Below the pieces are notes generated by a model that saw only the letters and a list, made by a program, of their open reading frames with translations, was not told the origin of the DNA and did no database searches. From an uncultured cyanobacterium (GTDB lineage: Bacteria; Cyanobacteriota; Cyanobacteriia; PCC-9006; JAAUQQ01), in the NCBI GenBank assembly GCA_963718615.1, contig OY970368.1, positions 3,808,001 to 3,872,000 on the forward strand: a stretch of 64,000 bases of DNA. Direction: 5' to 3'. The translations under genes were made by a program, and so were the position numbers. Of the stretch, positions 1-64,000 are shown piece after piece. How positions within the stretch are numbered: position 1 is the stretch's first letter; every line of letters begins with the position of its first letter.

Positions 1-1794
1 TCCATGCGGGTACTCGATGGGGTTATCGCCGTTTTCTGTTCAGTTGGGGGTGTTCAGCCGCAGTCTGAAACCGTTTGGCGTCAGGCCAATCGCTACCATG
101 TTCCCCGATTTGCGTTCGTCAACAAGATGGACCGTACGGGAGCAGATTTTTACAAGGTTTACAGCCAGATCAAAGATCGTCTCAAAACCAATGCAGTCCC
201 GATTCAGCTTCCCATTGGCGCAGAGAATGACTTCAAAGGTGTCGTTGATCTCATACGACTGAAAGCCTACGTCTACACCAACGATCTGGGCACGGATATT
301 CAGGTCAGCGATATTCCAGAAGAGATGCAAGAGCAGGTCGAAGAGTTTCGGACGCTGCTGATAGAAGCGGCTGCCGAAACAGATGACATCTTGATGGAGA
401 AATATTTAGAAGGGGAACCCCTGAGCGAAGCAGAACTGCGCACGGCCATTCGTAAAGCCACGATCGCAGGCACCATGATGCCCATGCTCTGTGGCTCTGC
501 CTTCAAAAATAAAGGCATTCAGCCCCTGCTGGATGCCGTGATTGACTATCTCCCTGCCCCAACAGATGTGCTCGCCATCCAAGGCACACTACCCAATGGA
601 GAACCAGCCGTTCGCCATTCTTCCGATGAAGAACCCTTCTCAGCCTTGGCCTTTAAGGTCATGTCTGACCCCTATGGCCGGTTAACATTTATCCGGATGT
701 ATTCGGGAGTCCTCGAAAAGGGCAGCTACGTTTACAATTCTTCAAAGGGTAAGAAAGAACGCGTGTCTCGCCTCATCATCCTCAAAGCAGATGAACGGCT
801 TGAGGTGGATGAGTTACGGGCAGGAGATTTGGGCGCAGTTTTGGGCCTCAAAGACACCTTCACCGGAGATACGCTCTGTGACGACCAGAAACCCATTATT
901 TTGGAGTCTCTATTTGTCCCAGAACCCGTCATCTCTGTGGCGGTCGAACCCAAAACCAAGCAGGATATGGAGAAGCTTTCAAAAGCACTTCAGTCCCTTG
1001 CTCAAGAAGACCCAACTTTCCGTGTTTCGGTTGATCCCGAAACCAATCAAACGGTGATTGCAGGAATGGGGGAATTACACCTAGATATTCTCGTGGACCG
1101 CATGAAGCGAGAATTCAAGGTGGAGGCAAATATCGGTGCGCCCCAGGTGGCTTATCGAGAAACGATTCGCAAGGCAGCCCAGGCAGAGGGCAAATTTATT
1201 CGTCAGAGCGGCGGTAAGGGTCAATATGGTCACGTTGTGATTGAGCTTGAACCCGGTGAAGCTGGTTCTGGGTTTGAATTTGTTTCTAAGATTGTGGGGG
1301 GAAGCATTCCTAAGGAATACATCGGTCCTGCGGAGCAAGGCATTAAGGAAACCTGCGAGTCAGGAGTTCTAGCCGGATATCCGCTGATCGATGTCAAGGT
1401 GACCTTAGTGGATGGTTCTTTCCATGATGTAGACTCCTCCGAAATGGCTTTCAAAATTGCGGGTTCTATGGCACTCAAAGCAGCCGTTAAAAAAGCTGAC
1501 GCCGTGCTGATGGAGCCTATGATGAAAGTCGAGGTGGAGGCCCCTGAAGATTTCTTGGGCAATGTCATGGGGGATTTGATTTCTCGCCGAGGTCAAATCG
1601 AAGGCCAAGTCACCGAGAATGCCACTGCGAAGGTCATCACCAAGGTGCCCTTGGCAGAGATGTTCGGGTATGCCACCGACATCCGGTCCATGACTCAGGG
1701 TCGTGGCATATTTTCCATGGAGTTCAACAGCTACGAGGATGTTCCGAAAAACGTTGCGGAAACCATCATCGCGAAGAACAAAGGGAACGCATAA
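1..1794 (+). CDS. fusA: Elongation factor G (5'-truncated by window edge)
   Basis: NKMD G4 motif, [28 protein letters not shown]; directly upstream of tuf. Confidence 0.99.
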
Positions 1795-1822
1795 TTAGTC
1801 AAGACAGAGGAAGAAATAGCAA

Positions 1823-3052
1823 ATGGCACGCGCAAAGTTTGAAAGAAACAAGCCCCACGTCAACATCGGCACCATCGGTCACGTTGACCATGGCAAAACC
1901 ACGCTGACGGCAGCAATCACCACCGTTTTGGCGAAAGCTGGTAACTCGAAGGCTCGTGCTTATGACGAGATTGACGCAGCTCCTGAAGAGAAGGCGCGGG
2001 GGATCACGATCAACACTGCTCACGTTGAGTATGAGACCGAAGCTCGTCACTATGCTCACGTGGACTGCCCCGGTCACGCGGATTATGTGAAAAACATGAT
2101 CACGGGTGCGGCTCAGATGGATGGTGCCATTTTGGTCGTCTCCGCTGCTGATGGTCCCATGCCCCAAACCCGCGAACATATTCTGCTGGCGAAGCAGGTG
2201 GGTGTTCCTCACATCGTCGTGTTCCTCAATAAGGAAGACATGGTTGATGACGAGGAGCTTCTAGAGCTCGTTGAGCTTGAAGTTCGTGAGCTGCTGAGCT
2301 CCTACGATTTCCCTGGCGATGACATTCCCATTGTTGCCGGTTCTGCTCTCCAGGCCCTTGAGGCCATCCAAGGTGGCGCGTCAGGCGTGAAGGGCGACAA
2401 TGAATGGGTCGATAAGATCCTCAAGCTGATGGAAGAGGTTGATGCCTATATCCCGACTCCTGAGCGGGATGTGGACAAGCCATTCCTGATGGCTGTTGAG
2501 GACGTCTTCTCGATTACCGGTCGAGGTACGGTGGCTACGGGCCGAATTGAGCGGGGTACCGTTAAAGTCGGTGAGACTGTTGAAATCGTCGGTATCCGTG
2601 ACACCAGCACCACAACTGTGACCGGTGTGGAGATGTTCCAGAAAACTCTGGATTCTGGTATGGCCGGTGACAACGTCGGTCTGCTGCTTCGTGGCGTTCA
2701 GAAGGAAGATATCGAGCGCGGGATGGTGTTGGCGAAGCCCAAGTCCATTACGCCTCACACCGAGTTTGAGTCTGAGGTGTATGTTCTGAAGAAAGAAGAG
2801 GGTGGCCGTCATACACCGTTCTTCTCGGGCTATCGTCCCCAGTTCTACGTTCGGACCACCGACGTCACTGGCACAATCAGCGCATTCACCGCTGATGACG
2901 GTACCATCGCTGAAATGGTCATGCCCGGTGACCGCATCAAGATGACCGTTCAATTGATCAACCCGATCGCCATCGAACAAGGGATGCGCTTCGCAATTCG
3001 CGAAGGCGGTCGCACCATCGGTGCAGGTGTTGTGTCTAAGATTCTCAAGTAA
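1823..3052 (+). CDS. tuf: Elongation factor Tu
   Basis: [23 protein letters not shown] motifs. Confidence 0.99.
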
Positions 3053-3141
3053 TTGCGCTTGTTGAATATATAACTTTGGCTTCAGCAGTTGGCCGACGCT
3101 GACTGCTGGAGCTTTTTGAAGCTCTGGTTTGGAAACTACTC

Positions 3142-3459
3142 ATGGCAACGCTGCAACAACAGAAGATTCGAATTCGATTGAAGGCATTCGATCGCCGTTT
3201 GCTGGATACGTCCTGCGAAAAGATTGTCGATACTGCAAATCGCACCAATGCGACTGCCATCGGCCCGATCCCGCTGCCGACTAAACGTCGCATTTACTGC
3301 GTTCTCCGTTCTCCCCACGTGGATAAAGATTCTCGGGAGCATTTCGAGAGCCGTACTCACCGTCGTATTGTTGATATTTATCAGCCTTCGTCTAAGACGA
3401 TCGACGCATTGATGAAGTTGGATCTACCCGCTGGGGTTGATATTGAAGTGAAGCTTTAA
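3142..3459 (+). CDS. rpsJ: 30S ribosomal protein S10
   Basis: [10 protein letters not shown]...GPIPLPT...[13 protein letters not shown]. Confidence 0.99.
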
Positions 3460-3536
3460 GAGCGATCGCCCAATATCTTTTATTTCGGGGAATGCAGTAC
3501 ATTGGAGAAAGCAATGTGCTGCATTTTTAGATTTTA

Positions 3537-4199
3537 ATGTCCTCCTCCTTTTCTTCTGTCTCAGTTCGAGAATTGCCTCTCTTTCCCTTGCCTGAACTGG
3601 TTCTCTTTCCGGGCCGTCCGCTGCCGCTGCATATTTTTGAATACCGGTACCGGATGATGATGAATACCATCCTGGAAACCGATCGGCGCTTTGGCGTCTT
3701 AATGTGGGACTCAGAAACAAATGAACCGGCGAAGGTGGGTTGCTGTGCCGAAGTGCTTCAGTATGAGCGCCTACCCGATGACCACATGAATGTCTTGACC
3801 CTGGGTCAGCAGCGGTTTCGAGTCTTAGAATATGTGCGGGAAAAACCCTATCGGGTGGGGCTAGTGGAGTGGATTGAAGACCAGACACCGCCGCAGGATT
3901 TACGTCCTTTAGCACGGGATGTGGAGCAAATCTTACGGGATGTTGTCCATCTTTACGGCAAGTTGTCGGGACAAGAAATGACCTTGCCGGATGAATTGCC
4001 GACGCTACCGCGAGAGCTATCGTTTTGGGTTGCCCACACGTTGAATGGAGCGTCCGAGGAGCAGCAGGCTTTGTTAGAGACCCAGGACACCCAGGCTCGG
4101 CTAGAACGAGAGCTGGAAATTCTCAGCATGACTCGGAGTCAACTGGCGGCTCGTACGGTTCTGAAGGACACCTTTTCAGACGCCACCCGTGACGATTAG
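3537..4199 (+). CDS. LON peptidase substrate-binding domain protein
   Basis: LPLFPL...LFPG...LHIFE.RYR motif; usual position after rpsJ in cyanobacteria. Confidence 0.9.
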   Translation: MSSSFSSVSVRELPLFPLPELVLFPGRPLPLHIFEYRYRMMMNTILETDRRFGVLMWDSETNEPAKVGCCAEVLQYERLPDDHMNVLTLGQQRFRVLEYVREKPYRVGLVEWIEDQTPPQDLRPLARDVEQILRDVVHLYGKLSGQEMTLPDELPTLPRELSFWVAHTLNGASEEQQALLETQDTQARLERELEILSMTRSQLAARTVLKDTFSDATRDD

Positions 4200-4243
4200 C
4201 AACCACTAGCGACGCTTAGGGAAATCAATTATTAGACAATCAA

Positions 4244-5632
4244 TCAGAAATCGGCATTGAGGGGCGATCGCGGAAAGGGAATCACGTCGCGAATATTCCC
4301 CATACCCGTCATAAATTGAACCAGTCGCTCAAAGCCTAGGCCAAAACCCGCATGGGGTACTGTGCCATAGCGACGCAGGTCGGTGTACCACCAGTAATCT
4401 TCCTTGGGTAAGCCCATTTCCTCAATCCGACGTTCCAGAATATCAAGACGTTCTTCCCGCTGGGAACCGCCAATGATTTCACCGATGCCGGGAGCGAGAA
4501 CATCCATGGCGCGAACGGTTTTGCCGTCGTCGCTGAGGCGCATGTAGAAGGCTTTGATTTGCGTGGGGTAATCGGTAACGATGAGCGGCTTTTTGAACAG
4601 TTCTTCGGCTAAGTAGCGTTCATGTTCGGATTGGAGATCGATGCCCCACTCGACGGGGTAATCGAAGGTGCGATCGCTCTTCTCCAACAGCGCCACCGCC
4701 TCGGTATAGGTAATCCGTTCAAAGTTGCTGTTAATCATCGTCTGCGCCCGCGCCAGCACCTCCTGATCAATTCGTTCGTTGAAAAATTCCATGTCTTCAG
4801 GGCAGCATTCGAGCACCCGCTGGAAGACAAATTTGAGAAATTCTTCGGCCAAATCCATATTGCCGTCGAGGTTACAAAACGCCATTTCAGGCTCCACCAT
4901 CCAAAACTCCGCCAAGTGTCGCGAGGTGTTGGAGTTTTCAGCGCGGAACGTGGGACCAAAGGTGTAGACATTGCTGAAGGCCGTCGCCATAATTTCAGCT
5001 TCGAGCTGACCGCTAACGGTCAAATAGGCAGGCTTACCGAAAAAGTCCTGGGAATAGTCAGGTTTCCCCTCCGGCGTCCTCGGCACTTGGGTCAGGTCAA
5101 ACGTCGTGACGCCAAACATCTCCCCTGCCCCTTCGCAATCGCTAGCGGTAATGATCGGGCTATGAATCCAGAGAAACCCCCGCTCCTGGAAAAATTCATG
5201 AATCGCACTGGCGCAGGCATTGCGCACCCGCATCACAGCCCCAAGCGTATTGGTGCGGGGACGAAGATGGGCGATGGTGCGCAGAAATTCAAAGGAGTGA
5301 CGTTTTTTTTGCAGCGGATAATCCGGCCCAGCGGTGCCAAAGACTTCAACCGCAGTTGCTTTGATTTCGATCGCTTGTCCCTTGCCGGGAGAGGGGGTGA
5401 GGACACCGCTAACGGCAACCGAGGCTCCGGTATTGAGGGCGGCGATCGCCTCCCCATAGTTGGGCAAATGAGCATCCATCACCACCTGAATGCCCTTAAG
5501 CGATGAGCCGTCGTTGATTTCCGCAAAGGTAAATTCTTTCTGTGCGCGCTTGGTGCGGACCCAGCCCTGAATTTTAACGGTTTCATCGGGCTGGCCGTGG
5601 CGGAGGCAATCAACAATCCGGCGGAGGGTCAT
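4244..5632 (-). CDS. asnS: Asparagine--tRNA ligase
   Basis: [39 protein letters not shown]. Confidence 0.98.
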
Positions 5633-5749
5633 AGCGTCTGTCGTGGGGGTTAGCGATAAAAATCGTGGGGTTCTGTGACATTATTGCTCAGGATTTGGGC
5701 GATCGTCCGGAAAGGAGAGGCAAACCCCATTTCCTCCTGTTGAGTAGGT

Positions 5750-6016
5750 TTAGAACTCCGTCTCCTCCAAGGTCTCAATTAACAAGCCCAACTGCTCCTG
5801 CTTGCCCTGCAAAAACTGCTCGCACTGCTTGAGATAAGTCACGGCTTGGCCAAATTGTTCAAACACCTCTCCCAACTCCAATTCCCCGGTTTCCAGTCGA
5901 GCCACGATCGCTTCAACCGCTTCGACTGTGGTTTCATAATGCCAATCGGGAGGAATCAGCGCTTCAGCCGCTGGGGCAGAACCTGCAACCGCTGGTGACT
6001 TTGGTTTTCTAGGCAT
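5750..6016 (-). CDS. xseB: Exodeoxyribonuclease VII small subunit
   Basis: YE...[15 protein letters not shown] pattern, downstream of xseA. Confidence 0.92.
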
Positions 6017-6031
6017 TGGATTTCACTCTCT

Positions 6032-6083
6032 TTCAAGTTTGACGGTTCAAGTTTGCCGCTTCAGGTTTGCCGCTTCAAGTTTG
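6032..6083. repeat. Short tandem repeat, 14-bp unit TTCAAGTTTGCCGC x~3.5
   Basis: Units start at 6032, 6046, 6060, 6074 in the xseA-xseB gap. Confidence 0.85.
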
Positions 6084-6101
6084 AGGGCTCAATTCTGGAA
6101 T

Positions 6102-7343
6102 TTATTCTGGTTCCACCTCCGTCACGATCGCCCGCACCCGACCTTTTCCCAGTTGCACCGTCACCTCATCGCCGATGGAGAGCGATCGCCCCTCCCGGAC
6201 CACCTCACCATTGGCCTGACGCACCAACCCATAGCCCCGCCGCAAAACGGCCTTTGGATCCAACGCCTCCAGGGTTTGCACCAATGCTTTTTGCCGCTGC
6301 TGCGCCGCTGATAACCGCCGCTGAATCCCTTGCACCAAGCGTTGACGGAGCCAAACGGTCTGCTGCTGCTCCTGCCGCAACTGCTTGCCAATACCGTAAA
6401 CCTCAAGCCTACGCCGGAGGGACTGCACCTGCTCCTGTTGATCGAGCAACCGAGTGGCGATCGCCTGCCGGAGGCGCAGAACCAAGGCCTCTTGATCGAA
6501 CCAAAAATCTGCCAAATTGGGCACCGCCATCGCCGCCGCTGCCGTGGGCGTATGAGCCGCTACATCTGCGGTTAGATCCGCCAGGGACTGATCCCGCTCA
6601 TGGCCAATTCCCGCCACCAGTGGAATCGGACAATCGGCGATCGCCCGCACCACCCGTTCATCATTAAAACAAGCCAAATCCTCCGTTGCACCGCCCCCCC
6701 GCGCCAAAATAACGACTTCCGCCCGACCATCCTGAACCACCCGCGCGATCGCCCTGGCAATACTGACTGGAGCCTGGTCTCCCTGCACCGTCGCCGGAGA
6801 CAACAGCACCTTTAGCCCCGGATAGCGGCTCAGCAGTGTCCGCTGAATATCGCCCCAGGCCGCCGCTTGGGGAGAGGTCACAACGGCAATGGTTTGGGGA
6901 TGGGGAGGCAGGGGCTGCTTGCGATCGCGGTCAAACACCCCCTCCGCCTCCAGCCGCTGACGCAATTGCCGATACCGCAACGCCGCCAGACCTTCCCCCG
7001 CCGGTAAACATTGCCAAACCGTGAGCTGATATTGCCCCCGTCCTGGATAGACCCGCACCTGACCCAAAACTACAACCCGTTCGCCACTTTCCGGCAGGGT
7101 CGCCAGTTTTGTCAGCTGACTACTCCACACCACCGCATTGATTGCCGCCGCTTCTTCAGGGTCCTGGAGCGTAAAAAAAATGCCCTTGCTATGCTGCTTC
7201 GCACTAGAGACTTCACCGATCAACCAGATTTGGTGAAGCAAGCCATCCTCTTCCAAAAGGGTGCGGATATATTGAGTCACCCCCGCCACGGAAATGACGG
7301 TTTCTGGAAAAGCTTGGGGGGTCGTGCGGGAAGTCATGGGCAT
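6102..7343 (-). CDS. xseA: Exodeoxyribonuclease VII large subunit
   Basis: VVTSP..AA..D, ARGGG..EDL..FN.E, GIGHE.D, TPTAAA; start codon uncertain (7343/7337). Confidence 0.96.
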   Translation of the reverse strand: MPMTSRTTPQAFPETVISVAGVTQYIRTLLEEDGLLHQIWLIGEVSSAKQHSKGIFFTLQDPEEAAAINAVVWSSQLTKLATLPESGERVVVLGQVRVYPGRGQYQLTVWQCLPAGEGLAALRYRQLRQRLEAEGVFDRDRKQPLPPHPQTIAVVTSPQAAAWGDIQRTLLSRYPGLKVLLSPATVQGDQAPVSIARAIARVVQDGRAEVVILARGGGATEDLACFNDERVVRAIADCPIPLVAGIGHERDQSLADLTADVAAHTPTAAAAMAVPNLADFWFDQEALVLRLRQAIATRLLDQQEQVQSLRRRLEVYGIGKQLRQEQQQTVWLRQRLVQGIQRRLSAAQQRQKALVQTLEALDPKAVLRRGYGLVRQANGEVVREGRSLSIGDEVTVQLGKGRVRAIVTEVEPE

Positions 7344-7616
7344 GGGGAGGGCGATCGCAAGCCTCAATCAACAGGATTGCAAAGTTATAACAGGGTTGGC
7401 ATAAGATAATACTGATGATCTATAGTGTAAGGTAGACTGCTCAAGTAAACCGCTTAAGACAGAATGCGCTAGCGTTTCCCTCAAAAATCTGTCAGTTTTA
7501 AATTCGGCTAGCAAACTCTGTCAACTTTAAACGCTAAACGCTGAAGGTGCTCCATCGCGGTCAATATCACTGTCGATGGATGCATCCTATCCCGCCCCTT
7601 CATCCCCAAGACTCGC

Positions 7617-8819
7617 ATGGCTACAAATACCATGGCTACCCATAGCAATGACAAGAAGCAAAAAGAACAAGCGCTCAATCTAGTTCTCAGCAATATCGAG
7701 CGGAACTTTGGCAAGGGCTCGATCATGCGGCTGGGCGATGTCACCCGCATGCGGGTTGAAACCGTTTCAACGGGGGCACTAACCCTAGACCTAGCCTTGG
7801 GCGGAGGGCTTCCCAAGGGCCGAATTGTTGAGATTTATGGACCCGAAAGCTCAGGTAAAACCACCCTCGCCCTGCATGCCGTCGCGGAGGTACAAAAGCG
7901 GGGCGGGATTGCCGCATTTGTGGACGCAGAGCATGCCCTTGATCCAGTCTATGCCGCAGCCCTTGGAGTTGACGTCGAAAACCTGCTCGTGTCCCAGCCG
8001 GATACCGGGGAAATGGGGTTAGAAGTAGTTGATCAACTGGTTCGGTCGGCAGCGGTCGATATTGTGGTTATCGACTCGGTGGCAGCACTCACACCTCGGG
8101 CGGAGATTGAGGGAGAAATGGGCGATGTCCAGGTGGGCAGTCAGGCCCGCTTGATGAGCCAAGCCATGCGTAAAATCACTGGTAATATTGGCAAATCCGG
8201 CTGCACGGTGATTTTTCTCAACCAGCTCCGCCAAAAAATCGGCGTTACCTATGGCAACCCAGAGACCACAACCGGCGGCAATGCCCTCAAGTTTTACGCC
8301 TCGGTTCGCCTCGATATTCGCAGAATTCAGACTTTGAAGAAAGGCACGCAAGAATTTGGCATTCGCGCCAAGGTCAAAGTCGCCAAAAACAAGGTTGCGC
8401 CGCCGTTCCGCATTGCGGAATTCGATATTCTCTTTGGTTCCGGCATCTCTAGCCTAGGTTGCCTGCTCGACCTGGCCGAAGAAACCGGCGTAGTGGTGCG
8501 CAAGGGAGCTTGGTACAGCTATGAAGGGGACAATGTCGGTCAAGGCCGGGATAACACCATTGTCTATCTGCAAGAAAATCCCGCCATCGCAGAAACCATT
8601 GAACAACTGGTGCGCGAAAAGCTAGAAATGGGGGCTACCGTTTCAGCCAATACCGTGGGACAGCCCAGTAGCACCGTGGAAGCCTCTGAAGACACCAACG
8701 ATGGGGTTGAAGAGGTTGTGTCAATGGAGAACAGCGACGCTCTCGAAGAAGACGAGACCATCGAAGAGGAGGCACCCGTCGCGCGAACCACTAAGCGCCG
8801 AGGCCGTAGCAAGTCTTAG
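7617..8819 (+). CDS. recA: Recombinase RecA with long acidic C-terminal tail
   Basis: [29 protein letters not shown]. Confidence 0.99.
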
Positions 8820-8937
8820 TCTGTCTTAATCTGCGGATACATCGAGAACGCAACCGTAAGAAAGCGACCATAGGGGTGCATATTTCGCCCCCGTCGCTCC
8901 TCCATCACTCCATACCCATTCCTTTAGCAAGAATCAG

Positions 8938-9681
8938 CTAGTGAGAATCAGCGTTGAGGCGATCGAGCACCGTAGATTGTTGGTAAGCAATCCCACGACA
9001 TTTTTCCGTTTCAGGCTCTTCAGGGTGTAGAAACGTCAGAGTATCCTCCGGGCGGCTCGCTTCCAGCTCGGGCTCATCCCCGTCAAAATTCATCGCTAAA
9101 TCCTGTAAACCCAATCTCGTCCGCACATCCTCGGGTAAAATGGGCAACCGCTGGGCTTCCGGAGAAGCATAGAACTGAATGGAAAGACTCCCCACCCGAA
9201 TGCGATCGCCCTCCACCAAACGCCGCCGATAGCGCACTGCTTCTCCATTCACAAACGAACCATTAGTGCTTTGTAGATCGATCAGATAAAATCCATCGTT
9301 CTTCACATACTGAATCACCGCGTGAAAGCGAGATAGTCGCCGATCGGCAAAGGAAAGGGTGGCATCAGGCGATCGCCCAATTAACCAACAACATTCTGGT
9401 TGATAGAGATTTTGACTGCGATCGCCCAGGAGATTGGTCAACAAATAAGGCTGTCCCTGCTGCACCATCCCCACAATATAGCGAGGCACAGATTTTCCCC
9501 CACCCTGACTGGGAGTGGTTTCCAGATTTTCAAGTTCTAAAATTTCATCCAATAAATGACGGTTATTCTCGTATAACCGACAAAACACCTGGTAAAGCAC
9601 TAAGCGTTTTTCCAAGTCCGTATCCTCAGAGGAAACATTCAGCTGCTGCGCAGCTTGGAAAAGAGCAGAATTAAAATCCAT
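8938..9681 (-). CDS. FHA domain-containing protein
   Basis: IGR...SRFHA...DLQSTNGSFVNG. Confidence 0.92.
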   Translation of the reverse strand: MDFNSALFQAAQQLNVSSEDTDLEKRLVLYQVFCRLYENNRHLLDEILELENLETTPSQGGGKSVPRYIVGMVQQGQPYLLTNLLGDRSQNLYQPECCWLIGRSPDATLSFADRRLSRFHAVIQYVKNDGFYLIDLQSTNGSFVNGEAVRYRRRLVEGDRIRVGSLSIQFYASPEAQRLPILPEDVRTRLGLQDLAMNFDGDEPELEASRPEDTLTFLHPEEPETEKCRGIAYQQSTVLDRLNADSH

Positions 9682-9922
9682 AGGAACTTAAACAGCCAAT
9701 TGATGGGTTGTGCGTCACAAAATCACGTTTCACGGAATCATCTGAAGACCGCTGTCACCCTAAAACACGCGGCTGTAGCAAAATAGGGATTGGTTTAGCG
9801 CTCAGGAGCGAATAAATATAGTCCGTATTTCATTATGAAGAAGCCCCTGCCTAATGTAGACAGGGATCATACGGTAAATGAATCCGTAATTGCGCGCAGT
9901 GACACAGCGCACTAGTTAACTG

Positions 9923-10810
9923 TTAACGCGGATGCTTGCGCAGAAATGCCATTAATTCCCGGTTGACAGTTTGCGGGACCTCTTGGTTAATCCAGTGGCC
10001 GCAATCTGAGATGAGTTTAATTTTGAAGGGACCCGAGACTAATCGCTCCATTCCCTGAGAGAGCTTAGCGCTGAACAACGTATCATCCTTCCCCCAAAGG
10101 ACAAGGGTTGGCAAGCTCAAGGGCGGCACAGGCGGAGTCCACAGGCGCGCTATCCGATTGGGGATCAAAAATTGGCGATAGTAATTTAAAGCTGCCGTGA
10201 GCACACCGGGTTTGGAGAGCGCCGCCTGATACAGAGCCGCATCCTCCGCAGAAAACGCGCCTTTCCGCACGGACTGCCCTTGAAACAACTCACGCACTAA
10301 CTGCCGCAAATTCGATTGCAAAATCGCTTCGGGCAAGTTCGGGATTTGGGCGGCCCAGATATACCAACTTTGTAGAAACTGATCCAGATTGCCTAGGGTT
10401 TGGCGAATAAAACGCTGGGGGTGAGGAGCCGCCATCAAGACTAGAGCTTCGATCGAGTCAGGAAATTGTTCTGCTAGCTGCCAGGCGATCGCCCCTCCCC
10501 AACCATGGCCAACCACCCGAGCCCGCTGATATCCTAAGGCCCCGATCAACCCATGAATGTCACGCCCTAAGGTCTCCAGATCATATCCATTAGAGGGCTT
10601 GTCTGAGTCGTTATAACCTCGAAGGTCAGGGGCTACCACCTTAAAGTGTCGAGCAAGCTGTGGAATTTGGTGTCGCCAGGAGTACCAAAACTCCAAAAAA
10701 CCATGGAGGAGAATTACGAGTTCCCCTTCCCCCTGAGTCACGCAGTGAAGACGAATATTGTTGGTCTCCACAAATTCATGACGCCAGGACAGGACATTTG
10801 CTGGGGTCAT
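9923..10810 (-). CDS. Alpha/beta hydrolase (epoxide hydrolase-like)
   Basis: LLHGF.EFWYSWRHQ, DLRGY, GHGWGG, CGHW. Confidence 0.92.
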   Translation of the reverse strand: MTPANVLSWRHEFVETNNIRLHCVTQGEGELVILLHGFLEFWYSWRHQIPQLARHFKVVAPDLRGYNDSDKPSNGYDLETLGRDIHGLIGALGYQRARVVGHGWGGAIAWQLAEQFPDSIEALVLMAAPHPQRFIRQTLGNLDQFLQSWYIWAAQIPNLPEAILQSNLRQLVRELFQGQSVRKGAFSAEDAALYQAALSKPGVLTAALNYYRQFLIPNRIARLWTPPVPPLSLPTLVLWGKDDTLFSAKLSQGMERLVSGPFKIKLISDCGHWINQEVPQTVNRELMAFLRKHPR

Positions 10811-11020
10811 TGAGTTAAATCAATCCATTCACAAATAGAATACAGCCCATCGACAGTGGTCACAGCAATCTAACGAAACATTGAAGAAGGGAATAAATAT
10901 TAATAAATTCGACTATAAAAGTAAGGTGATCGCCGTTAAAACCAGCTTAACCGTCCCCAAGATCAATCCCCCAATAGCCCAAAATGCAGAAAGCTGTACT
11001 TCCCCCCGTCCTAGGCTCCG

Positions 11021-11359
11021 CTAGCGACAGGAAAGCAAAGTACAATCTGAAGGCTTAATTTGATACTTAACCAATGTCGCCAATTCTTGAAGCTGACTGA
11101 TGGCTTCCGAACCTTCCAATTTCATCAGTTCACGATCGTCCCGCATTTCAGTCCAGGTGATACCGTAGTCCGAAACAAGAAATCGAATGAGATGGCCTTC
11201 GCCAAGACTCACCATAAACGAAGCGCTATTCATCTCTCCCCCGCAGGTATAGCAGGAGGCGGGATAATTCTGATGTTCTAGGGCTTGGGCTAGGGCCTGA
11301 AGGCTCATCACCAAATCTCGAACAAACTCACTATGCTGATAGGCAAGACGTGCAAACAC
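11021..11359 (-). CDS. Conserved cyanobacterial protein (DUF1815-like)
   Basis: MF.RLA.QH..FV.DLVM.L.ALA...ASCYTC pattern. Confidence 0.8.
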   Translation of the reverse strand: MFARLAYQHSEFVRDLVMSLQALAQALEHQNYPASCYTCGGEMNSASFMVSLGEGHLIRFLVSDYGITWTEMRDDRELMKLEGSEAISQLQELATLVKYQIKPSDCTLLSCR

Positions 11360-11603
11360 GTGACTCCTCCACTCTAAAATCTATTTTACACTTTTTTAAG
11401 GATTTCGACCGCTATTCAACTCTTCAGTCAGGATAGCCCTAAGTCCGGAGAATTGGTGTAGGGTAACAACATCTATATACAGCCTGATACCGCCTAAAGT
11501 TGATATTTATTTTCAAGAAAAATGTTGAGATGACATCGGTAGGGTTACGGAAATCTTAACTTGTGTCAGCGGCTCTTTTTTGAATAGGAATCTCTCCAAA
11601 AGT

Positions 11604-11638
11604 GAAAAGGACTGTACAGAATCTGTACAGTCCTTTTC
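11604..11638. terminator. Intrinsic terminator downstream of psbA (bidirectional type)
   Basis: Perfect inverted repeat GAAAAGGACTGTACAGA-A-TCTGTACAGTCCTTTTC. Confidence 0.85.
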
Positions 11639-11694
11639 GATGTGACCTAATTCAGACCTGAGTCCGAAGACTCAAACTCACGCATTGTCAGTGA

Positions 11695-12777
11695 TTAACC
11701 GTTGATAGCAGGAGCAGTCAGAGCCACAGGAGCAGCATCACCGGAAGCGAGGTCCAAGGGGAAGTTGTGAGCATTGCGCTCGTGCATCACTTCCATACCC
11801 AGGTTCGCACGGTTCAGAATGTCCGCCCAAGTCGACACCACACGCCCTTGGCTGTCAATGATCGACTGGTTGAAGTTAAACCCGTTCAGGTTGAACGCCA
11901 TCGTCGAGACTCCCAACGAGGTCATCCAAATACCCACCACAGGCCAGGCTGCCAAGAAGAAGTGCAGCGAACGGCTGTTGTTGAACGAAGCGTATTGGAA
12001 AATCAGACGACCAAAGTAACCGTGCGCGGCAACGATGTTGTAGGTCTCTTCTTCTTGTCCAAACTTGTAGCCGTAGTTCTGAGATTCTACTTCAGTGGTC
12101 TCACGAACCAAGGAAGAAGTCACCAACGAACCGTGCATCGCGGAGAACAAGCTTCCACCGAAAACGCCAGCCACACCGAGCATGTGGAAGGGGTGCATCA
12201 GAATGTTGTGCTCAGCCTGGAACACGAACATGAAGTTGAACGTACCGGAAATACCCAGGGGCATGCCGTCAGAGAACGAACCTTGACCAATGGGGTACAC
12301 GAGGAAAACGGCACTCGCTGCTGCTACAGGTGCAGAGTAAGCTACACAAATCCAAGGACGCATGCCGAGGCGGTAGGAGAGTTCCCACTCACGACCCATG
12401 TAGGCAAAGATGCCGATGAGGAAGTGGAACACCACCAATTGGTAAGGGCCGCCGTTGTACAACCACTCATCTAGAGAAGCTGCTTCCCAGATGGGGTAGA
12501 AGTGCAGGCCAATGGCATTAGAAGAGGGCACAACCGCACCAGAGATGATGTTGTTGCCGTAGAGCAAGGAGCCAGCAACAGGCTCACGGATGCCGTCAAT
12601 GTCGACGGGGGGAGCTGCAACAAAGGCGACGATGAAGCAGACGGTCGCTGCGAGCAGCGTGGGGATCATCAGGACGCCGAACCAACCGATGTAGACCCGG
12701 TTATTCGTGCTGGTGACCCACTCACAAAACTGCTGCCACACCGACGCGCTTTCGCGACGTTGAATCGTGGTAGTCAT
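11695..12777 (-). CDS. psbA: Photosystem II D1 protein, standard form with E130 (high-light type)
   Basis: Full 360-aa D1; MGREWEL (E130); Mn ligands D170, E189, H332, E333, D342, A344 present. Confidence 0.99.
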
Positions 12778-12839
12778 TTCTTATGATTCCGAAGAAAGTT
12801 TAAGGATGTATGAGCAGAGGCTTTCGTCTCTGTGTCTAT

Positions 12840-12868
12840 ATATTAAGTCAGCTCCCAGGTTTTGTAAA
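12840..12868 (-). promoter_or_regulatory. Putative psbA sigma70-type promoter
   Basis: Minus strand TTTACA-N17-TAATAT about 60 nt upstream of the ATG. Confidence 0.65.
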
Positions 12869-12903
12869 GGCTTGTAACGAAGAATCTCTCATAATGTAGA
12901 GAA

Positions 12904-13980
12904 GTGATGCCCCTGGAGCGAACAGCAGCGATGCGAAGAAGGGTCTTTTACAGTCCAGCCTTAACTTTGGTGCCGACCTATGAATGTTTTAATCGCTGCG
13001 GTTACTGCAATTTTCGTCAAGATCCGGGTCAAGGGGACTGGCTGAGCTTAGCGGGAGCGGGAGAGCAGTTACGCTCGCTTCGTAACAAAAACTTGACGAA
13101 AGCGCCTTCGCCTAGAATGTCCAATCTCTCCAATCCATCCGTATTTCTTCCTCAGGTCAGCGAGATCCTGCTCCTCAGCGGCGAAGTCCATCCCCAAAGC
13201 GATCGCCGCTCCGCCTGGGTCCAACGCATCTATGACCTTGCCGAACTGGCCCTAAGTTTGGGATTTCTCCCTCACACCAATGCCGGTCCCCTCAGCTTTG
13301 GGGAAATGGAGCATCTCAAAAGAGTGAACGTCTCCATGGGGCTGATGCTAGAGCAGATGACGCCCAAACTGTTGGAAACGGTTCATCGCCATGCCCCCAG
13401 TAAGCAACCCGCTTTGCGTCTGGAGCAATTATCTTGGGCGGGACAGTTGAAAATTCCGTTTACAACCGGGCTGCTCCTAGGGATTGGAGAGACCCGTGCC
13501 GATCGGATTGAAACTCTAGAGGCGATCGCCCAAGTCCACGACCAATGGGACCACATCCAAGAAGTTATCCTTCAACCCCATAGCCCCGGCAAAAGGCAAC
13601 AGACAGTTTTAGGGGCCTGTGCGCCAGTGGAGTTTATCGAGACGATTCGGCTAGCTCGGGAGATTTTGCCGGCGACGATTGCCCTGCAAATTCCTCCTAA
13701 TCTCATCCAAACCCCCGAGTTGCTCTGGGTTTGCCTCAAGGCAGGGGCCTCGGATCTGGGAGGCATCGGTCCCAAAGATGAAGTCAATCCTGACTATGCC
13801 CATCCCCTCATTGCTCTGCTTAAGCAACAGTTAGCGGCAGCCGGGTATGAACTCGTGCCCCGTTTACCCGTTCATGAGCGACACATTGAAAAACTGCTGC
13901 CCTCCCTCAAAGCCCGTTGTCGAGCAGTTCAAGCTGAGTGGTGTCAGGCTGCGGAGCAGGCGCAATTTGACAAGGACTAA
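12904..13980 (+). CDS. cofG: FO synthase subunit CofG (radical SAM)
   Basis: YSPA.TLVPTYECFNRCGYCNF, PHTNAG, PFTTGLLLGIGE, DEVNP. Confidence 0.93.
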   Translation: MMPLERTAAMRRRVFYSPALTLVPTYECFNRCGYCNFRQDPGQGDWLSLAGAGEQLRSLRNKNLTKAPSPRMSNLSNPSVFLPQVSEILLLSGEVHPQSDRRSAWVQRIYDLAELALSLGFLPHTNAGPLSFGEMEHLKRVNVSMGLMLEQMTPKLLETVHRHAPSKQPALRLEQLSWAGQLKIPFTTGLLLGIGETRADRIETLEAIAQVHDQWDHIQEVILQPHSPGKRQQTVLGACAPVEFIETIRLAREILPATIALQIPPNLIQTPELLWVCLKAGASDLGGIGPKDEVNPDYAHPLIALLKQQLAAAGYELVPRLPVHERHIEKLLPSLKARCRAVQAEWCQAAEQAQFDKD

Positions 13981-14566
13981 AGGAACGACGATGTAAAAGA
14001 CTCGGTCCCTGTTCTAACAGTCCTGCACGATGGACCGGGGTGCCGTAGCCTTTGTTGCAGTCCAGGGCGTAGCCGGGATACTGCTCGGCCAAGCGTTGGA
14101 TCAGGCGATCGCGCCAAACCTTCGCCAAAATACTCGCCGCCGCGATCCTGGGTTCGAGGCGATCGCCTTCAATCACCGTTTGCTGCTCGCAAAACAAGTG
14201 AGGAATGGACTGATTCCCATCTACCAGGCAAAGCCTAGGCATCGGGTGTAGCTTGCGCACCGCTCGCCGCATCGCTAACAGCGAGGCTTGCAAAATATTA
14301 AGTCGGTCGATTTCCGCGACGCTGCTCAGCCCTAAACCGTAGGTGAGGGCCACCTGGCGAATTTGGCAATCCAACCGATCCCGCTGAGCGGGCTTGAGCT
14401 TTTTGCTGTCGGTCAATCCAGCATCCACCAAGGGCGCAACCGCACTGGCGGGCAGAATCACGGCAGCGGCGACAACGGGACCAAATAAACAGCCCCGCCC
14501 CACTTCATCTACCCCGGCGATCGCGCCCGACGAATCAATCATCCCTCCCAGTGAGCGACTATTCAC
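13907..14566 (-). CDS. rnhB: Ribonuclease HII
   Basis: AGVDEVGRG, DSKKL, IAAASILAKV.RD, NKGYGT; follows rne; start uncertain (14566 GTG or 14542 ATG). Confidence 0.96.
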   Translation of the reverse strand: MNSRSLGGMIDSSGAIAGVDEVGRGCLFGPVVAAAVILPASAVAPLVDAGLTDSKKLKPAQRDRLDCQIRQVALTYGLGLSSVAEIDRLNILQASLLAMRRAVRKLHPMPRLCLVDGNQSIPHLFCEQQTVIEGDRLEPRIAAASILAKVWRDRLIQRLAEQYPGYALDCNKGYGTPVHRAGLLEQGPSLLHRRSFSPCQIAPAPQPDTTQLELLDNGL

Positions 14567-16775
14567 CCCGACGGGCAGAGGAACGACGACGACGACGACG
14601 CACCGGAGAATCATTCGAGTCGCCAGCGTCGCTAGAGTCCCCAGCATCAGTCTCGGCATCGTTCTCTAGGTCTGGGATGGTCACCGACTCACGCCGGGAA
14701 GAGATTGACGGCGCAGGAATCGGCGGCGCAGGAGAGTCGCTTTCGTCCTGGCCAAAGGACGAGACCGTTGAGCGACGACGGCGACGTACCGTCAAAGGTC
14801 GAGCACGAGCCCCCACAGGAGCGTCTTCATCATTGCCTGCTGAATAGGAGGAGTCTGAGTAGGAGGAGTCTGAACTGAACTCGCGATCGCCCAGATCCGC
14901 CTGAGGCAAATCAAAGTCATCCTCACCATCGCCATCGCTATCCGACCCTGGCTCATCAAAGCTAGAGTCCTCCGGCGGCGCTTCCCCCGGCAACGTCACC
15001 GTGACAACGGTTGAACGCGGATCTGCAACCTCAACATCCTTGAGAACAAGCGGAGAAATCCCCAGCCAAGCGTAGACATCTTGCTCATCCTGGGTCATTT
15101 CTACCGTGACATGCTCCACCGGGCGATCGAGTCCCCGTCCCCGACGCCCCCGGCCACCCCGCAGATCTCGACTCGGTGCCTCGGTCTCTGGCTCATTGTC
15201 TTCCGGCTCCGGCTCCAGGGAAGCTGGCACAGTACTGCGACCCAGGGAATCCCCCAGGCGATTGACAATCGGCTTGGGAACTTCGGCCCGTTCAGGACCC
15301 TCAGTGCGACGGCGGCGGCGGTTCCGATAGGCATCCCCTTCGCCACTCTCTTCCTCCACCGCAGGCTTGCTAGGACTGGGCCAACTATTCCCCCCTGATG
15401 GGGGGGTGACATAGGACTCAGTCGGGCGTGGCGCAACGCCTCGGCGAGGACGCATATCGCTGGAACGCACCGTGGATAGGCGTTGTCCCGGCAAAGCGAC
15501 GCTACTAGCCTCCACAGCATCCGCTTCGGCGGAGATGACCTCTCCTGGTAAATGCACCAAATGCCCCAAACCATTACAGGTGGGACAGGGTCGCCCAAAG
15601 AGTTCGTAAATGTTCTGGCCCTGACGTTTGCGGGTCAGCTCTACCAGGCCTAGCTCAGAAAGCTGAGCAATCTGTGGTCGGGCCTTATCCGCTTTGAGTT
15701 CTTTGGTGAAATGCTCTAGGACTTGAAGCTGGTCCCGACGGGGCTCCATATCAATGAAGTCAACAACGATCACCCCAGCCAGATTTCGCAGCCGTAATTG
15801 TCGGGCAATTTCAGTGGCCGCTTCAAAGTTGGTCCACAGGACGGTTTCTCGCGAAGTGGCCGATCGCGTAAACGAACCCGAGTTAACGTCAATCACCGTT
15901 AGCGCTTCCGTCGGCTCAATGATGATGTATCCGCCAGAGGGCAAGTCCACACGGGGCTTCAGTGCCTCACGGATGGCAGCATGGACCCGGAAATATTCCA
16001 AAACCGAAGTCGCTTCGCGGTGCTGATCGATCAGCAGCCCCTGGGGTACCTTCCCCCCACTCCAGTTCATCAAGTGCTGCTTGACGCGCTTCAATCCCGT
16101 GTGGGAGTCCACCACAATGCGATTGACATCAGCGCTGTAGACATCCCGCAGCACCCGCTGGATAAAATCATCATCCCGGTTGAGCAGCGCAGGGGGGCGG
16201 GTCGACTCGGCCTCTAGCAAAACGTTCTCCCACTGGCGGGAAAGAAATTCCAAGTCCTCAATGATGGCCTCTTCGTCGACCCCTTCTGCCTCGGTGCGGA
16301 CCAGTAACCCCATTCCCGCAGGTTTGACAAAAATCGCCAAGGCGCGTAGACGGCTGCGCTCGCTTTCGCTCGTGATTCGACGGGAGAGATTCACCCCTCG
16401 CCCAAAGGGCATAAGGACCAAATAGCGGCCCGGCAGAGAAATACTGCCCGTTAAACGAGGCCCCTTATTGCCCGTAGGCTCCTTCATCACTTGAACCAGC
16501 ACTTTCTGCTGGGGAGCCAAAAGCTCGGTAATGGTTCCCCCCGTTCGGCGCAGCCGTAGAGGACCCAAGTCGCCCATGTGGATAAACCCGTTGCGTTCCG
16601 AGTCGCCAATATTCACAAAGGCCGCGTCGATACTCGGAAGGACGTTTTCGACCACACCCACGTAAATGTCGCTGACCTGCTGAGTTCCCTTTGCAACAAT
16701 CAGTTCTTGGATTTGGTCGTCTGCGAAAACTGCCGCAACGCGGTGTTGTTCAGCGATAATGATTTGCTTTGCCAT
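14559..16775 (-). CDS. rne: Ribonuclease E
   Basis: S1 domain, TVIDVNSG, IVVDFIDM, CPTC zinc link, cyanobacterial C-terminal RRRRRRSSA. Confidence 0.98.
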   Translation of the reverse strand: MAKQIIIAEQHRVAAVFADDQIQELIVAKGTQQVSDIYVGVVENVLPSIDAAFVNIGDSERNGFIHMGDLGPLRLRRTGGTITELLAPQQKVLVQVMKEPTGNKGPRLTGSISLPGRYLVLMPFGRGVNLSRRITSESERSRLRALAIFVKPAGMGLLVRTEAEGVDEEAIIEDLEFLSRQWENVLLEAESTRPPALLNRDDDFIQRVLRDVYSADVNRIVVDSHTGLKRVKQHLMNWSGGKVPQGLLIDQHREATSVLEYFRVHAAIREALKPRVDLPSGGYIIIEPTEALTVIDVNSGSFTRSATSRETVLWTNFEAATEIARQLRLRNLAGVIVVDFIDMEPRRDQLQVLEHFTKELKADKARPQIAQLSELGLVELTRKRQGQNIYELFGRPCPTCNGLGHLVHLPGEVISAEADAVEASSVALPGQRLSTVRSSDMRPRRGVAPRPTESYVTPPSGGNSWPSPSKPAVEEESGEGDAYRNRRRRRTEGPERAEVPKPIVNRLGDSLGRSTVPASLEPEPEDNEPETEAPSRDLRGGRGRRGRGLDRPVEHVTVEMTQDEQDVYAWLGISPLVLKDVEVADPRSTVVTVTLPGEAPPEDSSFDEPGSDSDGDGEDDFDLPQADLGDREFSSDSSYSDSSYSAGNDEDAPVGARARPLTVRRRRRSTVSSFGQDESDSPAPPIPAPSISSRRESVTIPDLENDAETDAGDSSDAGDSNDSPVRRRRRRSSARRGE

Positions 16776-17406
16776 TCAATTTAAGTGCCTCAATGATGTG
16801 GCGCAGAGGATGATGTTTAAGTGAGAAAAATTCTGAAGACCTGCTCGCTAGGCCTTAACGGTCAAGTTTTCGAAATGTTGAATTTCGAGGGTGTGGGTAG
16901 CTAACGTCGAAGGCTACTCACCTGGGATTAATCCTAACCCCCTTACAGCGGGTGCATGAATCAAGATTTATTTCACAAGGGTTATCAACTGGCTCCAAAA
17001 ACAACAAACAATTGCGGACGAACAAGATCCCTCTCAGGAATTAACCCTGTTAACCCTAAGGATAAGGTCTGGGGCGATCGCTGAGGTCACCAGACTAATA
17101 CAAGAAGTAACTCCCTTAACAACGCTTCGCTGCTAGTTGCAAGCTCATCTGAACAACAGCTAGAAGGAAGTCCAAAGTCATCCGTAGCCATCGCTAGGTG
17201 GGGAAAAGCGCTGAAAGCGCGAGGTGCTAGTCAAAGTCCCGCTGAGACGCAATTCGTTAACTGGGGTAAAGCTTTGCTTCCACTCAGGACTTGGATGCGG
17301 ATCGAGCACCACGCCTAACCCAAACTGAGGTTAAGAGCACCGCTGACATAAGCCTAGTGCGCTTAAACACTAGCATATCCGTTGAACCTTGTCTAACGCT
17401 GATCCC

Positions 17407-17446
17407 CTAGAGGGATTTCTAGAGAGATTTCCAGAGGGATTTCTAG
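17407..17446. repeat. Short tandem repeat, 12-bp unit CTAGAGGGATTT x3+
   Basis: Units at 17407, 17419, 17431, partial at 17443; overlaps the stop codon of the radical SAM gene. Confidence 0.8.
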
Positions 17447-20128
17447 TATTGTCCCTCGGCACTGGCCAAAATGAGTTGACAGCGGTGGGCTTGCAAAAGC
17501 TGGAAGGGCTGACCGGTGACGTTTTCGAGCATTTGCACGAGCTGCTCAGGGCGCAGGAGGGTCCCGTCGTTGCGGCAGCTCCCACTATAGCGGAGGGCTA
17601 AGCCTTCGGCTTGAACGGAGATGGGTAAGTTCAGCGCAGCCAAATCGGCAATGGCTTCGAGGGTTTGGAGGCGATCGCGCCCATTGAACCGCTGAGTTTT
17701 GCCAGATTTAGTTACCTTTTCCAGCTCAATCTCAGGGTGACTGAGGACCTGCTCCACTAGGCTGGCTGCGGTCAAATTGGACACCGATTCTGCCTCCAGA
17801 AGGGGTCACCTGCAGCACATATTCCGCCAGGTCCAAGGCTTGGGTCACCGAGGGCGCTTTGAGGTCAACTTCTTCGATGTCGTAAAGGGGCAGATCCTGC
17901 GGCAGGGCTGCGGCCAATCGCTGGCGAAAGGCTTCGGGATCCAGGGGTTCGGTCAGTTCGAAATCCACCAGTTCCCCAGTGCTACTCATCCCCAAGGGGA
18001 GGGCATTGGCCGGAGACAGGCGGGGGCCGGGGTGGTAACCGCCGGTAAAGGAAATGGGCAACGAGGCACGACGCAGGGCGCGATCGAACAGGCGAACCAA
18101 GTCCAGGTGGCTAATCAGCGTCAGGCTCCCCAGTTTGCCAAACCGTAACCGTAACCGCTGGGCTCGATTCGATTTGGGCTTGAAGTCTCCCGCAATTTGA
18201 GGAATCGGCAAAGGCGGCACGACGATGTTGTGGCCAAAGTCCAGCCCACAAACGCCGCAGTGGGAGCAGCCTTCAAAGGAACAATCGGGCACCGTCGCCG
18301 CTGCCAGCGCCTTTTGCAAATCTTCCTGGAGCCAGCGTTTGTCGATTCCTGTATCTAAATGGTCCCAGGGCAGCGGTACATCTAAGGCCAACTGCTGGTC
18401 CACGGCGTTCTGACTCGCGGTTTTGTCAGGGGATGCCGCTGCAAAAATATTCCACTCACCGGATTCCACCTGGCGATATTTCCAGGAGAGGCCCGCTTCG
18501 TTAATGGCCTGGGACCAGGCCTTGTAGGCATTTTCCAGACTTTCCCACCAGGAATCCATCCCCGCTCCCAGCTCCCAGGCGCGGCGGACGACCTGGGCCA
18601 GACGGCGATCGCCCCGTCCCACAAAGTCTTCCATCGCAGAAATCCGCACATCGGTAAAGTTCGACTTGATGCCACGAATCGTGCGGAACTCTTCCCGCAG
18701 CAGGGTCTGTTTGCGTAAAAACTCGCTGGTGGAGACGGAATGCCACTGGAACGGCGTGTGGGGTTTGGGGGTGAAATTGGAAATCGTAATTGTGAAGCCC
18801 AGGCGTTTTTTGCGGCCCTGGCACTCCCGCTGGAGCCAGCGGACCGTTTCGGCAATCCCCAGGACATCTGCATCGGTTTCGCCGGGGAGCCCAATCATGA
18901 AATAGAGCTTGACCTTGTTCCAACCCTGTTCGTAGGCGGTTTTAACGCCGCGCAGGAGTTCCTCGTTAGTGAGGCCCTTGTTGATAATGTCCCGCATCCG
19001 CTGGGTCCCGGCCTCCGGCGCAAAGGTAATGCCGGTTTGGCGGGTGCCGCCGATGATGTGGGCAATATTTTCGTCGAAGCGATCGACCCGCTGACTGGGC
19101 AAGGATAGGGAAATATTTTCGTCTTTGAGGCGGTTTTTAATCTCTACCCCCACCGCAGGGAGTGCCAAATAATCTGAACAGCTCAGGGACAGCAACGAAA
19201 ACTCGTTATAGCCTGTAGCCCGCATCCCCGTTTCGATCGCTTCAATCACTTGGTCAGGCGCAACATCATGGGCCGGGCGGGTGAGCATCCCCGGCTGGCA
19301 AAACCGACAGCCTCGCGTGCAGCCCCGGCGAATTTCAACGGTGAGGCGATCGTGGACCGTTTCGATATAGGGCACCAAACCAATGGAGTAGGCGGGAATC
19401 GGGGTCGCCACCCGGCGCAGGACCCGGCGAGGCACATCCTCTCGGTTACGGTGGACTGAACCATCGGCAGCCATGTCATAGAACCGAGGCACATAGACCC
19501 CCGGCACCTGGGCCAGATCCAGCAGCGTTGCGTCCCGGCCCAACCCAGCCCGCTTTGCCTCTTCCAAAACCAAGCCAATTTCCGGCAGCAGCTCTTCCCC
19601 GTCCCCCAGGGCAATAAAGTCAAAAAACACCGCGTAGGGCTCCGGGTTCGACGTCGCCGTTTGTCCCCCCGCAAAAATCAACGGCAGGCCTCCGGGTTGC
19701 CAAGGGGCGGCATCGGTTACTGTCCGTTCTGCCCCTGTCAAGGGAATTTGACAGAGGGAGAGCATTTCGAGAATATTGGTTGCTCCAAGTTCGTAACTGA
19801 GACTGAAGCCAAGGATGTCGAAGGTTTGGAGCGATCGCCGCGTCTCCACTCCAAACAGCGGCGTATCGGTATCACGCAGCTTTTGGGCCAGATCAGCAGC
19901 AGGGAGGTAGGCGCGATCGCACAGTTGACGGGGCTGAGCATTAATCACGTTGTAGAGAATGATATGCCCTAAATTCGAGGAGCCCACCTCATAGATTTCC
20001 GGATAGGTCAACGCCCAACGAATTTCTGCCTCTTGCCAGGGCTTATGGATCGCCCCCAACTCGTTCCCCAAATAGCGAGCAGGGCGATTGACGTCGGAGG
20101 TTACTAAGGTTTCGATGGAAACAGGCAC
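17443..20128 (-). CDS. TIGR03960 B12-binding radical SAM fused to TIGR03936/DUF2344 domain; apparent 1-nt frameshift near 17800
   Basis: RGCTRGCRFCQ, PARYLGNE, ISHLD...RALRRA; ORF 17732-20251 loses homology after VLQVTP and ORF 17443-17784 carries the expected C-terminus (KSGK...GSCRNDGTLLRP). Confidence 0.88.
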
Positions 20129-20207
20129 GGTCAGAGGACGCCTTGAGGACGTGGGCAACGGCATTAGCCATTCTATGCCGTCGCCAGATTGTCTGTGGCA
20201 TTCCAGG

Positions 20208-20543
20208 CTAGGCCGCGAGCGGCAACCCCTGAGGCTCGATGTCCTCCGCAAAAAACACCCGATCGAGTTGAGTCAGTTCAAATACGATGCGAAGCTCCGG
20301 CGGAATGGCACAAAACCGAAGCAGTTGGTTGTGGCGTTGAGCCAAACGAAAGGCCTCAATCAGCGTCATCAGCCCATCACTATCGATGCTCTCCAACGCC
20401 TCCAAACTCACCAATAATCGAACGGTTTGGCCTGCGCTAATCAGCGCTTGCAAACGATGCTCCAGCTCTAGGCCAAAACTAGCGTCTAGACGACCGGCGG
20501 GACGAAGCACAATCTCTTTCGCTTGCGTCACACTCAACTGCAT
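20208..20543 (-). CDS. STAS domain anti-sigma factor antagonist
   Basis: GRLDA, IDSDGL, IVFELTQLDRVF. Confidence 0.9.
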   Translation of the reverse strand: MQLSVTQAKEIVLRPAGRLDASFGLELEHRLQALISAGQTVRLLVSLEALESIDSDGLMTLIEAFRLAQRHNQLLRFCAIPPELRIVFELTQLDRVFFAEDIEPQGLPLAA

Positions 20544-21272
20544 GGGGATCCTCCTACACGACTCTGCACTGAACTGATTAGGGAGAAAGGGGATGACAGC
20601 GACTTTGCACCAGCGTTAAATCGCTGGACGGAGGCACTGCAGCCTTTCCTCGAAGACTATCGCTCGAAACTCTGCTTTAAGACTGTGTTCTAAAAGGATG
20701 TTTCGAACTTATCCTTTAGAAAAGCAAAGCAGCTCAAAATCAAACATGACGTCCAGAGCAGCGCTCTGCCATTGGCTCGGTGCGCGGCCCGGACTTGATG
20801 CACTGCCCAGGGAGGCCTTTGAGGGAAACAGTGCAGTTTGGATTTAGCGGTTTGGATTCAAAAGGGTCTACAAGGCTTTAATGACCATAATCGGCAAATT
20901 CTAAAAATGACCAGAGACGTTCTGCATCATTTTGGAATCTTCATAGAATCTGGCAAAGCAATTAAAGCTTTGAGTAAGCATTTTTACGGAATTATGATTT
21001 TACCCTTAGCTCAAAAGCGTTCCAAACTATGACTTTTTACAGCACTATCACGCTATTCAAATCCATATATGTTGCGTAAGATACATTGACCAGAGATAAA
21101 AAAGGGTGGTTCAAAACCTTAACCTTCAGGTATCGCGAGATCAGCGTCAAGGCTTAGCCCATAGGCCTTTGACGATGGGGACGGGCACTCGAAATGTTAA
21201 GTCTTTTGCCCCAGAGCGGAGCGGATTGGTCGTGGCTTGATTCTGTCGTTAATTCAATCAAAGCGTTTAGCC

Positions 21273-21467
21273 ATGGATGCAAGAGTTGCTATTCGTCGGC
21301 TCGTTGAAAGAGCAATCTATTTGAAAGAGCTGACCCCCGAGATCGAAAACGAAATTAACTATGAGCTAACCCGTCTGGGGTATATCTCAGATGTGGATTA
21401 TGAAGCGCTGGAGCTTTTAATGTCCGAGATGGACGCGGGGCGAATTCGGTTGGTTCCTAGTCCTTAA
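21273..21467 (+). CDS. Small conserved cyanobacterial hypothetical protein
   Basis: 64-aa ORF with plausible composition (IRRLVERA...DYEALELLM). Confidence 0.7.
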   Translation: MDARVAIRRLVERAIYLKELTPEIENEINYELTRLGYISDVDYEALELLMSEMDAGRIRLVPSP

Positions 21468-21529
21468 AGTGATCCGGCAGGCGTTAAACTGGCTAGTTGA
21501 ACTGGCGATCAGCTTAACGACAACCCACA

Positions 21530-22762
21530 ATGGTCACGATCAACGACAATTATTTAAAGCTGAAAGCGGGCTATCTATTTCCGGAAATTGCCCGCCGCGT
21601 GAGTGCCTTTGCAGAGGCTAACCCTGAGGCGGCGATTATTAAGCTGGGCATTGGGGATGTGACGGAGCCCTTGCCTGAGGCTTGCCGAACGGCGATGATT
21701 CGGGCAGTGGAGGACATGGGCGATCGCGCCACCTTCCACGGCTATGGACCCGAACAGGGCTACGGCTGGCTACGGGAAAAGATTGCGGCCCAGGATTTCC
21801 AAGCGCGGGGCTGCGACATCGACGCTACGGAGATTTTCATTTCAGACGGCTCCAAGTGCGATTGCGGCAACATTCTTGATATTTTTGGCAAGGACAACAC
21901 CATTGCGGTGACGGATCCGGTCTATCCGGTTTACGTCGATACCAACGTGATGGCAGGCCACACAGGTCCGGCGGATGAATCGGGCAAGTATGGCGGTTTG
22001 GTTTACCTACCCATCTCGGCGGAGAACAACTTCACGGCGGAGATCCCTAGCCAAAAGGTTGATCTGATCTACTTGTGCTTCCCCAATAACCCCACCGGGG
22101 CCGTGGCGACGAAGGAGCATCTGCAAGCTTGGGTGGACTATGCCAAAGCCCAGGGATCGCTGATCCTGTTTGATGCCGCCTACGAAGCCTTCATCACGGA
22201 TCCCAGCCTACCCCACTCGATTTTTGAAATTGACGGAGCGCGGGACTGTGCCATCGAATTTCGCTCGTTCTCCAAAAATGCCGGTTTCACGGGGACCCGC
22301 TGTGCCTTTACGGTGGTGCCCAAAACCTTAAACGCTAAAGCGGCGGATGGATCTGAGGTAGAGGTTTGGAAACTCTGGAATCGGCGGCAATCTACCAAGT
22401 TCAATGGCGTTTCCTACATTGTTCAGCGGGGGGCAGAGGCAGTTTACTCCGAGGACGGTATTGCCCAGACCCAGGCGCTGATTGCGTTTTATCTGGACAA
22501 TGCCCAGATTATTTGCGATCGCCTTTCCCAAGTAGGACTCCAGGTTTACGGCGGTGTCAACGCCCCCTACGTCTGGGTCAAAACCCCCAATGGACTATCA
22601 AGCTGGGACTTTTTTGACAAACTCCTCCAAGGGGCCAATGTCGTCGGCACCCCCGGTTCAGGGTTCGGTGCAGCCGGTGAAGGTTATTTCCGGATTTCGG
22701 CGTTTAATAGCCGCAAAAATGTCAATGAAGCCATGGACCGGATTGCTCAGCTCAATCTCTAG
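21530..22762 (+). CDS. dapL: LL-diaminopimelate aminotransferase
   Basis: [33 protein letters not shown]. Confidence 0.97.
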
Positions 22763-22784
22763 TGATTGAGGTCGCAGATTGAGC

Positions 22785-23201
22785 TCACAGCTTGGGCTCG
22801 CCCATCTGATGTTGCCAAACCTGGTCGATAAACTGACGCATTTGCGAAGCCGCTGGAGCCTCTGGCGGTTTCGTGGTGCTCAGCTCCTCGGTTTGCGCAA
22901 GGTACCCTAGAAGGGGAAGCACTTCCATATCCAGGGCTGGGCGAAACAGATGGAGCGGAAGCAACAAATGGGCGGCCTCTCGCAAATCCGTGAGGTGCTT
23001 GTGGAGCTCATGGCTCTCCCAGGCATGCTCCCAGTCTGCCGCTATCAATCCCTGCACAAGCACCAAGGGCCTCGCCCAAAGCAACTGCCGTTGGGAAATG
23101 ACATCGATCACTTCTCCATAGAGGCGTCCATCGTCGTCTTCTAAACAAATGATCTGATGGCGCTGAAACGTTGAGGAGGTTGGGTCTGGCATGAAGGTCA
23201 T
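22785..23201 (-). CDS. Conserved hypothetical protein
   Basis: LYGEVI...WARPL...FRPALD.EV pattern of cyanobacterial proteins found next to clpS. Confidence 0.7.
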   Translation of the reverse strand: MTFMPDPTSSTFQRHQIICLEDDDGRLYGEVIDVISQRQLLWARPLVLVQGLIAADWEHAWESHELHKHLTDLREAAHLLLPLHLFRPALDMEVLPLLGYLAQTEELSTTKPPEAPAASQMRQFIDQVWQHQMGEPKL

Positions 23202-23334
23202 GCTACAAAATCTGTATATAGATGCCGAAGGCTTGAACGGTGGAGGTGCTTCCGTTTAAGTTTTCCCTTTTTGATTTTAGTTGCTCGATGTTTTAGCAGG
23301 AGGTTCTATGCCCCCCCGGATGATGGACATTCGT

Positions 23335-23622
23335 ATGTCTACTCAGGTGGTTGAAAAGCGGGACACCAGTGTGGTGCGCAAACATGCGCCCCAGTATCGG
23401 GTTTTGCTCCACAATGACGATTTCAATAGCATGGAGCATGTGGTCAAAACGCTGATGCAAACGGTGCCGAGCCTTTCCCAGCCCCAGGCGGTGGATATCA
23501 TGATGGAGGCCCACACGAATGGTTTAGCCTTGGTAATTACCTGTGCGATGGAACCTGCGGAGTTCTATAGCGAAACGCTAAAGAGTCATGGGTTGGTGAG
23601 TACGATTGAGCCTGCGGATTAG
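23335..23622 (+). CDS. clpS: ATP-dependent Clp protease adaptor ClpS
   Basis: YRVLLHNDDFNSMEHVV, MMEAHTNG. Confidence 0.95.
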   Translation: MSTQVVEKRDTSVVRKHAPQYRVLLHNDDFNSMEHVVKTLMQTVPSLSQPQAVDIMMEAHTNGLALVITCAMEPAEFYSETLKSHGLVSTIEPAD

Positions 23623-23652
23623 GCCATATAACGGGGTGATGGGGTAGGGGAG

Positions 23653-24513
23653 TTGGCTGTAGGAAAAGGGTTGGGTCAGGGGTTAGATCGGTGGCTGAGG
23701 GCGATCGCCCCCCTGCCTGCCCCCCTGCGCCTCTTCTTAGTGTTGCTGACGCTGGCGCTGCTCTGGCTGCCGTTTTTGCTGGGGTTGACGGGGGCGATCG
23801 CCGATCCCAACTGGCGCAGCATCACAACCCTAATCGTGCTTTATCTCCTGTTTCTCTGGCTAATCCAGCGCTGGGGCCGCGTGGCCCATGGGGAGTCGGC
23901 GAGTTTAGTGCGGTTTGGGTTGCGGGGACGCCAGCGGCTTTTTCAAGAACAGGCCGTGGGGCTCTGGCTGGGCGTTAGTTTGGTCTTTGTCATGTTTGCC
24001 CTGGAGGCAGCCTTGGGCTGGGCCAATTGGACTTTGCCCCCTGCGAATTTTGGCCGGATTGCCCTAGAAGGTCTAGGGGTTGGCCTAGGCATTGGCTTTG
24101 CAGAGGAGCTTTTGTTTCGGGGTTGGATGTGGGATGAGCTGGCGCGCGATCGCCCCCAATCTGCCCTCTTCGGCACCGCCAGCATTTTCGCCGTTCTCCA
24201 TTTCCTCAAACCCTGGTCGGAAATTCTCCGCACCTGGCCTCAGTTTCCGGGGTTAATTTTGCTCGGACTCTGTTTAGGCTATGGGAAGCGGCTGATGGGC
24301 GATCGCCTCGGTCTCCCCATGGGGCTCCACGGGGGTTTGGTTTGGGGCTACTACCTGATCAATGTCGGCGGGTTGATCGCCTTAACGAAAACAGCCCCAG
24401 CCTGGGTGACCGGGGTGGATAATAATCCGCTGGCGGGATTGGTGGGGTTGGGATTTTTGGCGGGATTGGCGATCGCCCTGCGCAGGCTAGGAGGTTCTCG
24501 GAATTCCGGTTAG
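23653..24513 (+). CDS. CPBP family (CAAX-like) intramembrane protease
   Basis: EELLFRG, FAVLH, GLHGG; multiple TM segments. Confidence 0.9.
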   Translation: MAVGKGLGQGLDRWLRAIAPLPAPLRLFLVLLTLALLWLPFLLGLTGAIADPNWRSITTLIVLYLLFLWLIQRWGRVAHGESASLVRFGLRGRQRLFQEQAVGLWLGVSLVFVMFALEAALGWANWTLPPANFGRIALEGLGVGLGIGFAEELLFRGWMWDELARDRPQSALFGTASIFAVLHFLKPWSEILRTWPQFPGLILLGLCLGYGKRLMGDRLGLPMGLHGGLVWGYYLINVGGLIALTKTAPAWVTGVDNNPLAGLVGLGFLAGLAIALRRLGGSRNSG

Positions 24514-26111
24514 GGATTGGTAACGAGGGGACGGGGTTGGTAATCGCGCCCTGGATGGCTTTTCCGTTCCACAATCGGTGCAGACAAAGCGTCCTCCAGG
24601 GGAGCCAGCCCTAACCGTTCTTCCAAAATCTGCATCACCTCGCGACCAAAATCATCGCCGTTGCGTTTCCAGGCTTCCATGCAAACTTCACCCAAGAAAG
24701 AGCCAAGAGGCTCTGGATTCCAGAGCAATTTGCGCGACACCCAGGGCAAATGCATGGCGAGCGGATCGTAATCCGGTTTGAGAATATTTTGCTCAAAGGC
24801 GTACTGTTCCAAGTGGGTGTGGGGTTGTAGCCCAATAAAGAAAATCGCCGGTTCTACCTTGTCTGCACCGAAGATCGTCTCTAGCTCCCGGTGATAGGCG
24901 AGGGTTTGGCGAATGGTGTCCTCGGTTTCGTCGATCACATTAAACGAATAGTTGACGGAAACCAGGTCGTTGAACCCGGCTGCTTTCAGATCTCGACAGT
25001 TTTGCAGCACCGTGCGCAGGTTATAGCCCATACGCATTTTGCGAACGAGCTCCTGGGAGCCGCTAGTAATGCCGATTTCAAAATAGTTCATGCCCGTCTT
25101 GACCATCAGCTCGGCCAGATCCGGCGTGATGTTATCGGCGCGGATATAGGCTGCCCAGTGAATATCGGTCATGCCCGAATCCAGGATCCTTTGCAGAAGC
25201 TCCTTGGCATCCTCCATGTAGCGTCGAGCCGGGATGAATTGAGCATCGGTGAACCAAAAGTTGCGCACGCCGCGATCGTAGAGCTGGCGCATTTCCTTGA
25301 CCACCTCATCAGCAGGATTAATCCGCACCTGCTTGCCTTCCACCACGGTATAGACGCAGTAGCAGCAGTTGTGGGGACAGCCCCGCTTGGTCTGGACGCC
25401 AATGTAAAAGTCGGTATCTCGCAGATAGTAGTCAAATTCGGGCCAAATCTGCTCAATGTAGTCGTAGTCGCAGGCACTTTTTTCGATGGGTGCCGGTTCC
25501 TCATGGATCAGGCGGGGACGGGGCTGGGTTTCACCCACGATATAGCAGCGCTGATCTGAAAAATCCTTGCCCTGCAACACCCGCTCCAGCAACATTTCCC
25601 CTTCCCCCACAGAAACAATCGTCCCCTGGGGCAGCATGGATTTAACCTGCTCATAGAAAACGCTGACAGCACCGCCTCCCACAATCAGCTTGACCTGGGG
25701 TTGATGGGATTGAGCCCGCCGGAGTCCCCGCTTAATCAACCCCGTATTGCGCCACAGCTCCGTGAGATAGGTGGAAGCCATGCGCAGTCCACCCCATGCG
25801 CCTCGTAGCCTCAAGAGCGGATTGCGGGCATAGTAAAACTCAAAGGCATTTTGCAGCGGATTGCCCCCTCTGCCGCCTACCGGCGCATAAATCTGAATGT
25901 CGCGCCAAGAAAAGACAAGGATTGTGGGCTGAAACCGATCGATACAGTCATCCAAGGCTTGACGATAATCCAACGGCGGTACCGCCCCTAGGTCAAAGAT
26001 GCGCTGCTCCGCCTCCGGAACAACCTTGTGGAGATGATCCGCCAGATACACCACCCCAATGGGAAAAATGGGGTTACAGGGAAGGCGGACATAAAGAATT
26101 CGCTCTGCCAT
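24510..26111 (-). CDS. Photosystem II high-light acclimation radical SAM protein (B12-binding)
   Basis: RLPCNPIFPIG N-terminus, RGCPHNCCYC. Confidence 0.9.
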   Translation of the reverse strand: MAERILYVRLPCNPIFPIGVVYLADHLHKVVPEAEQRIFDLGAVPPLDYRQALDDCIDRFQPTILVFSWRDIQIYAPVGGRGGNPLQNAFEFYYARNPLLRLRGAWGGLRMASTYLTELWRNTGLIKRGLRRAQSHQPQVKLIVGGGAVSVFYEQVKSMLPQGTIVSVGEGEMLLERVLQGKDFSDQRCYIVGETQPRPRLIHEEPAPIEKSACDYDYIEQIWPEFDYYLRDTDFYIGVQTKRGCPHNCCYCVYTVVEGKQVRINPADEVVKEMRQLYDRGVRNFWFTDAQFIPARRYMEDAKELLQRILDSGMTDIHWAAYIRADNITPDLAELMVKTGMNYFEIGITSGSQELVRKMRMGYNLRTVLQNCRDLKAAGFNDLVSVNYSFNVIDETEDTIRQTLAYHRELETIFGADKVEPAIFFIGLQPHTHLEQYAFEQNILKPDYDPLAMHLPWVSRKLLWNPEPLGSFLGEVCMEAWKRNGDDFGREVMQILEERLGLAPLEDALSAPIVERKSHPGRDYQPRPLVTNP

Positions 26112-26718
26112 GGCACTCGTTCTGCATCCTAAGGTCAGCGGACTGAGATAAAGGAACCGCTCGCGATCGCCCCATTCCCTAAAAAATCAGGCATAATGGC
26201 AAATCTGAGGGGAGTGTTTATATAAGTTCACAATAGCACTGAAGCGCTGAAGCGGTGGAAGCTGAGACCGTGAGTCAACGCGATGGGTCTTCGGCCACTC
26301 TTAGAGTCTGATTGAGAATGTATGCATTTATTGCGACTTCAAATTGCTTTTTGTGATCCGTGTTTTGTTGACCTTCTTTCCTTCGAAAGGCAGACTTATA
26401 GCCGTTAGAGGATTATTAAAATTTTCTTAACATCAAGAATCAAAGACAAAAATATGTCGCGATTCTGTACGCTTTGAGCTGAAAAGCTGAAGCCTTTATA
26501 GGGCATCTCAAAATCTATCTTTATAAAGCTAAAACCCGGTGAACACCTTAGTCCTAGAGATTTTTCGCTGGCTCGGACTCCTTTAATCTGCTATTGCAAA
26601 AAGCTTGGGATCAATTCAAAGCAGATGGTAGTGAGATTTACAACGATGCCGAGGCTCAGATGTTAGCCTTAACGATATATCGGGACTAAACTTAAATTGA
26701 TTTTTCTCGCAGCATAAA

Positions 26719-27051
26719 ATGATGGCACCAATAATGGCACAAACCCTTGATCCCGTTCCTTCAGACCAATCTTCTAGAGCAGTTCTTTGTAACTACTTAA
26801 ATGCGACCAGTCGGATTCAGATTGCTCGAATCACCAACATTCCCAACTGGTATTTTGAGAAAGTTGTGTTTCCGGGGCAGCACCTGATGTTTGAGGCGTT
26901 CCCGGAAGCTCTGCTTGAGATTCATACCGGCATGATGGCCAGCGCAATTTTGTCAGACCGTATCCCTTGTGAGCAGTTGCGGGTCGAGGCAGCCATCGAG
27001 GTGCCGCCCGCCGTCGAGTTGACCCATGAAGCCCTAGAGCAGGTGGCCTAG
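26719..27051 (+). CDS. DUF1830 family protein
   Basis: Y.NATS.IQIARITNIPNWYFEKVVFPG. Confidence 0.85.
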   Translation: MMAPIMAQTLDPVPSDQSSRAVLCNYLNATSRIQIARITNIPNWYFEKVVFPGQHLMFEAFPEALLEIHTGMMASAILSDRIPCEQLRVEAAIEVPPAVELTHEALEQVA

Positions 27052-27098
27052 GGCACAGGAGTTTTTCTTCTGTACCGAATGCGGGAAAGTCTGGTCCA

Positions 27099-27140
27099 GA
27101 TGCTTTCTCTAGGATGCTTTCTCTAGGATGCTTTCTCTAG
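27099..27140. repeat. Short tandem repeat GATGCTTTCTCTAG x3
   Basis: Three perfect 14-bp units. Confidence 0.9.
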
Positions 27141-27270
27141 AAGGAAAGGAGCCAAGTGCTCCTTCTTTTTTTTTGACCCGGTGGGTACACGATTTCCCCG
27201 ACTACGGGGTAAAAAACCTCAAGATAGCGCTAGCCTGTTGGCATGCAGCTTGAACTGGGTCTGGTCTTCT

Positions 27271-27705
27271 GTGAATCTTCCTTCTTTTTTGTGGTTATGG
27301 CGCATCGCCGCTTGGGCGATGGGATTTACGCTGCTGGCCTATGGACTGCAAGCCTTGACTGCCATCTTGCTGCGGACTTCCCGCGATCGCCTGCCCCTTT
27401 GGCATGGATGGATGCGATCGCTCCACATCGCCACTGGCGTCATCTTAGTGGGACTAGTCCTGTTGCTCTTAGCCATCGGCATCGTCGGCACCCTAGGTCA
27501 CTACGGCTCCCTCGGTCATTCGGGCCATCTTTGGGCTGGGTCAACGGTTGTCGGTTTGGTTCTGGCTTCGGCCTGGAGTGCAAGCCAAATTCAGCGGACG
27601 TTTTGGGCGCGACCGCTTCATGTCACGCTTAATGGCATACTCCTCCTAGCCTTGACCTGGGTAAGCTGGACGGGCTGGAGTGTCGTTCAGAAGTACTTAC
27701 CTTGA
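27271..27705 (+). CDS. DUF4079 family membrane protein
   Basis: LPSFLWLWRIAAW, GTLGHYGSLGHS, VVQKYLP. Confidence 0.85.
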   Translation: MNLPSFLWLWRIAAWAMGFTLLAYGLQALTAILLRTSRDRLPLWHGWMRSLHIATGVILVGLVLLLLAIGIVGTLGHYGSLGHSGHLWAGSTVVGLVLASAWSASQIQRTFWARPLHVTLNGILLLALTWVSWTGWSVVQKYLP

Positions 27706-27773
27706 GCATTAAGCTTGAGCGTTGACCTTGAGCAGTAATCCCAATTGTGATCCCAAAATCGTGATCCAAAGCC

Positions 27774-30002
27774 ATGCCTAGAAGCAAACGGAGCGAAACC
27801 AGTCCCGCTATCCCCCCAGAGAAAAAGCCAGGGAAAAAGCCGGAGCAGCCTTCAGCACAGTTGCCAGACTTGAGCCATTCCCGCTACTACTTCAACCGAG
27901 AACTGAGCTGGATCGAGTTCAACCGTCGGGTGCTAGCTGAGGGAATGGACAGCCGCACGCCGCTGCTGGAGCGGGCCAAGTTTCTGGGGATTTTTAGCAA
28001 TAATCTCGATGAGTTTTTTATGGTGCGAGTGGCGGGCCTTAAACAGCAGGTCGCCGCTGCGGTGAGGACGCGATCGCCCGATGGACGTACCCCCGAAGAA
28101 CAGCTACAAGCCCTGCGGACGCTTTTGGCCCCCTTGGTTCAGTCCCAGCACCAGCACTTTGACCAAACCCTTCGCCTCGACCTCAAACACCAGGGCATTC
28201 ACCTGCTCGACTACGATACGCTGACCTCCAAACAGCGACTCTATCTCCAAAGCTGCTTTGAGGAACAGATTTTCCCGGTGCTGACGCCCTTGGCCGTGGA
28301 TCCGGGACATCCCTTCCCGATGATCTCAAATTTGAGCCTCAATTTAGCAGTGGTCGTCCAGGAAACCGACACCGAAGAACAGCACTTCGCACGGATTAAA
28401 GTTCCCCAAGTCTTGCCCCGGTTTGTGCCCTTACCGAAGGATCTATATCCGGCTAGTGGTTCCTCTAGTCCTGAGACCTCACCCCTATGGGCCGGGGTGC
28501 CCCTCGAACAGTTGATTGCCCAAAATCTAGAGTCTCTGTTTCCGGGCATGCAGGTGCTCGAATGCCATCCGTTCCGGGTGACGCGCAATGCCGATCTCGA
28601 ACTAGAAGAAGAGGAAGCCGATGATCTGATGTTAGCGATCGAAGAGGAATTGCGACGACGACGGTTGGGCGGTTCGGTGGTTCGGCTGGAGGTGCTGTCC
28701 GATATGTCGGAGGGGATTCGCGATCGCCTCATGCAGGAGCTCGATCTTCAACAGGAGGATGTTTACTCCCTAGAGGGAATGCTAGGGCTCCATGACCTGA
28801 TGTCATTCCTGGGGCTACCCCTGCCGGAGTTGAAGGATCCCCCTTGGACGCCGGTCACGCCCTCAGTTTTTCTGCGTTCGACCGAGTCAGTCAATGCCTT
28901 GGATGGCAAAGAGCGAGTTGATATTTTTAGCCTGCTCCGCAAACAAGACGTGCTGGTTCATCACCCCTACGAAGCATTTTCGTCCACCGTCCAGCGGTTT
29001 ATCACCCAGGCAGCCCAGGATCCAGCGGTTCTGGCGATCAAAATGACGCTTTACCGAACCTCCGGCGATTCACCCATTATCCAGGCCCTCGTGGCCGCTG
29101 CGGAAAATGGCAAACAGGTGGTGGTCCTGGTGGAACTCAAGGCGCGGTTTGATGAGGCCAATAATATTAACTGGGCTAGACAGCTCGAAGCGGCTGGGGT
29201 CCATGTGGTCTATGGCTTAATGGGGCTCAAAACCCATACCAAAATCACCCTCGTAGTGCGTCGCGAAGAGCAGAAAATTCGGCGCTATGTCCATGTTGGC
29301 ACCGGCAACTATAACCCCAAAACCGCCCGGCTTTACACTGACCTCGGCCTACTCAGTAGTCGGGAGGAATTAGGGGCAGACTTGACGGATTTATTTAATT
29401 ACCTCACGGGCTATTCTCGGCAGCAGTCCTATCGGCGACTGTTGGTGGCCCCGGTGAACTTGCGATCGCAAATGCTAGCCCTGATTCGCCGGGAAATCGA
29501 CTATGCCCAATCCGGTCAAGAGGGTCGCATTGTCGCCAAAATGAACTCCCTGGTGGACTCCGAAATGATTCGTATGCTCTACCAAGCCTCCCAGGCAGGC
29601 GTCTCGATTGATCTGATTATTCGGGGCATCTGCTGTCTCAAACCGGGAGAACCAGGCGTCAGCGACAATATCCGCGTGCTCAGCATTGTGGGGCGATTGC
29701 TGGAACATTCTCGCGTCTTTTACTTTCACAATGCCGGGGAGAGCGAAGTCTTTATTGGCAGCGCCGACTGGATGCCCCGCAACCTCAACCGTCGGGTCGA
29801 AGCAGTGGTTCAGGTTCAGGACCCCAAACTGGCCGCAGATTTACAAGAGATCCTGGCGATCATGCTTTCGGACAATGTTCAAGCCTGGGAACTGCAACCC
29901 GATGGGCAATACCTCCGCCGAGCTCCCGGCAAAAATGAGCGTGACCGTGCGGCTCAAGTCATCCTAATGGAAGCAGCTCTCAAGCAGTCTGCCCAAGCCT
30001 GA
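27774..30002 (+). CDS. ppk1: Polyphosphate kinase 1
   Basis: NRELSW..FN.RV, HHPY, ELKARFDE, KTHTK, LEHSR. Confidence 0.98.
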   Translation: MPRSKRSETSPAIPPEKKPGKKPEQPSAQLPDLSHSRYYFNRELSWIEFNRRVLAEGMDSRTPLLERAKFLGIFSNNLDEFFMVRVAGLKQQVAAAVRTRSPDGRTPEEQLQALRTLLAPLVQSQHQHFDQTLRLDLKHQGIHLLDYDTLTSKQRLYLQSCFEEQIFPVLTPLAVDPGHPFPMISNLSLNLAVVVQETDTEEQHFARIKVPQVLPRFVPLPKDLYPASGSSSPETSPLWAGVPLEQLIAQNLESLFPGMQVLECHPFRVTRNADLELEEEEADDLMLAIEEELRRRRLGGSVVRLEVLSDMSEGIRDRLMQELDLQQEDVYSLEGMLGLHDLMSFLGLPLPELKDPPWTPVTPSVFLRSTESVNALDGKERVDIFSLLRKQDVLVHHPYEAFSSTVQRFITQAAQDPAVLAIKMTLYRTSGDSPIIQALVAAAENGKQVVVLVELKARFDEANNINWARQLEAAGVHVVYGLMGLKTHTKITLVVRREEQKIRRYVHVGTGNYNPKTARLYTDLGLLSSREELGADLTDLFNYLTGYSRQQSYRRLLVAPVNLRSQMLALIRREIDYAQSGQEGRIVAKMNSLVDSEMIRMLYQASQAGVSIDLIIRGICCLKPGEPGVSDNIRVLSIVGRLLEHSRVFYFHNAGESEVFIGSADWMPRNLNRRVEAVVQVQDPKLAADLQEILAIMLSDNVQAWELQPDGQYLRRAPGKNERDRAAQVILMEAALKQSAQA

Positions 30003-30508
30003 TAGTCCTGAATAAGCTGGCGTTTTAGACGACGCTGGATCGTGCTGAGAATGCTTTTGAGTAGCGCATTGCCCGTCCCCTCCAGAATCGGCTTGGGCGT
30101 CAGACTAAAGGGGGGAGGCAGATCCAACGTCACCCGTAAATGGGCTTGACCGCGAACGCTCACCTGTTTAGCTTGGCGATGAACCGTGAGGTCTCCCTCC
30201 ATGGCCAACGAAAAATGCTGATTGAGATGCTCTGCCCCTTCTAACCAACAGTCAAGGGATTGAATACGCACCTCTCCGGGCTCCGAGTTCCAGACCCGCA
30301 AATCTGCGGTGGGCTGAATCTGAAGCGACAAAAACCGCAGGGGGCGGAGGCTAAACCGAAATCGCTCGGGTCCGAGGACTTGCACCTGACTAGGGTCGGT
30401 TAAACCATAGACCACACGACTGGGGTCCTGGAGATAGTCATCAATGGATGCGCCAAGCTCGGTGACGGGAATCGCAACGCTTTGCGACGCAGTAAACTGA
30501 GTTTGCAT
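29954..30508 (-). CDS. DUF1997 family protein
   Basis: F.ASQSV, YL.DP.R, LPPPF.LTP. Confidence 0.8.
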   Translation of the reverse strand: MQTQFTASQSVAIPVTELGASIDDYLQDPSRVVYGLTDPSQVQVLGPERFRFSLRPLRFLSLQIQPTADLRVWNSEPGEVRIQSLDCWLEGAEHLNQHFSLAMEGDLTVHRQAKQVSVRGQAHLRVTLDLPPPFSLTPKPILEGTGNALLKSILSTIQRRLKRQLIQDYQAWADCLRAASIRMT

Positions 30509-30602
30509 GGGAAAGCAGAAGGCAGCAGGTCTGCGGGTGCTTGTATCCTACACCGTCCCGCCCCTGAGTCTAGTAAACGGCGAAAAGCTTTATACCTACA
30601 TT

Positions 30603-31460
30603 ATGGCAAGCTCAATTGCACATTTGGGTCCGGCAGGAACTTATACGGAAATGGCAGCGCTGGATTTTGCGCGAGTGCTAGGACAGCAAGGGCACCCAGA
30701 CATGACCTGCCATCCCTGCGCCACCATCGCCGAAACCCTGCACTGGGTGGCGGAGGGCAAAGCCGATTGGGCCGTGGTTCCCGTCGAAAATTCGATTGGG
30801 GGCAGTGTTCCCATGACCCTCGATACCCTCTGGGGCTTGGAATCGTTGACCATCCAGTACGCACTGATTTTGCCCATTGCCCACGGTCTGCTGACCTACA
30901 ATACCGACCTGAGCCAGATTCAAACTGTTGCTTCCCATCCCCAGGCCCTGGCCCAGTGTCAGCGGTGGCTAGACGTGAATCTGCCCCAGGCGACGCGGGT
31001 GCCGATGAACTCAACTACTGAAGCCCTCCAGCAACTGCCTGAGGATATGGGTTTGGCGGCGATCGCCTCCTGCCGCGCCGCAGAACTTCACAACATCCCT
31101 GTGCGGGCCTATCCCATTAATGATTTCGACGGCAACTGCACCCGCTTTTGGGTAATCAACCGCGATCCCCTGGTTGGGGGCAGTCATACGTCCATGGGCT
31201 TTAGTCTCTATGCCAATGTGCCAGGAGCCTTGGTCAAGGCGCTGCAAGCCTTTGCCGATCGCGGCCTAAACATGAGCCGGATCGAATCCCGACCCACCAA
31301 ACGCTCCCTGGGGGACTATTTATTTTTTATTGACATCGAAGACAGTGCCGAGAGTCCTGCCCTGCAAGCGGCGATCGCCTCCACCGTCGATATCACCGAA
31401 AATCTGCGCGTCCTGGGCAGTTACGACATCCTCGAATGCCAGCCGCCTGGGTCTGCTTAA
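30603..31460 (+). CDS. pheA: Prephenate dehydratase
   Basis: LGPAGTYTE, PVENS, SHPQALAQC, NCTRF, IESRP. Confidence 0.96.
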   Translation: MASSIAHLGPAGTYTEMAALDFARVLGQQGHPDMTCHPCATIAETLHWVAEGKADWAVVPVENSIGGSVPMTLDTLWGLESLTIQYALILPIAHGLLTYNTDLSQIQTVASHPQALAQCQRWLDVNLPQATRVPMNSTTEALQQLPEDMGLAAIASCRAAELHNIPVRAYPINDFDGNCTRFWVINRDPLVGGSHTSMGFSLYANVPGALVKALQAFADRGLNMSRIESRPTKRSLGDYLFFIDIEDSAESPALQAAIASTVDITENLRVLGSYDILECQPPGSA

Positions 31461-31495
31461 AGTCCAGTGTCTAAAGTCCAGCTAAAGTCCAGTCC

Positions 31496-32041
31496 CTAAA
31501 GCCCCAGATCGTCACACCGCAGCGTTTCCCGCGTCTTGCGACCGGTGACCTGATTGGTGCCCTGGGCAACGGGACAGAGCTCATTCAAGACTTCATCCAG
31601 GAGCAAAACATCCGTAAAATCTGCGCCATCAATGGTCACATTGCGAAACACCGCGTTGAATGCATAGGCCCCTTCTAGGTTGGCCTGGGTGAGGTTCGTG
31701 CGTTTCAAGAGCGCCGAATCGAGCGTCGCGGAGCGCAAATCAGCTCCCGTAAGGTCGGCCTCTTCGAGGTGGGCTCCAAACAAATCGGCATTGCGGAAAT
31801 TAGCACCCTGCAAATTCGTGCGCCGCAGCTTCGCCATGCTGAAATTGGATCCCTCGAAGACTTCGCCAGGGTGGCTTTCACCATCCATCAGGGCGCGGTT
31901 GTAGTTGTAGGCGATCGCCCCCCCCGGCAGCAGCATCCAAGTTGCGATCGCCATCAATACCGCAAACAGGAATGCAGTAGCCTGACGGGCCAGCCGATGA
32001 GAGGAAATCTTCATGGTTTGAGGAAAATTCAAGAGGGCCAT
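31496..32041 (-). CDS. Pentapeptide repeat protein (secreted/lumenal)
   Basis: A(D/N)LXX repeats, signal peptide, C-terminal C...GTN.VTG..T..TL.C. Confidence 0.9.
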   Translation of the reverse strand: MALLNFPQTMKISSHRLARQATAFLFAVLMAIATWMLLPGGAIAYNYNRALMDGESHPGEVFEGSNFSMAKLRRTNLQGANFRNADLFGAHLEEADLTGADLRSATLDSALLKRTNLTQANLEGAYAFNAVFRNVTIDGADFTDVLLLDEVLNELCPVAQGTNQVTGRKTRETLRCDDLGL

Positions 32042-32236
32042 AGATCTTCAACCACAGTTGCAAGACGATCGAGGATGGGATCGAGAAGGCTTGCGAGGGA
32101 ACGATAGAACTAGAAAGAGCCCAGAAGCTCTCTAGGCGCTCACCAGCAACTTCTCATTGCCCAAACGCGATACTCAACTGCGATACTCAAACGCGACCGC
32201 CGATGGTGGCTGCGGTTTGCCCTTTCATTTTGCCCC

Positions 32237-32746
32237 ATGCGCGATCGCACAGCTAGCCTCACCCTTGGTCAACTGGGCGAAACCCTAGTGGCAGATTGGC
32301 TGAATACCCAAGGGGGCAACATTCTCAGTCAGCGATGGCACACGCGCCGGGGAGAGCTCGACCTAGTCGTCTACCTCCCGGCTTTCAGCCCCATTGGATT
32401 TAGTCCCCAAGGATTAGGACAAACCGCTGGCCTTGCCTTTGTGGAAGTCAAAACCCGCAGTCGCGGCAACTGGGACGAAAATGGCCTACTCGCCCTCACG
32501 CCCAGCAAACAGCAAAAACTTTGGCATAGCGCCCGCGCCTTTTTGGCCAGCCACCCTGCCTATGGGACATTACCCTGCCGCTTTGATCTGGCCCTAGTGA
32601 AAAGCCAAGCAGTGCGCAATGCCTCAACGGCTGAGCCTTTAGCTGAGCCCTTACCTTTGGCTCCAATCTTGGGCCAACCTTGTCTGCGCGGAGCCTACAG
32701 CCTCACGATTCAGCATTATTTGATCGATGCGTTTCGATTGGATTAG
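32237..32746 (+). CDS. YraN family protein (UPF0102)
   Basis: GELDLV, FVEVKTRS, CRFD. Confidence 0.9.
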   Translation: MRDRTASLTLGQLGETLVADWLNTQGGNILSQRWHTRRGELDLVVYLPAFSPIGFSPQGLGQTAGLAFVEVKTRSRGNWDENGLLALTPSKQQKLWHSARAFLASHPAYGTLPCRFDLALVKSQAVRNASTAEPLAEPLPLAPILGQPCLRGAYSLTIQHYLIDAFRLD

Positions 32747-32756
32747 GCCAGGGTTT

Positions 32757-33179
32757 CTAGGCCAGGGTTTCAGGGCAGTAGCCTAAACCTTTGACAAATT
32801 GGCGACGGAATTCTTCAATTTCGCTGCAATCGGGCCGTCCATGGGAGACAATGGCGACTTGGTGAAAGCGCATCACTTCTACCGCAGAATAGCCGGATTC
32901 CAGGGACTGTAACGCCCGCTGTAATCTGGCGCTCGGCTTTACCGGGCCACCGTATTCCCGCAGGACCGCGCGGAAATCTCCGTCCTCGGAAATCGAAAGG
33001 GGGTAGCGCAATTTGACTTGGACAATCCACCCGTCAATTTGATGCACCACCGTCAGCGACTGAACGGGCCAGTAGGGGCGATCGCGTAGATACTCCACCA
33101 CTCGCATCGTCAGGCTAGCATTTGAGAAAAAGTACAAGTAATCCATGACTGTGCTTTCGTCGCGCTTAACATCGACCAT
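32757..33179 (-). CDS. Conserved cyanobacterial hypothetical protein
   Basis: YLYFFSNASLT.RV, HQIDGW, GLGYCPETLA. Confidence 0.8.
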   Translation of the reverse strand: MVDVKRDESTVMDYLYFFSNASLTMRVVEYLRDRPYWPVQSLTVVHQIDGWIVQVKLRYPLSISEDGDFRAVLREYGGPVKPSARLQRALQSLESGYSAVEVMRFHQVAIVSHGRPDCSEIEEFRRQFVKGLGYCPETLA

Positions 33180-33216
33180 GTGTTCACCTCGCTGACGCAG
33201 GGCGGCGGGACAAACC

Positions 33217-33270
33217 CCGTGATTTCTCTGCCGTGATTTCTCTGCCGTAATTTCCCTGCCGTAATTTCTC
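33217..33270. repeat. Short tandem repeat CCGTGATTTCTCTG x~4
   Basis: 14-bp units at 33217, 33231, 33245, 33259. Confidence 0.85.
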
Positions 33271-33403
33271 AGGGGTGTTGATAGCCAATTATGGTTTGTT
33301 AAAATTCGCTACGGCAAACGAAAAAATGACTCTTTAACTACATAAATCTTCTATGAAATTCATCCTTTTGAATAAATAAGAATCATTGAGGTCAAGGAGT
33401 AGC

Positions 33404-34255
33404 ATGCACTCACGTCCACGCAAGCAATTCGGCCAGCACTGGCTACGCAGCCCTGCCGCTCTGCAATCCATTTTGGCTGCCGCTGAGCTGAAGGCGGAGG
33501 ATTGTGTTTTAGAGATTGGTCCGGGTCAGGGAGTACTCACTCGGGAATTACTGACGCAAAGCGGTGAGGTGATTGCGGTGGAAATCGATCGCGATCTATG
33601 CGTCGGATTACGTAAGCAGTTTGGCGCAGCAACAAATTTTCTTTTGGAAGAGGGGGACTTTTTGGAGCGCGATCGCACCCAGCCCTTAATTTCTCCCTCC
33701 GGCAAGGCGGTCAATAAGATCGTCGCCAATATTCCCTACAACATTACTGGACCCATTTTGGAACGCCTCTTGGGCAAGATTTCTGCACCCCGTCAACCGG
33801 CCTTTGACAATATTGTGCTTCTGGTCCAGCGGGAGGTCGCCGAGCGGGTTTGCGCCCAGCCAGGGTCGAAGAGTTTTGGGGCGCTGACAGTGCGGGTTCA
33901 GTATTTGGCAACTTGCGAACTCATTTGTGCAGTTCCCTCCAAGGATTTTTATCCACCTCCCAAGGTAGATTCGGCGGTGATCCGGCTGCGGCCCCGTCCC
34001 TGTAGCGTTGCGGCGACGGACCCAAAACAGTTGGAAAGCTTGGTCAAGGTGGGGTTTGCGACGAAACGGAAGATGTTGCGCAATAACCTGAAGGGGATAG
34101 TGGAGCGCGATCGCCTCACGGAGATTCTCGTCAGCCTCGGCTCTAAGCCAGAGGCACGGGGGGAAGAACTATCGCTGGAGCAATGGGTAAGGCTAAGCAA
34201 TCGGTTGGCGAAGCCTGAGAATATTTCGTCAATCCCAGAAGCAATCGAAAATTAG
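33404..34255 (+). CDS. rsmA: 16S rRNA m6,2A dimethyltransferase
   Basis: KQFGQHWL, LEIGPG.G, ANIPYNI, F.PPPKVDS. Confidence 0.97.
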   Translation: MHSRPRKQFGQHWLRSPAALQSILAAAELKAEDCVLEIGPGQGVLTRELLTQSGEVIAVEIDRDLCVGLRKQFGAATNFLLEEGDFLERDRTQPLISPSGKAVNKIVANIPYNITGPILERLLGKISAPRQPAFDNIVLLVQREVAERVCAQPGSKSFGALTVRVQYLATCELICAVPSKDFYPPPKVDSAVIRLRPRPCSVAATDPKQLESLVKVGFATKRKMLRNNLKGIVERDRLTEILVSLGSKPEARGEELSLEQWVRLSNRLAKPENISSIPEAIEN

Positions 34256-34287
34256 TCAAGTCTCTCCTGATCTTCAGAAGACGTTCG

Positions 34288-34815
34288 TTAGACCGGTTCT
34301 AAGAGGCTTGGTTCAGTGGGCTCAGCGACATCGTAATCCCGTTCCCAACCTTCGTTTTGTAGCGTCAGCGATTCGGTTGCAATGGTACAGCGATGATTGG
34401 CATCGAGCGTCGGCAATGCAACATAATCAATGGGCCAGCAACGAAAAACCTTATAGGCAATTGCGACTTGCCCGGCTTCATTCATGAGCTCAATAATCAA
34501 ATCTTTTCGATAGTCTTTCAGCGAAACTTCAGCGCCTAAACCAGAGCCATAATTCCAAACTTTGTTAGCCCATTGTTCAAAATCTTTATCGTGAGTTTTC
34601 CCTCGAACCAATGTAATGGGCGAAAATATTGTCTCTCCAGGGGAATAGCGCAAACTACTGGGGTCTCCACCTTCTCGATTCGAGATCGCTTCAGTCGAAC
34701 GACGCAGGGGACTCACATAGGAAATTCCAGCGATATACTTGCCATCCCACTTAACTCGGAACTTATTAGCTTTATAGGGATCAAATCGCTGAGCATTGAC
34801 GCTGAAATTTGCCAT
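34288..34815 (-). CDS. Phage tail tube protein (T4 gp19-like, contractile injection system type)
   Basis: RFDPYK..KFRVKWDG, REGG, ITL.RG, IIEL.NEAG, CWP, L.L.NEGWERD. Confidence 0.88.
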   Translation of the reverse strand: MANFSVNAQRFDPYKANKFRVKWDGKYIAGISYVSPLRRSTEAISNREGGDPSSLRYSPGETIFSPITLVRGKTHDKDFEQWANKVWNYGSGLGAEVSLKDYRKDLIIELMNEAGQVAIAYKVFRCWPIDYVALPTLDANHRCTIATESLTLQNEGWERDYDVAEPTEPSLLEPV

Positions 34816-34908
34816 GATTGCGCTCCAAAATCTCTTCAAAATCATGTTAGCTAGAGTCAGAATACTCTATACATTCGTATTATTTTTACCTAGAAGAATT
34901 GTAACCGG

Positions 34909-35676
34909 CTATTTTAAAAATCTTGTAATTCCATTAGCGATCGCATCCGCCGCCCGCACAATCCAAGCATTCAACGTTGCCCCATTGTTCACCGAATCAA
35001 TAAAAAATGATTCCGTCAGCACCGCCGGAACCGACTGCGGTACGCCTCGTAAAACCGCAAGTCCCTGTCGTTTAATCCCTCGATTTTGAATCTCAAATTC
35101 GCGATCGAGTTCTTCATTAATCAACCGCGCTAATCGCTCATCCGCTGCACTTCCTTGAGAATCAATCAACACTTCATGGCCTTGAGCCTGTCGATTAAAA
35201 ACATTCAGATGTAACGAGACAAAGCAATCCGCACCACGGCCCAAGGCTCCAATTTGGGTCAGGCTCATGCCTGTGCCATTTTCAATCAGCGTGACCCTTG
35301 CACCTTGGGCTTCCAGCCTTGCTTTGATCAGCGTGGCTTGTCTCCGCACCAGATCCCGCTCCGTTGCACCGTTGGGGGCGATCGCCCCTGGATCGTTCAC
35401 CCCTCGCTCCACTTCGCCATGGCCAGGGTCGAGGATAATGCGTTTGCCGGTTAGGGCGTTGGAGCTGGCGATCGCACAGCTTTCCGGCTCTGCACTTTCC
35501 AAATCAACAATCATGCCTCTAGGGGCATCGGCACGGGTAAACCAGCTTGGAGGAATATTGAGCCGATATTCCGTCGGACGGCGACCGGTTGGCGAAACTA
35601 TCATCTTTTCGAGAAAACAGCCATCTCCACTTTTCATTAGGTAGAGGCCATTTCTCGTTAATTTTAACCAAGTCAT
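34909..35676 (-). CDS. N-acetylmuramoyl-L-alanine amidase (Amidase_3)
   Basis: IILDPGHG, DPGA, FVSLHLN, AVLTE. Confidence 0.9.
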   Translation of the reverse strand: MTWLKLTRNGLYLMKSGDGCFLEKMIVSPTGRRPTEYRLNIPPSWFTRADAPRGMIVDLESAEPESCAIASSNALTGKRIILDPGHGEVERGVNDPGAIAPNGATERDLVRRQATLIKARLEAQGARVTLIENGTGMSLTQIGALGRGADCFVSLHLNVFNRQAQGHEVLIDSQGSAADERLARLINEELDREFEIQNRGIKRQGLAVLRGVPQSVPAVLTESFFIDSVNNGATLNAWIVRAADAIANGITRFLK

Positions 35677-35811
35677 CGCTTACTCCAAAAGTCGGTAGCG
35701 TCCTTCTGCTCCAATATAATCAAACCGAGCGAGGATTTAGGAGTACCCTGATGGGTAAATGACTCTTGAGGCATTGTTCTCCTATGATCTGGCTGGGTTA
35801 TTGGTGAAGTC

Positions 35812-36573
35812 GGCGTTGCATAATTGAGGGATGATGCAAGAGTAAGAAAACGATGAATTGCCCAGAATGCCAGTCTAGTCATATCCGTAAAAATAGGAAG
35901 AGGCGAGGCAAACAAAATCACATGTGTGTCGATTGCGGACGACAATTCGTCGAGACTCCTCAAACTTATCGTGGCTATAGTGACGAAGTCCGACAAGAGT
36001 GCCTCAAGATGTACACCAATGGGTTGGGGTTTCGGGCGATCGAACGAGTCAAAGGAGTTCATCACACGACTGTGATCACCTGGGTCAAGCAGGTTGGAGA
36101 GCTGCTTCCAGAGACTTATGACCCTGAGGAGAGCCCAGAGGTCGGTGAACTCGATGAGCTTCAGACTTTTGTGGGCCAAAAAAAAACAAAGTCTGGCTCT
36201 GGACAGCTGTAAACCACTTCCAGCCTGGGCTCTTCGCTTGGGTGGTGGGAGACCACATGCCCAAACCTTTGAACCTTTGTGGGAAATCGTCGGTGCGTGG
36301 AAGTGCTTCTTCTACGTTACCGATGGGTACAAGGTTTACCCCAACTACATTCCTGACGAAGACCAGATTGTGAGCAAGACATACATGACTCGGGTAGAAG
36401 GAGAGAATTGTCGGTTACGACACTATCTCGCTCGCTTACGCTTACATCGCAAGACATTGTGCTATTCGAAGTCCCTGGACATGCTGGAACATTCGATACG
36501 TCTGTTGATTCACTACCTCCAGTTCTGGGAGTTGCCCCTACCACCACGATTCATCCCTTAATTCAGCAACGCC
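35812..36573 (+). mobile_element. IS1-family element, probably defective
   Basis: Terminal inverted repeats GGCGTTGCATAATTGAGGGATGA / TCATCCCTTAATTCAGCAACGCC; InsA zinc ribbon 35853-36212; A9C slippery site ~36178; InsB has an extra frameshift near 36256 and a CGCTTA duplication. Confidence 0.9.
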
Positions 36574-36764
36574 GCTTCGACCTTCCGAATTCCGAGTCGG
36601 GTCATCGTGGGCAGATCAGGAGTCACATCCGAGTTTGATGGAAGGGACTTTCACCCTCATCAAGAGGACAGTTCAGCTCTTGAGAGTGCTTCATGTTTGG
36701 AAGCCAAGCTGGCAGAGTTATTTACGGGCTTGCACCGTTATTCATCTGCAACGAATCGCACTCC

Positions 36765-37562
36765 CTATCCCGATTGTGAGGCTGGCTTGTGCTTCGCCAA
36801 CTTCAACGCCGATAACAGCAGGATCGTACCCAATATTAGATACAACAGAGAACTTGATACATACCTTAAAAGATTACTGCCAACAAATGCTCCCAAAATT
36901 GAACCAGATGCCATTGAAATGATAAATTTCTGCTCTGGTTTAACTTCCTTAAGTCTTTGTTGACTTCTGTATTTAAACAGACCCATCAAAATTGTTGGAA
37001 TGCTGATCGCAAGGCTCAAACTTCCTGCCAGCTTAATATCAACTGAAAACAGCAAAATAACTGTTGGGATAATCAACTCTCCACCTGCCACACCCAACAT
37101 ACTACTGAATATACCAATGATAATTCCTGCTAAAAATCCCAAGCTGACTCTTAAAAGATATGGTAATTGCAAACTCTCAAGACTGAAAGTGAGATTATGT
37201 CCTATCAAGACAACGCTCAAAAAAACCAGAAAAACTACAACGACTCTGTTCAATACTCGTTCGTTGATTCGAGTTGCATAATGAACTCCAACATAAGAGC
37301 CAATTAGAGAGCCTGCCAGAATGTTAACAATCACTGTCCAGTTCGCAGCAATATTTTCTAGTCCCACAATGCCGTTCCGAAAAATGAATGAAAATGTCAC
37401 TGTGACAAGACTGACAATGAGGTTGATGATAATTGACTGTAAAGTTCGATAGTTAAAAACGCTGACTAGAATGGGTAGGCGAAACTCTGCACCGCCCAAA
37501 CCAATTAGTCCACCAAGAACTCCAACCAAAGCACCCCAAGCAAACGCCCAAATATTTCGCAT
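36765..37562 (-). CDS. Sulfite exporter TauE/SafE (TSUP) family; probable gene cassette
   Basis: GGLIGLGGAEFRLP and GVAGGELIIP repeats; lies just after R' GTTATGC of the attC at 37696. Confidence 0.88.
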   Translation of the reverse strand: MRNIWAFAWGALVGVLGGLIGLGGAEFRLPILVSVFNYRTLQSIIINLIVSLVTVTFSFIFRNGIVGLENIAANWTVIVNILAGSLIGSYVGVHYATRINERVLNRVVVVFLVFLSVVLIGHNLTFSLESLQLPYLLRVSLGFLAGIIIGIFSSMLGVAGGELIIPTVILLFSVDIKLAGSLSLAISIPTILMGLFKYRSQQRLKEVKPEQKFIISMASGSILGAFVGSNLLRYVSSSLLYLILGTILLLSALKLAKHKPASQSG

Positions 37563-37786
37563 TCAGACCTCCACCTCTTATAGCAGCAAAATTATAAGCG
37601 ATTTACTTTGAGGCTGGGGTAGTCAACTTAACAGCACTTGATTCTGATTGCCTCACAGATAGCTCTCGTCTGCGCCTTCACCAGTAACCGAAGCCGCATA
37701 ACGGCCCCGTTCACCCGCCGCAGAAGCCTTGCGGTCTTAACGGCCAACTTAATACGGTCGGCGTGCCACGCAATTATGGGGGGACA

Positions 37787-38079
37787 GGGGAGAAGAAACA
37801 GGAAGAGACGACTATGCATTGGACGACACAGAGGATGTCTACTAACATACCGAATCGCTCATCCCTCTCCCATGCGCGAATTTGACAGAAGCGCATAAAG
37901 TCAAAAAAGGAGAGCATCTGCCAGCTTGTCGGGACGACTATGCAACGTTAGTCAGAAGATGACTACTAACCTATCGAATTGCCCGTCCAGCCAATCCAAT
38001 CGCATACCAACGAATCCTCAGGGAGCAGGGAAAGACCCTTGACCTAATCTCTTCGCTTTGCGTGGGTGGCAGACTCTCC
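37787..38079 (+). ncRNA. Predicted bridge/seek RNA with two target-binding loops and one donor-binding loop (copy 1)
   Basis: Repeated module GACGACTA-guide-hairpin-CTAAC at 37807 and 37933; closing stems GGGAGA/TCTCCC and GGAGAG..TCTGCCA/TGGCAGACTCTCC; donor guide CTCAGGG 38017-38023. Confidence 0.7.
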
Positions 38080-38108
38080 ATCCAACAAAATACCCCCAAT
38101 CTAACACA

Positions 38109-38543
38109 ATGAAACTCAACCTCAGCACAACCGTTTATGCTGCCTATATCGGCATTGATTGGGCAGACCGCAAACATGATATTGCTCTCTACGATTGCCA
38201 GAATGAGATCTGGGCACAATCCACTATTCAGGCCACCCCTCAGGCGGAGGAAATTGGCAAGCAACGTTGGGTCCATTGGCGTTGGTCTTGTCCTATCTTT
38301 CTGAGGCAAATTTTTGTCGAGTGGGTTACCCATGCTCGGTCTCGTTCGGTCTGGTCACAGGCATTTTATCAACAACAACGACTGGCGGGTAAATCCCATC
38401 AAAAGGCTATTCGTGCTTTGGCATATAAAGGGGGTCAGATTCTTTGGCGATGTTGGCAGGATAGGACTCCTTATGATGAGGAAAAGTATCTCGCTGCTCT
38501 CCGGCGCAAAAACTCTCCTTTGGTCGCTCTTTTACCGGATTAG
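38109..38543 (+). pseudogene. IS110 transposase with large in-frame internal deletion (144 aa)
   Basis: N-terminal YIGIDWADRKHD (first DEDD Asp) fused to C-terminal W.HWR.SC..FLRQ...A.RALA.K...ILWRCW. Confidence 0.88.
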
Positions 38544-38746
38544 TTCTCTATCTTGTTGCTCGATTGAACTGCTTTAGGTTTTGAACCAATCGAATACAAA
38601 AAATACGCAGATGGCTCTGATAGACCAGTTCGGCTGAGACTCAAAACTGACTATTAGGGGGTTTGCGCTGGCTTCAATTCGCTCAGATATTACATCAGAG
38701 TTATTTTTGATATTCTCTATTGACCCCGTCCGCCTCAAGGCCTATG

Positions 38747-39862
38747 TTAGGCACGGGGCTGTTGTTGTGTGGTGCAGTGTATGCCACCACCGCCAGCAGC
38801 GATCGCATCAATATTTAGCTGGACAACATCGCGATCAGGGAATAGATCTTGCAAAGTCGCTTTTGCTTTTTCATCAGCGATGACATTGCCAAACTCTGGC
38901 GCGATGACAGCGCCATTGACCACATAGAAATTGATATAACCTGCGGCAAAATCAGCACTTTTAAACTTGGGACGAATGCTGGTGGGACTTTCAAGGACAG
39001 CCACTTCTAGTTTATGACCATCCGCATCCGTCTCAGACCGCAGAATCTCTAGGTGCTTTTGAGTAACAGCATGGTCGAACGAGGCTGGATCGGGATCATA
39101 TCCAGCAATGACAGTCCCTGGACGCGCAAAGCGGGAATAAAAGTCAGTATGACCATCTGTAATATCTTGCCCTCGGATACCAGGTAACCAAATGATCTTG
39201 CGGAGTCCCAGAAGTGGCTTGAGTAGTGTTTCACACTCAGCTTTAGCCATTCCAGGATTACGATTTTCGTTGAGGACACAGCTTTCGGTGATGATTGCTG
39301 TCCCCTTACCATCCACTTCAATCCCACCACCTTCTAGGACTAACTTAGTATTAATAGCCTGAACACTAGATTTCTGAATGACAAATTCAGCGACTTTTGC
39401 ATCATGGTCATGATCTTGCTTCTGACCCCAACCATTGAAGTTAAAATCAATTCCACCTAAATATCCACGACTATCTTTCACAAAAACAGGACCAGTATCA
39501 CGTATCCACAGGTCATCTAAAGCCGAAACAACCATATCTACAGATGAACCGCATTTTCGGACAGCTATCTCGTAATCTTCTTGTCGAACTAGCATGGATA
39601 CAGGCTCATAGCGAGCGATCGCTTTAGCAATAGTTGCTAGATTGTTTTGCACTTCAGAAAGCAACTTTTGTCCCCAAATGGCACGACTTGCACCAAAAGC
39701 CATCCAAGTACGATCATGAGGCTCTGATTCGTCAGGCATCAACCAAGTCGTTTCCTGTGTTCCCACGGCTTCAGAGTCACTACAACCCAAAACATTGTGC
39801 ACGATCATCGCTCCTGAACAACCTGCCATAAATTGAATCAGTGATCGTCGATTCATGATCAA
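38747..39862 (-). CDS. Agmatine/peptidylarginine deiminase family with Tat-like signal; gene cassette
   Basis: WIRDTGP, LEGG, TDGHTD, GYINF, GGGIHCTTQQQP; MNRRSLIQF N-terminus; stop codon inside attC R''. Confidence 0.93.
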   Translation of the reverse strand: MIMNRRSLIQFMAGCSGAMIVHNVLGCSDSEAVGTQETTWLMPDESEPHDRTWMAFGASRAIWGQKLLSEVQNNLATIAKAIARYEPVSMLVRQEDYEIAVRKCGSSVDMVVSALDDLWIRDTGPVFVKDSRGYLGGIDFNFNGWGQKQDHDHDAKVAEFVIQKSSVQAINTKLVLEGGGIEVDGKGTAIITESCVLNENRNPGMAKAECETLLKPLLGLRKIIWLPGIRGQDITDGHTDFYSRFARPGTVIAGYDPDPASFDHAVTQKHLEILRSETDADGHKLEVAVLESPTSIRPKFKSADFAAGYINFYVVNGAVIAPEFGNVIADEKAKATLQDLFPDRDVVQLNIDAIAAGGGGIHCTTQQQPRA

Positions 39863-39934
39863 CCTATTAACTCAAGGTAATCATGGTAACAGTTCCTGGG
39901 GGATTTTCACGAGGTGAATAGGCAGAATGATTCG

Positions 39935-40000
39935 GCATAACACTCCCAAATTCGGTACTTAGATAGAATCTTTTCTCATAACACACCGCTCAAGCCGAAT
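39935..40000 (-). other. Cassette 5' boundary (GTTATGC) with attI-like degenerate 41-bp periodic units
   Basis: CATAAC at 39936 and 39977; CATAAC-N12-GGTAC resembles GATAAC-N11-GGTAT units at 51350-51563; no attC hairpin partner seen. Confidence 0.45.
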
Positions 40001-40344
40001 AGCCAGAATCTTTCGGCATGTTTTCAGGTTTCTTATGGAAATAACTGCGTGTATTTTTGAATACCTAATGCGTTTATTTATCTCTGTCGAGAAGGGCAAT
40101 GCTGAATGAGGATCTACTCATCGCTAAGGACGTTCGAATTCACTCCTCGATCGTCCTCCTTCTCTCAAAAAGAACGATCGCCCCTTCTAAAGACAGTTCA
40201 TCTGAATGCATCATCTCCGCGCCTCAAGACAGATTTGTTCAGGATGAACTTTAGGTTCTATCTAAAGATGGACGGTCTGAGAGGGCTGACTTTTTAGAGT
40301 TCTTTTAGCTGACATACCCAATTTATCGATCGTCGTATCGCTTT

Positions 40345-41526
40345 ATGTTTAGTCAGCATTTAACTCAGCTATTCTCACGCAAGGATTTCAGGCATGATTT
40401 CAGGCATATTGGTATGACTATAGCTTTGATTCTCGATCGCCCGATCACTGGGATCTCAAAAATGTTGCAGTCTTCTGCTCAAACTGCCCATTACACCAAG
40501 GCAGAAGAGCAATTTATTCAGCTTCTGAGAACTAAAAACCTAGATCAACGGGTGAACTCCCAACCTGAGCTAACTGGCGATTTTTCAGCAACGCTTACCG
40601 ATGCTTTAGCAATTGCTTACTCAGAGTCCTCAACATCTGATGCTGTAGAGTCCGCACAGCTATTTCTGCAACGTATTCTCTACCAAATTAATCGGCTTAA
40701 CTTTTTTTGGTATAGCGACTTGTTGCAGTACGAAAATGAGCGTTCTTCCTATTTGCAACAGGTACGCGACAGCATTGAAGCCGTGTGGCAACCCTGGGAA
40801 CTAGCCCAACTCAATGTTGAGCAGCTGCAAAAACTGGATGTCAAACAAGCGTTGATCGATCGCTGCGAAGCTGATTTGCAGCCTCCTTTGTCCGAAAGCA
40901 AACGCTACATTCAAGAGCAGATGACGCTAGAAGGATATCGCCACCTGATCGCGATCGCTTCTCTAGATGGACTAGTAGAATCTAGCCGCCTTTGCAACAT
41001 TTTAGGAGGTGCCAGTAACGAAATTCAGGCAACGCTGATTCGAGTGCTGATCGAAGAGTATGGGAATGGACGCTTGCCCCGAAAGCATTCCACCTTCTTT
41101 GCTCAAATGATGAGGGAACTAGAGCTGCATTCTGAACCTGAAACCTATTTGGATCTCGTTCCCTGGCAAGTTTTGGCTTGTATTAACCACAACTTCCTAC
41201 TAACCGAACGCAAGCGCCATTTCCTACGCTACATTGGCGGATTTACCTACTTTGAAATTGTCGGGCCGTCTATCTATCGAGACTACATGAAAGCGGCTCA
41301 GCGGTTAAATCTTTCAGATACCGCAATGGGATATTGGGAGCTACACATTCGGGAAGATGAACGACACGGACAATGGATGCTTCACGATGTTGCGCTAGCT
41401 CTGGCAGATCAGTATCCAGAGCAGGCTTGGGAGCTCGTACTGGGCTATGAGCAAGATAAATGGATGGGCGATCGTGCTGGCAAAGCGATCTTTCAAATGA
41501 TTCAACAAGCTGAGCACTCTTCCTGA
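40345..41526 (+). CDS. Heme-oxygenase-like iron-containing redox enzyme
   Basis: EEYGNG...H, FE, YWELHIREDERHG di-iron type motifs; start may be downstream (40414 or 40462). Confidence 0.88.
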   Translation: MFSQHLTQLFSRKDFRHDFRHIGMTIALILDRPITGISKMLQSSAQTAHYTKAEEQFIQLLRTKNLDQRVNSQPELTGDFSATLTDALAIAYSESSTSDAVESAQLFLQRILYQINRLNFFWYSDLLQYENERSSYLQQVRDSIEAVWQPWELAQLNVEQLQKLDVKQALIDRCEADLQPPLSESKRYIQEQMTLEGYRHLIAIASLDGLVESSRLCNILGGASNEIQATLIRVLIEEYGNGRLPRKHSTFFAQMMRELELHSEPETYLDLVPWQVLACINHNFLLTERKRHFLRYIGGFTYFEIVGPSIYRDYMKAAQRLNLSDTAMGYWELHIREDERHGQWMLHDVALALADQYPEQAWELVLGYEQDKWMGDRAGKAIFQMIQQAEHSS

Positions 41527-41598
41527 GTTTATTTGCTTTGTCTCCGGAGGCGCTGATGGTCCTCCTCATTTCTTCATTCCTAAAACTGGACTTTTCTT

Positions 41599-42342
41599 AT
41601 GAAAGAAGCTTTACTGAGCGCTGGTAATGCAGCCACAGCCTATTCACCCAACCAAGTGTTTCTCTGCCCCGAAGAATCTCAGTTTTATTCTCAATGCATT
41701 GAGAAAATGGTTGCTTATCATTGCACCCCCGCTGACTCAGTAGTTGAGTTTGGTGCTGGAGAAGGTAGCCCAGTGATCAACTGCTTGTTGAAAACTAAAT
41801 TTGATGCGTTCATTCAAGGCTATGAGCTAAATCCTGCTGCTTGTGAGCTGGCAAATTCTAGAATCGAACAGTATCAGCTAAAGCACAAGTATAAAGTTCA
41901 TAACAAGTGTTTCTTCAACAATTTCTCTGTTTATGCAAATTACCTGATTGCAAATCCCCCTTACCTTCCTGCACCTGATGACGACCTTTACATGCCTACT
42001 TTGCATGGTGGAACTGACGGTGCAACGATTACCAAAAGACTATTATCAGTAGGATGTGAAAGCCTACTGCTGATGGTCTCGGCATATTCTAATCCCATTG
42101 AAACAATCGAGTATGCTGCTGCTGAAGGCTATCAAGTGACGGATTTCATGGTTTCACCTCTACAATTTGGTTACTATAGCCGTGAACCCAAAGTGAGAGA
42201 CGCGATCGCAGAGCTTCGCACTCAACGTAAGGCATTTTATTCTAAAAACATCTACTTTCTTGCCGGTGTATTATTCCAAGAGAGAAACCGCTCTAGACCG
42301 GATTTATCTACAGAGTTGCTAAAGATAATGACGGCTCTGTAA
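41599..42342 (+). CDS. Class I SAM-dependent methyltransferase
   Basis: VEFGAGEG motif I, ANPPYLP motif IV. Confidence 0.88.
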   Translation: MKEALLSAGNAATAYSPNQVFLCPEESQFYSQCIEKMVAYHCTPADSVVEFGAGEGSPVINCLLKTKFDAFIQGYELNPAACELANSRIEQYQLKHKYKVHNKCFFNNFSVYANYLIANPPYLPAPDDDLYMPTLHGGTDGATITKRLLSVGCESLLLMVSAYSNPIETIEYAAAEGYQVTDFMVSPLQFGYYSREPKVRDAIAELRTQRKAFYSKNIYFLAGVLFQERNRSRPDLSTELLKIMTAL

Positions 42343-42377
42343 AACACAGCTCTCTATTTCATAGCTTCCAAGCTTCA

Positions 42378-42500
42378 TCACTCATGGGCTTGATTCCGTA
42401 TCCCAAACAATGCCATAGTCTACACCGAAGTAGTTATGAATCAATCGATCGGGTATTCCAGCCATAGCCCGCCATTCAATGGCATCGTATTTTAACGTAA
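42378..42500 (-). pseudogene. HepT/DUF86 toxin fragment
   Basis: Minus strand reads KYDAIEWRAMAGIPDRLIHNYFGVDYGIVWD; no N-terminus; RX4H arginine appears replaced by Pro. Confidence 0.75.
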
Positions 42501-42620
42501 CCCATCTGGTAACTGTTTGAGCTTAGGGTGGCGATCGCCCTCAACCAAACCAAACCTTGCCTCTACCAAATCCGAATCAATAATTTGATATAGTGACTCA
42601 AATCAGCGGCGGCAGATTAT

Positions 42621-42652
42621 GTGGTTGGGTTTCTTTCGTCAACCCAACCTAC
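42621..42652. repeat. REP-like palindrome
   Basis: GGTTGGGTT-TCTTTCGTC-AACCCAACC followed by TAC. Confidence 0.55.
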
Positions 42653-42808
42653 AGGCGAACAATCGCACTTCACTCCTACTTTAGATCAGCCTATCTCAAC
42701 CTGTAGACCCATGTTTTTCCCCACCCTTCTCTCTATAGTTAAAATGAACACTATTTTGCAACATTTTGAAAATGGGTTAGTGGTAATAATTCGCAGGGAG
42801 AATAGACT

Positions 42809-43519
42809 ATGTTTTTTCACAAAAAAGAACTCATCCACAAGGTTGAGATTAAGGAAGCAAATCCTCGATATGCTCAACTGCTGCTAGAACAGTTTGGTGG
42901 CGCTACAGGAGAGCTTTCTGCGGCATTGCAATATTGGGTGCAGTCCTTCCATGTTGAGAATGCAGGGATACGCGATATGCTACAAGACATTGCGATCGAA
43001 GAATTTAGCCATCTCGAAATGGTGGGCAAACTCATCGAAGGGCATACCAAGAATGTTGATCAAACAGAAGCATTCAAAAGCACACTATTTGCTGTGCGGG
43101 GAGCCGGCCCTCATTTTCTAGACAGCCAGGGCAGTGCGTGGACTGCAAGCTATCTGAATGAGGGAGGTGATGTTGTGCGCGACCTCAGAGCAAACATTGC
43201 CGCAGAAGCCGGGGCACGCCAGACTTACGAAGAACTGATCAAGTTAGCTACTGATGAAGGAACCAAACAAACGTTAGTTCATCTGTTAACGCGGGAAATT
43301 TCTCACACCAAGATGTTCATGAAAGCTTTGGAGTCGTTGGGCAAATTGGACGAGCCATTTTTCGGCAATATTCAACCTGACGAGACCGTTAATCTTTACT
43401 TCAACTTGTCCTCTAATGGAGAGAAAGATGAGCGTGGTCCCTGGAATTCCGATGAGAACTTTGAGTACATCGCAGATCCTTTTAAACAGGGCAAAGCTCC
43501 AGCTCAACGCGAAGCTTAA
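42809..43519 (+). CDS. katB: Manganese catalase (KatB-like)
   Basis: EQFGG..GELSAALQY, EEFSHLE, ANIAAE..A, REISH. Confidence 0.93.
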   Translation: MFFHKKELIHKVEIKEANPRYAQLLLEQFGGATGELSAALQYWVQSFHVENAGIRDMLQDIAIEEFSHLEMVGKLIEGHTKNVDQTEAFKSTLFAVRGAGPHFLDSQGSAWTASYLNEGGDVVRDLRANIAAEAGARQTYEELIKLATDEGTKQTLVHLLTREISHTKMFMKALESLGKLDEPFFGNIQPDETVNLYFNLSSNGEKDERGPWNSDENFEYIADPFKQGKAPAQREA

Positions 43520-43559
43520 ACAAAACTAGGGTAGCGCGTTTTAGACCTGTGGAGGCGAC

Positions 43560-43650
43560 CTTGGTACCGCTGTTTACCTGCCCCAGAGCAATCGGGCTTG
43601 ACTACATCATCCCCATTACAATTTGGGCAAAGTAGAAGTTCTAAAAGCAT
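43560..43650 (-). pseudogene. IS1-like InsA zinc-ribbon remnant
   Basis: MLLELLLCPNCNGDDVVK...GKQRY. Confidence 0.6.
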
Positions 43651-43742
43651 ACGTCGATTGAGGAGAAATAACCTGTCCAAAGGCTCCCTTATCTCCACAT
43701 GTCTAGAAAACCATATCAACTTAAAACTTTGTCTTTGGAGCA

Positions 43743-43813
43743 ACTTAACTGTAACTCGGCGGCAAGAATAACCGATAGCCCTAAAGAACGTCCTGTGCAA
43801 GCGGTGGTTAGGC
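43743..43813 (-). other. Degenerate attC of the 338-aa cassette
   Basis: R'' GCCTAAC (43807-43813) matches the cassette start GTTAGGC; L''-like GTGCAAGC on plus strand; R'/L' arm eroded. Confidence 0.55.
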
Positions 43814-43879
43814 AGTCTCAAGAAGACACGAGAAAGCTCATAGTTATGTTTTCTAAAGATGTCTATGGTAGTACATAAC

Positions 43880-44896
43880 TTAGGATGGAAGGTGCAGGGG
43901 AATATAGAGTCGTCGAGCGAGTTCTGGGAATCGGTCACGATCTGCCACGATGAAAAACCCATATTCCCCATTTTCGTGATAACCCGTGCCAAAGCGGAAG
44001 GCTTGCTCTCGTCGATCGATTCTGTCCATTAACTGATTGAAGTGATTAATTACTGCCTCGACATCCATCCAGGTGCCTCTGCAATCTGCTCCAAACTGAT
44101 ACGTTTCGCCATTAAGCATGTACTGCACAACCCAATGAGAATCCAGATCGCTGAAAACGCCAATTCCTTCAGAGCGTTGATCGGAGATCAAGAATTGCGT
44201 CGTTGTTCCGTCAGGATTTCGCATGGAGAGTTCAGTCGTCCCGCTCACATTCTTAAACCGCTTTTCTTCTCCTATAAATTGTGAAATACTATTCAGACAA
44301 ATAGGAGAATTTGTTGATTTAGCAAGATCCCTGAAAAGCTCATCATGCCGAGGTTCAAAACCTATATCACGTAGGCTTGCATAGACCACCCGTTGCCCGA
44401 ATAGTTCATAAATGATGTTGATATGGTCATGCAGTATTAAGGCTGGGTTCTGAATCCACGAGTTAATTATTTCGATAGACTCTGCTGTCCATTGCTCAAC
44501 GATTCCAGCTACTTGCAGCATTTGCGAAACATGAGTAGCTATATGCCCCTCTTCATGCCACCTAAACATTAGACGATGCCAAGGATGCGATTGCGCTAGT
44601 GTTTCAGGTCTTCTACAACCATATTTCAGCAGGGTATAGGCCAGAAAGTGCCCAGCATAGTCAGTGGGATGATCCACTAAAGCATCTCTTAAAGCATTGA
44701 CAAGATTTTGGTCTGCTGCCCAGGTTCCATGCTTATAGATGTCTTCGCTATGTACTTTATACGCGCGATTTGAAAGCTCTATGCAAACCTCATAAACGCG
44801 GCCAACCTCATCATTTTCATCTCGAAAATGGTGTCGGTCATACCATCCAAGCAATTTGAAAAGCTCTTGGGTACTGGGCTTAAAATCGTTAGGCAT
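43880..44896 (-). CDS. Hypothetical protein, gene cassette
   Basis: 338-aa ORF between attC R' (44927) and R'' (43807); no recognised motif. Confidence 0.8.
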   Translation of the reverse strand: MPNDFKPSTQELFKLLGWYDRHHFRDENDEVGRVYEVCIELSNRAYKVHSEDIYKHGTWAADQNLVNALRDALVDHPTDYAGHFLAYTLLKYGCRRPETLAQSHPWHRLMFRWHEEGHIATHVSQMLQVAGIVEQWTAESIEIINSWIQNPALILHDHINIIYELFGQRVVYASLRDIGFEPRHDELFRDLAKSTNSPICLNSISQFIGEEKRFKNVSGTTELSMRNPDGTTTQFLISDQRSEGIGVFSDLDSHWVVQYMLNGETYQFGADCRGTWMDVEAVINHFNQLMDRIDRREQAFRFGTGYHENGEYGFFIVADRDRFPELARRLYIPLHLPS

Positions 44897-45019
44897 CAGT
44901 CAATGTTACCCTCTGTCGGGAGTTAAGCCTAACGTTGCCCCTCACCCGCCGCCAATCACACCTGCATCAAACCGATCAATTTTCGGCGGTCGGTGTGCAT
45001 GGGCGTTTATGGGGGGACG

Positions 45020-45313
45020 GGGGAGAAGAAACAGGAAGAGACGACTATGCATTGGACGACACAGAGGATGTCTACTAACATACCGAATCGCTCATCCCTC
45101 TCCCATTCGCGAATTTGACAGAACCGCATAAAGTCAAGAAAGGAGAGAATCTGCCAGCTAGTCGGGACGACTATGCAGCGCCAGTCAGAAGATGACTACT
45201 AACATATCGAATCGCCCGTCCAGCCAATCCAATCGCGTACCGACGAATCCTCAGGGAGTAGGGAAAGACTCTTTCCATAATCTCTTCGCTTTGCGAGCGG
45301 GGGCAGACTCTCC
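45020..45313 (+). ncRNA. Predicted bridge/seek RNA with two target-binding loops and one donor-binding loop (copy 2)
   Basis: Guides TGCATTG/CTAACAT (45048, 45075), TGCAGCG/CTAACAT (45174, 45199), donor guides CTCAGGG/CCATAAT (45250, 45275). Confidence 0.72.
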
Positions 45314-45342
45314 ATCCAACAAAACACCCTCAATCTAGCACA

Positions 45343-45777
45343 ATGAAACTCAACCTCAGCACAACCGTTTATGCTGCCTATATCGGCATTGATTGGGCAG
45401 ACCGCAAACATGATATTGCTCTCTACGATTGCCAGAATGAGATCTGGGCACAATCCACTATTCAGGCCACCCCTCAGGCGGAGGAAATTGGCAAGCAACG
45501 TTGGGTCCATTGGCGTTGGTCTTGTCCTATCTTTCTGAGGCAAATTTTTGTCGAGTGGGTTACCCATGCTCGGTCTCGTTCGGTCTGGTCACAGGCATTT
45601 TATCAACAACAACGACTGGCGGGTAAATCCCATCAAAAGGCTATTCGTGCTTTGGCGTATAAAGGGGGTCGGATTCTTTGGCGATGTTGGCAGGATAGGA
45701 CTCCTTATGATGAGGAAAAGTATCTCGCTGCTCTCCGGCGCAAAAACTCTCCTTTGGTCGCTCTTTTACCGGATTAG
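45343..45777 (+). pseudogene. IS110 transposase with the same in-frame internal deletion as copy 1
   Basis: 144 aa, one visible substitution (Q/R) versus copy 1. Confidence 0.88.
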
Positions 45778-46363
45778 TTCTCTATCTTGTTGCTCGATTG
45801 AACTGCTTTAGGTTTTGAACCAATCGAATACGAAAAATACGAAGATGGCTCTGATAGCTCAGTTCGGCTGATACTCAAAACTGACTATAAGGGGGTTTGC
45901 GCTGGCTTCAATTCGCTCGGATATTACATCAGAGTTATGTTGTATCTTCTCTATTGACCCCGTCCGGCTCAGGGCCTATGTTAGGCACTACATCTACAAA
46001 CAACTGACAACATAAGTTAGCCAAGATCTGAAAGCATAGGAGTTCATCATAAGCAGGGGGTTGAGCATGCAGCCAGACTACTTTTTTCTACTTGAAACCT
46101 ATTTTATTTGACTAGCTTCAATTTTCCCTGCTTCTGTCAATTGCCATGCTGACTTTGAACCCCTAAGTTCTGGTACTCTTTCCAGAAGCCCATTTGTTAG
46201 ACGACAATAGCATTGGCGGCTGCTCGACATTTCCTGGCGGGAGTTGTCGCGAAAGCGTGGCTTGGATCGTGAGACAGACGTGAGACTTTGACAGCTCACT
46301 GGCGTGGCGATCGACAAAAAAAGACACTCATAGGGTCCCCCTGGAAAGAAAGGACTCTAACGA

Positions 46364-48154
46364 GTGTCGAGAGTAATAATGTATCAACAGCGAGTGTACA
46401 TGAATGCAAAGGAGCATGGCCTGTCGCAGCAAGATGCGGCAGCGGTGGCGGAATTTTCGGTGCGAACCGCGCAACGAATGGATGCCAACGAGTGGCAGCA
46501 GGGGAGTGGAGAGGGCACCGGGGTGCGGACCCGGCCAGATCCACTCAACGGTCTTTGGGAAGCCGAACTAGAGGCGATGCTGCGAGCTGAGCCAAGACTG
46601 AAACCGACGACGTTATTTGAGCATTTGCAGGACAAATATCCGGGTCAATATCCGCAAGTGCTCAGGACGCTTCAGCGGCGAGTGAGAACCTGGAAAGCAC
46701 TGTATGGTCCAGCTCCCGAGGTGATGTTTGAGCTGCGTCACGAGCCGGGGGTGCAAGGATTTTCCGACTTCACCGAACTCAAAGGGACGGTGGTGACGAT
46801 AAATGGAAAGCCCTATGAGCACTTGATTTATCACTACCGCTTGGGCTACAGCGGCTGGTCCTACGCGGAGTTAATCGAGGGGGGTGAAAGCTTTGTCGCC
46901 CTATCCGAAGGATTGCAGAATGCCCTGTTTGCCTGCGGCGGGGCTCCAAAGCAGCATCGCACCGATAGCCTGAGTGCGGCCTATCGAAATCTGGGTGGGA
47001 AGAAGACCAAACCGCTGACGCGCTTGTATGACGACCTGTGTGAGCACTATCGGTTGCAACCGACGCGAAACAACCGGGGAATCGCCCACGAGAACGGTTC
47101 TATTGAAGGCCCCCACGGTCATCTGAAGAACCGCATTGTCCAAGCGATGTACCTGCGCGGCAGCACCGACTTCGCTAGCGTCAGCGACTATCAAGACCTG
47201 CTCAATGACTGTGTGGCCAAGCTCAATGCCCAGCATCAGGATAAGTATGAGCATGAGAAAGCGCATCTCCAGGCGTTGCCCAAATACCGGGCTGCGGACT
47301 ACGAACTCCTCACCGCCAAGGTGAGCAGCAACAGCACGATTGATATCCGCTGCATGCTCTACAGCGTGCCGTCTCGCTTAATTGGCCGGTCCCTGGAAGT
47401 GCATCTGCACCACAACCGCCTGATGGGCTACCTCGAAGGCCATGAAGTGTTCAGGTTGAAACGGATTCGTTCTACTGACAAGGACAAGCGGCGCGCCCGC
47501 TCGGTGGACTATCACCATGTCATCGAAGGGTTGCGCAAAAAGCCCTTGGCCTTCCTCCACAGCACCTGGCGAGAGGACCTCCTGCCCAATGAGCGCTATC
47601 ACCAACTCTGGAAACAGCTCCAGGCTGGCTTTGAGCTTGATTCTGCCGCCGTGCTCATGGTCGAAGCCCTCTATATTGCGGCGACCCAAAACAAGGAAGC
47701 GGCGGTCGCTGACTACCTCTTCCCAGAGATTGAGGCCAAAACCCTCACCCTCTCAAGGCTCAGACTCCATTTTCAGTTGCTCACCAAACTCGAATTCCCC
47801 ACCGTGAATGTCCAACAACATGACCTCAACGACTACGATGCCCTTCTGTTCACCCACAGCAGCGTCATCCCAGATGCAGAACCAGAGCTCGTCTCAACCG
47901 GAGCTGAGCCCTTACCAAAGCCTCAGCGCTCAGCTCAAGCACCTGCGCTTATCCCATATGCTCAACCACTGGGAGACCTTGGAGCAGCAAGCCATGCGAG
48001 AGACCTGGTCCTACGCGCAATTTCTCTTGGCCCTGTGCCAACTCGAAACAGACCGCCGCAAGGCTTTGCGCCTCCAAAGAGCCATCACCGAAGCTCAACT
48101 GCCCAACGCCAAAACGGTTTCCAATTTCGATTGGACACACCTGCCCCTGGTTAA
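46364..48154 (+). CDS. istA: IS21 transposase IstA
   Basis: SDFT, HRTDSL, HENGSIE DDE triad; YSVPSRLIG. Confidence 0.95.
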   Translation: MSRVIMYQQRVYMNAKEHGLSQQDAAAVAEFSVRTAQRMDANEWQQGSGEGTGVRTRPDPLNGLWEAELEAMLRAEPRLKPTTLFEHLQDKYPGQYPQVLRTLQRRVRTWKALYGPAPEVMFELRHEPGVQGFSDFTELKGTVVTINGKPYEHLIYHYRLGYSGWSYAELIEGGESFVALSEGLQNALFACGGAPKQHRTDSLSAAYRNLGGKKTKPLTRLYDDLCEHYRLQPTRNNRGIAHENGSIEGPHGHLKNRIVQAMYLRGSTDFASVSDYQDLLNDCVAKLNAQHQDKYEHEKAHLQALPKYRAADYELLTAKVSSNSTIDIRCMLYSVPSRLIGRSLEVHLHHNRLMGYLEGHEVFRLKRIRSTDKDKRRARSVDYHHVIEGLRKKPLAFLHSTWREDLLPNERYHQLWKQLQAGFELDSAAVLMVEALYIAATQNKEAAVADYLFPEIEAKTLTLSRLRLHFQLLTKLEFPTVNVQQHDLNDYDALLFTHSSVIPDAEPELVSTGAEPLPKPQRSAQAPALIPYAQPLGDLGAASHARDLVLRAISLGPVPTRNRPPQGFAPPKSHHRSSTAQRQNGFQFRLDTPAPG

Positions 48155-48722
48155 CCCTCTCCCGATTCAAAAACTCGCCACTGAACCCCAGTGGATTGAT
48201 GACGCCCAAAACTGTCTCTTCTTCGGACCTTCTGGGGTCGGCAAAACCCATCTGGCCGCTGGCATCGCTCGTGCCGCCCTGGAAGCGGGCAAGCGCGTCA
48301 AATTCTTCTGTGCCACCACCCTGGTGCAGTATCTCCAAAAAGAAAAGCTTCATCTCCAGCTTCAGCCTGCCCTGAAAAAGCTCGACCGCTTTGACCTCGT
48401 GATCATTGATGACCTCGGCTATGTCCAAAAATCCGAGGCAGAAACCTCCGTTCTCTTTGAACTCATTGCCTATCGCTATGAGCGCAAAAGCATCATGGTC
48501 ACTGCCAATCAGCCGTTCAGTGAGTGGAACTCCATCTTTGGTGATTCCATGATGACCGTCGCCGCCGTTGACCGCCTCATTCACCATGCGGTCATTCTCG
48601 AAATCAAGGCGGACAGTTTTCGTAAACGCTCCGCTCACCAGCGCTCTGAGAACTTGAAGGCACTCCCGGCAAAATCCTCTGAATCTGACTCCCAAACATC
48701 GACACACCAGAAGCGATCTTAG
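47808..48722 (+). CDS. istB: IS21 helper ATPase IstB
   Basis: GPSGVGKTHLA, IIDDLGY, DRLIHHA. Confidence 0.96.
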   Translation: MSNNMTSTTTMPFCSPTAASSQMQNQSSSQPELSPYQSLSAQLKHLRLSHMLNHWETLEQQAMRETWSYAQFLLALCQLETDRRKALRLQRAITEAQLPNAKTVSNFDWTHLPLVNPLPIQKLATEPQWIDDAQNCLFFGPSGVGKTHLAAGIARAALEAGKRVKFFCATTLVQYLQKEKLHLQLQPALKKLDRFDLVIIDDLGYVQKSEAETSVLFELIAYRYERKSIMVTANQPFSEWNSIFGDSMMTVAAVDRLIHHAVILEIKADSFRKRSAHQRSENLKALPAKSSESDSQTSTHQKRS

Positions 48723-50283
48723 ATTGTCGTCTTGACCTGAGATTGCCGCTTCTCATTTCCTTTTGCCAATTCAGTGGGCTCCCCGCCTTCTAATTGTCGC
48801 GACAGGCAAATGTCTTGACACTTGATACCCATTATCTCTAAGTTTATAAAATTCGACCTTAACCAGATTCTCGGATCTGATGCCTGTAATGTCTCTTGCT
48901 TGTTGGTTAGTAATTGTTAGATTTGATCGAAGAAAACTGAGAATCGCCTCTGCTGGTACTGCAAGAGGTATATGAGGAAGGGTAACTTTGACATAGTTTC
49001 CATCCTCAGTGATCTCAGGCGATTTCAGTCCCCACTCTTTCATCTTTTGAAAGGTAGTGTTGAGCCCTTCGCCTAAATCCTTGTTCGGAGCCTCTTTGTA
49101 TCTATTAAGAGTTCTAACAATTTTGGCATTTCTTGCATAACGTGCATCCAATATGTTTTCAATAGTAACGTATCCGGGAAGACGTCCTGGACTTAGAATC
49201 TCAATTCTATTGTTATATATTAAAATTCGAGTATCATCTGATATTGAATAATCTCGATGAATGATTGAATTCACAATTACTTCCCATACTGCTTCGGGAG
49301 GATAATTAAGGTTCTTAAGACCGTCGGAAGTCCAGACTTTCACGGATGACATTATGCTTTCGACGGCAGTGACAGTATCCTTGATCAGACTGTAGAGCGG
49401 ACCTTCAACCGAAACCTGCTCTGCTAAATGATCGCGCTCAGGATCATCTTCTTTTGTTTCATACCTGGTAATTTTTACTGCACATTTTCTAGGCACAACT
49501 GCACTAGGACAGGGATGAAATAATAGTGCTGCTGCTACCCTCACTTCCCAGGTTTTGTAATCGAATAAGTTTTGATTTATGCAAAATTCTAAAGGATCAG
49601 TTTTAGGGGAATAATCACCTAAAAAGGAGGTCAACTCCTCAGACTCCGCAACTTGCTCAGCAGGAATATCCTTGATTAACTGATCTTCAAAGGATGTAGC
49701 ACCCTTTGCAAATGACAGTTGCGTAATTCTTTCTGGATCTTTGACAGGTAGGGATTGAGCACCCTGTCTTTGATAGACTGTTCCATCAGCAGTTTTGTGG
49801 ACTTCGGAACTTTTCTCAATCATTATCCTTAAGATATATCCGGATTTGCCTTCACACCTCAATATTTCATATCTCAAATCCAATGGAGGGGTGATGTCGA
49901 AAATTGCCTGCAAATGGCTGTTCAATTCTTCGATTTTTGATACCCCTTGCCATCTTCTTCCTGGATCAGTCTCATCTTCATCATCTGCGATACCAATAAT
50001 AAGCTCTCCGCCATCTGCATTTGCAAAAGCTACGGCTGCCTTTTGTACTTTCGCTCCCTTAATTTGAGCAGCTTTTCTGTCAAAAAAATGAGATTCTTCT
50101 CTTATTGAGAATTCATCAGCTTCAAATGAGGTAATTGTTTTGGTATTCATGTTTCCCGTGCTGAATTCAATTGTAATTACTAAAATTTTATTCGAATATT
50201 TCTTCGTTTTATGAGCTTCCTTGTTACATCTTGAAGATTAGCAGATAGCTTTTTGCAGATTCTGTATGTCTATGAACGAAGCT

Positions 50284-50376
50284 GCCTAACGTTCCCGCTA
50301 ACCGGACGCAGATAACCTTTGCATCTCACCGATAACTTTAACTTGACTTCGTTACGGTTCAGCGGGGTTGTTATGG
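50284..50376 (-). other. Intact attC site
   Basis: Minus strand: R'' CCATAAC-AACCC-L'' CGCTGAAC ... L' GTTAGCG-GGAAC-R' GTTAGGC, 12 nt after the upstream stop. Confidence 0.9.
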
Positions 50377-50388
50377 TGCGATCGCCTT

Positions 50389-51171
50389 CTAGCGTATAAA
50401 CCAGTTGTAACAAATAAACGGTAAAGGAATAACCCACCACCATCGATTTAAGAATTGGGTTACTCGATATATCCAATTGTCCTCCACCTTCATATCAGGT
50501 GATTTATAGTCCACTTTTGCAGTGTAGGATTTGTACTTACCACTTACATCAGTAAGCCAATCTTGATCGCCTTTCTCGATGACCCAATCTTCAAAAAGTG
50601 GGGTTTCTGAGTACTCACAAAATTCTTTCATTAGCTGACTTAAAAGATTACTTAGTTTTGCTGCTGACACAGTATCTCGTGAAACCACTTGTGCAGGTCT
50701 AACAGACTTGCTGTCTGCCCCAGAAAACGTATTTACAAAATCTAGGCATAGAACACAATCGGTATGTATTAAACCTTCAGGAACCATCATTTTCCTATTT
50801 GCTGCATCTATGAGAGATAGTACAGACAGATCACTAGCTATTTGATTTTCTAGAATGATTAGACCTAGAGCATCTGGAAGATTCAGAGCTATTTTAGTAT
50901 CTTCTATTTGCTTGTTGGCTTTGCTCAGAGCATTCTCAATTGAATTATATAGATCTCGCTTCAAGTTTTGCTCTGAAATATTTTCCTTTTTAGATAATTT
51001 CTCCACCTTATTTGGGATCTGGATATTTTGAACCTCCTTAAACTCACAGACAACTTGACCATCAAACAACAAAAAATCAGAGCGCCCTCTTCCTTGAGGA
51101 AAATATTGATTGTAAGAGTTGTCATCTAAGTTGATGGCTTGATTGTACGTTTCGAGGAACTCTCGCATCAT
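50389..51171 (-). CDS. Hypothetical protein, first cassette (possible PD-(D/E)XK-like motif, C-terminal hydrophobic segment)
   Basis: 260 aa; SDFLL...VCEFK; followed by attC. Confidence 0.75.
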   Translation of the reverse strand: MMREFLETYNQAINLDDNSYNQYFPQGRGRSDFLLFDGQVVCEFKEVQNIQIPNKVEKLSKKENISEQNLKRDLYNSIENALSKANKQIEDTKIALNLPDALGLIILENQIASDLSVLSLIDAANRKMMVPEGLIHTDCVLCLDFVNTFSGADSKSVRPAQVVSRDTVSAAKLSNLLSQLMKEFCEYSETPLFEDWVIEKGDQDWLTDVSGKYKSYTAKVDYKSPDMKVEDNWIYRVTQFLNRWWWVIPLPFICYNWFIR

Positions 51172-51333
51172 GAAGAACCGTAGAAACTAGCAGTATATCT
51201 TGAAGTACCGTCCCCACCGACGACTAAGCGGCATATGGGATCCGCCCGTTAATAAAATACCAACTTCTGCCCTAAAGCCCAAACAGGCTTGCGGGTTGCC
51301 TGGTATAACATTTTCAAGCGAGTCCCTAACAAC

Positions 51334-51563
51334 TTATTCTCATGCACGATGCCTGATAACTCCCTCCTCCGGGTATTCTCAAGCGCCAACGCCGTATAAT
51401 CCCCAGTCTCAGCCAGTTATCCAGGCAATCATGCTGGATAACATACCTAGTTGGGTATTATCAGGCAAAGGTGCATGATAACAACCCATTTCTAGGCGTT
51501 ATCCCGGCATCGCTGCCGGATAACATCCCTACACAGGTATTATCAGGCATGTCTCAGTATAAT
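51334..51563. repeat. attI-side array of ~6 palindromic sites, 41-bp period (82-bp higher-order unit)
   Basis: TTATCCAGGC-N6-GCTGGATAA, TTATCAGGC-N6-GCATGATAA, TTATCCCGGC-N6-GCCGGATAA and degenerate copies; units start 51350, 51432, 51514. Confidence 0.8.
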
Positions 51564-51644
51564 CACCCCCTTTGAGTCAGCGTAGAAAATTACAAAATCT
51601 TCACCCCCGAGTCAGGGAACCCAGATGTTTCATCCTCGGCTCCC

Positions 51645-52414
51645 ATGCAAACCCAGCCCCCCAAGCTTCTAGATCAAGTCCGTGTGGCCCTACGACTCAA
51701 GCACTATTCCTGCAAAACAGAGCAAACTTACGTTCAGTGGATTCGGCGTTACATTCTGTTTCACAACAAGCGCCATCCCAAGGACATGGGCGTGACCGAA
51801 GTGGAAGCCTTCTTGACCCATCTCGCGGTTCAAGAACGGGTTGCTGCCTGCACGCAAAACGTTGCCTTTAGCGCCTTGCTCTTCCTCTATCGTGAAATTC
51901 TTCAACAACCCTTCGAAAATGTTCAGGCTCTCCGAGCAAAGCCTTCGCGCTATCTACCTACGGTACTGACTCCCGAAGAAGTCCGCCAAATCATGCGACA
52001 TCTTTCCGGTGAATGTCGCCTCGTGATTCAAATTCTCTACGGAAGTGGATTGCGGATTAGTGAAGCACTTCGACTCAGAGTTAAAGACGTAGATTTTGGT
52101 CAGCACCAGATTGTTGTGCGAGATTCTAAGGGGCAAAAGGGCCGGGTAACACCGCTGCCCGATCGCATCATCAAGCCTCGTGCCCTTCAGGATGCCGTTG
52201 GTTCTGCTGGTATTCACAAGAAAGTCAGTTGCCACACCTTCCGCCACAGCTTCGCCACCCACCTGCTGCATTGATTTGTTTTTATGGGGCATACGACATC
52301 CGCACCGTCCAAGAACTGTTGGGCCACAAAGATGTTAAGACAACCATGATCTACACCCATGTCCTCAATCGCGGCGGACGAGGCGATCGCAGCCCGCTAG
52401 ACCATAATTTTTAG
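51645..52414 (+). pseudogene. intI: Integron integrase with internal deletion and frameshift
   Basis: [48 protein letters not shown]; [25 protein letters not shown]...SPLD in another frame; divergent from cassettes. Confidence 0.93.
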
Positions 52415-52434
52415 ATATAGCTTCCCCACAGGAA

Positions 52435-53103
52435 CTAAACTTGATCCTGCAACTGCCGCATCAGCCAATTCGCAGCAGCCGTATTGGTTTCCGTCTCTGA
52501 ACGCTCCAAAGCCTGCTCCACTAGGTCCAGGGAAAGCCCAGGGAGAACACCAGAAATCGTAATGGCCTCATACCTCCCCTGCTCCGTCAAACCAAACCCA
52601 AACAACCGCCTGCCCTTCACATCAATCACCCAATACTCAGAAATTCCTAACTTGGCATAAAGCTGCTTCTGCTCATCCAGGTCAACCGTCAAAGTTGTAT
52701 CCCCAATCTCCCCCACCAAATCAGGCAAGCGATGACGCTCCGTACTAATGCGACGGGGCTCCTTCGGCTGCCACTTCGGGATATCATCCCCCCGGTAAAG
52801 CACGAGATCCGGTGCACAGGCCCGAGCCATCGGGCTTTCAATCAGACAGCGCCCGTAGGACTGCAACGGAACATCCGGATGCAAAAACGCCCATACAAAG
52901 AAAATCGCAGTCACCAGATCGCTCAAGGAAGCGTGATTCGGTCCTTCTTTGCCCATATCTACCCAGAGCCAGCCTTGATCAAACGCAATCTTGTTCCAGT
53001 CACACCCCACGTCATCGCGCAACGCAACGTAATCCTGCCAGGTTGCACCATCGCGCTGGAGGTACCGTGAGATTTTCTGGGGTCTTTCTAAGGAGAGGGT
53101 CAT
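52435..53103 (-). CDS. Uma2 family endonuclease
   Basis: APDLV, PDLVGEI, K..LY..LGI.EYWVID. Confidence 0.9.
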   Translation of the reverse strand: MTLSLERPQKISRYLQRDGATWQDYVALRDDVGCDWNKIAFDQGWLWVDMGKEGPNHASLSDLVTAIFFVWAFLHPDVPLQSYGRCLIESPMARACAPDLVLYRGDDIPKWQPKEPRRISTERHRLPDLVGEIGDTTLTVDLDEQKQLYAKLGISEYWVIDVKGRRLFGFGLTEQGRYEAITISGVLPGLSLDLVEQALERSETETNTAAANWLMRQLQDQV

Positions 53104-53171
53104 CCGCAAACACCTCGGGCATCCCATTGACGGCTTGGCTTTATCATAGCGCTTGCCCAACCTAGCTAATC

Positions 53172-53510
53172 TCAATCACGCTGGTTCAACGACATCAAAG
53201 GCTGAGACCGCAGTTCCTCCTCGCAGAGATCATCCACAAACTGCCCTAAACCAATCACATCCGGATTTCGCGCAATATCCTGGGCCGTTCGGAACGAGAA
53301 ATGACGATCGCCCTGCTGCTCCGTCCAAGCCTGCTGCACCGCCGCATCGGGATAGTGGCCTCGGTCTAGCAGGTGCATGAGTCCAGCCCAACGCTGTTTG
53401 AGCTGCGAGGTTTCACCCACGTAGATTTTGTAGGGACCGATGTGGGCGATCGCAAAGATCCCGGAGCGTCGTTTAGACTGCGACTGTGTAGAATTGAGCT
53501 GCATGATCAT
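53172..53510 (-). CDS. Small GIY-YIG-like hypothetical protein
   Basis: SGIF......IYVGET..L..RW. Confidence 0.6.
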   Translation of the reverse strand: MIMQLNSTQSQSKRRSGIFAIAHIGPYKIYVGETSQLKQRWAGLMHLLDRGHYPDAAVQQAWTEQQGDRHFSFRTAQDIARNPDVIGLGQFVDDLCEEELRSQPLMSLNQRD

Positions 53511-53567
53511 GATTGAGCACCACTGACCCTCCCATGGTGCCCCAAGCTTCTCCGAATCAACAACGGG

Positions 53568-53927
53568 TTATCCCCCCAATCCAGGTTCTGTAAGACTTTC
53601 TGGGTCAGGACGCCACAAATATACGGCTAGGTCAATCTTGCCATTAGGCTTAAATTCAATCCCCTCATCCTCCAGCAAGGCTCGCTGCACATAGTCCGAA
53701 CCATTACGGACGATCGCATAGGACACCTCCCCCTTGGCATTCACCACCCGCTGCCAGGGGATCTCCGGCTCCGGCTCCGCCACGCGAAATAGCGCATACC
53801 CCACCACCCGAGGTTTTCCCGCTAACCCCGCTAGTGCTGCAACTTGGCCATAGGTCGCGACTTTTCCCCGAGGAATTTGACGCACCACGGCATAGATTTT
53901 GGCGTAGGCATTCGCAGACTGAATCAC
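53568..53927 (-). CDS. MGMT-family alkyltransferase-like protein (no catalytic Cys)
   Basis: IPRGKVATYGQVA, PWQRVVN instead of PCHRV. Confidence 0.9.
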   Translation of the reverse strand: MIQSANAYAKIYAVVRQIPRGKVATYGQVAALAGLAGKPRVVGYALFRVAEPEPEIPWQRVVNAKGEVSYAIVRNGSDYVQRALLEDEGIEFKPNGKIDLAVYLWRPDPESLTEPGLGG

Positions 53928-53931
53928 GGGG

Positions 53932-56900
53932 CTAAGAGACCGGCAAACCGGTTTCCGGCGAGGGTTCCGCCATGGGCTCCGGCAAACCATCCGGGGGTTC
54001 GTCCTGGGGCAAATCCTGTTCGCTGCGGTAGCCCGACTCAATCAGATACCGGAACGCTTGGGCGATCGCCTCAGCACAACGCTGGGGCGGAGACTGATAA
54101 AACCGACCCCAAGCCGCAGCCGTATGGGGCGCGTAGTCATCAGTTTGTTCAGCATGGTCCTGGAGCCAAGCGATTCGGACAGCATGACCAATCAGAACAT
54201 CCAAAACAATGTGGTCTTCGATGCGGAGCTCGGGGTTACCCTGGGCGATCGCCGTCAGTTCCAACAGCGCTTCAATATTCAACCGACGATACTCAGGCAC
54301 CTGAATCTTGTTAAGCAAATGCTCGATTCTCAACGCAAAATTGGTTTCTCCCGGCGTCATTTCTAGGACCAGGGGATAGCTATCCAGACGATTGCGCCGT
54401 TCCAGCTTGTCGCCAATCACAATGCCCTTACATTGGTTGAGCAACTGCCACACCCCTTTGTAAAAGTCCTTGGGAATACGATTCAGCGATCCTTCTAGCT
54501 GACGGCGCTGTCGCCAGTCCTTGGGTGGGGGTTCTTGGCCTTCGGAGTCAGGGCGGATGATCCAGGCGATCGGCTGTTTAACCGTGGCGACGTGGAGCGA
54601 CTCCTGTTGCCGCAACATCTCACTCACATGGTCCCGTTCCGCCAAAACGGACTGCAACCGCGTTTTGATTTCGAAGGGGCTTAGCCCCATCAGGGCTTCG
54701 TAGGCTTCATCCTGGGTGAGATGCTGTTCTTGCCCTAGTTGGCTGGTCAACAGCAGGATCAGATAGCCTACGCGAAGGGTGAGAAAACCTTGGAACAGCT
54801 CAGGGTCGGCCCGCATGAGGACGCCGAGGTAGAGGAGGATCTCCTGGGAGAGGACGCGATCGCGAATATCTTCCCGACAAAACTCCGTCAGTTTTTCCAA
54901 CAACTCCGGATTAGACAGCGGTTGCGTGATCAACGAAGCTTCGCTATAGGCACGACCCACCGCAATTTGCTTGCGCCGCACCAGCATTTCCGTGACCGCA
55001 TCGGAAAGACCAATATCCACTTTATCGAGCAACCCCGCTGCCCGCCGCACCAAAGCCCAAAGACGAAGCTGACTGGCCTTATCATAAACTTCGTCTAGCA
55101 ACTCCTGCACCGAAATCCGCTCTTCCCCCATCGGGACCCGCAATTCAAGTCCTTCTAAATTCCGTAGGGTTTGCAGCAGTTCGATTTGCTCATAGAGATT
55201 TTCCGACTGTTGCAATCGTCCAAAGACTGTTTCTAGATCAGTCTCACTTTCAATCTGAAACTCTTGCACATTGCTGAGGGCAATATTCTGAGCTGGGTCC
55301 AACTTGAGCCGAGCAATTTTAATCGACGGCCCGCGTAAACTGGAGGCTTCGAAGCGAAAATTATGGGGATCATCAATCCGCTCCAGACCCGCCGTCAACA
55401 GGAGTTGTTGCAAGGGACCCACCTTAATCGGCACCCCGTCACAATGGCCACTATTGAGTTCTTGAATCAACTCCAGAAATGCAGTTTGTCCGCTGGCAAA
55501 CATCCGTCTCGTAATCAACAGCGTCATCACAGGTTGACCCAACTGACGCCAATGGCGATAGAGATAGGACAGTTCACTTTTAATTTGCGCGACGAGAAAA
55601 TGCTCATCCAGCGTCAGATAAAACTGATCCAGATCCAAAAATGCGGGTAAAAAGGCGATCGCTTCCCCCCGAATACGAAACAGCCGGGAGGTCGTTAAGC
55701 TCCGTAAGCGCCGCAGGGGTCGCCCTGTTAGCCCCAAGGCCGCGTTGGAGCCAATGTGGTGATACAACGCCGCCAGTTCTTGGGCCGAGTGGAGCTGTAG
55801 GGGTTGGAGATCCCCCGGCGTTTGCGTGGCGATACCGAGCGCTTCCAATTCCGCTTGCAGCGTAGCGTCCTCGCTGAGCAGCGCCACTTGCACAACGGGA
55901 CGACGCGGATTGCCCAGTTTGCGATGGCGACCGAGGGGATCAATATCACCAGGACTCAGCAGCCCCTCCAGGAGCATTTGGCCCAGGTAGTAAAGGCTTT
56001 GCGCCCAGACAAGGGGAATATTTTCGTTGGGAAGTCGGGCTTGGCTCTGGGGCTTTTGTCGTTCCGCTTCAACCTGGCCTTCGGGGACGTAGTAAAGCTC
56101 GGGCAGGAGGGCAACGCCGTTGCGCTTGACTTCGACAAAGGCGAGGCGATCGCGATACTCCGCCACCTGCGCCCCATCCCCCCGAAAAATCCCATCCAAC
56201 AATAGATAGGTATAAAACAGCGGCCACTCACATTCAATCTGTTCAAACTGCTGCAATTCCCAAGGTTCGTAATGCAACCGGCGGGTGTCTTCAATGGCGG
56301 TTTGGTGACCATCACGCAAAAAGCGTTTGCAGCCGTAGCGGCCCTGGAGTTTTGTAATAATTTCGTTGCGCGTCCGGGTCACCAAGGCTTCGTCTTCCAC
56401 GGCAAAGGCCGGGTAACTAATGGCGCTGAGGGTGGCCGCATCGACTTCCTTCGAGCCCGATTCGCGGGGCAAAAGCGAGAGTAGCGTGGCACGGGCACGG
56501 GCGATTTCGTCGGGTAGGACGTGAATCACCGACGACTGACCACCATTAATCCCAAACAAATTCAAACCGCTGATCGCCTCCAGCGCCGCCTTGGCCATGC
56601 CCACGGAACTGGCATTCAGCTCTGGATTGCCGTGGTTAATCTTATTGCCCCGCTCCCAAATGCCATAGTCCGGCGTGCGGTAGGTGCGGCCAATGTAATA
56701 GACCAGGTTTTGAACAAAGTTAACTTCATCCAGCGTATAGGCAATGGATAACCCCGACGCCGTCATCTGCGCCAGCATCAGGACAAACAGTGATGTGGCA
56801 TCGAGCTGTAGATGACCCCACTGATCATCGCCAACCACCGTATCCCCCGTACGGGTATCGTACTTGGCATGGAGCGAGTCCAGCGGGTGCTGGGTGTCCT

Positions 56901-57219
56901 TAAACCGTTCAACCTTCTCCGCCTGTTTCATCATGGCGAACAGCAACCCTCGCATCAGCTTGATGACGCTGTGCTCTAATTCAAAGGTGCGTCCGGGGTC
57001 GGTGTTGTATTTGCGGTAGGCGATCGCCAATCCCCACACCGCCAAAATGCTATACACATTATCCCGGACCCAGGCATCGGTATAGTCCCCATGGGTCGTG
57101 ACGGCAGTACTGGCAGGGAGCAAACCGCTAATGGGATTTTGCCGACTCAGAATCACCTGCTTGATGGGCTGATAATAGCGATCAAGCTGCTGATGCAGAT
57201 CAGGAAGGCTGCTGGGCAT
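53932..57219 (-). CDS. Glycoside hydrolase 15-like / phosphorylase kinase alpha-beta family protein
   Basis: GLLPAS, AWVRDN, WGHLQLDA, DYGIWERG, RFLRDG, PLVWAQS. Confidence 0.9.
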   Translation of the reverse strand: MPSSLPDLHQQLDRYYQPIKQVILSRQNPISGLLPASTAVTTHGDYTDAWVRDNVYSILAVWGLAIAYRKYNTDPGRTFELEHSVIKLMRGLLFAMMKQAEKVERFKDTQHPLDSLHAKYDTRTGDTVVGDDQWGHLQLDATSLFVLMLAQMTASGLSIAYTLDEVNFVQNLVYYIGRTYRTPDYGIWERGNKINHGNPELNASSVGMAKAALEAISGLNLFGINGGQSSVIHVLPDEIARARATLLSLLPRESGSKEVDAATLSAISYPAFAVEDEALVTRTRNEIITKLQGRYGCKRFLRDGHQTAIEDTRRLHYEPWELQQFEQIECEWPLFYTYLLLDGIFRGDGAQVAEYRDRLAFVEVKRNGVALLPELYYVPEGQVEAERQKPQSQARLPNENIPLVWAQSLYYLGQMLLEGLLSPGDIDPLGRHRKLGNPRRPVVQVALLSEDATLQAELEALGIATQTPGDLQPLQLHSAQELAALYHHIGSNAALGLTGRPLRRLRSLTTSRLFRIRGEAIAFLPAFLDLDQFYLTLDEHFLVAQIKSELSYLYRHWRQLGQPVMTLLITRRMFASGQTAFLELIQELNSGHCDGVPIKVGPLQQLLLTAGLERIDDPHNFRFEASSLRGPSIKIARLKLDPAQNIALSNVQEFQIESETDLETVFGRLQQSENLYEQIELLQTLRNLEGLELRVPMGEERISVQELLDEVYDKASQLRLWALVRRAAGLLDKVDIGLSDAVTEMLVRRKQIAVGRAYSEASLITQPLSNPELLEKLTEFCREDIRDRVLSQEILLYLGVLMRADPELFQGFLTLRVGYLILLLTSQLGQEQHLTQDEAYEALMGLSPFEIKTRLQSVLAERDHVSEMLRQQESLHVATVKQPIAWIIRPDSEGQEPPPKDWRQRRQLEGSLNRIPKDFYKGVWQLLNQCKGIVIGDKLERRNRLDSYPLVLEMTPGETNFALRIEHLLNKIQVPEYRRLNIEALLELTAIAQGNPELRIEDHIVLDVLIGHAVRIAWLQDHAEQTDDYAPHTAAAWGRFYQSPPQRCAEAIAQAFRYLIESGYRSEQDLPQDEPPDGLPEPMAEPSPETGLPVS

Positions 57220-57380
57220 GACGATGGTTGCGCTGATTCCCCTTTAGGATTCCCAGAAGCCCCTTACGAAGCAGGGGGAAGAACCCAGCAGGGATGGATA
57301 GATTTTAAGATTTTTTTAATTATCCACCATCACCGGACGACTGGCGTTCTTCTTTTAGCGTCTTCCCTTGGCTTCTTTCC

Positions 57381-59036
57381 TTAGCTTGCCGAGGCATTTT
57401 GCGTTGCAGCAGCATAGTTGATTTCGTAGCCAATATCATCCAAAATCGCCAGGTCCAAAAGGGTCGGCAACTGGCGTCGCCCAGTGACACTCACCGGGTC
57501 CATCACCGTTTCCCCCGATCCCCCGAATTCGTAGCCATCGAGAATATGAGAGTGATCGTCCTCCAGCAGAATCGGTTGTCCACCATTCTGAGCTAACGCA
57601 TTGGGTCCCACAAAGCTATTGGAGACTAGATACTGAGCAAAGGCGTTGATCTGGTCGCTAAACCCTAAAATGTGACCCAGTTCATGAACTGCTGTCGACA
57701 AAAAGTCACTTTGATTAAAGGGAATATCGTTGCTCGTTGCCGGTGTCGTATCAAAGAACCAGTTCGCATCCCGATTAAATGTCAGCGATCCCAGCCAGGG
57801 TTCAAAATCATCCCCGACATAGCGCGTTTCATTGGAAAAGAATCCTGACGCCCCAGCAAAACCTAAGGTACCGCCGGTGCCTAGACTTTGGGTGCCCACA
57901 AAGACTAAGACATCGTCGATCGCCCGATCCGTCACATAAATATCGCTGGCTTGCCCTGGCGAGGTGAGATAGGTTTCGTCCGTCTCTGGATTGCGCACAA
58001 AGGGCGTGGCTGTTCCCGCAGGCACCTCTGCAAACTCATCCACAATAATTCGTTCCCAAACCCGTGCTGCGGCTTCTAACACTGCCTTGCGCTCCGGCGT
58101 GAACCAGCCTTGGGTGTCAAATCGATAGTCAAATTCAATATTAAAGGGCGAGTCACTATAGAATAGCGTTTCTGCCTGACGGGTCGCCCCCTGCATTTCC
58201 CAGAGGGCGCTTTGCCCAAAACTCTCGGTTTCCCAGATCAAATCCGCTCGCCCATCAGCGGTATAGTCGCCAATGCCGCAAAGCTTCCAATCGAGGTCGG
58301 GGATCACGTCGATCGCCAGCTCTTGGCTTCGCTGGGCTCCGGTCATCAGCCAAATCCTGGCCTGTCCAGTAGTCGTATCGCGCCAGAGCAAATCCCAGGA
58401 GCCATTGCCATCAAAATCCCCAGACCCGAGGAGCGATCGCCCCGTCATATCCACATTGGGCTCAATCATCGCGGTGCCCTGGCGGTTCGTTCCTGACAGG
58501 TACCAAATCAACCGCTCACCCGTTTGACGGTCGTACCAGAGCAGATCATCCCACTGACTGTCTTGGTCAAAATCTCCTACACCGCGAATTTCCCAATCTG
58601 TATCGGTAACGCTGGGGAGGGCGATCGCCTGTTGGGGTGAAGTCCCATTCATCAACCACACTAAATTCTGCCCCGTGCGCTGGTTACGCCACACCAAATC
58701 GGAACTGGCATCGCCGTTGAAATTGCCACTGGCCTGGAGCTGCCAGTTTGGATCCTGGATCAGCGGCGCTAGGGCCGGTTGCGCCAAGAGCTGCGCCTGA
58801 TCCATCAGCCAGATATTCGCCTTACCCGTGGTCGGATTGCGCACCACGACATCCGCTTTTCCGTCCTGGTTAAAATCCTGGGGCACATAGGCAGCCGTAT
58901 CCGCATGAACCGGCAGCGCGACCATGAGGCCATAGCCCTCTAGGCCATAGCTATCTAGAGCCGTGGGTCCACCGATCCCTAAGGCCGATCCCCCTACCTC
59001 TGCCCATACCTCTGCCGTTCCTGCACTTGATCCCAT
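57381..59036 (-). CDS. FG-GAP/VCBS repeat protein with C-terminal zinc metallopeptidase
   Basis: Repeated DFN.DG..DL.WR; HELGHILGF; start uncertain. Confidence 0.85.
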   Translation of the reverse strand: MGSSAGTAEVWAEVGGSALGIGGPTALDSYGLEGYGLMVALPVHADTAAYVPQDFNQDGKADVVVRNPTTGKANIWLMDQAQLLAQPALAPLIQDPNWQLQASGNFNGDASSDLVWRNQRTGQNLVWLMNGTSPQQAIALPSVTDTDWEIRGVGDFDQDSQWDDLLWYDRQTGERLIWYLSGTNRQGTAMIEPNVDMTGRSLLGSGDFDGNGSWDLLWRDTTTGQARIWLMTGAQRSQELAIDVIPDLDWKLCGIGDYTADGRADLIWETESFGQSALWEMQGATRQAETLFYSDSPFNIEFDYRFDTQGWFTPERKAVLEAAARVWERIIVDEFAEVPAGTATPFVRNPETDETYLTSPGQASDIYVTDRAIDDVLVFVGTQSLGTGGTLGFAGASGFFSNETRYVGDDFEPWLGSLTFNRDANWFFDTTPATSNDIPFNQSDFLSTAVHELGHILGFSDQINAFAQYLVSNSFVGPNALAQNGGQPILLEDDHSHILDGYEFGGSGETVMDPVSVTGRRQLPTLLDLAILDDIGYEINYAAATQNASAS

Positions 59037-59210
59037 GTTTCTTGCCCACAAGTCCAATGGCGATAGGTAACATAGGCTACCGCGCATTACCACGGTAGAA
59101 GACAGATCCTCAAATCGGCTCAGGAAAAATCAGGATTTCGTCAGAAAAATCGGGGATCAATGCCAGACAATTCAGGGCAATTGCGAAGGACAATGGCAAA
59201 GTAGGGGCGA

Positions 59211-59241
59211 TCGCAGGCCATCGCAGGCCATCGCAGGCCAT
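59211..59241. repeat. Short tandem repeat TCGCAGGCCA x3
   Basis: Three perfect 10-bp units starting inside a HIP1-like site. Confidence 0.85.
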
Positions 59242-59391
59242 TGAAACCCCAACTTTGAGCCCCAGCCTAGTCAGCTTTTTAGCCAATTTCGACCGTTTTC
59301 AGGCACTTTTCCCCATCTATCTCCTTAGCTAGACCCGCAGTTTACATTTCGTAATGTTAAGATCGGGTTTGTAATCTGACCTTCCTCCCAA

Positions 59392-60147
59392 ATGGTGGCA
59401 ACTTTGTTAGGCGGTTTACCCTCCATTAATCAAGGCGGCGATCAGCTGGTCAGTAAAGCTGTCAGTGCGGCGATCGCAGCGCTTTTCAAACGAACCGACA
59501 AAATCGACGCGACGGTGCGGGCAGAGCCTGTGTCTAAGCTTCTCCAGGGAAGTATCGATGGATTTGATTTTGTCGGGAAAGGCTTGCTGATGTACAACGG
59601 GCTTCGCATCGAAGCCATGGAACTGTACGTCGAGGCCGTGGCGATCGACTTTGGCGCAATTTTGAGCGGTCGCATTAAGCTGCGGCGTCCCACGGAAGCT
59701 CGGCTACGGGTTTTGCTCACGGAGACGGACCTCACGACTTCGTTCAATACGCCGTTCGTCGTTCAAAAGCTTCAGAAACTGGAAATTGAAGGCCAAAGTC
59801 TGCAATTGCGGCAAACCACGATGAACGTCCAAGATGACCGGACGCTGCAAATCAATTCCACGATTCAAGTGGGGGAGGAGGAGCCGGTAGCGCTGGATAT
59901 CAATGCCAAAGTTGCCGTTGAGGAACGACGGCGCATTCAGTTCACAGAGGTCAAGTACGGGGGCTGCGAGAAAGCGATCGCCCTAGGTCAAGCCCTAGTG
60001 GGCCATGTCAACCATTTGATGGATCTGGATAAATTTGCGCTGGATGGGACGCAGCTCCGCATTGACCAGGTGCGGGTCCGGGACAATCAGCTGACGTTTT
60101 ATGGCACCGCGCAAATTGATCGGTTTCCTGAGCGTAAAGCCGCTTAA
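59392..60147 (+). CDS. DUF2993 (LmeA-like) protein
   Basis: KLLQGSIDG...G.GL, LTE.DL..SFN. Confidence 0.8.
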   Translation: MVATLLGGLPSINQGGDQLVSKAVSAAIAALFKRTDKIDATVRAEPVSKLLQGSIDGFDFVGKGLLMYNGLRIEAMELYVEAVAIDFGAILSGRIKLRRPTEARLRVLLTETDLTTSFNTPFVVQKLQKLEIEGQSLQLRQTTMNVQDDRTLQINSTIQVGEEEPVALDINAKVAVEERRRIQFTEVKYGGCEKAIALGQALVGHVNHLMDLDKFALDGTQLRIDQVRVRDNQLTFYGTAQIDRFPERKAA

Positions 60148-60197
60148 ATCGCTTAAATATAATCCACAGCCACGATATACAGCTAAGCACTAACACA

Positions 60198-61877
60198 CTA
60201 GTTGGGTGCAAATTCCCGGACTAAGCTCAAGGGCACTGCGGGCTGACTCAGATACTGGGCATAGGCTGCGTTCAGGTAGTCTTTGTACTGAGCTTGCTCT
60301 GCCCCATAGGCTTTGACAAAGGCCACACTCAGCGCCGCCAGGTAACGCTGGGTCAGCTTGGGATCAGGCCCCGCTAACCCCGAAGGAATGGGTAGAGCCT
60401 TCTCGTTGGGTCCGGGTTCTGCCAGAGTGGAAAAATGGGTGGCGTTGCGCATTAAGACGAGATAGCGATCGCGCACCATCAACCAAGTAAAGGGCCGCAG
60501 TTGCTCTTCGGAGGGCGGCACAACAAAATCTGCACTGCCTGATACAATCATCGTTGGCACCTTGACTTTTGCCAGTCCCGCCTGATTAAACACCTTGCTC
60601 GTCAGTGGATTGACCGCCAAAACAGCCTTAATGCGGGGATCGGCCAAGGGCACCGAAGCCGAACGCAGTTCGCCCACCTGACATTGCAGCAAGAGAGAAA
60701 GATTCAAAAAGGAGCGCGGTTCTCCATTGATGCAGGCTTGGTTGAGGGCTGAAAAATTCAGCTCGGCCCCCCCCAACGCCAAGGCCGTATAGCCCCCAAA
60801 GGATTGACCGATAACGGTGACGTGATCGAGGTTAATTTTTCCCTTAAAGTGAGGATCCGTCGGCTCGAGCTGCGTCAGCCGGTTCAAGATAAACTGAGCA
60901 TCCAGCGGGCGATCGAGCGCTTCTCGGGGTTCCGGTGGGCCTGCAACTCCATCAAAAAACTGTTGAAACTTAACATTATTACTCCCCACATGTTCTGGCA
61001 CCGCCACCGCAATGCCATGGGACACCAAATGTTTGGCCAAATAGGCGAGGGTGTGGCGATTCGAGGCAATTCCGTGGGAAATCAAGACCAAGGGCGCAGG
61101 CGTGGAGCCCTCTGGAATATAAAAATCTACCGGGATCGGGCGATCGCGCGATTCATCCTGCCAATCCACCTCATAGCTCTGCCACTGGCTCGATCCGGGC
61201 AACTGCAGATTTTCCAACGCCTGAAAATTGGGAGCGGCAACCTGGGTCGCTTCCCGCTGGGCTTCGGCCTCAACGGCCAGCGCGAGGCGATCGCCCTCCG
61301 CAAACAGCGCCTCCACTTCCTGGGCAATCCCCATCCCGGCATTGACATCCACCTGCACTTCCCGCGTCGGAAACTTTCGCAGCAGGTTGAGCAAGGTCAG
61401 TCCTTCGGGAGAAGCCGCCGCCTGCACAACCGTTGCCCGCAGGGCTGTCGCACCATTTTCGCTCCCGCTGCTTTTAATCACCCCCCCCAAACGGCGCAAC
61501 ATCACCGCACCGGTTTTAGAGTAAGCCAACTGAGACACGAGTGTTGGACTCATTTCGACCCTTTGCTGCAAGGCCTCTCGTAAACTATCCAACTGTTCCG
61601 CCGAGACCAACCCCCCATAGCGAGACAACTCGCCCTGCAACTTGCCGGTTTTGGCATAGTTTTCTAGCTCTTGAACCGGCACCGCAAACTTGATGGGACC
61701 GTAAACAATGGTCATAACCTCAGCACTAAGAGCCGGAATGGCCGCAAACATAGACAGCAGACCAATCCCCCAGGGGAAGGGCGATCGCCACCCTTGCCAC
61801 AGTCGAGGAGAAATCTTCAAGAACGCTTTCACGGGTCGCTGAACCGACCCAAGACGAGACGAATCCGAAACAACCAT
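60198..61877 (-). CDS. Alpha/beta hydrolase with DUF1400 N-terminus
   Basis: ISHG, VIGQSFGGYTAL, DPRIKAV, THFS. Confidence 0.88.
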   Translation of the reverse strand: MVVSDSSRLGSVQRPVKAFLKISPRLWQGWRSPFPWGIGLLSMFAAIPALSAEVMTIVYGPIKFAVPVQELENYAKTGKLQGELSRYGGLVSAEQLDSLREALQQRVEMSPTLVSQLAYSKTGAVMLRRLGGVIKSSGSENGATALRATVVQAAASPEGLTLLNLLRKFPTREVQVDVNAGMGIAQEVEALFAEGDRLALAVEAEAQREATQVAAPNFQALENLQLPGSSQWQSYEVDWQDESRDRPIPVDFYIPEGSTPAPLVLISHGIASNRHTLAYLAKHLVSHGIAVAVPEHVGSNNVKFQQFFDGVAGPPEPREALDRPLDAQFILNRLTQLEPTDPHFKGKINLDHVTVIGQSFGGYTALALGGAELNFSALNQACINGEPRSFLNLSLLLQCQVGELRSASVPLADPRIKAVLAVNPLTSKVFNQAGLAKVKVPTMIVSGSADFVVPPSEEQLRPFTWLMVRDRYLVLMRNATHFSTLAEPGPNEKALPIPSGLAGPDPKLTQRYLAALSVAFVKAYGAEQAQYKDYLNAAYAQYLSQPAVPLSLVREFAPN

Positions 61878-62093
61878 GATGGCTTTTAGACTAATCGGTT
61901 AGCACTATCTCCACTTTTCCCAGTTTATGGGGTGACTCCAGCTTCAGGGGGACTTTTCTGGGATATGAGTTCATATACCCTGAGTATCAAGGCCACAGAA
62001 TATTAAGGCCACAGACGCTTTTGCTGATTCTTTTTTCAATGTCTGGTCCTAAACTTCCGGAGACCCTGGACAGGACGAACGGAAAAGCAGAAG

Positions 62094-63431
62094 ATGCGCA
62101 CCATCCCTAGAGAGCCTGCCCGAGACACTATGAATAATTCCCCTAAGGCTGCATCCTCAAGGCGGCGATCGCGGCTATATGGGTTTCCTGCTTTAAGTCT
62201 TCCCGTTTGGATCCTCACAATTGGTCGTCTACTCTCCCAAATTGGCACCGGCTTCACACTATTTTCAGCACCCATCTTCTTTTCCCAAGATCTTGGGTTG
62301 TCCAGCGGTCTAATTGGCCTCGGACTTGGACTCGGATCACTCATGGGGGTCGCAGGACGGATCTTCAGCGGAACCCTGGCCGATCGTCCTCGAATTGGGC
62401 GCAAACCCATTTTGCTGGCATCCGCAGGGATTTCTGCCTTGGCCGATCTGTGTTTTGCGACGGCCCAGGGTTGGTCCCTCTTTTTAATGGGCAATTTACT
62501 GATGGGATTTGGCATTGGACTGTATTGGCCCGCCATGGAAGCAGCCGTTGCCGATTTAACCACTGAGGGCGATCGCAACGAAGCCTTTGCCCTTAGCCGC
62601 CTCGGCGACAATCTCGGTCTCGGGTTGGGGGTCATCTGCGGTGGCTGGCTGATGGTGAGCAAAATTCCCTATGCTTGGCTTTTCTGGGCCGATGGGGTTT
62701 CCTTTATCGTCTTTGCGGGCTTAGTTTCCGGTTTTGTGCGAGAGACCGTTGCAGAAAAAACTGATCTTGTTTTCCAATCTCAACGGCAGGGTTGGAAACA
62801 GGCCTTGGGCGATCGCACTCTGCAACAATTCATCTTTATTAACATTCTTTTTACGCTGTATCTCTCCCAAGTCCAAAGCACGCTTCCTCTCTTTCTAAGT
62901 CAAACGTTTATCAAGATCCAAGGTTCCTTATCCAGTGCTTTTCTCAGCAGTCTATTTACGATTTATGTATTTCTAACTGCTGTTTTACAGCTCCCTGTTG
63001 CTCGTTTCTTTAGACGACGAGGTCATCTTTCCATGCTAAAAGTCTCGATTTTCTGTTGGGGTTTAGGCTTTCTTTCTCTAGCGGCTCTAGGCCTCTTTTC
63101 TAGTGGTATTAATCCAGGCTTTATCAAATTCTGGAGTTTTTTAAGCCTATTGTTTCTTTCCCTTGGAACCGTCTGCTATCTACCAGCAGCATCAGCTTTT
63201 GTCGCCGCCCTAGCCCCAGCACATTTACGCGGCATTTATCTCTCTATTAACTCTCAATGCTGGGCGATCGGCTACTTTTTAGGACCTCCTTTAGGAGGTT
63301 GGGCCTTAGACACATTTCAAACTCAAAGTTTTATTCTTTGGTTCAGTATTGCCCTTTCTACACCCTGGGGTTGGCTCAAAATTCAACAGCTTCAGCAACA
63401 GCAACAGCTACAGTCACAACAAAATCACTAA
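62094..63431 (+). CDS. MFS transporter
   Basis: G.LADR..IGRK motif A; ~12 TM segments; Gln-rich tail. Confidence 0.92.
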   Translation: MRTIPREPARDTMNNSPKAASSRRRSRLYGFPALSLPVWILTIGRLLSQIGTGFTLFSAPIFFSQDLGLSSGLIGLGLGLGSLMGVAGRIFSGTLADRPRIGRKPILLASAGISALADLCFATAQGWSLFLMGNLLMGFGIGLYWPAMEAAVADLTTEGDRNEAFALSRLGDNLGLGLGVICGGWLMVSKIPYAWLFWADGVSFIVFAGLVSGFVRETVAEKTDLVFQSQRQGWKQALGDRTLQQFIFINILFTLYLSQVQSTLPLFLSQTFIKIQGSLSSAFLSSLFTIYVFLTAVLQLPVARFFRRRGHLSMLKVSIFCWGLGFLSLAALGLFSSGINPGFIKFWSFLSLLFLSLGTVCYLPAASAFVAALAPAHLRGIYLSINSQCWAIGYFLGPPLGGWALDTFQTQSFILWFSIALSTPWGWLKIQQLQQQQQLQSQQNH

Positions 63432-63476
63432 CAGGCGCTTAAGTATCCCAATCAATGTCAATACAAGCTTCAAAAC

Positions 63477-64000
63477 TTACCAACAGGATTTGCCATTATC
63501 AAGCGTACGATGGTTCTCTCCCGTTCTTAATGCACCCAAAAGCGTAGAAACAATCACGCAACGCTTAGTAGAACCACCATTCGGCATAGAAAATGTTAAT
63601 CGTCCTAGCTGACCATTCACTTGCCCCAAATGATTGAACTGAATTCTCCGAATTTCACCGGATTTTGATAGCGTAGTTTCCGCATCTAGTTGCACACCCA
63701 ATGGAAAATTTTTCCAGACACCGTCCGACGGCAACATTCCAGCCGGATGCGTTGCCCACTGTACCCAACCCTCTTTCACTCGAAAACTCGCCTGCCATTT
63801 ACGTCGATGCTGGATTGCCTTTGCCTGGGCCTCCCTCATAACATCTAAAGCTTCGGAACGAGCAGTATTGAGCGTTTGAGTTCGTTGAAAAGCGATAAAA
63901 CTGGGGGAGGCGATCGCCATCAAAAGCCCCGAAATGACAAGTGAAACCAACATTTCACTAAGAGTGAAACCCCTGTCATCAAAATTATTCTGTCTAGCCA
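63477..64000 (-). CDS. Type IV pilin-like / pseudopilin protein (start at window edge)
   Basis: Upstream in-frame RGFTLSEMLVSLVI prepilin motif; KRCVIVSTLLGA C-terminus. Confidence 0.88.
   Translation of the reverse strand, partial: ARQNNFDDRGFTLSEMLVSLVISGLLMAIASPSFIAFQRTQTLNTARSEALDVMREAQAKAIQHRRKWQASFRVKEGWVQWATHPAGMLPSDGVWKNFPLGVQLDAETTLSKSGEIRRIQFNHLGQVNGQLGRLTFSMPNGGSTKRCVIVSTLLGALRTGENHRTLDNGKSCW

Follow-up and report, generated by a model that had tools for sequence, protein, structure and literature searches.

A putative bridge-RNA gene with two target loops in an attC-inserted IS110-family element of filamentous cyanobacteria

Background

Published descriptions of bridge RNAs give them a single target loop and a single donor loop. 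In the window (the whole 64,000-nucleotide stretch of cyanobacterial DNA analysed here), the noncoding region at 37775-38108 contains two modules of one build, M1 and M2, and a third related loop, which raises the question of whether a single guide RNA can carry two target loops. The initial annotation, made from the sequence alone, had proposed such an RNA and knew of no description of its architecture; our literature search found no published account of tandem target loops in a bridge RNA. From the analysis reported below, we conclude that the region is probably the bridge-RNA gene of an attC-targeting, RNA-guided insertion sequence of the IS110 family in filamentous cyanobacteria, with two target loops and a donor loop.

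Results and discussion

The element and its copies

An IS110-family element with an internal deletion occupies 37775-38745 (here copy 1), and the region forms its left end (LE). The LE boundary was set from 10 copies and fragments in the source genome (G000) and about 40 homologous loci, and the 334-nt noncoding left end followed by an ATG is as initially annotated. The parts of the element, and its second copy in the window, are as follows.

37775..38108, + strand: LE, predicted bridge-RNA gene; starts with TATGGGGGGAC and is noncoding up to the ATG at 38109
37782-37790, + strand: LE subterminal inverted repeat GGAC(A)GGGG
38109..38543, + strand: remnant transposase ORF of 144 aa; residues 1-46 joined to about 324-420 of the 421-aa protein
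38544..38745, + strand: right end (RE); the element terminates with TAT at 38743-38745
38720-38725, + strand: RE -35-like TTGACC
38724-38731, + strand: RE subterminal repeat CCCCGTCC
38733-38740, + strand: RE left-donor sequence CCTCAAGG, followed by CCTAT
45008..45988, + strand: copy 2 of the deleted element (96% identity), lying in an attC with L'' box TGCATGGG

A full-length copy elsewhere in the source genome (G000:C1:2245200-2247009) encodes a 421-aa transposase with the domains PF01548 (DEDD RuvC-like, N-terminal; E 2.2e-27) and PF02371 (Tnp, C-terminal; E 4.6e-16). It scores 176 bits against NF033542, 'IS110 family RNA-guided transposase' (cut-off 140), so that the assignment to RNA-guided IS110 elements made in the initial annotation is borne out. 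The best solved relative of this transposase is that of IS621, with similarity only in the C-terminal domain (E 3e-10). The noncoding ends comprise an LE of 334-335 nt with all three loops and an RE of about 202-209 nt, and in the full-length copy GGACGGGG and CCCCGTCC, which lie 7 nt and 14 nt inside the LE and RE, respectively, form an 8-bp subterminal inverted repeat.

Relative to the full-length copy, copy 1 has a deletion of about 830 bp, and its transposase remnant lacks most of the DEDD domain and the core of the Tnp domain. It is also mutated in the M2 right guide, one M2 stem base, the right guide of the donor loop and the RE donor sequence, and is a dead, non-autonomous, decayed derivative; copy 2 retains the consensus M2 and donor loop. 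Copy 1 would be mobile only with transposase, and probably also RNA, supplied by the full-length copy. A distant blastn search of PLSDB with 37700-38800 and an Rfam search (E up to 1) of 37000-47000 in the window gave no match.

The insertion site

The insertion splits an integron attC, leaving the L'' box to the left of the element and the R'' box to its right.

37696..37774, + strand: left part of the interrupted attC, bottom-strand reading, built as in the uninterrupted attC-like sites of the genome
37696-37702, + strand: attC inverse core GCATAAC
37764-37771, + strand: attC L'' box TGCCACGC
37772-37774, + strand: AAT, immediately before the element
38746..38752, + strand: attC R'' box, GTTAGGC on the + strand

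The left part contains the stem CACCCGCCGC...GGTCGGCG. On the right, a cassette ORF of the PAD_porph family (39862->38750, minus strand) takes its TAA stop from the reverse complement of GTTAGGC, and the L''/R'' labels and the strand had been assigned correctly. An intact IntI is encoded in the genome (TIGR02249, 443.8 bits, cut-off 265) and a degraded copy lies in the window. Uninterrupted sites follow the attC pattern, an imperfect palindrome RYYYAAC...GTTRRRY, with an extra TGC on the arm adjoining GTTAG. As for automated searches, a palindrome-based attC finder returned one irrelevant site and a looser half-site regular expression gave 70 matches, mostly noise; from these pattern searches only two TGCAGC-class sites near the second integron were used, as an aside.

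Empty attC sites in the source genome read ..TT|GTTAG, and the AT of ATGTTAG at the junction derives from the right end of the element. The word CTAACAT of M1, initially taken as the reverse complement of an empty target ATGTTAG, is complementary not to the empty site but to the right junction that exists after insertion. The trinucleotide TAT was considered as a duplicated target core and rejected: the pattern T[GC]CA..TATGTTA has three matches in the genome, none of them attC-like, and the empty sites have the form given above. The left junction carries the target's own dinucleotide and the right junction carries the donor's AT; our preferred but tentative assignment is a donor core AT and a target core NT, with the top strand probably cut after the core.

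Anatomy of the left end

The loops of the LE are arranged as follows.

37801..37864, + strand: M1, putative target-binding loop 1; outer stem GGAAGAGACGA / TCGCTCATCC
37815-37822, + strand: M1 left guide TGCATTGG
37825-37839, + strand: M1 inner hairpin
37842-37850, + strand: M1 right guide plus core/handshake, CTAACATAC
37909..37922, + strand: 5' arm GGAGAGCATCTGCC of a long-range helix around M2 and the donor loop
37930..37985, + strand: M2, putative target-binding loop 2, at the canonical position beside the donor loop
37941-37948, + strand: M2 left guide TGCAACGT; TGCAGCGC in copy 2 and the full-length copy
37951-37963, + strand: M2 inner hairpin
37966-37974, + strand: M2 right guide CTAACCTAT, mutated in copy 1; consensus CTAACATAT
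38011..38056, + strand: putative donor-binding loop; CGAA/TTCG closing stem and inner hairpin
38016-38023, + strand: left donor guide CCTCAGGG
38041-38048, + strand: right donor guide, GACCTAAT in copy 1; consensus TCCATAAT, the reverse complement of ATTATGGA
38068-38079, + strand: 3' arm GGCAGACTCTCC of the long-range helix

The description of the two modules in the initial annotation was accurate in its details: GACGACTA occurs at 37807-37814 and 37933-37940, 126 nt apart, and is followed by the 7-mers TGCATTG (37815-21) and TGCAACG (37941-47), by short hairpins (GACA/TGTC, 37825-28/37836-39; GTCA/TGAC, 37951-54/37960-63), and by CTAACAT starting at 37842 and CTAACCT starting at 37966. A blastn comparison of the region with the window recovers the repeat at 75% over 60 nt (E 4.3e-4), and homologues from other genomes keep it.

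Conservation and folding across relatives

A phylum-wide pattern search matched two of 401 sampled genomes, the source genome and one other (G018). In a pattern scan of metagenomes, 119 stretches matched; among the 80 matches listed, 21 were kept, and 56 without a module (treated as chance), one at a contig end and two duplicates (L113, on the contig of L024, and L155, on that of L043) were left out. A search for sequencing runs that might hold RNA evidence gave four, the best with a word share of 0.04, and no usable RNA data.

Across 29 aligned left ends, 92.9% of the cells for 45 stem pairs can pair, compared with 40-52% (about 44%) when the pairing is slid; 19 pairs show changes on both sides, and none of 500 shuffles reaches any of these measures. 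The claim that each module is enclosed by a stem holds across the homologues. In the long-range helix (helix 3), which also appears in the RNAalifold prediction and in the single-sequence fold, nine of 11 pairs are changed on both sides. RNAalifold mispaired the M1 region with the start of the LE, and the M1 stem was instead modelled on that of M2; its paired percentage leans in its own favour because the stem was derived from the same sequences. Stems kept by compensatory changes are the signature of a folded single strand. Entropy is 0.03-0.32 in the constant parts of both modules and 0.98-1.25 in the linkers, and both modules hold the complete right-guide string CTAACATAT and a common loop geometry. 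The M2 left guide varies: 11 different 8-mers are found among the 29 elements, 15 of which share TGCAGCGC.

In the transposase tree, for which 12 of 37 proteins were left out for in-frame stops, the two-loop elements form one clade (support 97/96), and single-loop lineages branch basally. These single-loop relatives have a plain 5' stem-loop at the place of M1.

Guides and insertion flanks

GACGACYA is followed by a variable 8-mer, which matches the attC box to the left of the insertion. As stated in the initial annotation, the 7-mers of copy 1 resemble the L'' boxes TGCATGG (copy 2 site) and TGCCACG (copy 1 site) at six of seven positions each. For all module-bearing loci (37 unique events), the mean best match is 6.46 as against 5.67±0.14 in permutations, a value reached in none of 20,000. 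In a set of 49 two-module events, in which the M1-only remnant DIVmini was assigned the M2 guide of its full-length relative, M1 matches the flank at 7/8 or better in 20 events (8.7±2.0 expected; 0/10,000 permutations), and eight events are explained by neither loop (5/8 or less) as against 20.9 expected (0/10,000 permutations); these guide/flank permutations ignore the kinship of elements and hosts. The match of the left guide ends 0-2 nt before the inferred core, 1-4 nt from the junction.

For the claim that two loops act as guides, the flank signal is strong for M1, whose 8-mers track the L'' box, and only modest for M2. At 7/8 or better, M2 is not above chance (4 vs 3.4 expected, p 0.47; 4/49 vs 4.6 expected, p 0.73). 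At the looser level of 6/8 or better it is (p 0.003 and p 0.018 in the two permutation tests), and the modest association that these sequences suggest for M2 rests on such 6/8 matches and on one class of flanks: M2 guides with TCCAAC occur in 7/9 events at TCCAA-class flanks vs 4/32 others (Fisher p 4e-4), or 5/7 vs 3/14 when counted per lineage (p 0.04). Exact 8/8 matches of M2 to the flank occur at L036 (CGCAACCA), L057 and L092. The M2-equivalent loop of single-loop relatives also matches flanks (L063, 8/8; L045, 7/8). The M2 7-mer TGCAACG, which had been read as programming copy 1, is probably a product of decay, since the full-length copy and copy 2 have TGCAGCG.

Two IS species would each use both loops. 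One of them (ETS-13) occupies one M1-like site (7/8) and three M2-like sites (6/8). For the other, a divergent IS in the source genome, the flank of a remnant matches M1 at 8/8 and the full copy lies at a TCCA-class site. In G018, which has eight copies at six distinct sites, none of the six sites matches a guide at 7/8 or better.

Putative donor loop and candidate junction promoter

The third loop matches the element's own right end and so reads as a donor loop, with CCTCAGGG being the RE sequence. The corresponding claim of the initial annotation, that CTCAGGG (38017-38023) matches the right end, is true of copy 2 and of the full-length copy; the RE of copy 1 has CTCAAGG, with one mismatch. 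The loop covaries with the right end (CTCAGGG vs CTCAGAG): in all four elements whose RE has CTCAGAG the donor loop has CTCAGAG too, although these four form one clade and count as one event. At L070 an RE remnant abuts an LE as ..GAT|TATGG, and this fits CCATAAT, the reverse complement of ATTATGG, which is the RE-LE joint inferred from that locus.

A candidate promoter would arise at the same junction. TTGACC is followed after 17 nt by the TAT at the RE end, which together with the TAT of the LE gives a -10 of TATTAT; this is a consensus match only, and the REs compared share the T-TGAC motif. The linker between M1 and M2 contains no promoter or terminator match.

Proposed mechanism

In our proposal, RE and LE joined in the circle would recreate a promoter (-35 TTGACC from the RE, 17 nt, TAT+TAT), and this would drive an RNA with three protein-binding internal loops of one build, in the order M1 (5'), M2 and donor loop, the latter two being closed jointly by the long-range helix. 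In each target loop, an 8-nt left guide in sense orientation (T[G/C]CANNNN) would recognise the L'' box on the bottom strand of the attC, and GTTAG of the R'' box would be recognised by CUAAC, a right guide that does not vary. Next to it, AUAU fits the post-exchange junction ..CTAT|GTTAG better than the empty site, in a handshake-like manner. The donor loop would recognise the circle junction through CCUCAGGG, in sense to the RE, and CCAUAAU, complementary to ATTATGG at the RE/LE joint. Since the two target loops have different left guides, we propose that attC sites of two sequence classes are open to the element. [quoted passage not shown] The RNA may well be a natural two-unit guide array, in which two independently evolving target loops, kept clade-wide, share one donor loop and address two L'' classes.

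Alternative explanations

Possibly only one module, M1 or M2, guides insertion, and the other is a recombinase-binding scaffold in place of the 5' stem-loop of ordinary bridge RNAs, a regulator or a recombinase-titrating decoy. Either module could be cast as the guide, for M1 has the strong flank signal and M2 sits at the canonical place. That M2 matches at 7/8 or better equal the permutation expectation would suit M2 in the accessory role, and the 8-mer common to 15 of the 29 elements could reflect a constraint unrelated to guiding; M1, for its part, lies at the spot of the plain 5' stem-loop of single-loop relatives. Against this reading stand a full right-guide string and the same loop geometry in both modules, M2 8-mers that vary by lineage, the three exact M2 flank matches, TCCAAC guides that accompany TCCAA flanks, and the flank matches of the M2-equivalent loop in single-loop relatives. 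We regard guidance by one module as unlikely, while giving it serious weight.

Both loops might also guide in different reactions and from different RNAs, M1 as a TBL-only RNA for direct top-strand transfer and M2 with the donor loop as the bridge RNA of a circle pathway. M1 does lie outside the long-range helix, and in CazIS110-1 an abundant TBL-only RNA is reported to support the first transfer step (10.1101/2025.10.25.684509), but the M1-M2 linker lacks a promoter or terminator match. This division of labour, which refines the two-loop bridge RNA and is not exclusive of it, seems to us improbable. Least probable by far is that the modules act as DNA, either as mimics of an attC half-site, bound by the transposase or by the integrase of the integron, or as captured attC remnants. 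The L''-like word and the R'' core complement make each module resemble the target, and LE fragments broken inside M1 are joined to GTTAG at G000 1920899-1920973 and at L083. Yet the compensatory changes at 19 pairs keep the stems paired, the left-guide word is in sense and the right-guide word in antisense as in bridge RNAs, and the protein family is RNA-guided.

Significance

If the reading as a two-loop bridge RNA is right, loop number is evolvable, target loops are portable cassettes of which one RNA can carry a stack, and a single RNA can direct one recombinase and donor system to several sites. Such natural multiplexing of RNA-guided recombination would bear on multiplexed bridge editing. 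The elements also offer a natural data set, in which the drift of left guides can be followed against a right guide tied to a conserved box. In terms of integron biology, they represent a cyanobacterial IS110-type lineage that splits attC between R'' and L''.

Comparison with known systems

The element resembles IS621, as described by Durrant et al. 2024 (PMC11208160) and Hiraizumi et al. 2024 (PMC11208158), in its DEDD plus Tnp recombinase and in a long left end that encodes the guide RNA (here predicted), which in IS621 lies downstream of a promoter rebuilt at the RE-LE junction; our element has a candidate for such a promoter. Both also combine a left guide in sense with a right guide in antisense within their internal loops, keep the donor loop separate, and extend the right guide so that it fits the exchanged strand (handshake). 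It differs in having two target loops instead of one, the first of which replaces the 5' stem-loop, a transposase of 421 aa compared with 328 aa, and an 8-bp subterminal inverted repeat. The left guide is 8 nt long here and is separated by a gap of 0-2 nt from the inferred core, whereas the IS621 guide is contiguous with its core; the core itself is probably AT (donor) and NT (target) in contrast to CT in IS621. The right guide is invariant here, unlike that of IS621, because the target is a conserved attC box.

ISPst6, ISKpn4, ISPa25 and relatives make up the IS1111-attC group, for which Post and Hall 2009 is also cited. As described by Siddiquee et al. 2024 (PMC11187229), these elements insert into attC in a specific orientation, have transposases of 330-350 aa, and use a short seekRNA that matches both target strands and lies downstream of tnp; in it, the top-strand match precedes the one to the bottom strand. 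A longer noncoding region downstream of tnp, holding the guide RNA, serves as the criterion of the IS1111 group (PMC11187229, PMC11208160). Our element shares with them the orientation-specific insertion of a DEDD-transposase element in attC and a (predicted) short RNA matching both target strands, and has subterminal inverted repeats within the 7-17 bp of that group. In contrast, its predicted RNA is upstream of tnp, in the longer LE (334-335 nt vs about 202-209 nt for the RE), and has the bottom-strand (sense) guide ahead of the top-strand one; the element has two target loops, resides in cyanobacterial hosts, and encodes a protein of 421 aa, a size compared here with the published description. 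It is therefore not of the IS1111 type, to which the known attC-targeting IS belong. This cyanobacterial lineage is separate from the proteobacterial IS1111-attC group, which suggests that RNA-guided IS came to target attC on at least two occasions.

Tandem guides of one build for one effector are familiar from CRISPR arrays and TIGR arrays. The likeness is an analogy only: there are just two units here, each a structured loop with two guide halves, with no processed spacers and no acquisition mechanism implied. A closer parallel is CazIS110-1, in which, according to Sun et al. 2025 (10.1101/2025.10.25.684509), the target loop can work independently of the donor loop and integration proceeds mainly by top-strand transfer. 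The target dinucleotide at our left junction and the donor AT at the right junction fit a top-strand transfer of this type. The extra TBL of CazIS110-1 is, however, a truncated product of a single loop, whereas our element encodes a further loop that has a guide of its own.

Two-module left end and its conservation

Two putative target-loop modules (M1 and M2) and a donor loop lie in the left end of copy 1. The element, its parts and its closest copies in the source genome (G000) are as follows.

37775-38745 (+): copy 1, a 971-bp IS110-family element
37801-37864: M1
37930-37985: M2
38011-38056: third loop, the donor loop
38109-38543: remnant ORF of copy 1, residues 1-46 fused to about 324-420 of the 421-aa protein
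45008-45988: copy 2, 96% identical to copy 1
G000:C1:2245200-2247009: full-length copy, 1,810 bp, encoding the 421-aa protein

The coordinates and sequence words of the initial annotation for this left end were all correct when checked. Common to M1 and M2 are GACGACYA, an 8-mer, a short hairpin, UA-CUAACAUAU and CGNNUCGC, each module being closed by a stem that reaches into the GACGA/UCGC words. The third loop has a like plan (ACGAAU-CCUCAGGG, hairpin, UUCCAUAAU, CUYUUCGC). In an alignment of 29 two-module left ends, RNAalifold recovered the M2 stems, the donor-loop stems and a long-range helix enclosing M2 and the donor loop; since it mispaired the M1 region, the M1 stem was modelled on M2, and 45 pairs were scored in total. 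Pairing was found in 92.9% of cells, compared with 40-52% when the 3' partners were slid by 1-3 columns; both sides had changed at 19 pairs (9.5±1.8 in shuffles), and none of five structure measures was reached in any shuffle (0/500). Compensatory changes occur at 9/11 pairs of the long-range helix and at 2/10 pairs of the M1 outer stem, the least supported helix. The proposal that a stem encloses each module is thus upheld by pairing and compensatory changes over these homologous left ends. The constant parts of M1 and M2 have a column entropy of 0.03-0.32 and the donor-loop strands one of 0.14-0.18, compared with 0.98-1.25 in the linkers, and both modules are therefore under purifying selection. 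The anatomy of the two-module left end and its conservation are solid. One relative (L030:1068-1507) has about 100 nt inserted in the M1 3' strand directly after CTAACATAT, which splits M1 but leaves M2 and the donor loop intact.

Transposase and relatives

The 421-aa protein contains PF01548 (IS110 DEDD domain; E 2.2e-27) and PF02371 (Tnp domain; E 4.6e-16), and passes NCBIfam NF033542, 'IS110 family RNA-guided transposase' (176 bits; cut-off 140). Its closest solved relative is IS621, in the C-terminal domain only (E 3e-10). About 830 bp of the full-length copy are absent from copies 1 and 2, and copy 1 is non-autonomous because its ORF keeps only the two terminal portions. Copy 1 shows six differences from the other two copies: TGCAACGT in M2 (others TGCAGCGC), CTAACCTAT in place of CTAACATAT, U where the others have C in the stem that closes M2, a donor loop with GACCTAAT (elsewhere TCCATAAT), a right end of CTCAAGG rather than CTCAGGG, and an A within the left subterminal repeat.

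A protein-seeded scan of species-representative genomes gave 62 loci, nearly all cyanobacterial (Leptolyngbyaceae and neighbours), the few proteobacterial ones being about 50% identical; a DNA-pattern scan of metagenome contigs added 21 loci, kept among the 80 matches listed. A search for a pattern of the left-end start plus M1 hit 2/401 cyanobacterial genomes, namely G000 and G018, the latter with eight copies. Most relatives have two modules about 125 nt apart, whereas nine loci (L020, L035, L038, L045, L058, L066, L040, L047 and L063) have one, with a plain 5' stem-loop at the M1 position. In the transposase tree (25 rows, with 12 more dropped for stops; midpoint root, proteobacterial rows on the other side), single-loop lineages branch first and the two-loop elements group together in one clade (support 97/96). 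L020, nested in that clade, is by its position a secondary loss.

Insertion sites in integrons

In 10 genomic copies or fragments, as at about 40 homologous loci, the element begins with TATGGGG and ends with ..CTAT, followed by GTTAGGC, GTTATGC, GTTAGAC or similar words. Together its two flanks make up an imperfect palindrome, RYYYAAC...GTTRRRY, and the genome has further sites of this build that are uninterrupted (..GGTCGGTG-TGCATGGG-CGTT-GTTAGAC or ..TGCAACGG-GATT-GTTAGAC). The genome has an intact integron integrase (G000:C1:948656-949594; TIGR02249, 443.8 bits, cut-off 265) and several degraded ones. Relevant neighbours of copy 1 are:

36768-37562 (-): TauE/SafE-type exporter gene, on the other side of copy 1 from the cassette ORF
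39862->38750 (-): cassette ORF, 371-aa PAD_porph family, Porphyromonas-type peptidyl-arginine/agmatine deiminase (PF04371, E 6e-108)
51666-52405 (+): degraded integron integrase gene, TIGR02249 in three pieces (1-171, 243-274, 264-314), all below cut-off

The stop of the cassette ORF is the TAA in the reverse complement of GTTAGGC, the R'' box; this makes the plus strand the bottom strand of the attC and places the element between L'' and R'', in agreement with the earlier labelling of these boxes. The deiminase gene is uncommonly large for a cassette. IS copies or fragments lie near every integrase remnant (944668, 1918129, 4716679). Just past the R'' box, ACGGGGCTGTT (38753-38770, +) resembles the reverse complement of AACGGCCCCGT, which follows an inverse core at 37700-37710, and copy 1 may therefore sit in an attC that is rearranged or nested. 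In G018, the left flanks of three copies of the related IS (L209, L213, L218) are identical over 40 nt and do not resemble attC (..ccccgatgtgatggt|TAT), which reflects either a larger repeated unit that carries the IS or a preferred non-attC site.

Guides and flanks

The 8-mer that follows GACGACYA is similar in sequence to the L'' box, which precedes the junction by 1-4 nt. Over 37 unique events the mean best guide/flank match is 6.46/8, compared with 5.67±0.14 for permuted flanks (0/20,000 permutations reach it). Results by module are listed below for 41 two-module events and for 49 (these plus G018 and a second IS of G000), events being treated as independent irrespective of relatedness.

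Guide/flank matches by module (observed; expected under permutation)
M1 at least 7/8 and better than M2: 41 events, 19 (9.3±1.9; 0/20,000); 49 events, 20 (8.7±2.0; 0/10,000)
M2 at least 7/8: 41 events, 4 (3.4; p 0.47); 49 events, 4 (4.6; p 0.73)
M2 at least 6/8 and better than M1: 41 events, 17 (10.6; p 0.003); 49 events, 19 (13.1; p 0.018)
Neither loop above 5/8: 49 events, 8 (20.9; 0/10,000)

The expected covariation of guides with flanks is therefore strong for M1 (20/49, 0/10,000), while M2 matches of at least 7/8 do not exceed permutation (p 0.73). Exact 8/8 M2 matches occur at L036 (with the unusual word CGCAACCA), L057 and L092, and the M2 guide TCCAAC is found at 7/9 TCCAA-class flanks versus 4/32 other events (p 4e-4), or 5/7 versus 3/14 by lineage (p 0.04). 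Both loops appear to be used within a single IS species: of the copies in the genome of Leptothermofonsia sp. ETS-13, one sits at a site resembling M1 (7/8) and three at sites resembling M2 (6/8), and a divergent IS in G000 (M1 TGCATCGC, M2 TCCAACGA) has a remnant whose site, TGCATCGC, matches M1 8/8, and a full copy at a TCCAGCCG site. Two observations speak against such guiding: no 7/8 match was found at the six distinct G018 sites (0/6), and the flanks of L026, L073 and L070 fit neither loop. The 6/7 match noted initially between the copy 1 M2 7-mer and its own flank is present; it says little, because copy 1 M2 is altered relative to the other copies and the ancestral word also scores 6/8 there. 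On these comparisons M1 is well supported as a guide, and M2 is a plausible, modestly supported one.

Two mini-remnants have the left end cut in or just after M1 and joined to an attC R'' box: L210 (G000:C1:1920899-1920973, -), whose joint ..CTAACATA|TGTTAGC is a 14-nt palindrome and whose flank is 8/8 to M1, and L083 (..GCATG|TTAGCC). They look like microhomology or element-mediated deletions.

Donor loop, junctions and promoter

CCUCAGGG of the donor loop equals right-end sequence 5 nt inside the end, and a CTCAGAG right end accompanies CTCAGAG in the loop in 4/4 elements, which all belong to one clade and are thus a single event. At L070:1133-1190 (ETS-13), a left end lies head to tail directly against what remains of a related element's right end, ..cctcagaggcgat|TATGGGG (..GGCGAT|TATGGGG), a joint similar to a circle junction that has become fixed in the chromosome. 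From this, joined ends would read ..CTAT+TATGG.., and across the joint CCAUAAU is the complement of ATTATGG. Left junctions retain the target's own final dinucleotide (TT, GT or AT) before TATGG, and right junctions are always CTAT|GTTAG. We infer that these junctions fit top-strand cleavage after a two-base core (AT donor, NT target); they also fit the top-strand-dominated integration reported for CazIS110-1 (preprint 10.1101/2025.10.25.684509). The invariant CUAACAUAU pairs with 8/9 bases of the post-exchange junction and only with TGTTAG of the empty site, resembling the handshake guides of IS621 (PMC11208158).

The right end has TTGACC, 17 nt and then TAT (a consensus match only); joined to the left-end TAT this would give TATTAT, a predicted junction promoter like that reported to drive the IS621 RNA (PMC11208160), and the first structure in the transcript would be M1. 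In the integrated state, TTGACC, 17 nt and TATGTT (38720-38748, +), running from the right end into its flank, form an outward promoter-like site, again by consensus match only, antisense into the neighbouring cassette ORF.

Comparison with known systems

A search of the main texts of papers did not turn up any natural bridge RNA or seekRNA described as having two target loops; the RNA predicted here is apparently an undescribed variant on the known bridge-RNA plan. The IS1111 type, whose attC-targeting members have the RNA downstream and a protein of 330-350 aa (PMC11187229), is ruled out by the upstream RNA and 421-aa protein. For IS621, it is reported that one synaptic complex draws its target loop and its donor loop from two separate RNA molecules, that each loop is held by a recombinase dimer of its own, and that loops supplied as separate RNAs are active in vitro (PMC11208158). 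Either target loop could likewise load a dimer and find its own attC class, so that a second target loop would need no new principle. The present element differs from IS621 in its two target loops, the gap between left guide and core, the fixed right guide, the longer protein and the 8-bp subterminal repeats.

Follow-up and report, generated by a model that had tools for sequence, protein, structure and literature searches.

A candidate three-loop bridge RNA in the left end of a non-autonomous IS110-family element inserted at an attC site

The loop at 45244-45288 of the window (the whole stretch of 64,000 nucleotides analysed here, from an uncultured cyanobacterium) carries copies of both ends of the mobile element in which it lies. 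CTCAGGG at 45250-45256 is a 7/7 sense copy of the right-end 7-mer at 45968-45974, and the reverse complement of CCATAAT at 45275-45281 agrees at 7/7 with AT followed by the left end TATGG (45008-45012). Both matches, in this order and within 45 nt, were found in only 6 of 5000 dinucleotide-preserving shuffles of 45028-45342. The first-pass annotation, which had described this as the donor loop of a bridge RNA, was confirmed in its observation: the match is right and far from chance. Since the guides correspond to the ends and continue to do so in relatives whose sequence has changed, the predicted donor loop is well supported. We consider it likely, judging from the sequence, that 45008-45342, as the left end of a non-autonomous IS110-family element, encodes a three-loop bridge RNA, which would act through the circle, the pairing and the exchange proposed below.

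The element, hereafter copy 2, and its relative in the window have the following parts.

45008-45979, + strand: copy 2, a non-autonomous IS110-family element of 972 bp, delimited by comparison with the full-length copy
45008-45342, + strand: left end of copy 2, 335 nt, the putative bridge-RNA-encoding region, recognised by its identity to the full-length copy
45015-45022, + strand: left subterminal inverted repeat GGACGGGG, with its partner CCCCGTCC at 45958-45965
45343-45777, + strand: remnant transposase frame of 144 aa, an open reading frame without a family in the Pfam search
45954-45979, + strand: right end, with a -35-like TTGACC (45954-45959), CCCCGTCC (45958-45965), CTCAGGG (45968-45974), CCT (45975-45977) and AT (45978-45979)
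37775-38755, + strand: copy 1, the same deletion derivative in another attC-like site, with the flanks ...GTGCCACGCA-AT and GTTAGGC

Copy 2 starts with TATGGGGGG at 45008, directly after TT (45006-45007), and ends with ...CTCAGGGCCTAT, followed by GTTAGGC (45980-45986). It equals the full-length copy minus 831 bp, deleted in frame with a breakpoint near 45479, so that the transposase is lost. Since its protein is merely a 144-aa remnant without a family, copy 2 is a non-autonomous derivative. The genome contains only one full-length copy (1803 bp, G000:C1:2245200-2247002), and the left ends of the two show 0 mismatches over 335 nt. A metagenome contig continues beyond 45480 with full-length-type sequence.

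The protein of the full-length copy (421 aa) matched PF01548 (96 bits), PF02371 (59 bits) and NF033542, the 'IS110 family RNA-guided transposase' (176 bits, cut-off 140). It is only distantly related to IS621, with which it aligned (8wt6) at E = 3e-10. The DEDD and Ser positions are in place: in our reading of the alignment, GID, LEQ, DPID and ESG correspond to D11, E60, D102/D105 and the ESG serine of IS621. The full-length copy thus has the DEDD RuvC-like domain and the Tnp domain with the catalytic Ser that mark the IS110 family.

A third carrier of the same deletion, 'A', lies at C1:4716685-4717585. Copies 1, 2 and 'A' have three different flanks, and the mini-element has therefore moved, with the recombinase presumably supplied in trans. 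Copy 1 is 96% identical and its guides have decayed. The right-end 7-mer has become CTCAAGG and no longer equals the guide CTCAGGG, three substitutions lie close together in the right donor guide (ACCTAAT instead of CCATAAT), and loop 2 has CTAACCT as its right guide. From these changes copy 1 looks immobilised. The GACCTAAT variant of copy 1 is also present in an unrelated locus, L065.

Upstream of the ATG at 45343 there are three colinear modules, two target loops and the donor loop. Each is built as ACGA(C/A), 2 nt, a 7-nt left guide, 3 nt, a hairpin of 4-5 bp, 2 nt, a 7-nt right guide, 2 nt and (U)UCG.

45040-45093, + strand: target loop 1, with left guide UGCAUUG (TGCATTG, 45048-45054), tail GAC (45055-45057), hairpin (45058-45072), right guide CUAACAU (CTAACAT, 45075-45081) and next base A (45082)
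45115-45137, + strand: small hairpin between the target loops (TTGAC...GTCAA), seen only in the minimum-free-energy fold
45166-45217, + strand: target loop 2, with left guide UGCAGCG (TGCAGCG, 45174-45180), tail CCA (45181-45183), hairpin (45184-45196), right guide CUAACAU (CTAACAT, 45199-45205) and next base A (45206)
45244-45288, + strand: donor-binding loop, assigned from its end matches and from relatives, with basal stem CGAA (45244-45247) and TTCG (45285-45288), left guide CUCAGGG (CTCAGGG, 45250-45256), unmatched tail AGU (AGT, 45257-45259), hairpin AGGG-AAAGA-CTCT (45260-45272), right guide CCAUAAU (CCATAAT, 45275-45281) and next base C (45282)

To compare these modules we used 89 loci: 9 came from 4 of the phylum's 401 genomes, and 80, at 46-89% protein identity, from named genome records. 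Of these 89 loci, 81 had the transposase motif (8 were dropped, the peptide motif having missed the gene), 73 of them had a donor loop and 57 also a right end, which left 51 distinct elements. The modules and ends were picked by our own regular expressions.

The left donor guide equals the right-end 7-mer at 7/7 positions in 47 of the 51 elements and at 6/7 in 3. The remaining one, L076, was mis-detected by the regular expression and matches at 6/7 by reading; L029 and L055 are, like L076, carriers of a mismatch between guide and end. CTCAGGG stands on both sides in 41/51. Variants changed on both sides together were CTCAGAG (three elements), CTCAGGA, CTCAGTT and CTCAGAT (one each), and reading of L080 added a further CTCAGAT on both sides. 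Since the donor 7-mer is nearly invariant, this covariation rests on about seven elements, in perhaps four independent changes, kin among the elements not being independent. The right donor guide was exact in 22/29 and had at most one mismatch in 28/29; for the right target guide the figures were 17/29 and 28/29 distinct cases. In distant relatives whole motifs switch together (CCGCUUC with GAAGCGG, CUAUA with TATAG). The guides thus covary both with the target flanks and with the element's own ends.

Some loops are interrupted. In L022 (about 1340-1400, oriented) and L054 the left donor guide is split by an extra ~25 nt (TTCT...CAGGG), and the right end of L022 is still CCTCAGGG despite the split. 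The split guide of L022 may be an extra hairpin or a decayed copy. In L042 an insertion of ~110 nt interrupts target loop 1 just past the right guide.

For the donor loop we named a structure and counted its pairs on 58 donor loops. The basal stem was paired in every cell (100%), 5 rows carried a double change in it from AU to CG, and all 4 hairpin pairs showed double changes. The covariation score was 0.278 against 0.131 for shuffles, and 0/500 shuffles reached it. The stems of the named structure are therefore conserved. RNAalifold predicted no pairs from a MAFFT alignment of the same 58 loops. The single-sequence fold was no better than shuffles (z = -0.78) and buried the CC of CCAUAAU in a stem. 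Rfam gave no family at gathering score in the window, and with E up to 10 only a chance miRNA hit in 44990-45360.

Insertion of copy 2 has split the R''-L'' arm of an attC site, with TT to the left and GTTAGGC to the right, so that the flanks read GCCTAAC (44927-44933) ... GGTCGGTGTGCATGGGCG-TT, element, GTTAGGC.

44927-44933, no strand assigned: distal inverted heptamer of attC, reading GCCTAAC on the + strand, with its partner GTTAGGC at 45980-45986
44985-45007, + strand: attC arm abutting the element, on the side of the extra-helical bases (R''-L''), with TGCATGG (44996-45002), GCG (45003-45005) and TT (45006-45007)
45980-45986, + strand: R'' box of the attC site, GTTAGGC, whose GTTAG is read by CTAACAT

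The earlier reading of this site as attC, with its L'' and R'' labels, was borne out by the inverted boxes GCCTAAC...GTTAGGC, by empty homologues, by bulges on one arm and by the integron context. Uninterrupted homologous sites in the genome read ...GTGCATGG(G/T)CG-TT-GTTAG..., and in metagenome contigs the match to the arm ends at 45007 and GTTAG... follows directly, as in an empty site. The comparison of empty with filled alleles that had been proposed could thus be made: the empty allele is ...GGGCG-TT-GTTAG in the genome, and the TT-GTTAG form also occurs in metagenome contigs. In the folds of empty homologues, such as the site at 5046678, the arm in which the element inserts carries three single-base bulges. 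Extra-helical bases define the R''-L'' arm of attC (PMC2727003), and the labels fit because the single-base bulges sit on the arm beside the element.

An integron-integrase gene (intI) scored above the cut-off at C1:948656-949594, further degraded intI genes lie near other copies of the element, and every copy in the genome is close to an integron-integrase gene or remnant. A degraded one is present in the window itself (51666-52405, + strand), with three TIGR02249 fragments below the cut-off. Within the window the CACCCGCCG signature marks just two attC-like sites, each of them occupied by the element. A strict scan for the R''/R' fold gave 0 attC sites in the window. A relaxed genome-wide scan gave 101 hairpins, mostly spurious in this G+C-rich genome, and was set aside.

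The CTAACAT of both target loops is the 7/7 reverse complement of AT plus GTTAG at the right junction. On the left, TGCATGG (44996-45002) is matched at 6/7 by TGCATTG of loop 1 and at 5/7 by TGCAGCG of loop 2 (row L059 has the same flank and loops as copy 2). Of 43 distinct insertions across the family, 29 have a left target guide that agrees with the flank at 6/7 positions or more; random pairing of guides and sites gave 12.4 +/- 2.2 (maximum 18). The distance from the matched 7-mer to TATRG was 2, 3, 4 and 5 nt in 1, 8, 12 and 8 insertions, respectively, which leaves a spacer of 0 to 3 nt once the dinucleotide is removed. The RNA tail pairs partly with the target in L053 and L047, pairing reaches 10/10 up to the core in L070, and in the proteobacterial relatives L083, L085 and L097 the left target guide is contiguous and extends up to or into the core.

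These facts bear on two statements of the first-pass annotation. It had held that the target mirrors the layout of the donor; the loop size and plan are indeed the same and GTTAG is read by CTAACAT, but the left 7-mer matches only at 6/7 and the gap is not fixed. It had further proposed that the RNA reads the L'' and R'' boxes and ignores the attC spacer. Variable spacing is tolerated, in agreement with this proposal, but there is no obligatory skip, and some relatives pair contiguously. In this weaker form it would seem plausible that the RNA reads the two boxes, L'' and R'', but not the spacer.

Two target loops were found in 17 distinct left ends and one in 16, the single-loop forms being the more distant relatives and a few close ones. 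Among 27 distinct insertions of two-loop elements, the flank was matched at 6/7 or better by loop 1 only in 9, by loop 2 only in 10, by both in 1 and by neither in 7. Loop 1 thus had 10 matches in total against 6.6 +/- 1.6 under shuffled pairing (15/500 as high), and loop 2 had 11 against 6.2 +/- 1.6 (2/500 as high). Copy 2 and the full-length copy occupy sites of the loop-1 type, and the site of copy 1 is matched at 6/7 by copy 1's own loop 2. A role of loop 1 as a second donor loop or an excision guide was rejected, because both loops share the right target guide and each has its own cognate insertions. Whether this is a natural bridge RNA with two alternative target loops and one donor loop, addressing two attC L'' classes through set-back guides that tolerate a variable spacer, appears to us evenly balanced. 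No description of an RNA with two target loops was found in the literature searched, and extra loops or set-back guides may already be on record in supplements of the bridge-RNA papers or in Fig. S12 of bioRxiv 10.64898/2026.10.21.760802.

For elements with CCAUAAU, the dinucleotides at the two junctions were compared across 22 distinct insertions. AT stood at the right junction in 22/22, whereas the left junction had TT in 12/22, GT in 8/22 and AT in 2/22. Of the two bases, the first always came from the donor at the right junction and from the target at the left one. The statement that the core is AT consequently holds for the donor dinucleotide, while as a core shared with the targets of these 22 insertions only T is common. 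The junction pattern fits an exchange of the top strand after T as in IS621, with the product of that strand being inherited. A one-base overlap also fits.

The identity of the bases close to the core may have other reasons than the left donor guide. When the ends were joined by script, TTGACC, 17 nt and TATTAT, a promoter motif, formed across the joint, and the last gap base plus AT overlap its -10 hexamer. In addition, the T before AT (donor position 7, T in 22/22) is complementary to the A that follows CUAACAU in 37/37 target loops, a pairing that would fit the handshake of IS621. Because of these promoter and handshake constraints, the gap and AT bases may be fixed even though the left donor guide does not read them. 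No joint of right end to left end was found in the genome, in the fetched loci or in the four metagenome contig runs searched. In the integrated state the right end and the R'' box form an outward promoter-like TTGACC, 17 nt, TATGTT directed toward the flank (window 45954-45982, + strand).

We considered whether the matches could arise in other ways. A chance resemblance in an ordinary 5' untranslated region agrees with the unexceptional fold energy, and single elements of the match are indeed not rare: 648/5000 shuffles contained a sense 7-mer from the last 14 nt of the right end, and 425/5000 a 7-mer antisense to part of the stretch made up of AT and the first 12 left-end nt. However, the ordered pair was seen in just 6 of the 5000, and it is conserved and covaries across 51 distinct elements, which makes chance hardly credible. 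It is also conceivable that the motifs are subterminal repeats bound as DNA by the transposase, one protein reading the same word at each place, and are not RNA guides. CTCAGGG is strongly conserved down to 46% protein identity, as expected of a protein-binding word, and the paired changes would be expected in that case too. But the same loop architecture carries guides that follow variable target flanks outside the element, and the stems between the guides keep their pairing through double changes. Moreover, the guides have the orientations described for IS621 (PMC11208160), antisense on the right and sense on the left, and the protein falls in NF033542, an 'RNA-guided transposase'. We therefore regard protein-binding repeats as very unlikely, and the loops are taken below as candidate RNA guides.

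A third alternative concerns the gap between guide and core. At the right end 3 nt (CCT) separate CTCAGGG from AT, and the first-pass annotation had proposed that the left guides skip about 3 nt. In IS621 the left guides are unbroken, the donor guide pairing positions 1-8 and the target guide 1-9 (PMC11208158). It would thus be possible that no real skip exists, and that contiguous left guides of ~10 nt have drifted where mismatches next to the core are tolerated. Consistent with this possibility, L093 and L097 have CTCAGGG plus CGC in both RNA and DNA, and on the target side pairing is contiguous in L070, L083, L085 and L097. The gap triplets vary (CGT 14, ACT 12, CCT 10, CAT 5 and others; n = 51), and the first gap base covaries with the RNA tail across the family: it matches in 29/51, where shuffling gives 16.6 and 0/5000 shuffles were as high. 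The second base, however, matches in only 3/51, below the chance value of 8.5 although donor RNA and DNA co-evolve (1.3% of shuffles were as low). The third is at chance (23/51, expectation 23.2) and is uninformative, being T in the DNA and often U in the RNA. In the CCT group, to which copy 2 belongs, the first base matches in 0/10, and the layout of 7 + 3 + 2 nt therefore holds for copy 2. A rigid contiguous helix, moreover, would leave no room for the differences of up to 3 nt in spacing among natural targets. A contiguous left guide of the IS621 type reaching the core was, accordingly, not what we found on the donor side, and we judge that explanation improbable. Since position 1 covaries and position 2 is depleted, the guide is family-wide often 8 nt long with the next base kept unpaired. 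The skip of about 3 nt thus stands for the donor of this lineage, but not family-wide, where position 1 covaries, nor for the target, where no gap is fixed. By these base matches, the set-back donor guide is real in this lineage, and family-wide in the form of 2 unguided bases.

On the model of IS621, we propose the following course. The element would leave as a circle with the joint ...CTCAGGG-CCT-AT followed by TATGGGG..., and this joint would build the promoter (TTGACC, 17 nt, TATTAT) from which the RNA is transcribed. The recombinase would be provided in trans by the single full-length copy. The donor loop would read the element ends, with its left helix set back from the cut by 3 nt (CCT) that are unguided in this lineage. 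Either target loop would read the R''-L'' arm of attC: CUAACAU would recognise (A/T)T plus GTTAG, the R'' box, and the 7-nt left target guide (UGCAUUG or UGCAGCG) the L'' box, its match lying 0-3 nt from the cut in natural sites. Exchange would take place after the invariant T, and the preceding base would stay with its own left flank.

Much of this resembles IS621 and IS622 (PMC11208160, PMC11208158). There too a DEDD/Ser recombinase gene follows a left end that encodes the RNA, T is invariant as the second base of the core, and the base after the right guide fits the other DNA (the handshake). In each internal loop a hairpin is likewise flanked by a left guide in sense and a right guide in antisense orientation (PMC11208160). 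A promoter is also rebuilt at the circle joint; in the present case the motif forms when the ends are joined by script. The present RNA differs in having three loops, two for the target and one for the donor, against two in IS621/IS622. Its donor 7-mer, unlike that of IS621, ends 3 nt before AT, and its right guides have 7 nt against 4 for the IS621 target.

The layout, a long left end of 335 nt with the guide RNA and a shorter right end, is that of the IS110 group; for the right end, the full-length copy has about 206 nt and L018 about 60 nt. The inverted repeat does not follow this group. Section 12 of PMC11208160 gives a subterminal repeat of 2-3 bp for the IS110 group, including IS621/IS622, and 7-17 bp for IS1111, whereas GGACGGGG/CCCCGTCC has about 8 bp (8-9 bp). 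End-to-end complementarity of at least 7 was found in 11/25 distinct relatives against 4.2 +/- 1.7 with shuffled pairing. By its sequence, the repeat of 8-9 bp would be an IS1111-like trait on an IS110-like layout.

The IS1111-attC group (ISPst6, ISKpn4; PMC11187229, which cites Tetu & Holmes 2008 and Post & Hall 2009) shares with our element a DEDD transposase, subterminal inverted repeats and insertion at one attC end in one orientation, guided by a non-coding RNA. In that group the guide RNA lies downstream of the transposase gene, whereas here all three loops precede the ATG at 45343, and the element accordingly falls outside the group. ISPpu10 (bioRxiv 10.64898/2026.03.19.712850) is another IS110 element whose target lies beside a DNA stem-loop, and attC is also hairpin-forming; the target of ISPpu10 is a REP-like intergenic repeat, unlike attC. 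The position of its target beside a stem-loop suggests that the structure of the target adds to base pairing. Group IIC-attC introns also use RNA pairing to home to attC sites, but are retroelements with a different mechanism (PMC3001079).

Bridge recombinases are under development as programmable tools for DNA insertion, and their design rules come mostly from IS621/IS622. The present family puts two such rules to the test, namely that the left donor guide can sit 2-3 bases off the core and that one RNA may carry two target loops. The latter is plausible because split target and donor loops work in trans (bioRxiv 10.1101/2025.05.14.653916). For integron biology, this would be a family of IS110-type rather than IS1111 layout whose members recognise both the L'' and the R'' box of attC and insert within the R''-L'' arm, splitting it. 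If the proposal is true, it is a natural multi-target bridge recombinase that tolerates a spacer, in which one element addresses two attC L'' sequence classes.

Copy 2 has other mobile DNA as its neighbour. An IS21-type pair lies directly downstream (window 46364-48722, + strand), consisting of a 596-aa protein with a Mu-transposase C-terminal domain and a 304-aa IstB (223 bits). At C1:4674082 the left end of this IS21-type element (in the window from about 46197) likewise borders a fragment of the IS110 element, and the IS21-type element has therefore inserted into another copy elsewhere. A Schlafen AlbA_2 / HATPase_c_4 protein of 459 aa (window 48774-50150, - strand) adjoins the cluster of mobile elements.

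What the first reader, a model, noticed from the sequence alone, without database searches (positions are those of the whole stretch)
45161..45290. Sequence differences between the two IS110 copies cluster in guide segments
Seen: loop 1 is identical in both copies and the 144-aa ORFs differ by about one residue, but loop 2 differs in its left guide region (TGCAACGTT vs TGCAGCGCC) and right guide (CTAACCT vs CTAACAT), and the donor right guide differs (ACCTAAT vs CCATAAT). The copy 2 guide TGCAGCG matches the L'' of the still-empty attC at 50358-50367 region (TTCAGCG, 6/7). Inference: guide diversification or recombination between related elements retunes the target range. Simple decay of copy 1 is an alternative.
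Basis: partly seen in the sequence, partly recalled or inferred. Interest (0 to 1): 0.7.

Follow-up and report, generated by a model that had tools for sequence, protein, structure and literature searches.

The report
Guide differences between two IS110 copies
Two crippled copies of an RNA-guided jumping gene sit in integron recombination sites of a cyanobacterium; their differences mostly reflect shuffling between two versions of the element, and nothing shows they re-aim it at new sites.

Summary
The copies are 37776-38745 and 45009-45979. Both are internally deleted, non-autonomous IS110-group elements inserted at the R''/L'' border of attC sites, in a decayed chromosomal integron whose intI remnant lies at 51666-52405.

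The 5' non-coding region encodes a three-module bridge RNA: two near-duplicate target-binding-like loops and one donor loop.

"Differences cluster in guides" is only partly true. Of 38 substitutions plus one indel, 7 lie in guide segments. The strongest pattern is a mosaic:
- Copy 2's 5' region is identical to a full-length copy elsewhere in the genome (0 of 334 differences).
- The deleted ORFs of copy 1 and copy 2 are near-identical (2 of 435).
- Both differ from the full-length ORF by about 6%.

Within the bridge-RNA region, guides are hit more than stems (7/52 vs 1/59, p=0.025) but not more than linkers (p=0.25).

Copy 1's new left guide (ACGTTA) fits the genome's 29 attC sites no better than the ancestral GCGCCA. 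Recombination is supported.

The most interesting by-product is evidence that both tandem loops act as alternative target guides.

The parts
45009..45979 (+). Copy 2: non-autonomous IS110-group element (ATGGGG...GGGCCTAT), 971 bp
   Evidence: Repeat families D1/D2; alignment A1; ends set by comparing 5 own-genome junctions and 12 empty sites
37776..38745 (+). Copy 1: same element with a divergent non-coding lineage ('type 1'), 970 bp
45038..45093 (+). Copy 2 module 1 (target-binding loop a). Left guide loop UAUGCA+UUGGAC at 45046-45057; right guide ACUAACAUAC at 45074-45083. Identical in copy 1 (37805-37860)
   Evidence: Folds; 26-sequence alignment and pair counts; guide-flank permutation p=0.0004
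45157..45224 (+). Copy 2 module 2 (target-binding-like loop b). Left guide loop UAUGCA+GCGCCA at 45172-45183; right guide ACUAACAUAU at 45198-45207
   Evidence: the hexamer is as variable as that of loop 1 among relatives; anchor-base covariation with flanks
37939..37950 (+). Copy 1 loop b left guide UAUGCA+ACGUUA: three transitions relative to copy 2, FL and c4717
37965..37978 (+). Copy 1 loop b right guide ACUAACCUAU: A to C at a position that is A in 24 of 24 relatives; shared with c4717
45244..45288 (+). Copy 2 module 3 (donor-binding loop). Left donor guide UCCUCAGGGA at 45248-45257 matches the RE sequence CTCAGGG. Right donor guide UUCCAUAAUC at 45273-45282 is the reverse complement of TT+ATGG at the LE junction
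38040..38049 (+). Copy 1 donor right guide variant UGACCUAAUC: three changes at positions invariant in 24 of 24 relatives of A3. Shared with c4717, c4674 and relative L045
45343..45777 (+). 144-aa ORF: an in-frame internal deletion of the 421-aa recombinase, with no Pfam domain left. The copy 1 equivalent is 38109-38543
45964..45979 (+). Right end with the donor left site (CCGGCTCAGGGCCTAT). Copy 1 has CTCAAGG here (38730-38745), a mismatch to its own donor left guide
44927..45008 (+). attC site 2, left part; the remaining GTTAGGC is at 45980-45986. Occupied by copy 2
   Evidence: Model R1 hit of 56.3 bits
37693..37775 (+). attC site 1, left part; the remaining GTTAGGC is at 38746-38752. Occupied by copy 1
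   Evidence: R1 hit of 35.9 bits
50284..50376 (+). Empty attC site 3, ending ...TTCA-GCGGGG-TT|GTTATGG
   Evidence: 80.1 bits
51666..52405 (+). Degraded integron integrase gene, matching TIGR02249 in three pieces; cassettes read leftwards on the minus strand

Best explanation
The two window copies are non-autonomous, internally deleted derivatives of one IS110-group insertion sequence. An intact copy with a 421-aa DEDD/Tnp_20 recombinase lies elsewhere in the genome.

The element inserts between the R'' box and the L'' arm of integron attC hairpins. It is guided by a bridge RNA encoded in its 334-nt left end. That RNA has three internal-loop modules: two near-duplicate target-type loops and one donor loop.
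- Each target-type loop has a 5' side UAU(G/C)CA+N6, which equals the top strand of the left flank. Its 3' side, ACUAACAU, is complementary to TGTTAG of the R'' box.
- The donor loop has CUCAGGG, matching the right end, and CCAUAA, complementary to TT+ATGG at the left end.

The differences between the copies are mainly a recombination mosaic of two diverged non-coding lineages. Copy 2 carries the left end of the intact copy. Copy 1 carries a 'type 1' left end that it shares with other deleted copies. Both share the same deleted ORF.

On top of that, the type 1 lineage has accumulated changes in loop b and in the donor right guide. This lineage no longer needs its own RNA if it is mobilised in trans. 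Those changes do not give a measurably better fit to any attC site in the genome.

Shown: the anatomy, the mosaic, the position of the differences, and the attC context. Inferred: mobilisation in trans, and relaxed constraint as the cause of the guide changes.
For: Family and autonomy:
- The full-length copy has PF01548 and PF02371. The 144-aa ORF has no domain.
- The same deletion junction occurs in copy 1, copy 2 and c4717.

Mosaic:
- 5' NCR: copy 2 vs FL 0/334; copy 1 vs copy 2 23/333.
- ORF: copy 1 vs copy 2 2/435; copy 2 vs FL 26/435.
- 11 of copy 1's NCR alleles are shared with c4717.

Structure:
- 32 pairs are 97.6% paired, against 37-52% when the 3' partners are slid.
- 11 pairs show compensatory changes, and 0 of 500 shuffles reach the observed values.

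Guides:
- The N6 hexamers have 0.93-0.95 bits of entropy, while the right guides and donor guides have about 0.
- Loop a guide against left flank: observed 2.88 matches vs null 2.27, p=0.0004, n=25.

attC context:
- A complete IntI scores 444 bits and a degraded intI lies in the window.
- The hairpin alignment has 10 of 18 pairs with compensatory changes.
- There are 29 sites in the genome, 7 of them occupied.
- 33 of 48 relatives' loci have an attC-model hit at the left junction.

Retuning test: negative.

Polarity:
- The copy 1 alleles at the loop b right guide and the donor right guide are absent from 24 of 24 relatives in A3.
- Their DNA partners are unchanged in copy 1: GTTAG in the flank and ATGG at the LE.
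Against: - 7 of the 10 changes derived in the copy 1 lineage fall in 52 of 282 nt (binomial p=5e-4 per site, 0.08 if each triplet is one event). This is more than uniform relaxed drift predicts.
- Stems carry only 1 of 59.
- The donor right-guide variant GACCUAAU recurs identically in L045, a single-loop relative with 66% protein identity. That suggests a tolerated or functional alternative state, not damage.
- At least three type 1 copies exist at different sites, so the lineage kept moving after these changes.
- No empty orthologous sites or dated phylogeny are available, so the direction of the recombination is not determined.
- Polarity was assigned by majority among relatives, which is rough.
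Confidence: 0.6

Rival explanations
1. Adaptive guide diversification. Substitutions in the loop b left guide, the loop b right guide and the donor right guide were selected because they redirect the element to other attC variants.
For: - The N6 hexamers are the only hypervariable positions inside otherwise invariant loops across 26 elements.
- Natural reprogramming of IS110/IS1111 guides is documented (passages of PMC11187229).
- 7 of 10 copy 1-lineage changes are in guide segments.
- The G to A change creates GCAACG, a guide prefix used by several relatives (L022, L023, L038, L056, L066).
- The genome has two empty attCs with TGCAACG.
- The donor right-guide variant recurs in L045.
Against: - ACGTTA matches the 29 attC sites no better than GCGCCA: both reach at best 4/6 with 5 sites at 4/6 or better, mean 2.0 vs 2.48, ranks 38 and 32 of 64.
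- Copy 1's own site (ACGCAA) fits both alleles equally, 4/6 each.
- The right-guide and donor-guide changes hit positions invariant in 24 of 24 relatives, and their DNA partners have not changed in copy 1.
- The copy cannot make a recombinase.
- All three left-guide changes are GC-to-AT transitions.
- In another genome with 8 copies, only 1 of 5 polymorphic sites in 324 nt is in a guide.
Confidence: 0.2
2. Simple neutral decay of copy 1. It is a dead element and its differences are random mutations with no meaning.
For: - The element is non-autonomous.
- Copy 1-specific changes are mostly GC-to-AT transitions.
- Its donor left site also carries a change that mismatches its own guide.
- Guides are not hit more than linkers (p=0.25).
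- Two triplet clusters arise by chance in 6% of simulations.
Against: - Many 'copy 1' alleles are shared with c4717 and c4674, so they predate copy 1 and belong to a lineage that transposed.
- 6 of the 18 differences are derived in the copy 2/FL lineage instead.
- The ORF is near-identical while both ends differ by 6-7%. Uniform decay cannot produce that pattern.
- The identical triple change recurs in L045.
Confidence: 0.2

Closest known systems
IS621 / IS110-group bridge RNA (Durrant et al. 2024, PMC11208160; Hiraizumi et al. 2024, PMC11208158)
   Same: - A DEDD plus Tnp_20 recombinase.
- A long left-end NCR upstream of the gene that encodes a structured RNA with internal loops.
- The 5' side of a loop equals the top strand of the left flank, so it pairs with the bottom strand. 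[quoted passage not shown] This matches the passages read.
- A separate loop matches the element's own ends.
   Different: - There are three loops instead of two: two near-duplicate target-type loops in tandem.
- The left guides end 2 nt (target) or 4-5 nt (donor) short of the crossover.
- Only one base (T) is shared between the junctions, so no 2-nt core duplication is visible.
- The right guides extend into bases that belong to the recombinant junctions. AU pairs with the donor's AT, and AA pairs with the target's TT.
- No Rfam family matched.
IS1111-attC group (ISKpn4, ISPst6, ISPa25) and their seekRNA (Siddiquee et al. 2024, PMC11187229)
   Same: A site- and orientation-specific insertion at one end of integron attC sites, directed by an NCR-derived RNA with short matches to both strands (passages read).
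   Different: - Those elements are IS1111-type: the NCR is downstream of tnp and the top-strand match comes first.
- Here the NCR is upstream and the bottom-strand match comes first, which is the IS110 type.
- The host is a cyanobacterium with chromosomal integron remnants, not clinical class 1 contexts.
- The original descriptions (Tetu & Holmes 2008; Post & Hall 2009) were not held. Their exact insertion point is recalled, not checked.
Natural reprogramming of guides between close IS relatives (ISEc11 vs ISXne4, PMC11187229)
   Same: Close relatives differ mainly in the target-matching bases of the RNA.
   Different: There the changed guides match a changed target. Here the changed hexamer of copy 1 has no better-matching site in the genome.
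Non-autonomous deletion derivatives of insertion sequences (MITE-like elements mobilised in trans)
   Same: An in-frame internal deletion removes the catalytic domains while both ends are kept. Several copies share one deletion junction.
   Different: The derivative keeps a complete guide-RNA gene. That gene could still programme the recombinase made by the intact copy.

Membership tests
IS110 family (DEDD recombinase IS) | Recombinase with DEDD_Tnp_IS110 (PF01548) followed by Transposase_20 (PF02371) | tested here: met
   The full-length genomic copy scores 96.2 and 59.4 bits. The window's 144-aa ORFs have no hit, so the window copies are derivatives, not autonomous members.
IS110 group (as opposed to IS1111 group) | The longer non-coding end lies upstream of tnp, and the bottom-strand match comes 5' of the top-strand match in the RNA | tested here: met
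   LE is 334 nt and RE is 202 nt. The left guide equals the top strand of the flank and precedes the right guide. Criteria were taken from passages of PMC11208160 and PMC11187229.
IS110 group (as opposed to IS1111 group) | Recombinase phylogeny places it in the IS110 clade; short sub-terminal inverted repeats | not tested
   No tree with ISfinder references was built, and STIRs were not examined.
Bridge RNA (IS621 type) | Structured RNA with internal loops flanked by stems, supported by covariation | tested here: met
   32 pairs are 97.6% paired, 11 show compensatory changes, and 0 of 500 shuffles reach the observed values.
Bridge RNA (IS621 type) | One target loop whose guides match the flanks, and one donor loop whose guides match the element ends | tested here: met
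   Loop a against the left flank gives p=0.0004. CUAACA is the complement of the flank sequence TGTTAG. CUCAGGG and CCAUAA match the RE and LE. There is an additional second target-type loop.
Bridge RNA (IS621 type) | A shared 2-nt core present in target and donor and duplicated at both junctions | tested here: not met
   Empty sites read N6-TT(T)|GTTAG, and junctions read N6-TT(T)|ATGGGG and GGGCCTAT|GTTAG. Only T is common.
Bridge RNA (IS621 type) | The RNA is made and bound by the recombinase | not testable with these tools
   No RNA run holds the stretch.
Integron attC site | Imperfect hairpin with R''/R' boxes (..AAC / GTT..), paired L''/L' arms, and extrahelical bases on one arm | tested here: met
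   In 12 aligned sites, AAC/GTT is invariant, 10 of 18 pairs show compensatory changes, and there are unpaired bases in the 3' arm.
Integron attC site | Association with an integron integrase and cassette arrays | tested here: met
   TIGR02249 scores 444 bits against a cut-off of 265 at C1:948656-949594. Fragments occur in the window and near other attC clusters. ORF-attC units lie on the minus strand of the window. IntegronFinder itself was not available.
IS1111-attC group | IS1111-type organisation (NCR/seekRNA downstream of tnp, long STIRs) | tested here: not met
   The guide RNA region is upstream of tnp. The element works like this group but is not a member.

The most novel reading that the evidence does not exclude
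This cyanobacterial IS110 lineage carries a bridge RNA with two tandem, independently evolving target-binding loops in front of one donor loop. One element can therefore address two classes of attC sites: a 'GCAU...' class through loop a and a '(G/C)CA(A/G)CG...' class through loop b. The guide changes seen in copy 1 would be variation in the second of these address fields. As far as my searches go, a natural dual-address bridge RNA has not been described.
Probability: 0.6. Interest if true: 0.7.

Novelty: new variant of a known kind. Interest (0 to 1): 0.45.

Why it matters
As stated, the finding is modest. Guide variation between IS110 copies is expected from published work, and here it mostly traces to recombination between element lineages.

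The context matters more, for three reasons.
- An IS110-type element, not an IS1111-type one, homes to attC sites of cyanobacterial chromosomal integrons. It occupies 7 of 29 such sites in this genome, and each insertion separates the R'' box from the rest of the attC hairpin.
- Its guide RNA appears to hold two alternative target loops. If both work, this is a natural way to widen the target range without losing the old target. It would also be a ready-made design for multiplexed bridge recombinases.
- The junctions show no 2-nt core duplication. That is worth a mechanistic look.

Tried and rejected
Crossover models.
- I considered a TT core with targets of the form N6-TT-AGGC, and a TATG or TA core with targets N6-T-TATG-TTAG.
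- Genome scans found no hairpin-bearing empty sites of either kind.
- All empty sites found that carry the hairpin read N6-TT(T)GTTA. I therefore kept the simple-insertion model, in which one T is shared.

Donor left guide. My first idea was that the loop b left guide pairs with the right end (CAGCGCC against CAGGGCC, with an A/G covariation in copy 1). I dropped it when the related element ISB showed the same right end with a different loop b guide.

Loop b as a target loop.
- A plain permutation of loop b guides among elements was not significant: observed 2.40 vs null 2.38, p=0.51, n=25.
- The support comes from individual pairs (L110/L111, ISBfrag/frag4836) and from anchor-base covariation: 8 of 12 sites with C at the anchor against 8 of 39 without, p=0.005.
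- Related copies are not independent, so this p-value overstates.
- Single-loop against dual-loop use of site classes (4:0 vs 16:10) is my own hand count and estimate; it was not computed in a call and looks non-significant.

Searches that gave nothing.
- Orthologous empty sites in relatives: no close relative among 40 genomes.
- More copies in five relatives' genomes: none beyond those already held.
- Rfam: 0 matches at the gathering score.
- RNA evidence: no RNA holder was listed.
- Tetu & Holmes 2008 was not held.
- Papers on two target-binding loops, or on cyanobacterial attC-targeting IS110: none in the listings or passages.

The supplements of PMC11208160 and PMC11187229 (IS catalogues and predicted RNA structures) may already list this lineage or a three-loop form.

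Full report
**What is there.**
- The window holds two direct copies of a roughly 970-bp element, at 37776-38745 and 45009-45979.
- Each copy has a 334-nt 5' non-coding region, a 144-aa ORF and about 200 nt of 3' non-coding sequence.
- The ORF has no Pfam domain.
- The genome of the window (one contig, 6.10 Mb) has 15 matches to the element. One is a full-length copy at C1:2245199-2247009.
- That copy's 421-aa product carries DEDD_Tnp_IS110 and Transposase_20.
- The 144-aa ORF is an in-frame internal deletion of this recombinase. Copy 1, copy 2 and a third copy (c4717) share the same junction.
- The window copies are therefore non-autonomous derivatives of an IS110-family element.

**Where they sit.**
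- Both copies, and five other copies or fragments in the genome, are inserted at the same point of an imperfect hairpin about 90 nt long.
- Twelve empty hairpins align with invariant ..AAC and GTT.. boxes. 10 of 18 stem pairs show compensatory changes, and one arm has unpaired bases.
- A covariance model built from them finds 29 sites in the genome, 7 of them occupied.
- The genome encodes a complete integron integrase: TIGR02249 scores 444 bits against a cut-off of 265.
- It also has several integrase fragments. One lies in the window at 51666-52405, with ORF-hairpin units reading away from it on the minus strand.
- These hairpins are attC sites, and the window is a decayed chromosomal integron.
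- In cassette orientation the element lies just 3' of the R'' box, between R'' and L''.
- In 48 relatives' loci with a left junction, the attC model gave 38 hits. By my comparison with the LE coordinates, 33 loci have a hit ending at the junction, and 5 hits lie elsewhere in the loci.

**The guide RNA.**
- The 5' region folds into three internal-loop modules.
- I aligned 26 distinct versions. They were chosen from 62 genome loci and 80 metagenome loci encoding relatives.
- On this alignment the structure is 97.6% paired, against 37-52% when the 3' partners are slid.
- 11 of 32 pairs show compensatory changes, and 0 of 500 shuffles reach the observed values.
- Modules 1 and 2 are near-duplicates: outer stem, then UAU(G/C)CA+N6, then an apical stem, then ACUAACAUAU, then the outer stem again.
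- Module 3 has UyCUCAGGGA and UUCCAUAAUC around a covarying apical stem.
- The two N6 hexamers are as variable as linkers (0.93-0.95 bits). The right guides and both donor guides are essentially invariant.
- By the published geometry, the 5' side of a loop equals the top strand of the left half-site and the 3' side is complementary to the right half-site (PMC11208160, passages). On that rule:
  - N6 with its UGCA anchor reads the left flank T(G/C)CA-N6-TT.
  - CUAACA reads TGTTAG of the R'' box.
  - CUCAGGG matches the right end.
  - CCAUAA is the complement of TT+ATGG at the left junction.
- Loop a guides match their own left flanks better than other elements' guides do: 2.88 vs 2.27 matches of 6, p=0.0004, n=25.

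**The differences between the copies.**
- Their distribution is not what the title says:

| Segment | copy 1 vs copy 2 | copy 2 vs FL |
|---|---|---|
| 5' NCR | 23/333 plus one indel | 0/334 |
| ORF | 2/435 (one residue, R110Q) | 26/435 |
| 3' NCR | 13/202 | 9/202 |

- Eleven of copy 1's 5' alleles are shared with c4717, and the donor right-guide variant is also shared with c4674.
- The genealogies of the left end and the ORF therefore disagree, so the copies are recombinants of two non-coding lineages.
- In the 282-nt RNA region the 18 differences fall as follows:

| Category | Differences / positions |
|---|---|
| Linkers | 8/110 |
| Stems | 1/59 (a G-C to G-U change) |
| Loop b hexamer | 3/6 |
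| Loop b right guide | 1/10 |
| Donor right guide | 3/10 |
| Donor apical stem-loop | 2/15 |
| Loop a, donor left guide, LE terminus | 0 |

- Guides against all other positions give p=0.03, against stems p=0.025, and against linkers p=0.25.
- I polarised the changes by the majority among 24 relatives. Ten are derived in the copy 1 lineage, 7 of them in guides. Six are derived in the copy 2/FL lineage, none in guides. Two are ambiguous.
- The 7-of-10 figure has p=5e-4 per site, but only 0.08 if each triplet is one event.

**Does the guide change retune the target?**
- I tabulated the hexamers of all 29 attC sites against the guide repertoire.
- Copy 1's ACGTTA and the ancestral GCGCCA both reach at best 4/6, each with 5 sites at 4/6 or better.
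- They rank 38th and 32nd among the 64 variants at the three changed positions.
- Copy 1's own site (ACGCAA) fits both 4/6.
- The TTCAGCG at 50358-50364 is a true 6/7 match to TGCAGCG, but three other empty sites match 7/7 (sites listed).
- The ancestral GCAGCGCCA is conserved in eight relatives' loci.
- The changes in the loop b right guide and the donor right guide hit positions invariant in 24 of 24 relatives. Their DNA partners are unchanged in copy 1.
- The three left-guide changes are all GC-to-AT transitions.
- In another genome with 8 copies, 5 sites are polymorphic in 324 nt, and one of them is in a guide hexamer.
- It is not excluded either. The donor right-guide triple change recurs identically in L045, a distant single-loop relative (1 of 67 donor loops scanned).

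**Two target loops.**
- Some relatives have a single target-type loop, with the left end 62-64 nt from the loop: L038, L045, L058, L066, L125, L126, L133. The tandem pair is therefore a duplication.
- In most dual elements, loop a guides begin GCAU.. and loop b guides begin (G/C)CA(A/G)CG. Insertions occur in both classes of site.
- Pairs with identical guides sit in sites that match different loops:
  - L110 matches loop a 9/10 and L111 matches loop b 9/10.
  - In the window's genome, one fragment of the second element ISB matches its loop a 10/10, and another matches loop b over TCCAACGA.
- Sites with C at the anchor position hold elements with a UCCA guide in 8 of 12 cases, against 8 of 39 for other sites (p=0.005). 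In 7 of those 8 the UCCA guide is in loop b.
- Against this, a plain permutation of loop b guides is not significant (p=0.51), and related copies are not independent.
- I put the odds that loop b is a working second target loop at about 0.6.
- My searches found no paper describing two target-binding loops (listings and passages).

**Mechanistic oddity.**
- Empty sites read N6-TT(T)|GTTAG. Junctions read N6-TT(T)|ATGGGG and GGGCCTAT|GTTAG.
- Only one T is shared, unlike the duplicated 2-nt core of IS621.
- The right guides continue into bases of the recombinant junctions.

**Comparison and verdict.**
- The element is an IS110-group member by domain content and RNA layout.
- It behaves like the IS1111-attC group (ISKpn4, ISPst6; PMC11187229 passages) without belonging to it.
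- The finding's observations hold.
- Its headline is overstated.
- Its recombination alternative is the best-supported reading.
- Its retuning inference fails the proposed test.

Noticed in passing
G000:C1:1920898-1921000 (in L215) and G000:C1:4836433-4836530: There are two fragments of about 100 bp of the related element ISB. Each runs from the left end through loop a only and is joined at ...CTAACATA|TGTTAG to the R'' box of an attC. This recurrent internal breakpoint lies in the DNA that encodes the right target guide, which is itself a near-palindrome with the target.
   Followed up: partly
window 45006-45010 and 45976-45986; own-genome sites: Insertion leaves no visible 2-nt core duplication. 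Only one T is common to target and donor at the crossover. The left guides stop 2 nt (target) or 4-5 nt (donor) short of it.
   Followed up: partly
window 46364-48722: An IS21-family element sits within 400 bp of the right end of copy 2, inside the same cassette. It has an IstA-like 596-aa ORF with a Mu-transposase C domain, and an IstB ATPase scoring 223 bits.
   Followed up: no
window 51416-51549: Two 52-nt direct repeats lie 82 bp apart (79% identity). Each starts with the inverted repeat GTTATCC..GGATAAC. They lie between the intI remnant and the first cassette, where an attI region would be expected.
   Followed up: no
window 48771-50150 (- strand): A 459-aa ORF with Schlafen AlbA_2 and HATPase_c_4 domains occupies the cassette position between attC site 3 and attC site 2. 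It is a defence-like gene as an integron cassette.
   Followed up: no
L045:1119-1150: The donor right-guide variant TGACCTAATC of copy 1, c4717 and c4674 recurs in a single-loop relative from another cyanobacterial family. Sixty-five other donor loops have CCATAATC. The variant is complementary to TTAGG of the R'' box and not to the element's ATGG.
   Followed up: partly
L113:~480-510 and L115:~560-590 (alignment A3 columns 209-233 and 274-298): Two relatives carry 25-nt insertions of similar sequence (..GC(T/G)ACGC..CGCTACGCGA..) at different places inside the bridge-RNA region. This looks like a small mobile repeat.
   Followed up: no
G023:C1, eight copies (L219-L226): One complete genome holds eight copies whose loop a hexamer has two alleles, TTGAGC in 6 copies and GTGAGC in 2. 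Three copies share one identical left flank that does not look like the usual attC arm.
   Followed up: partly
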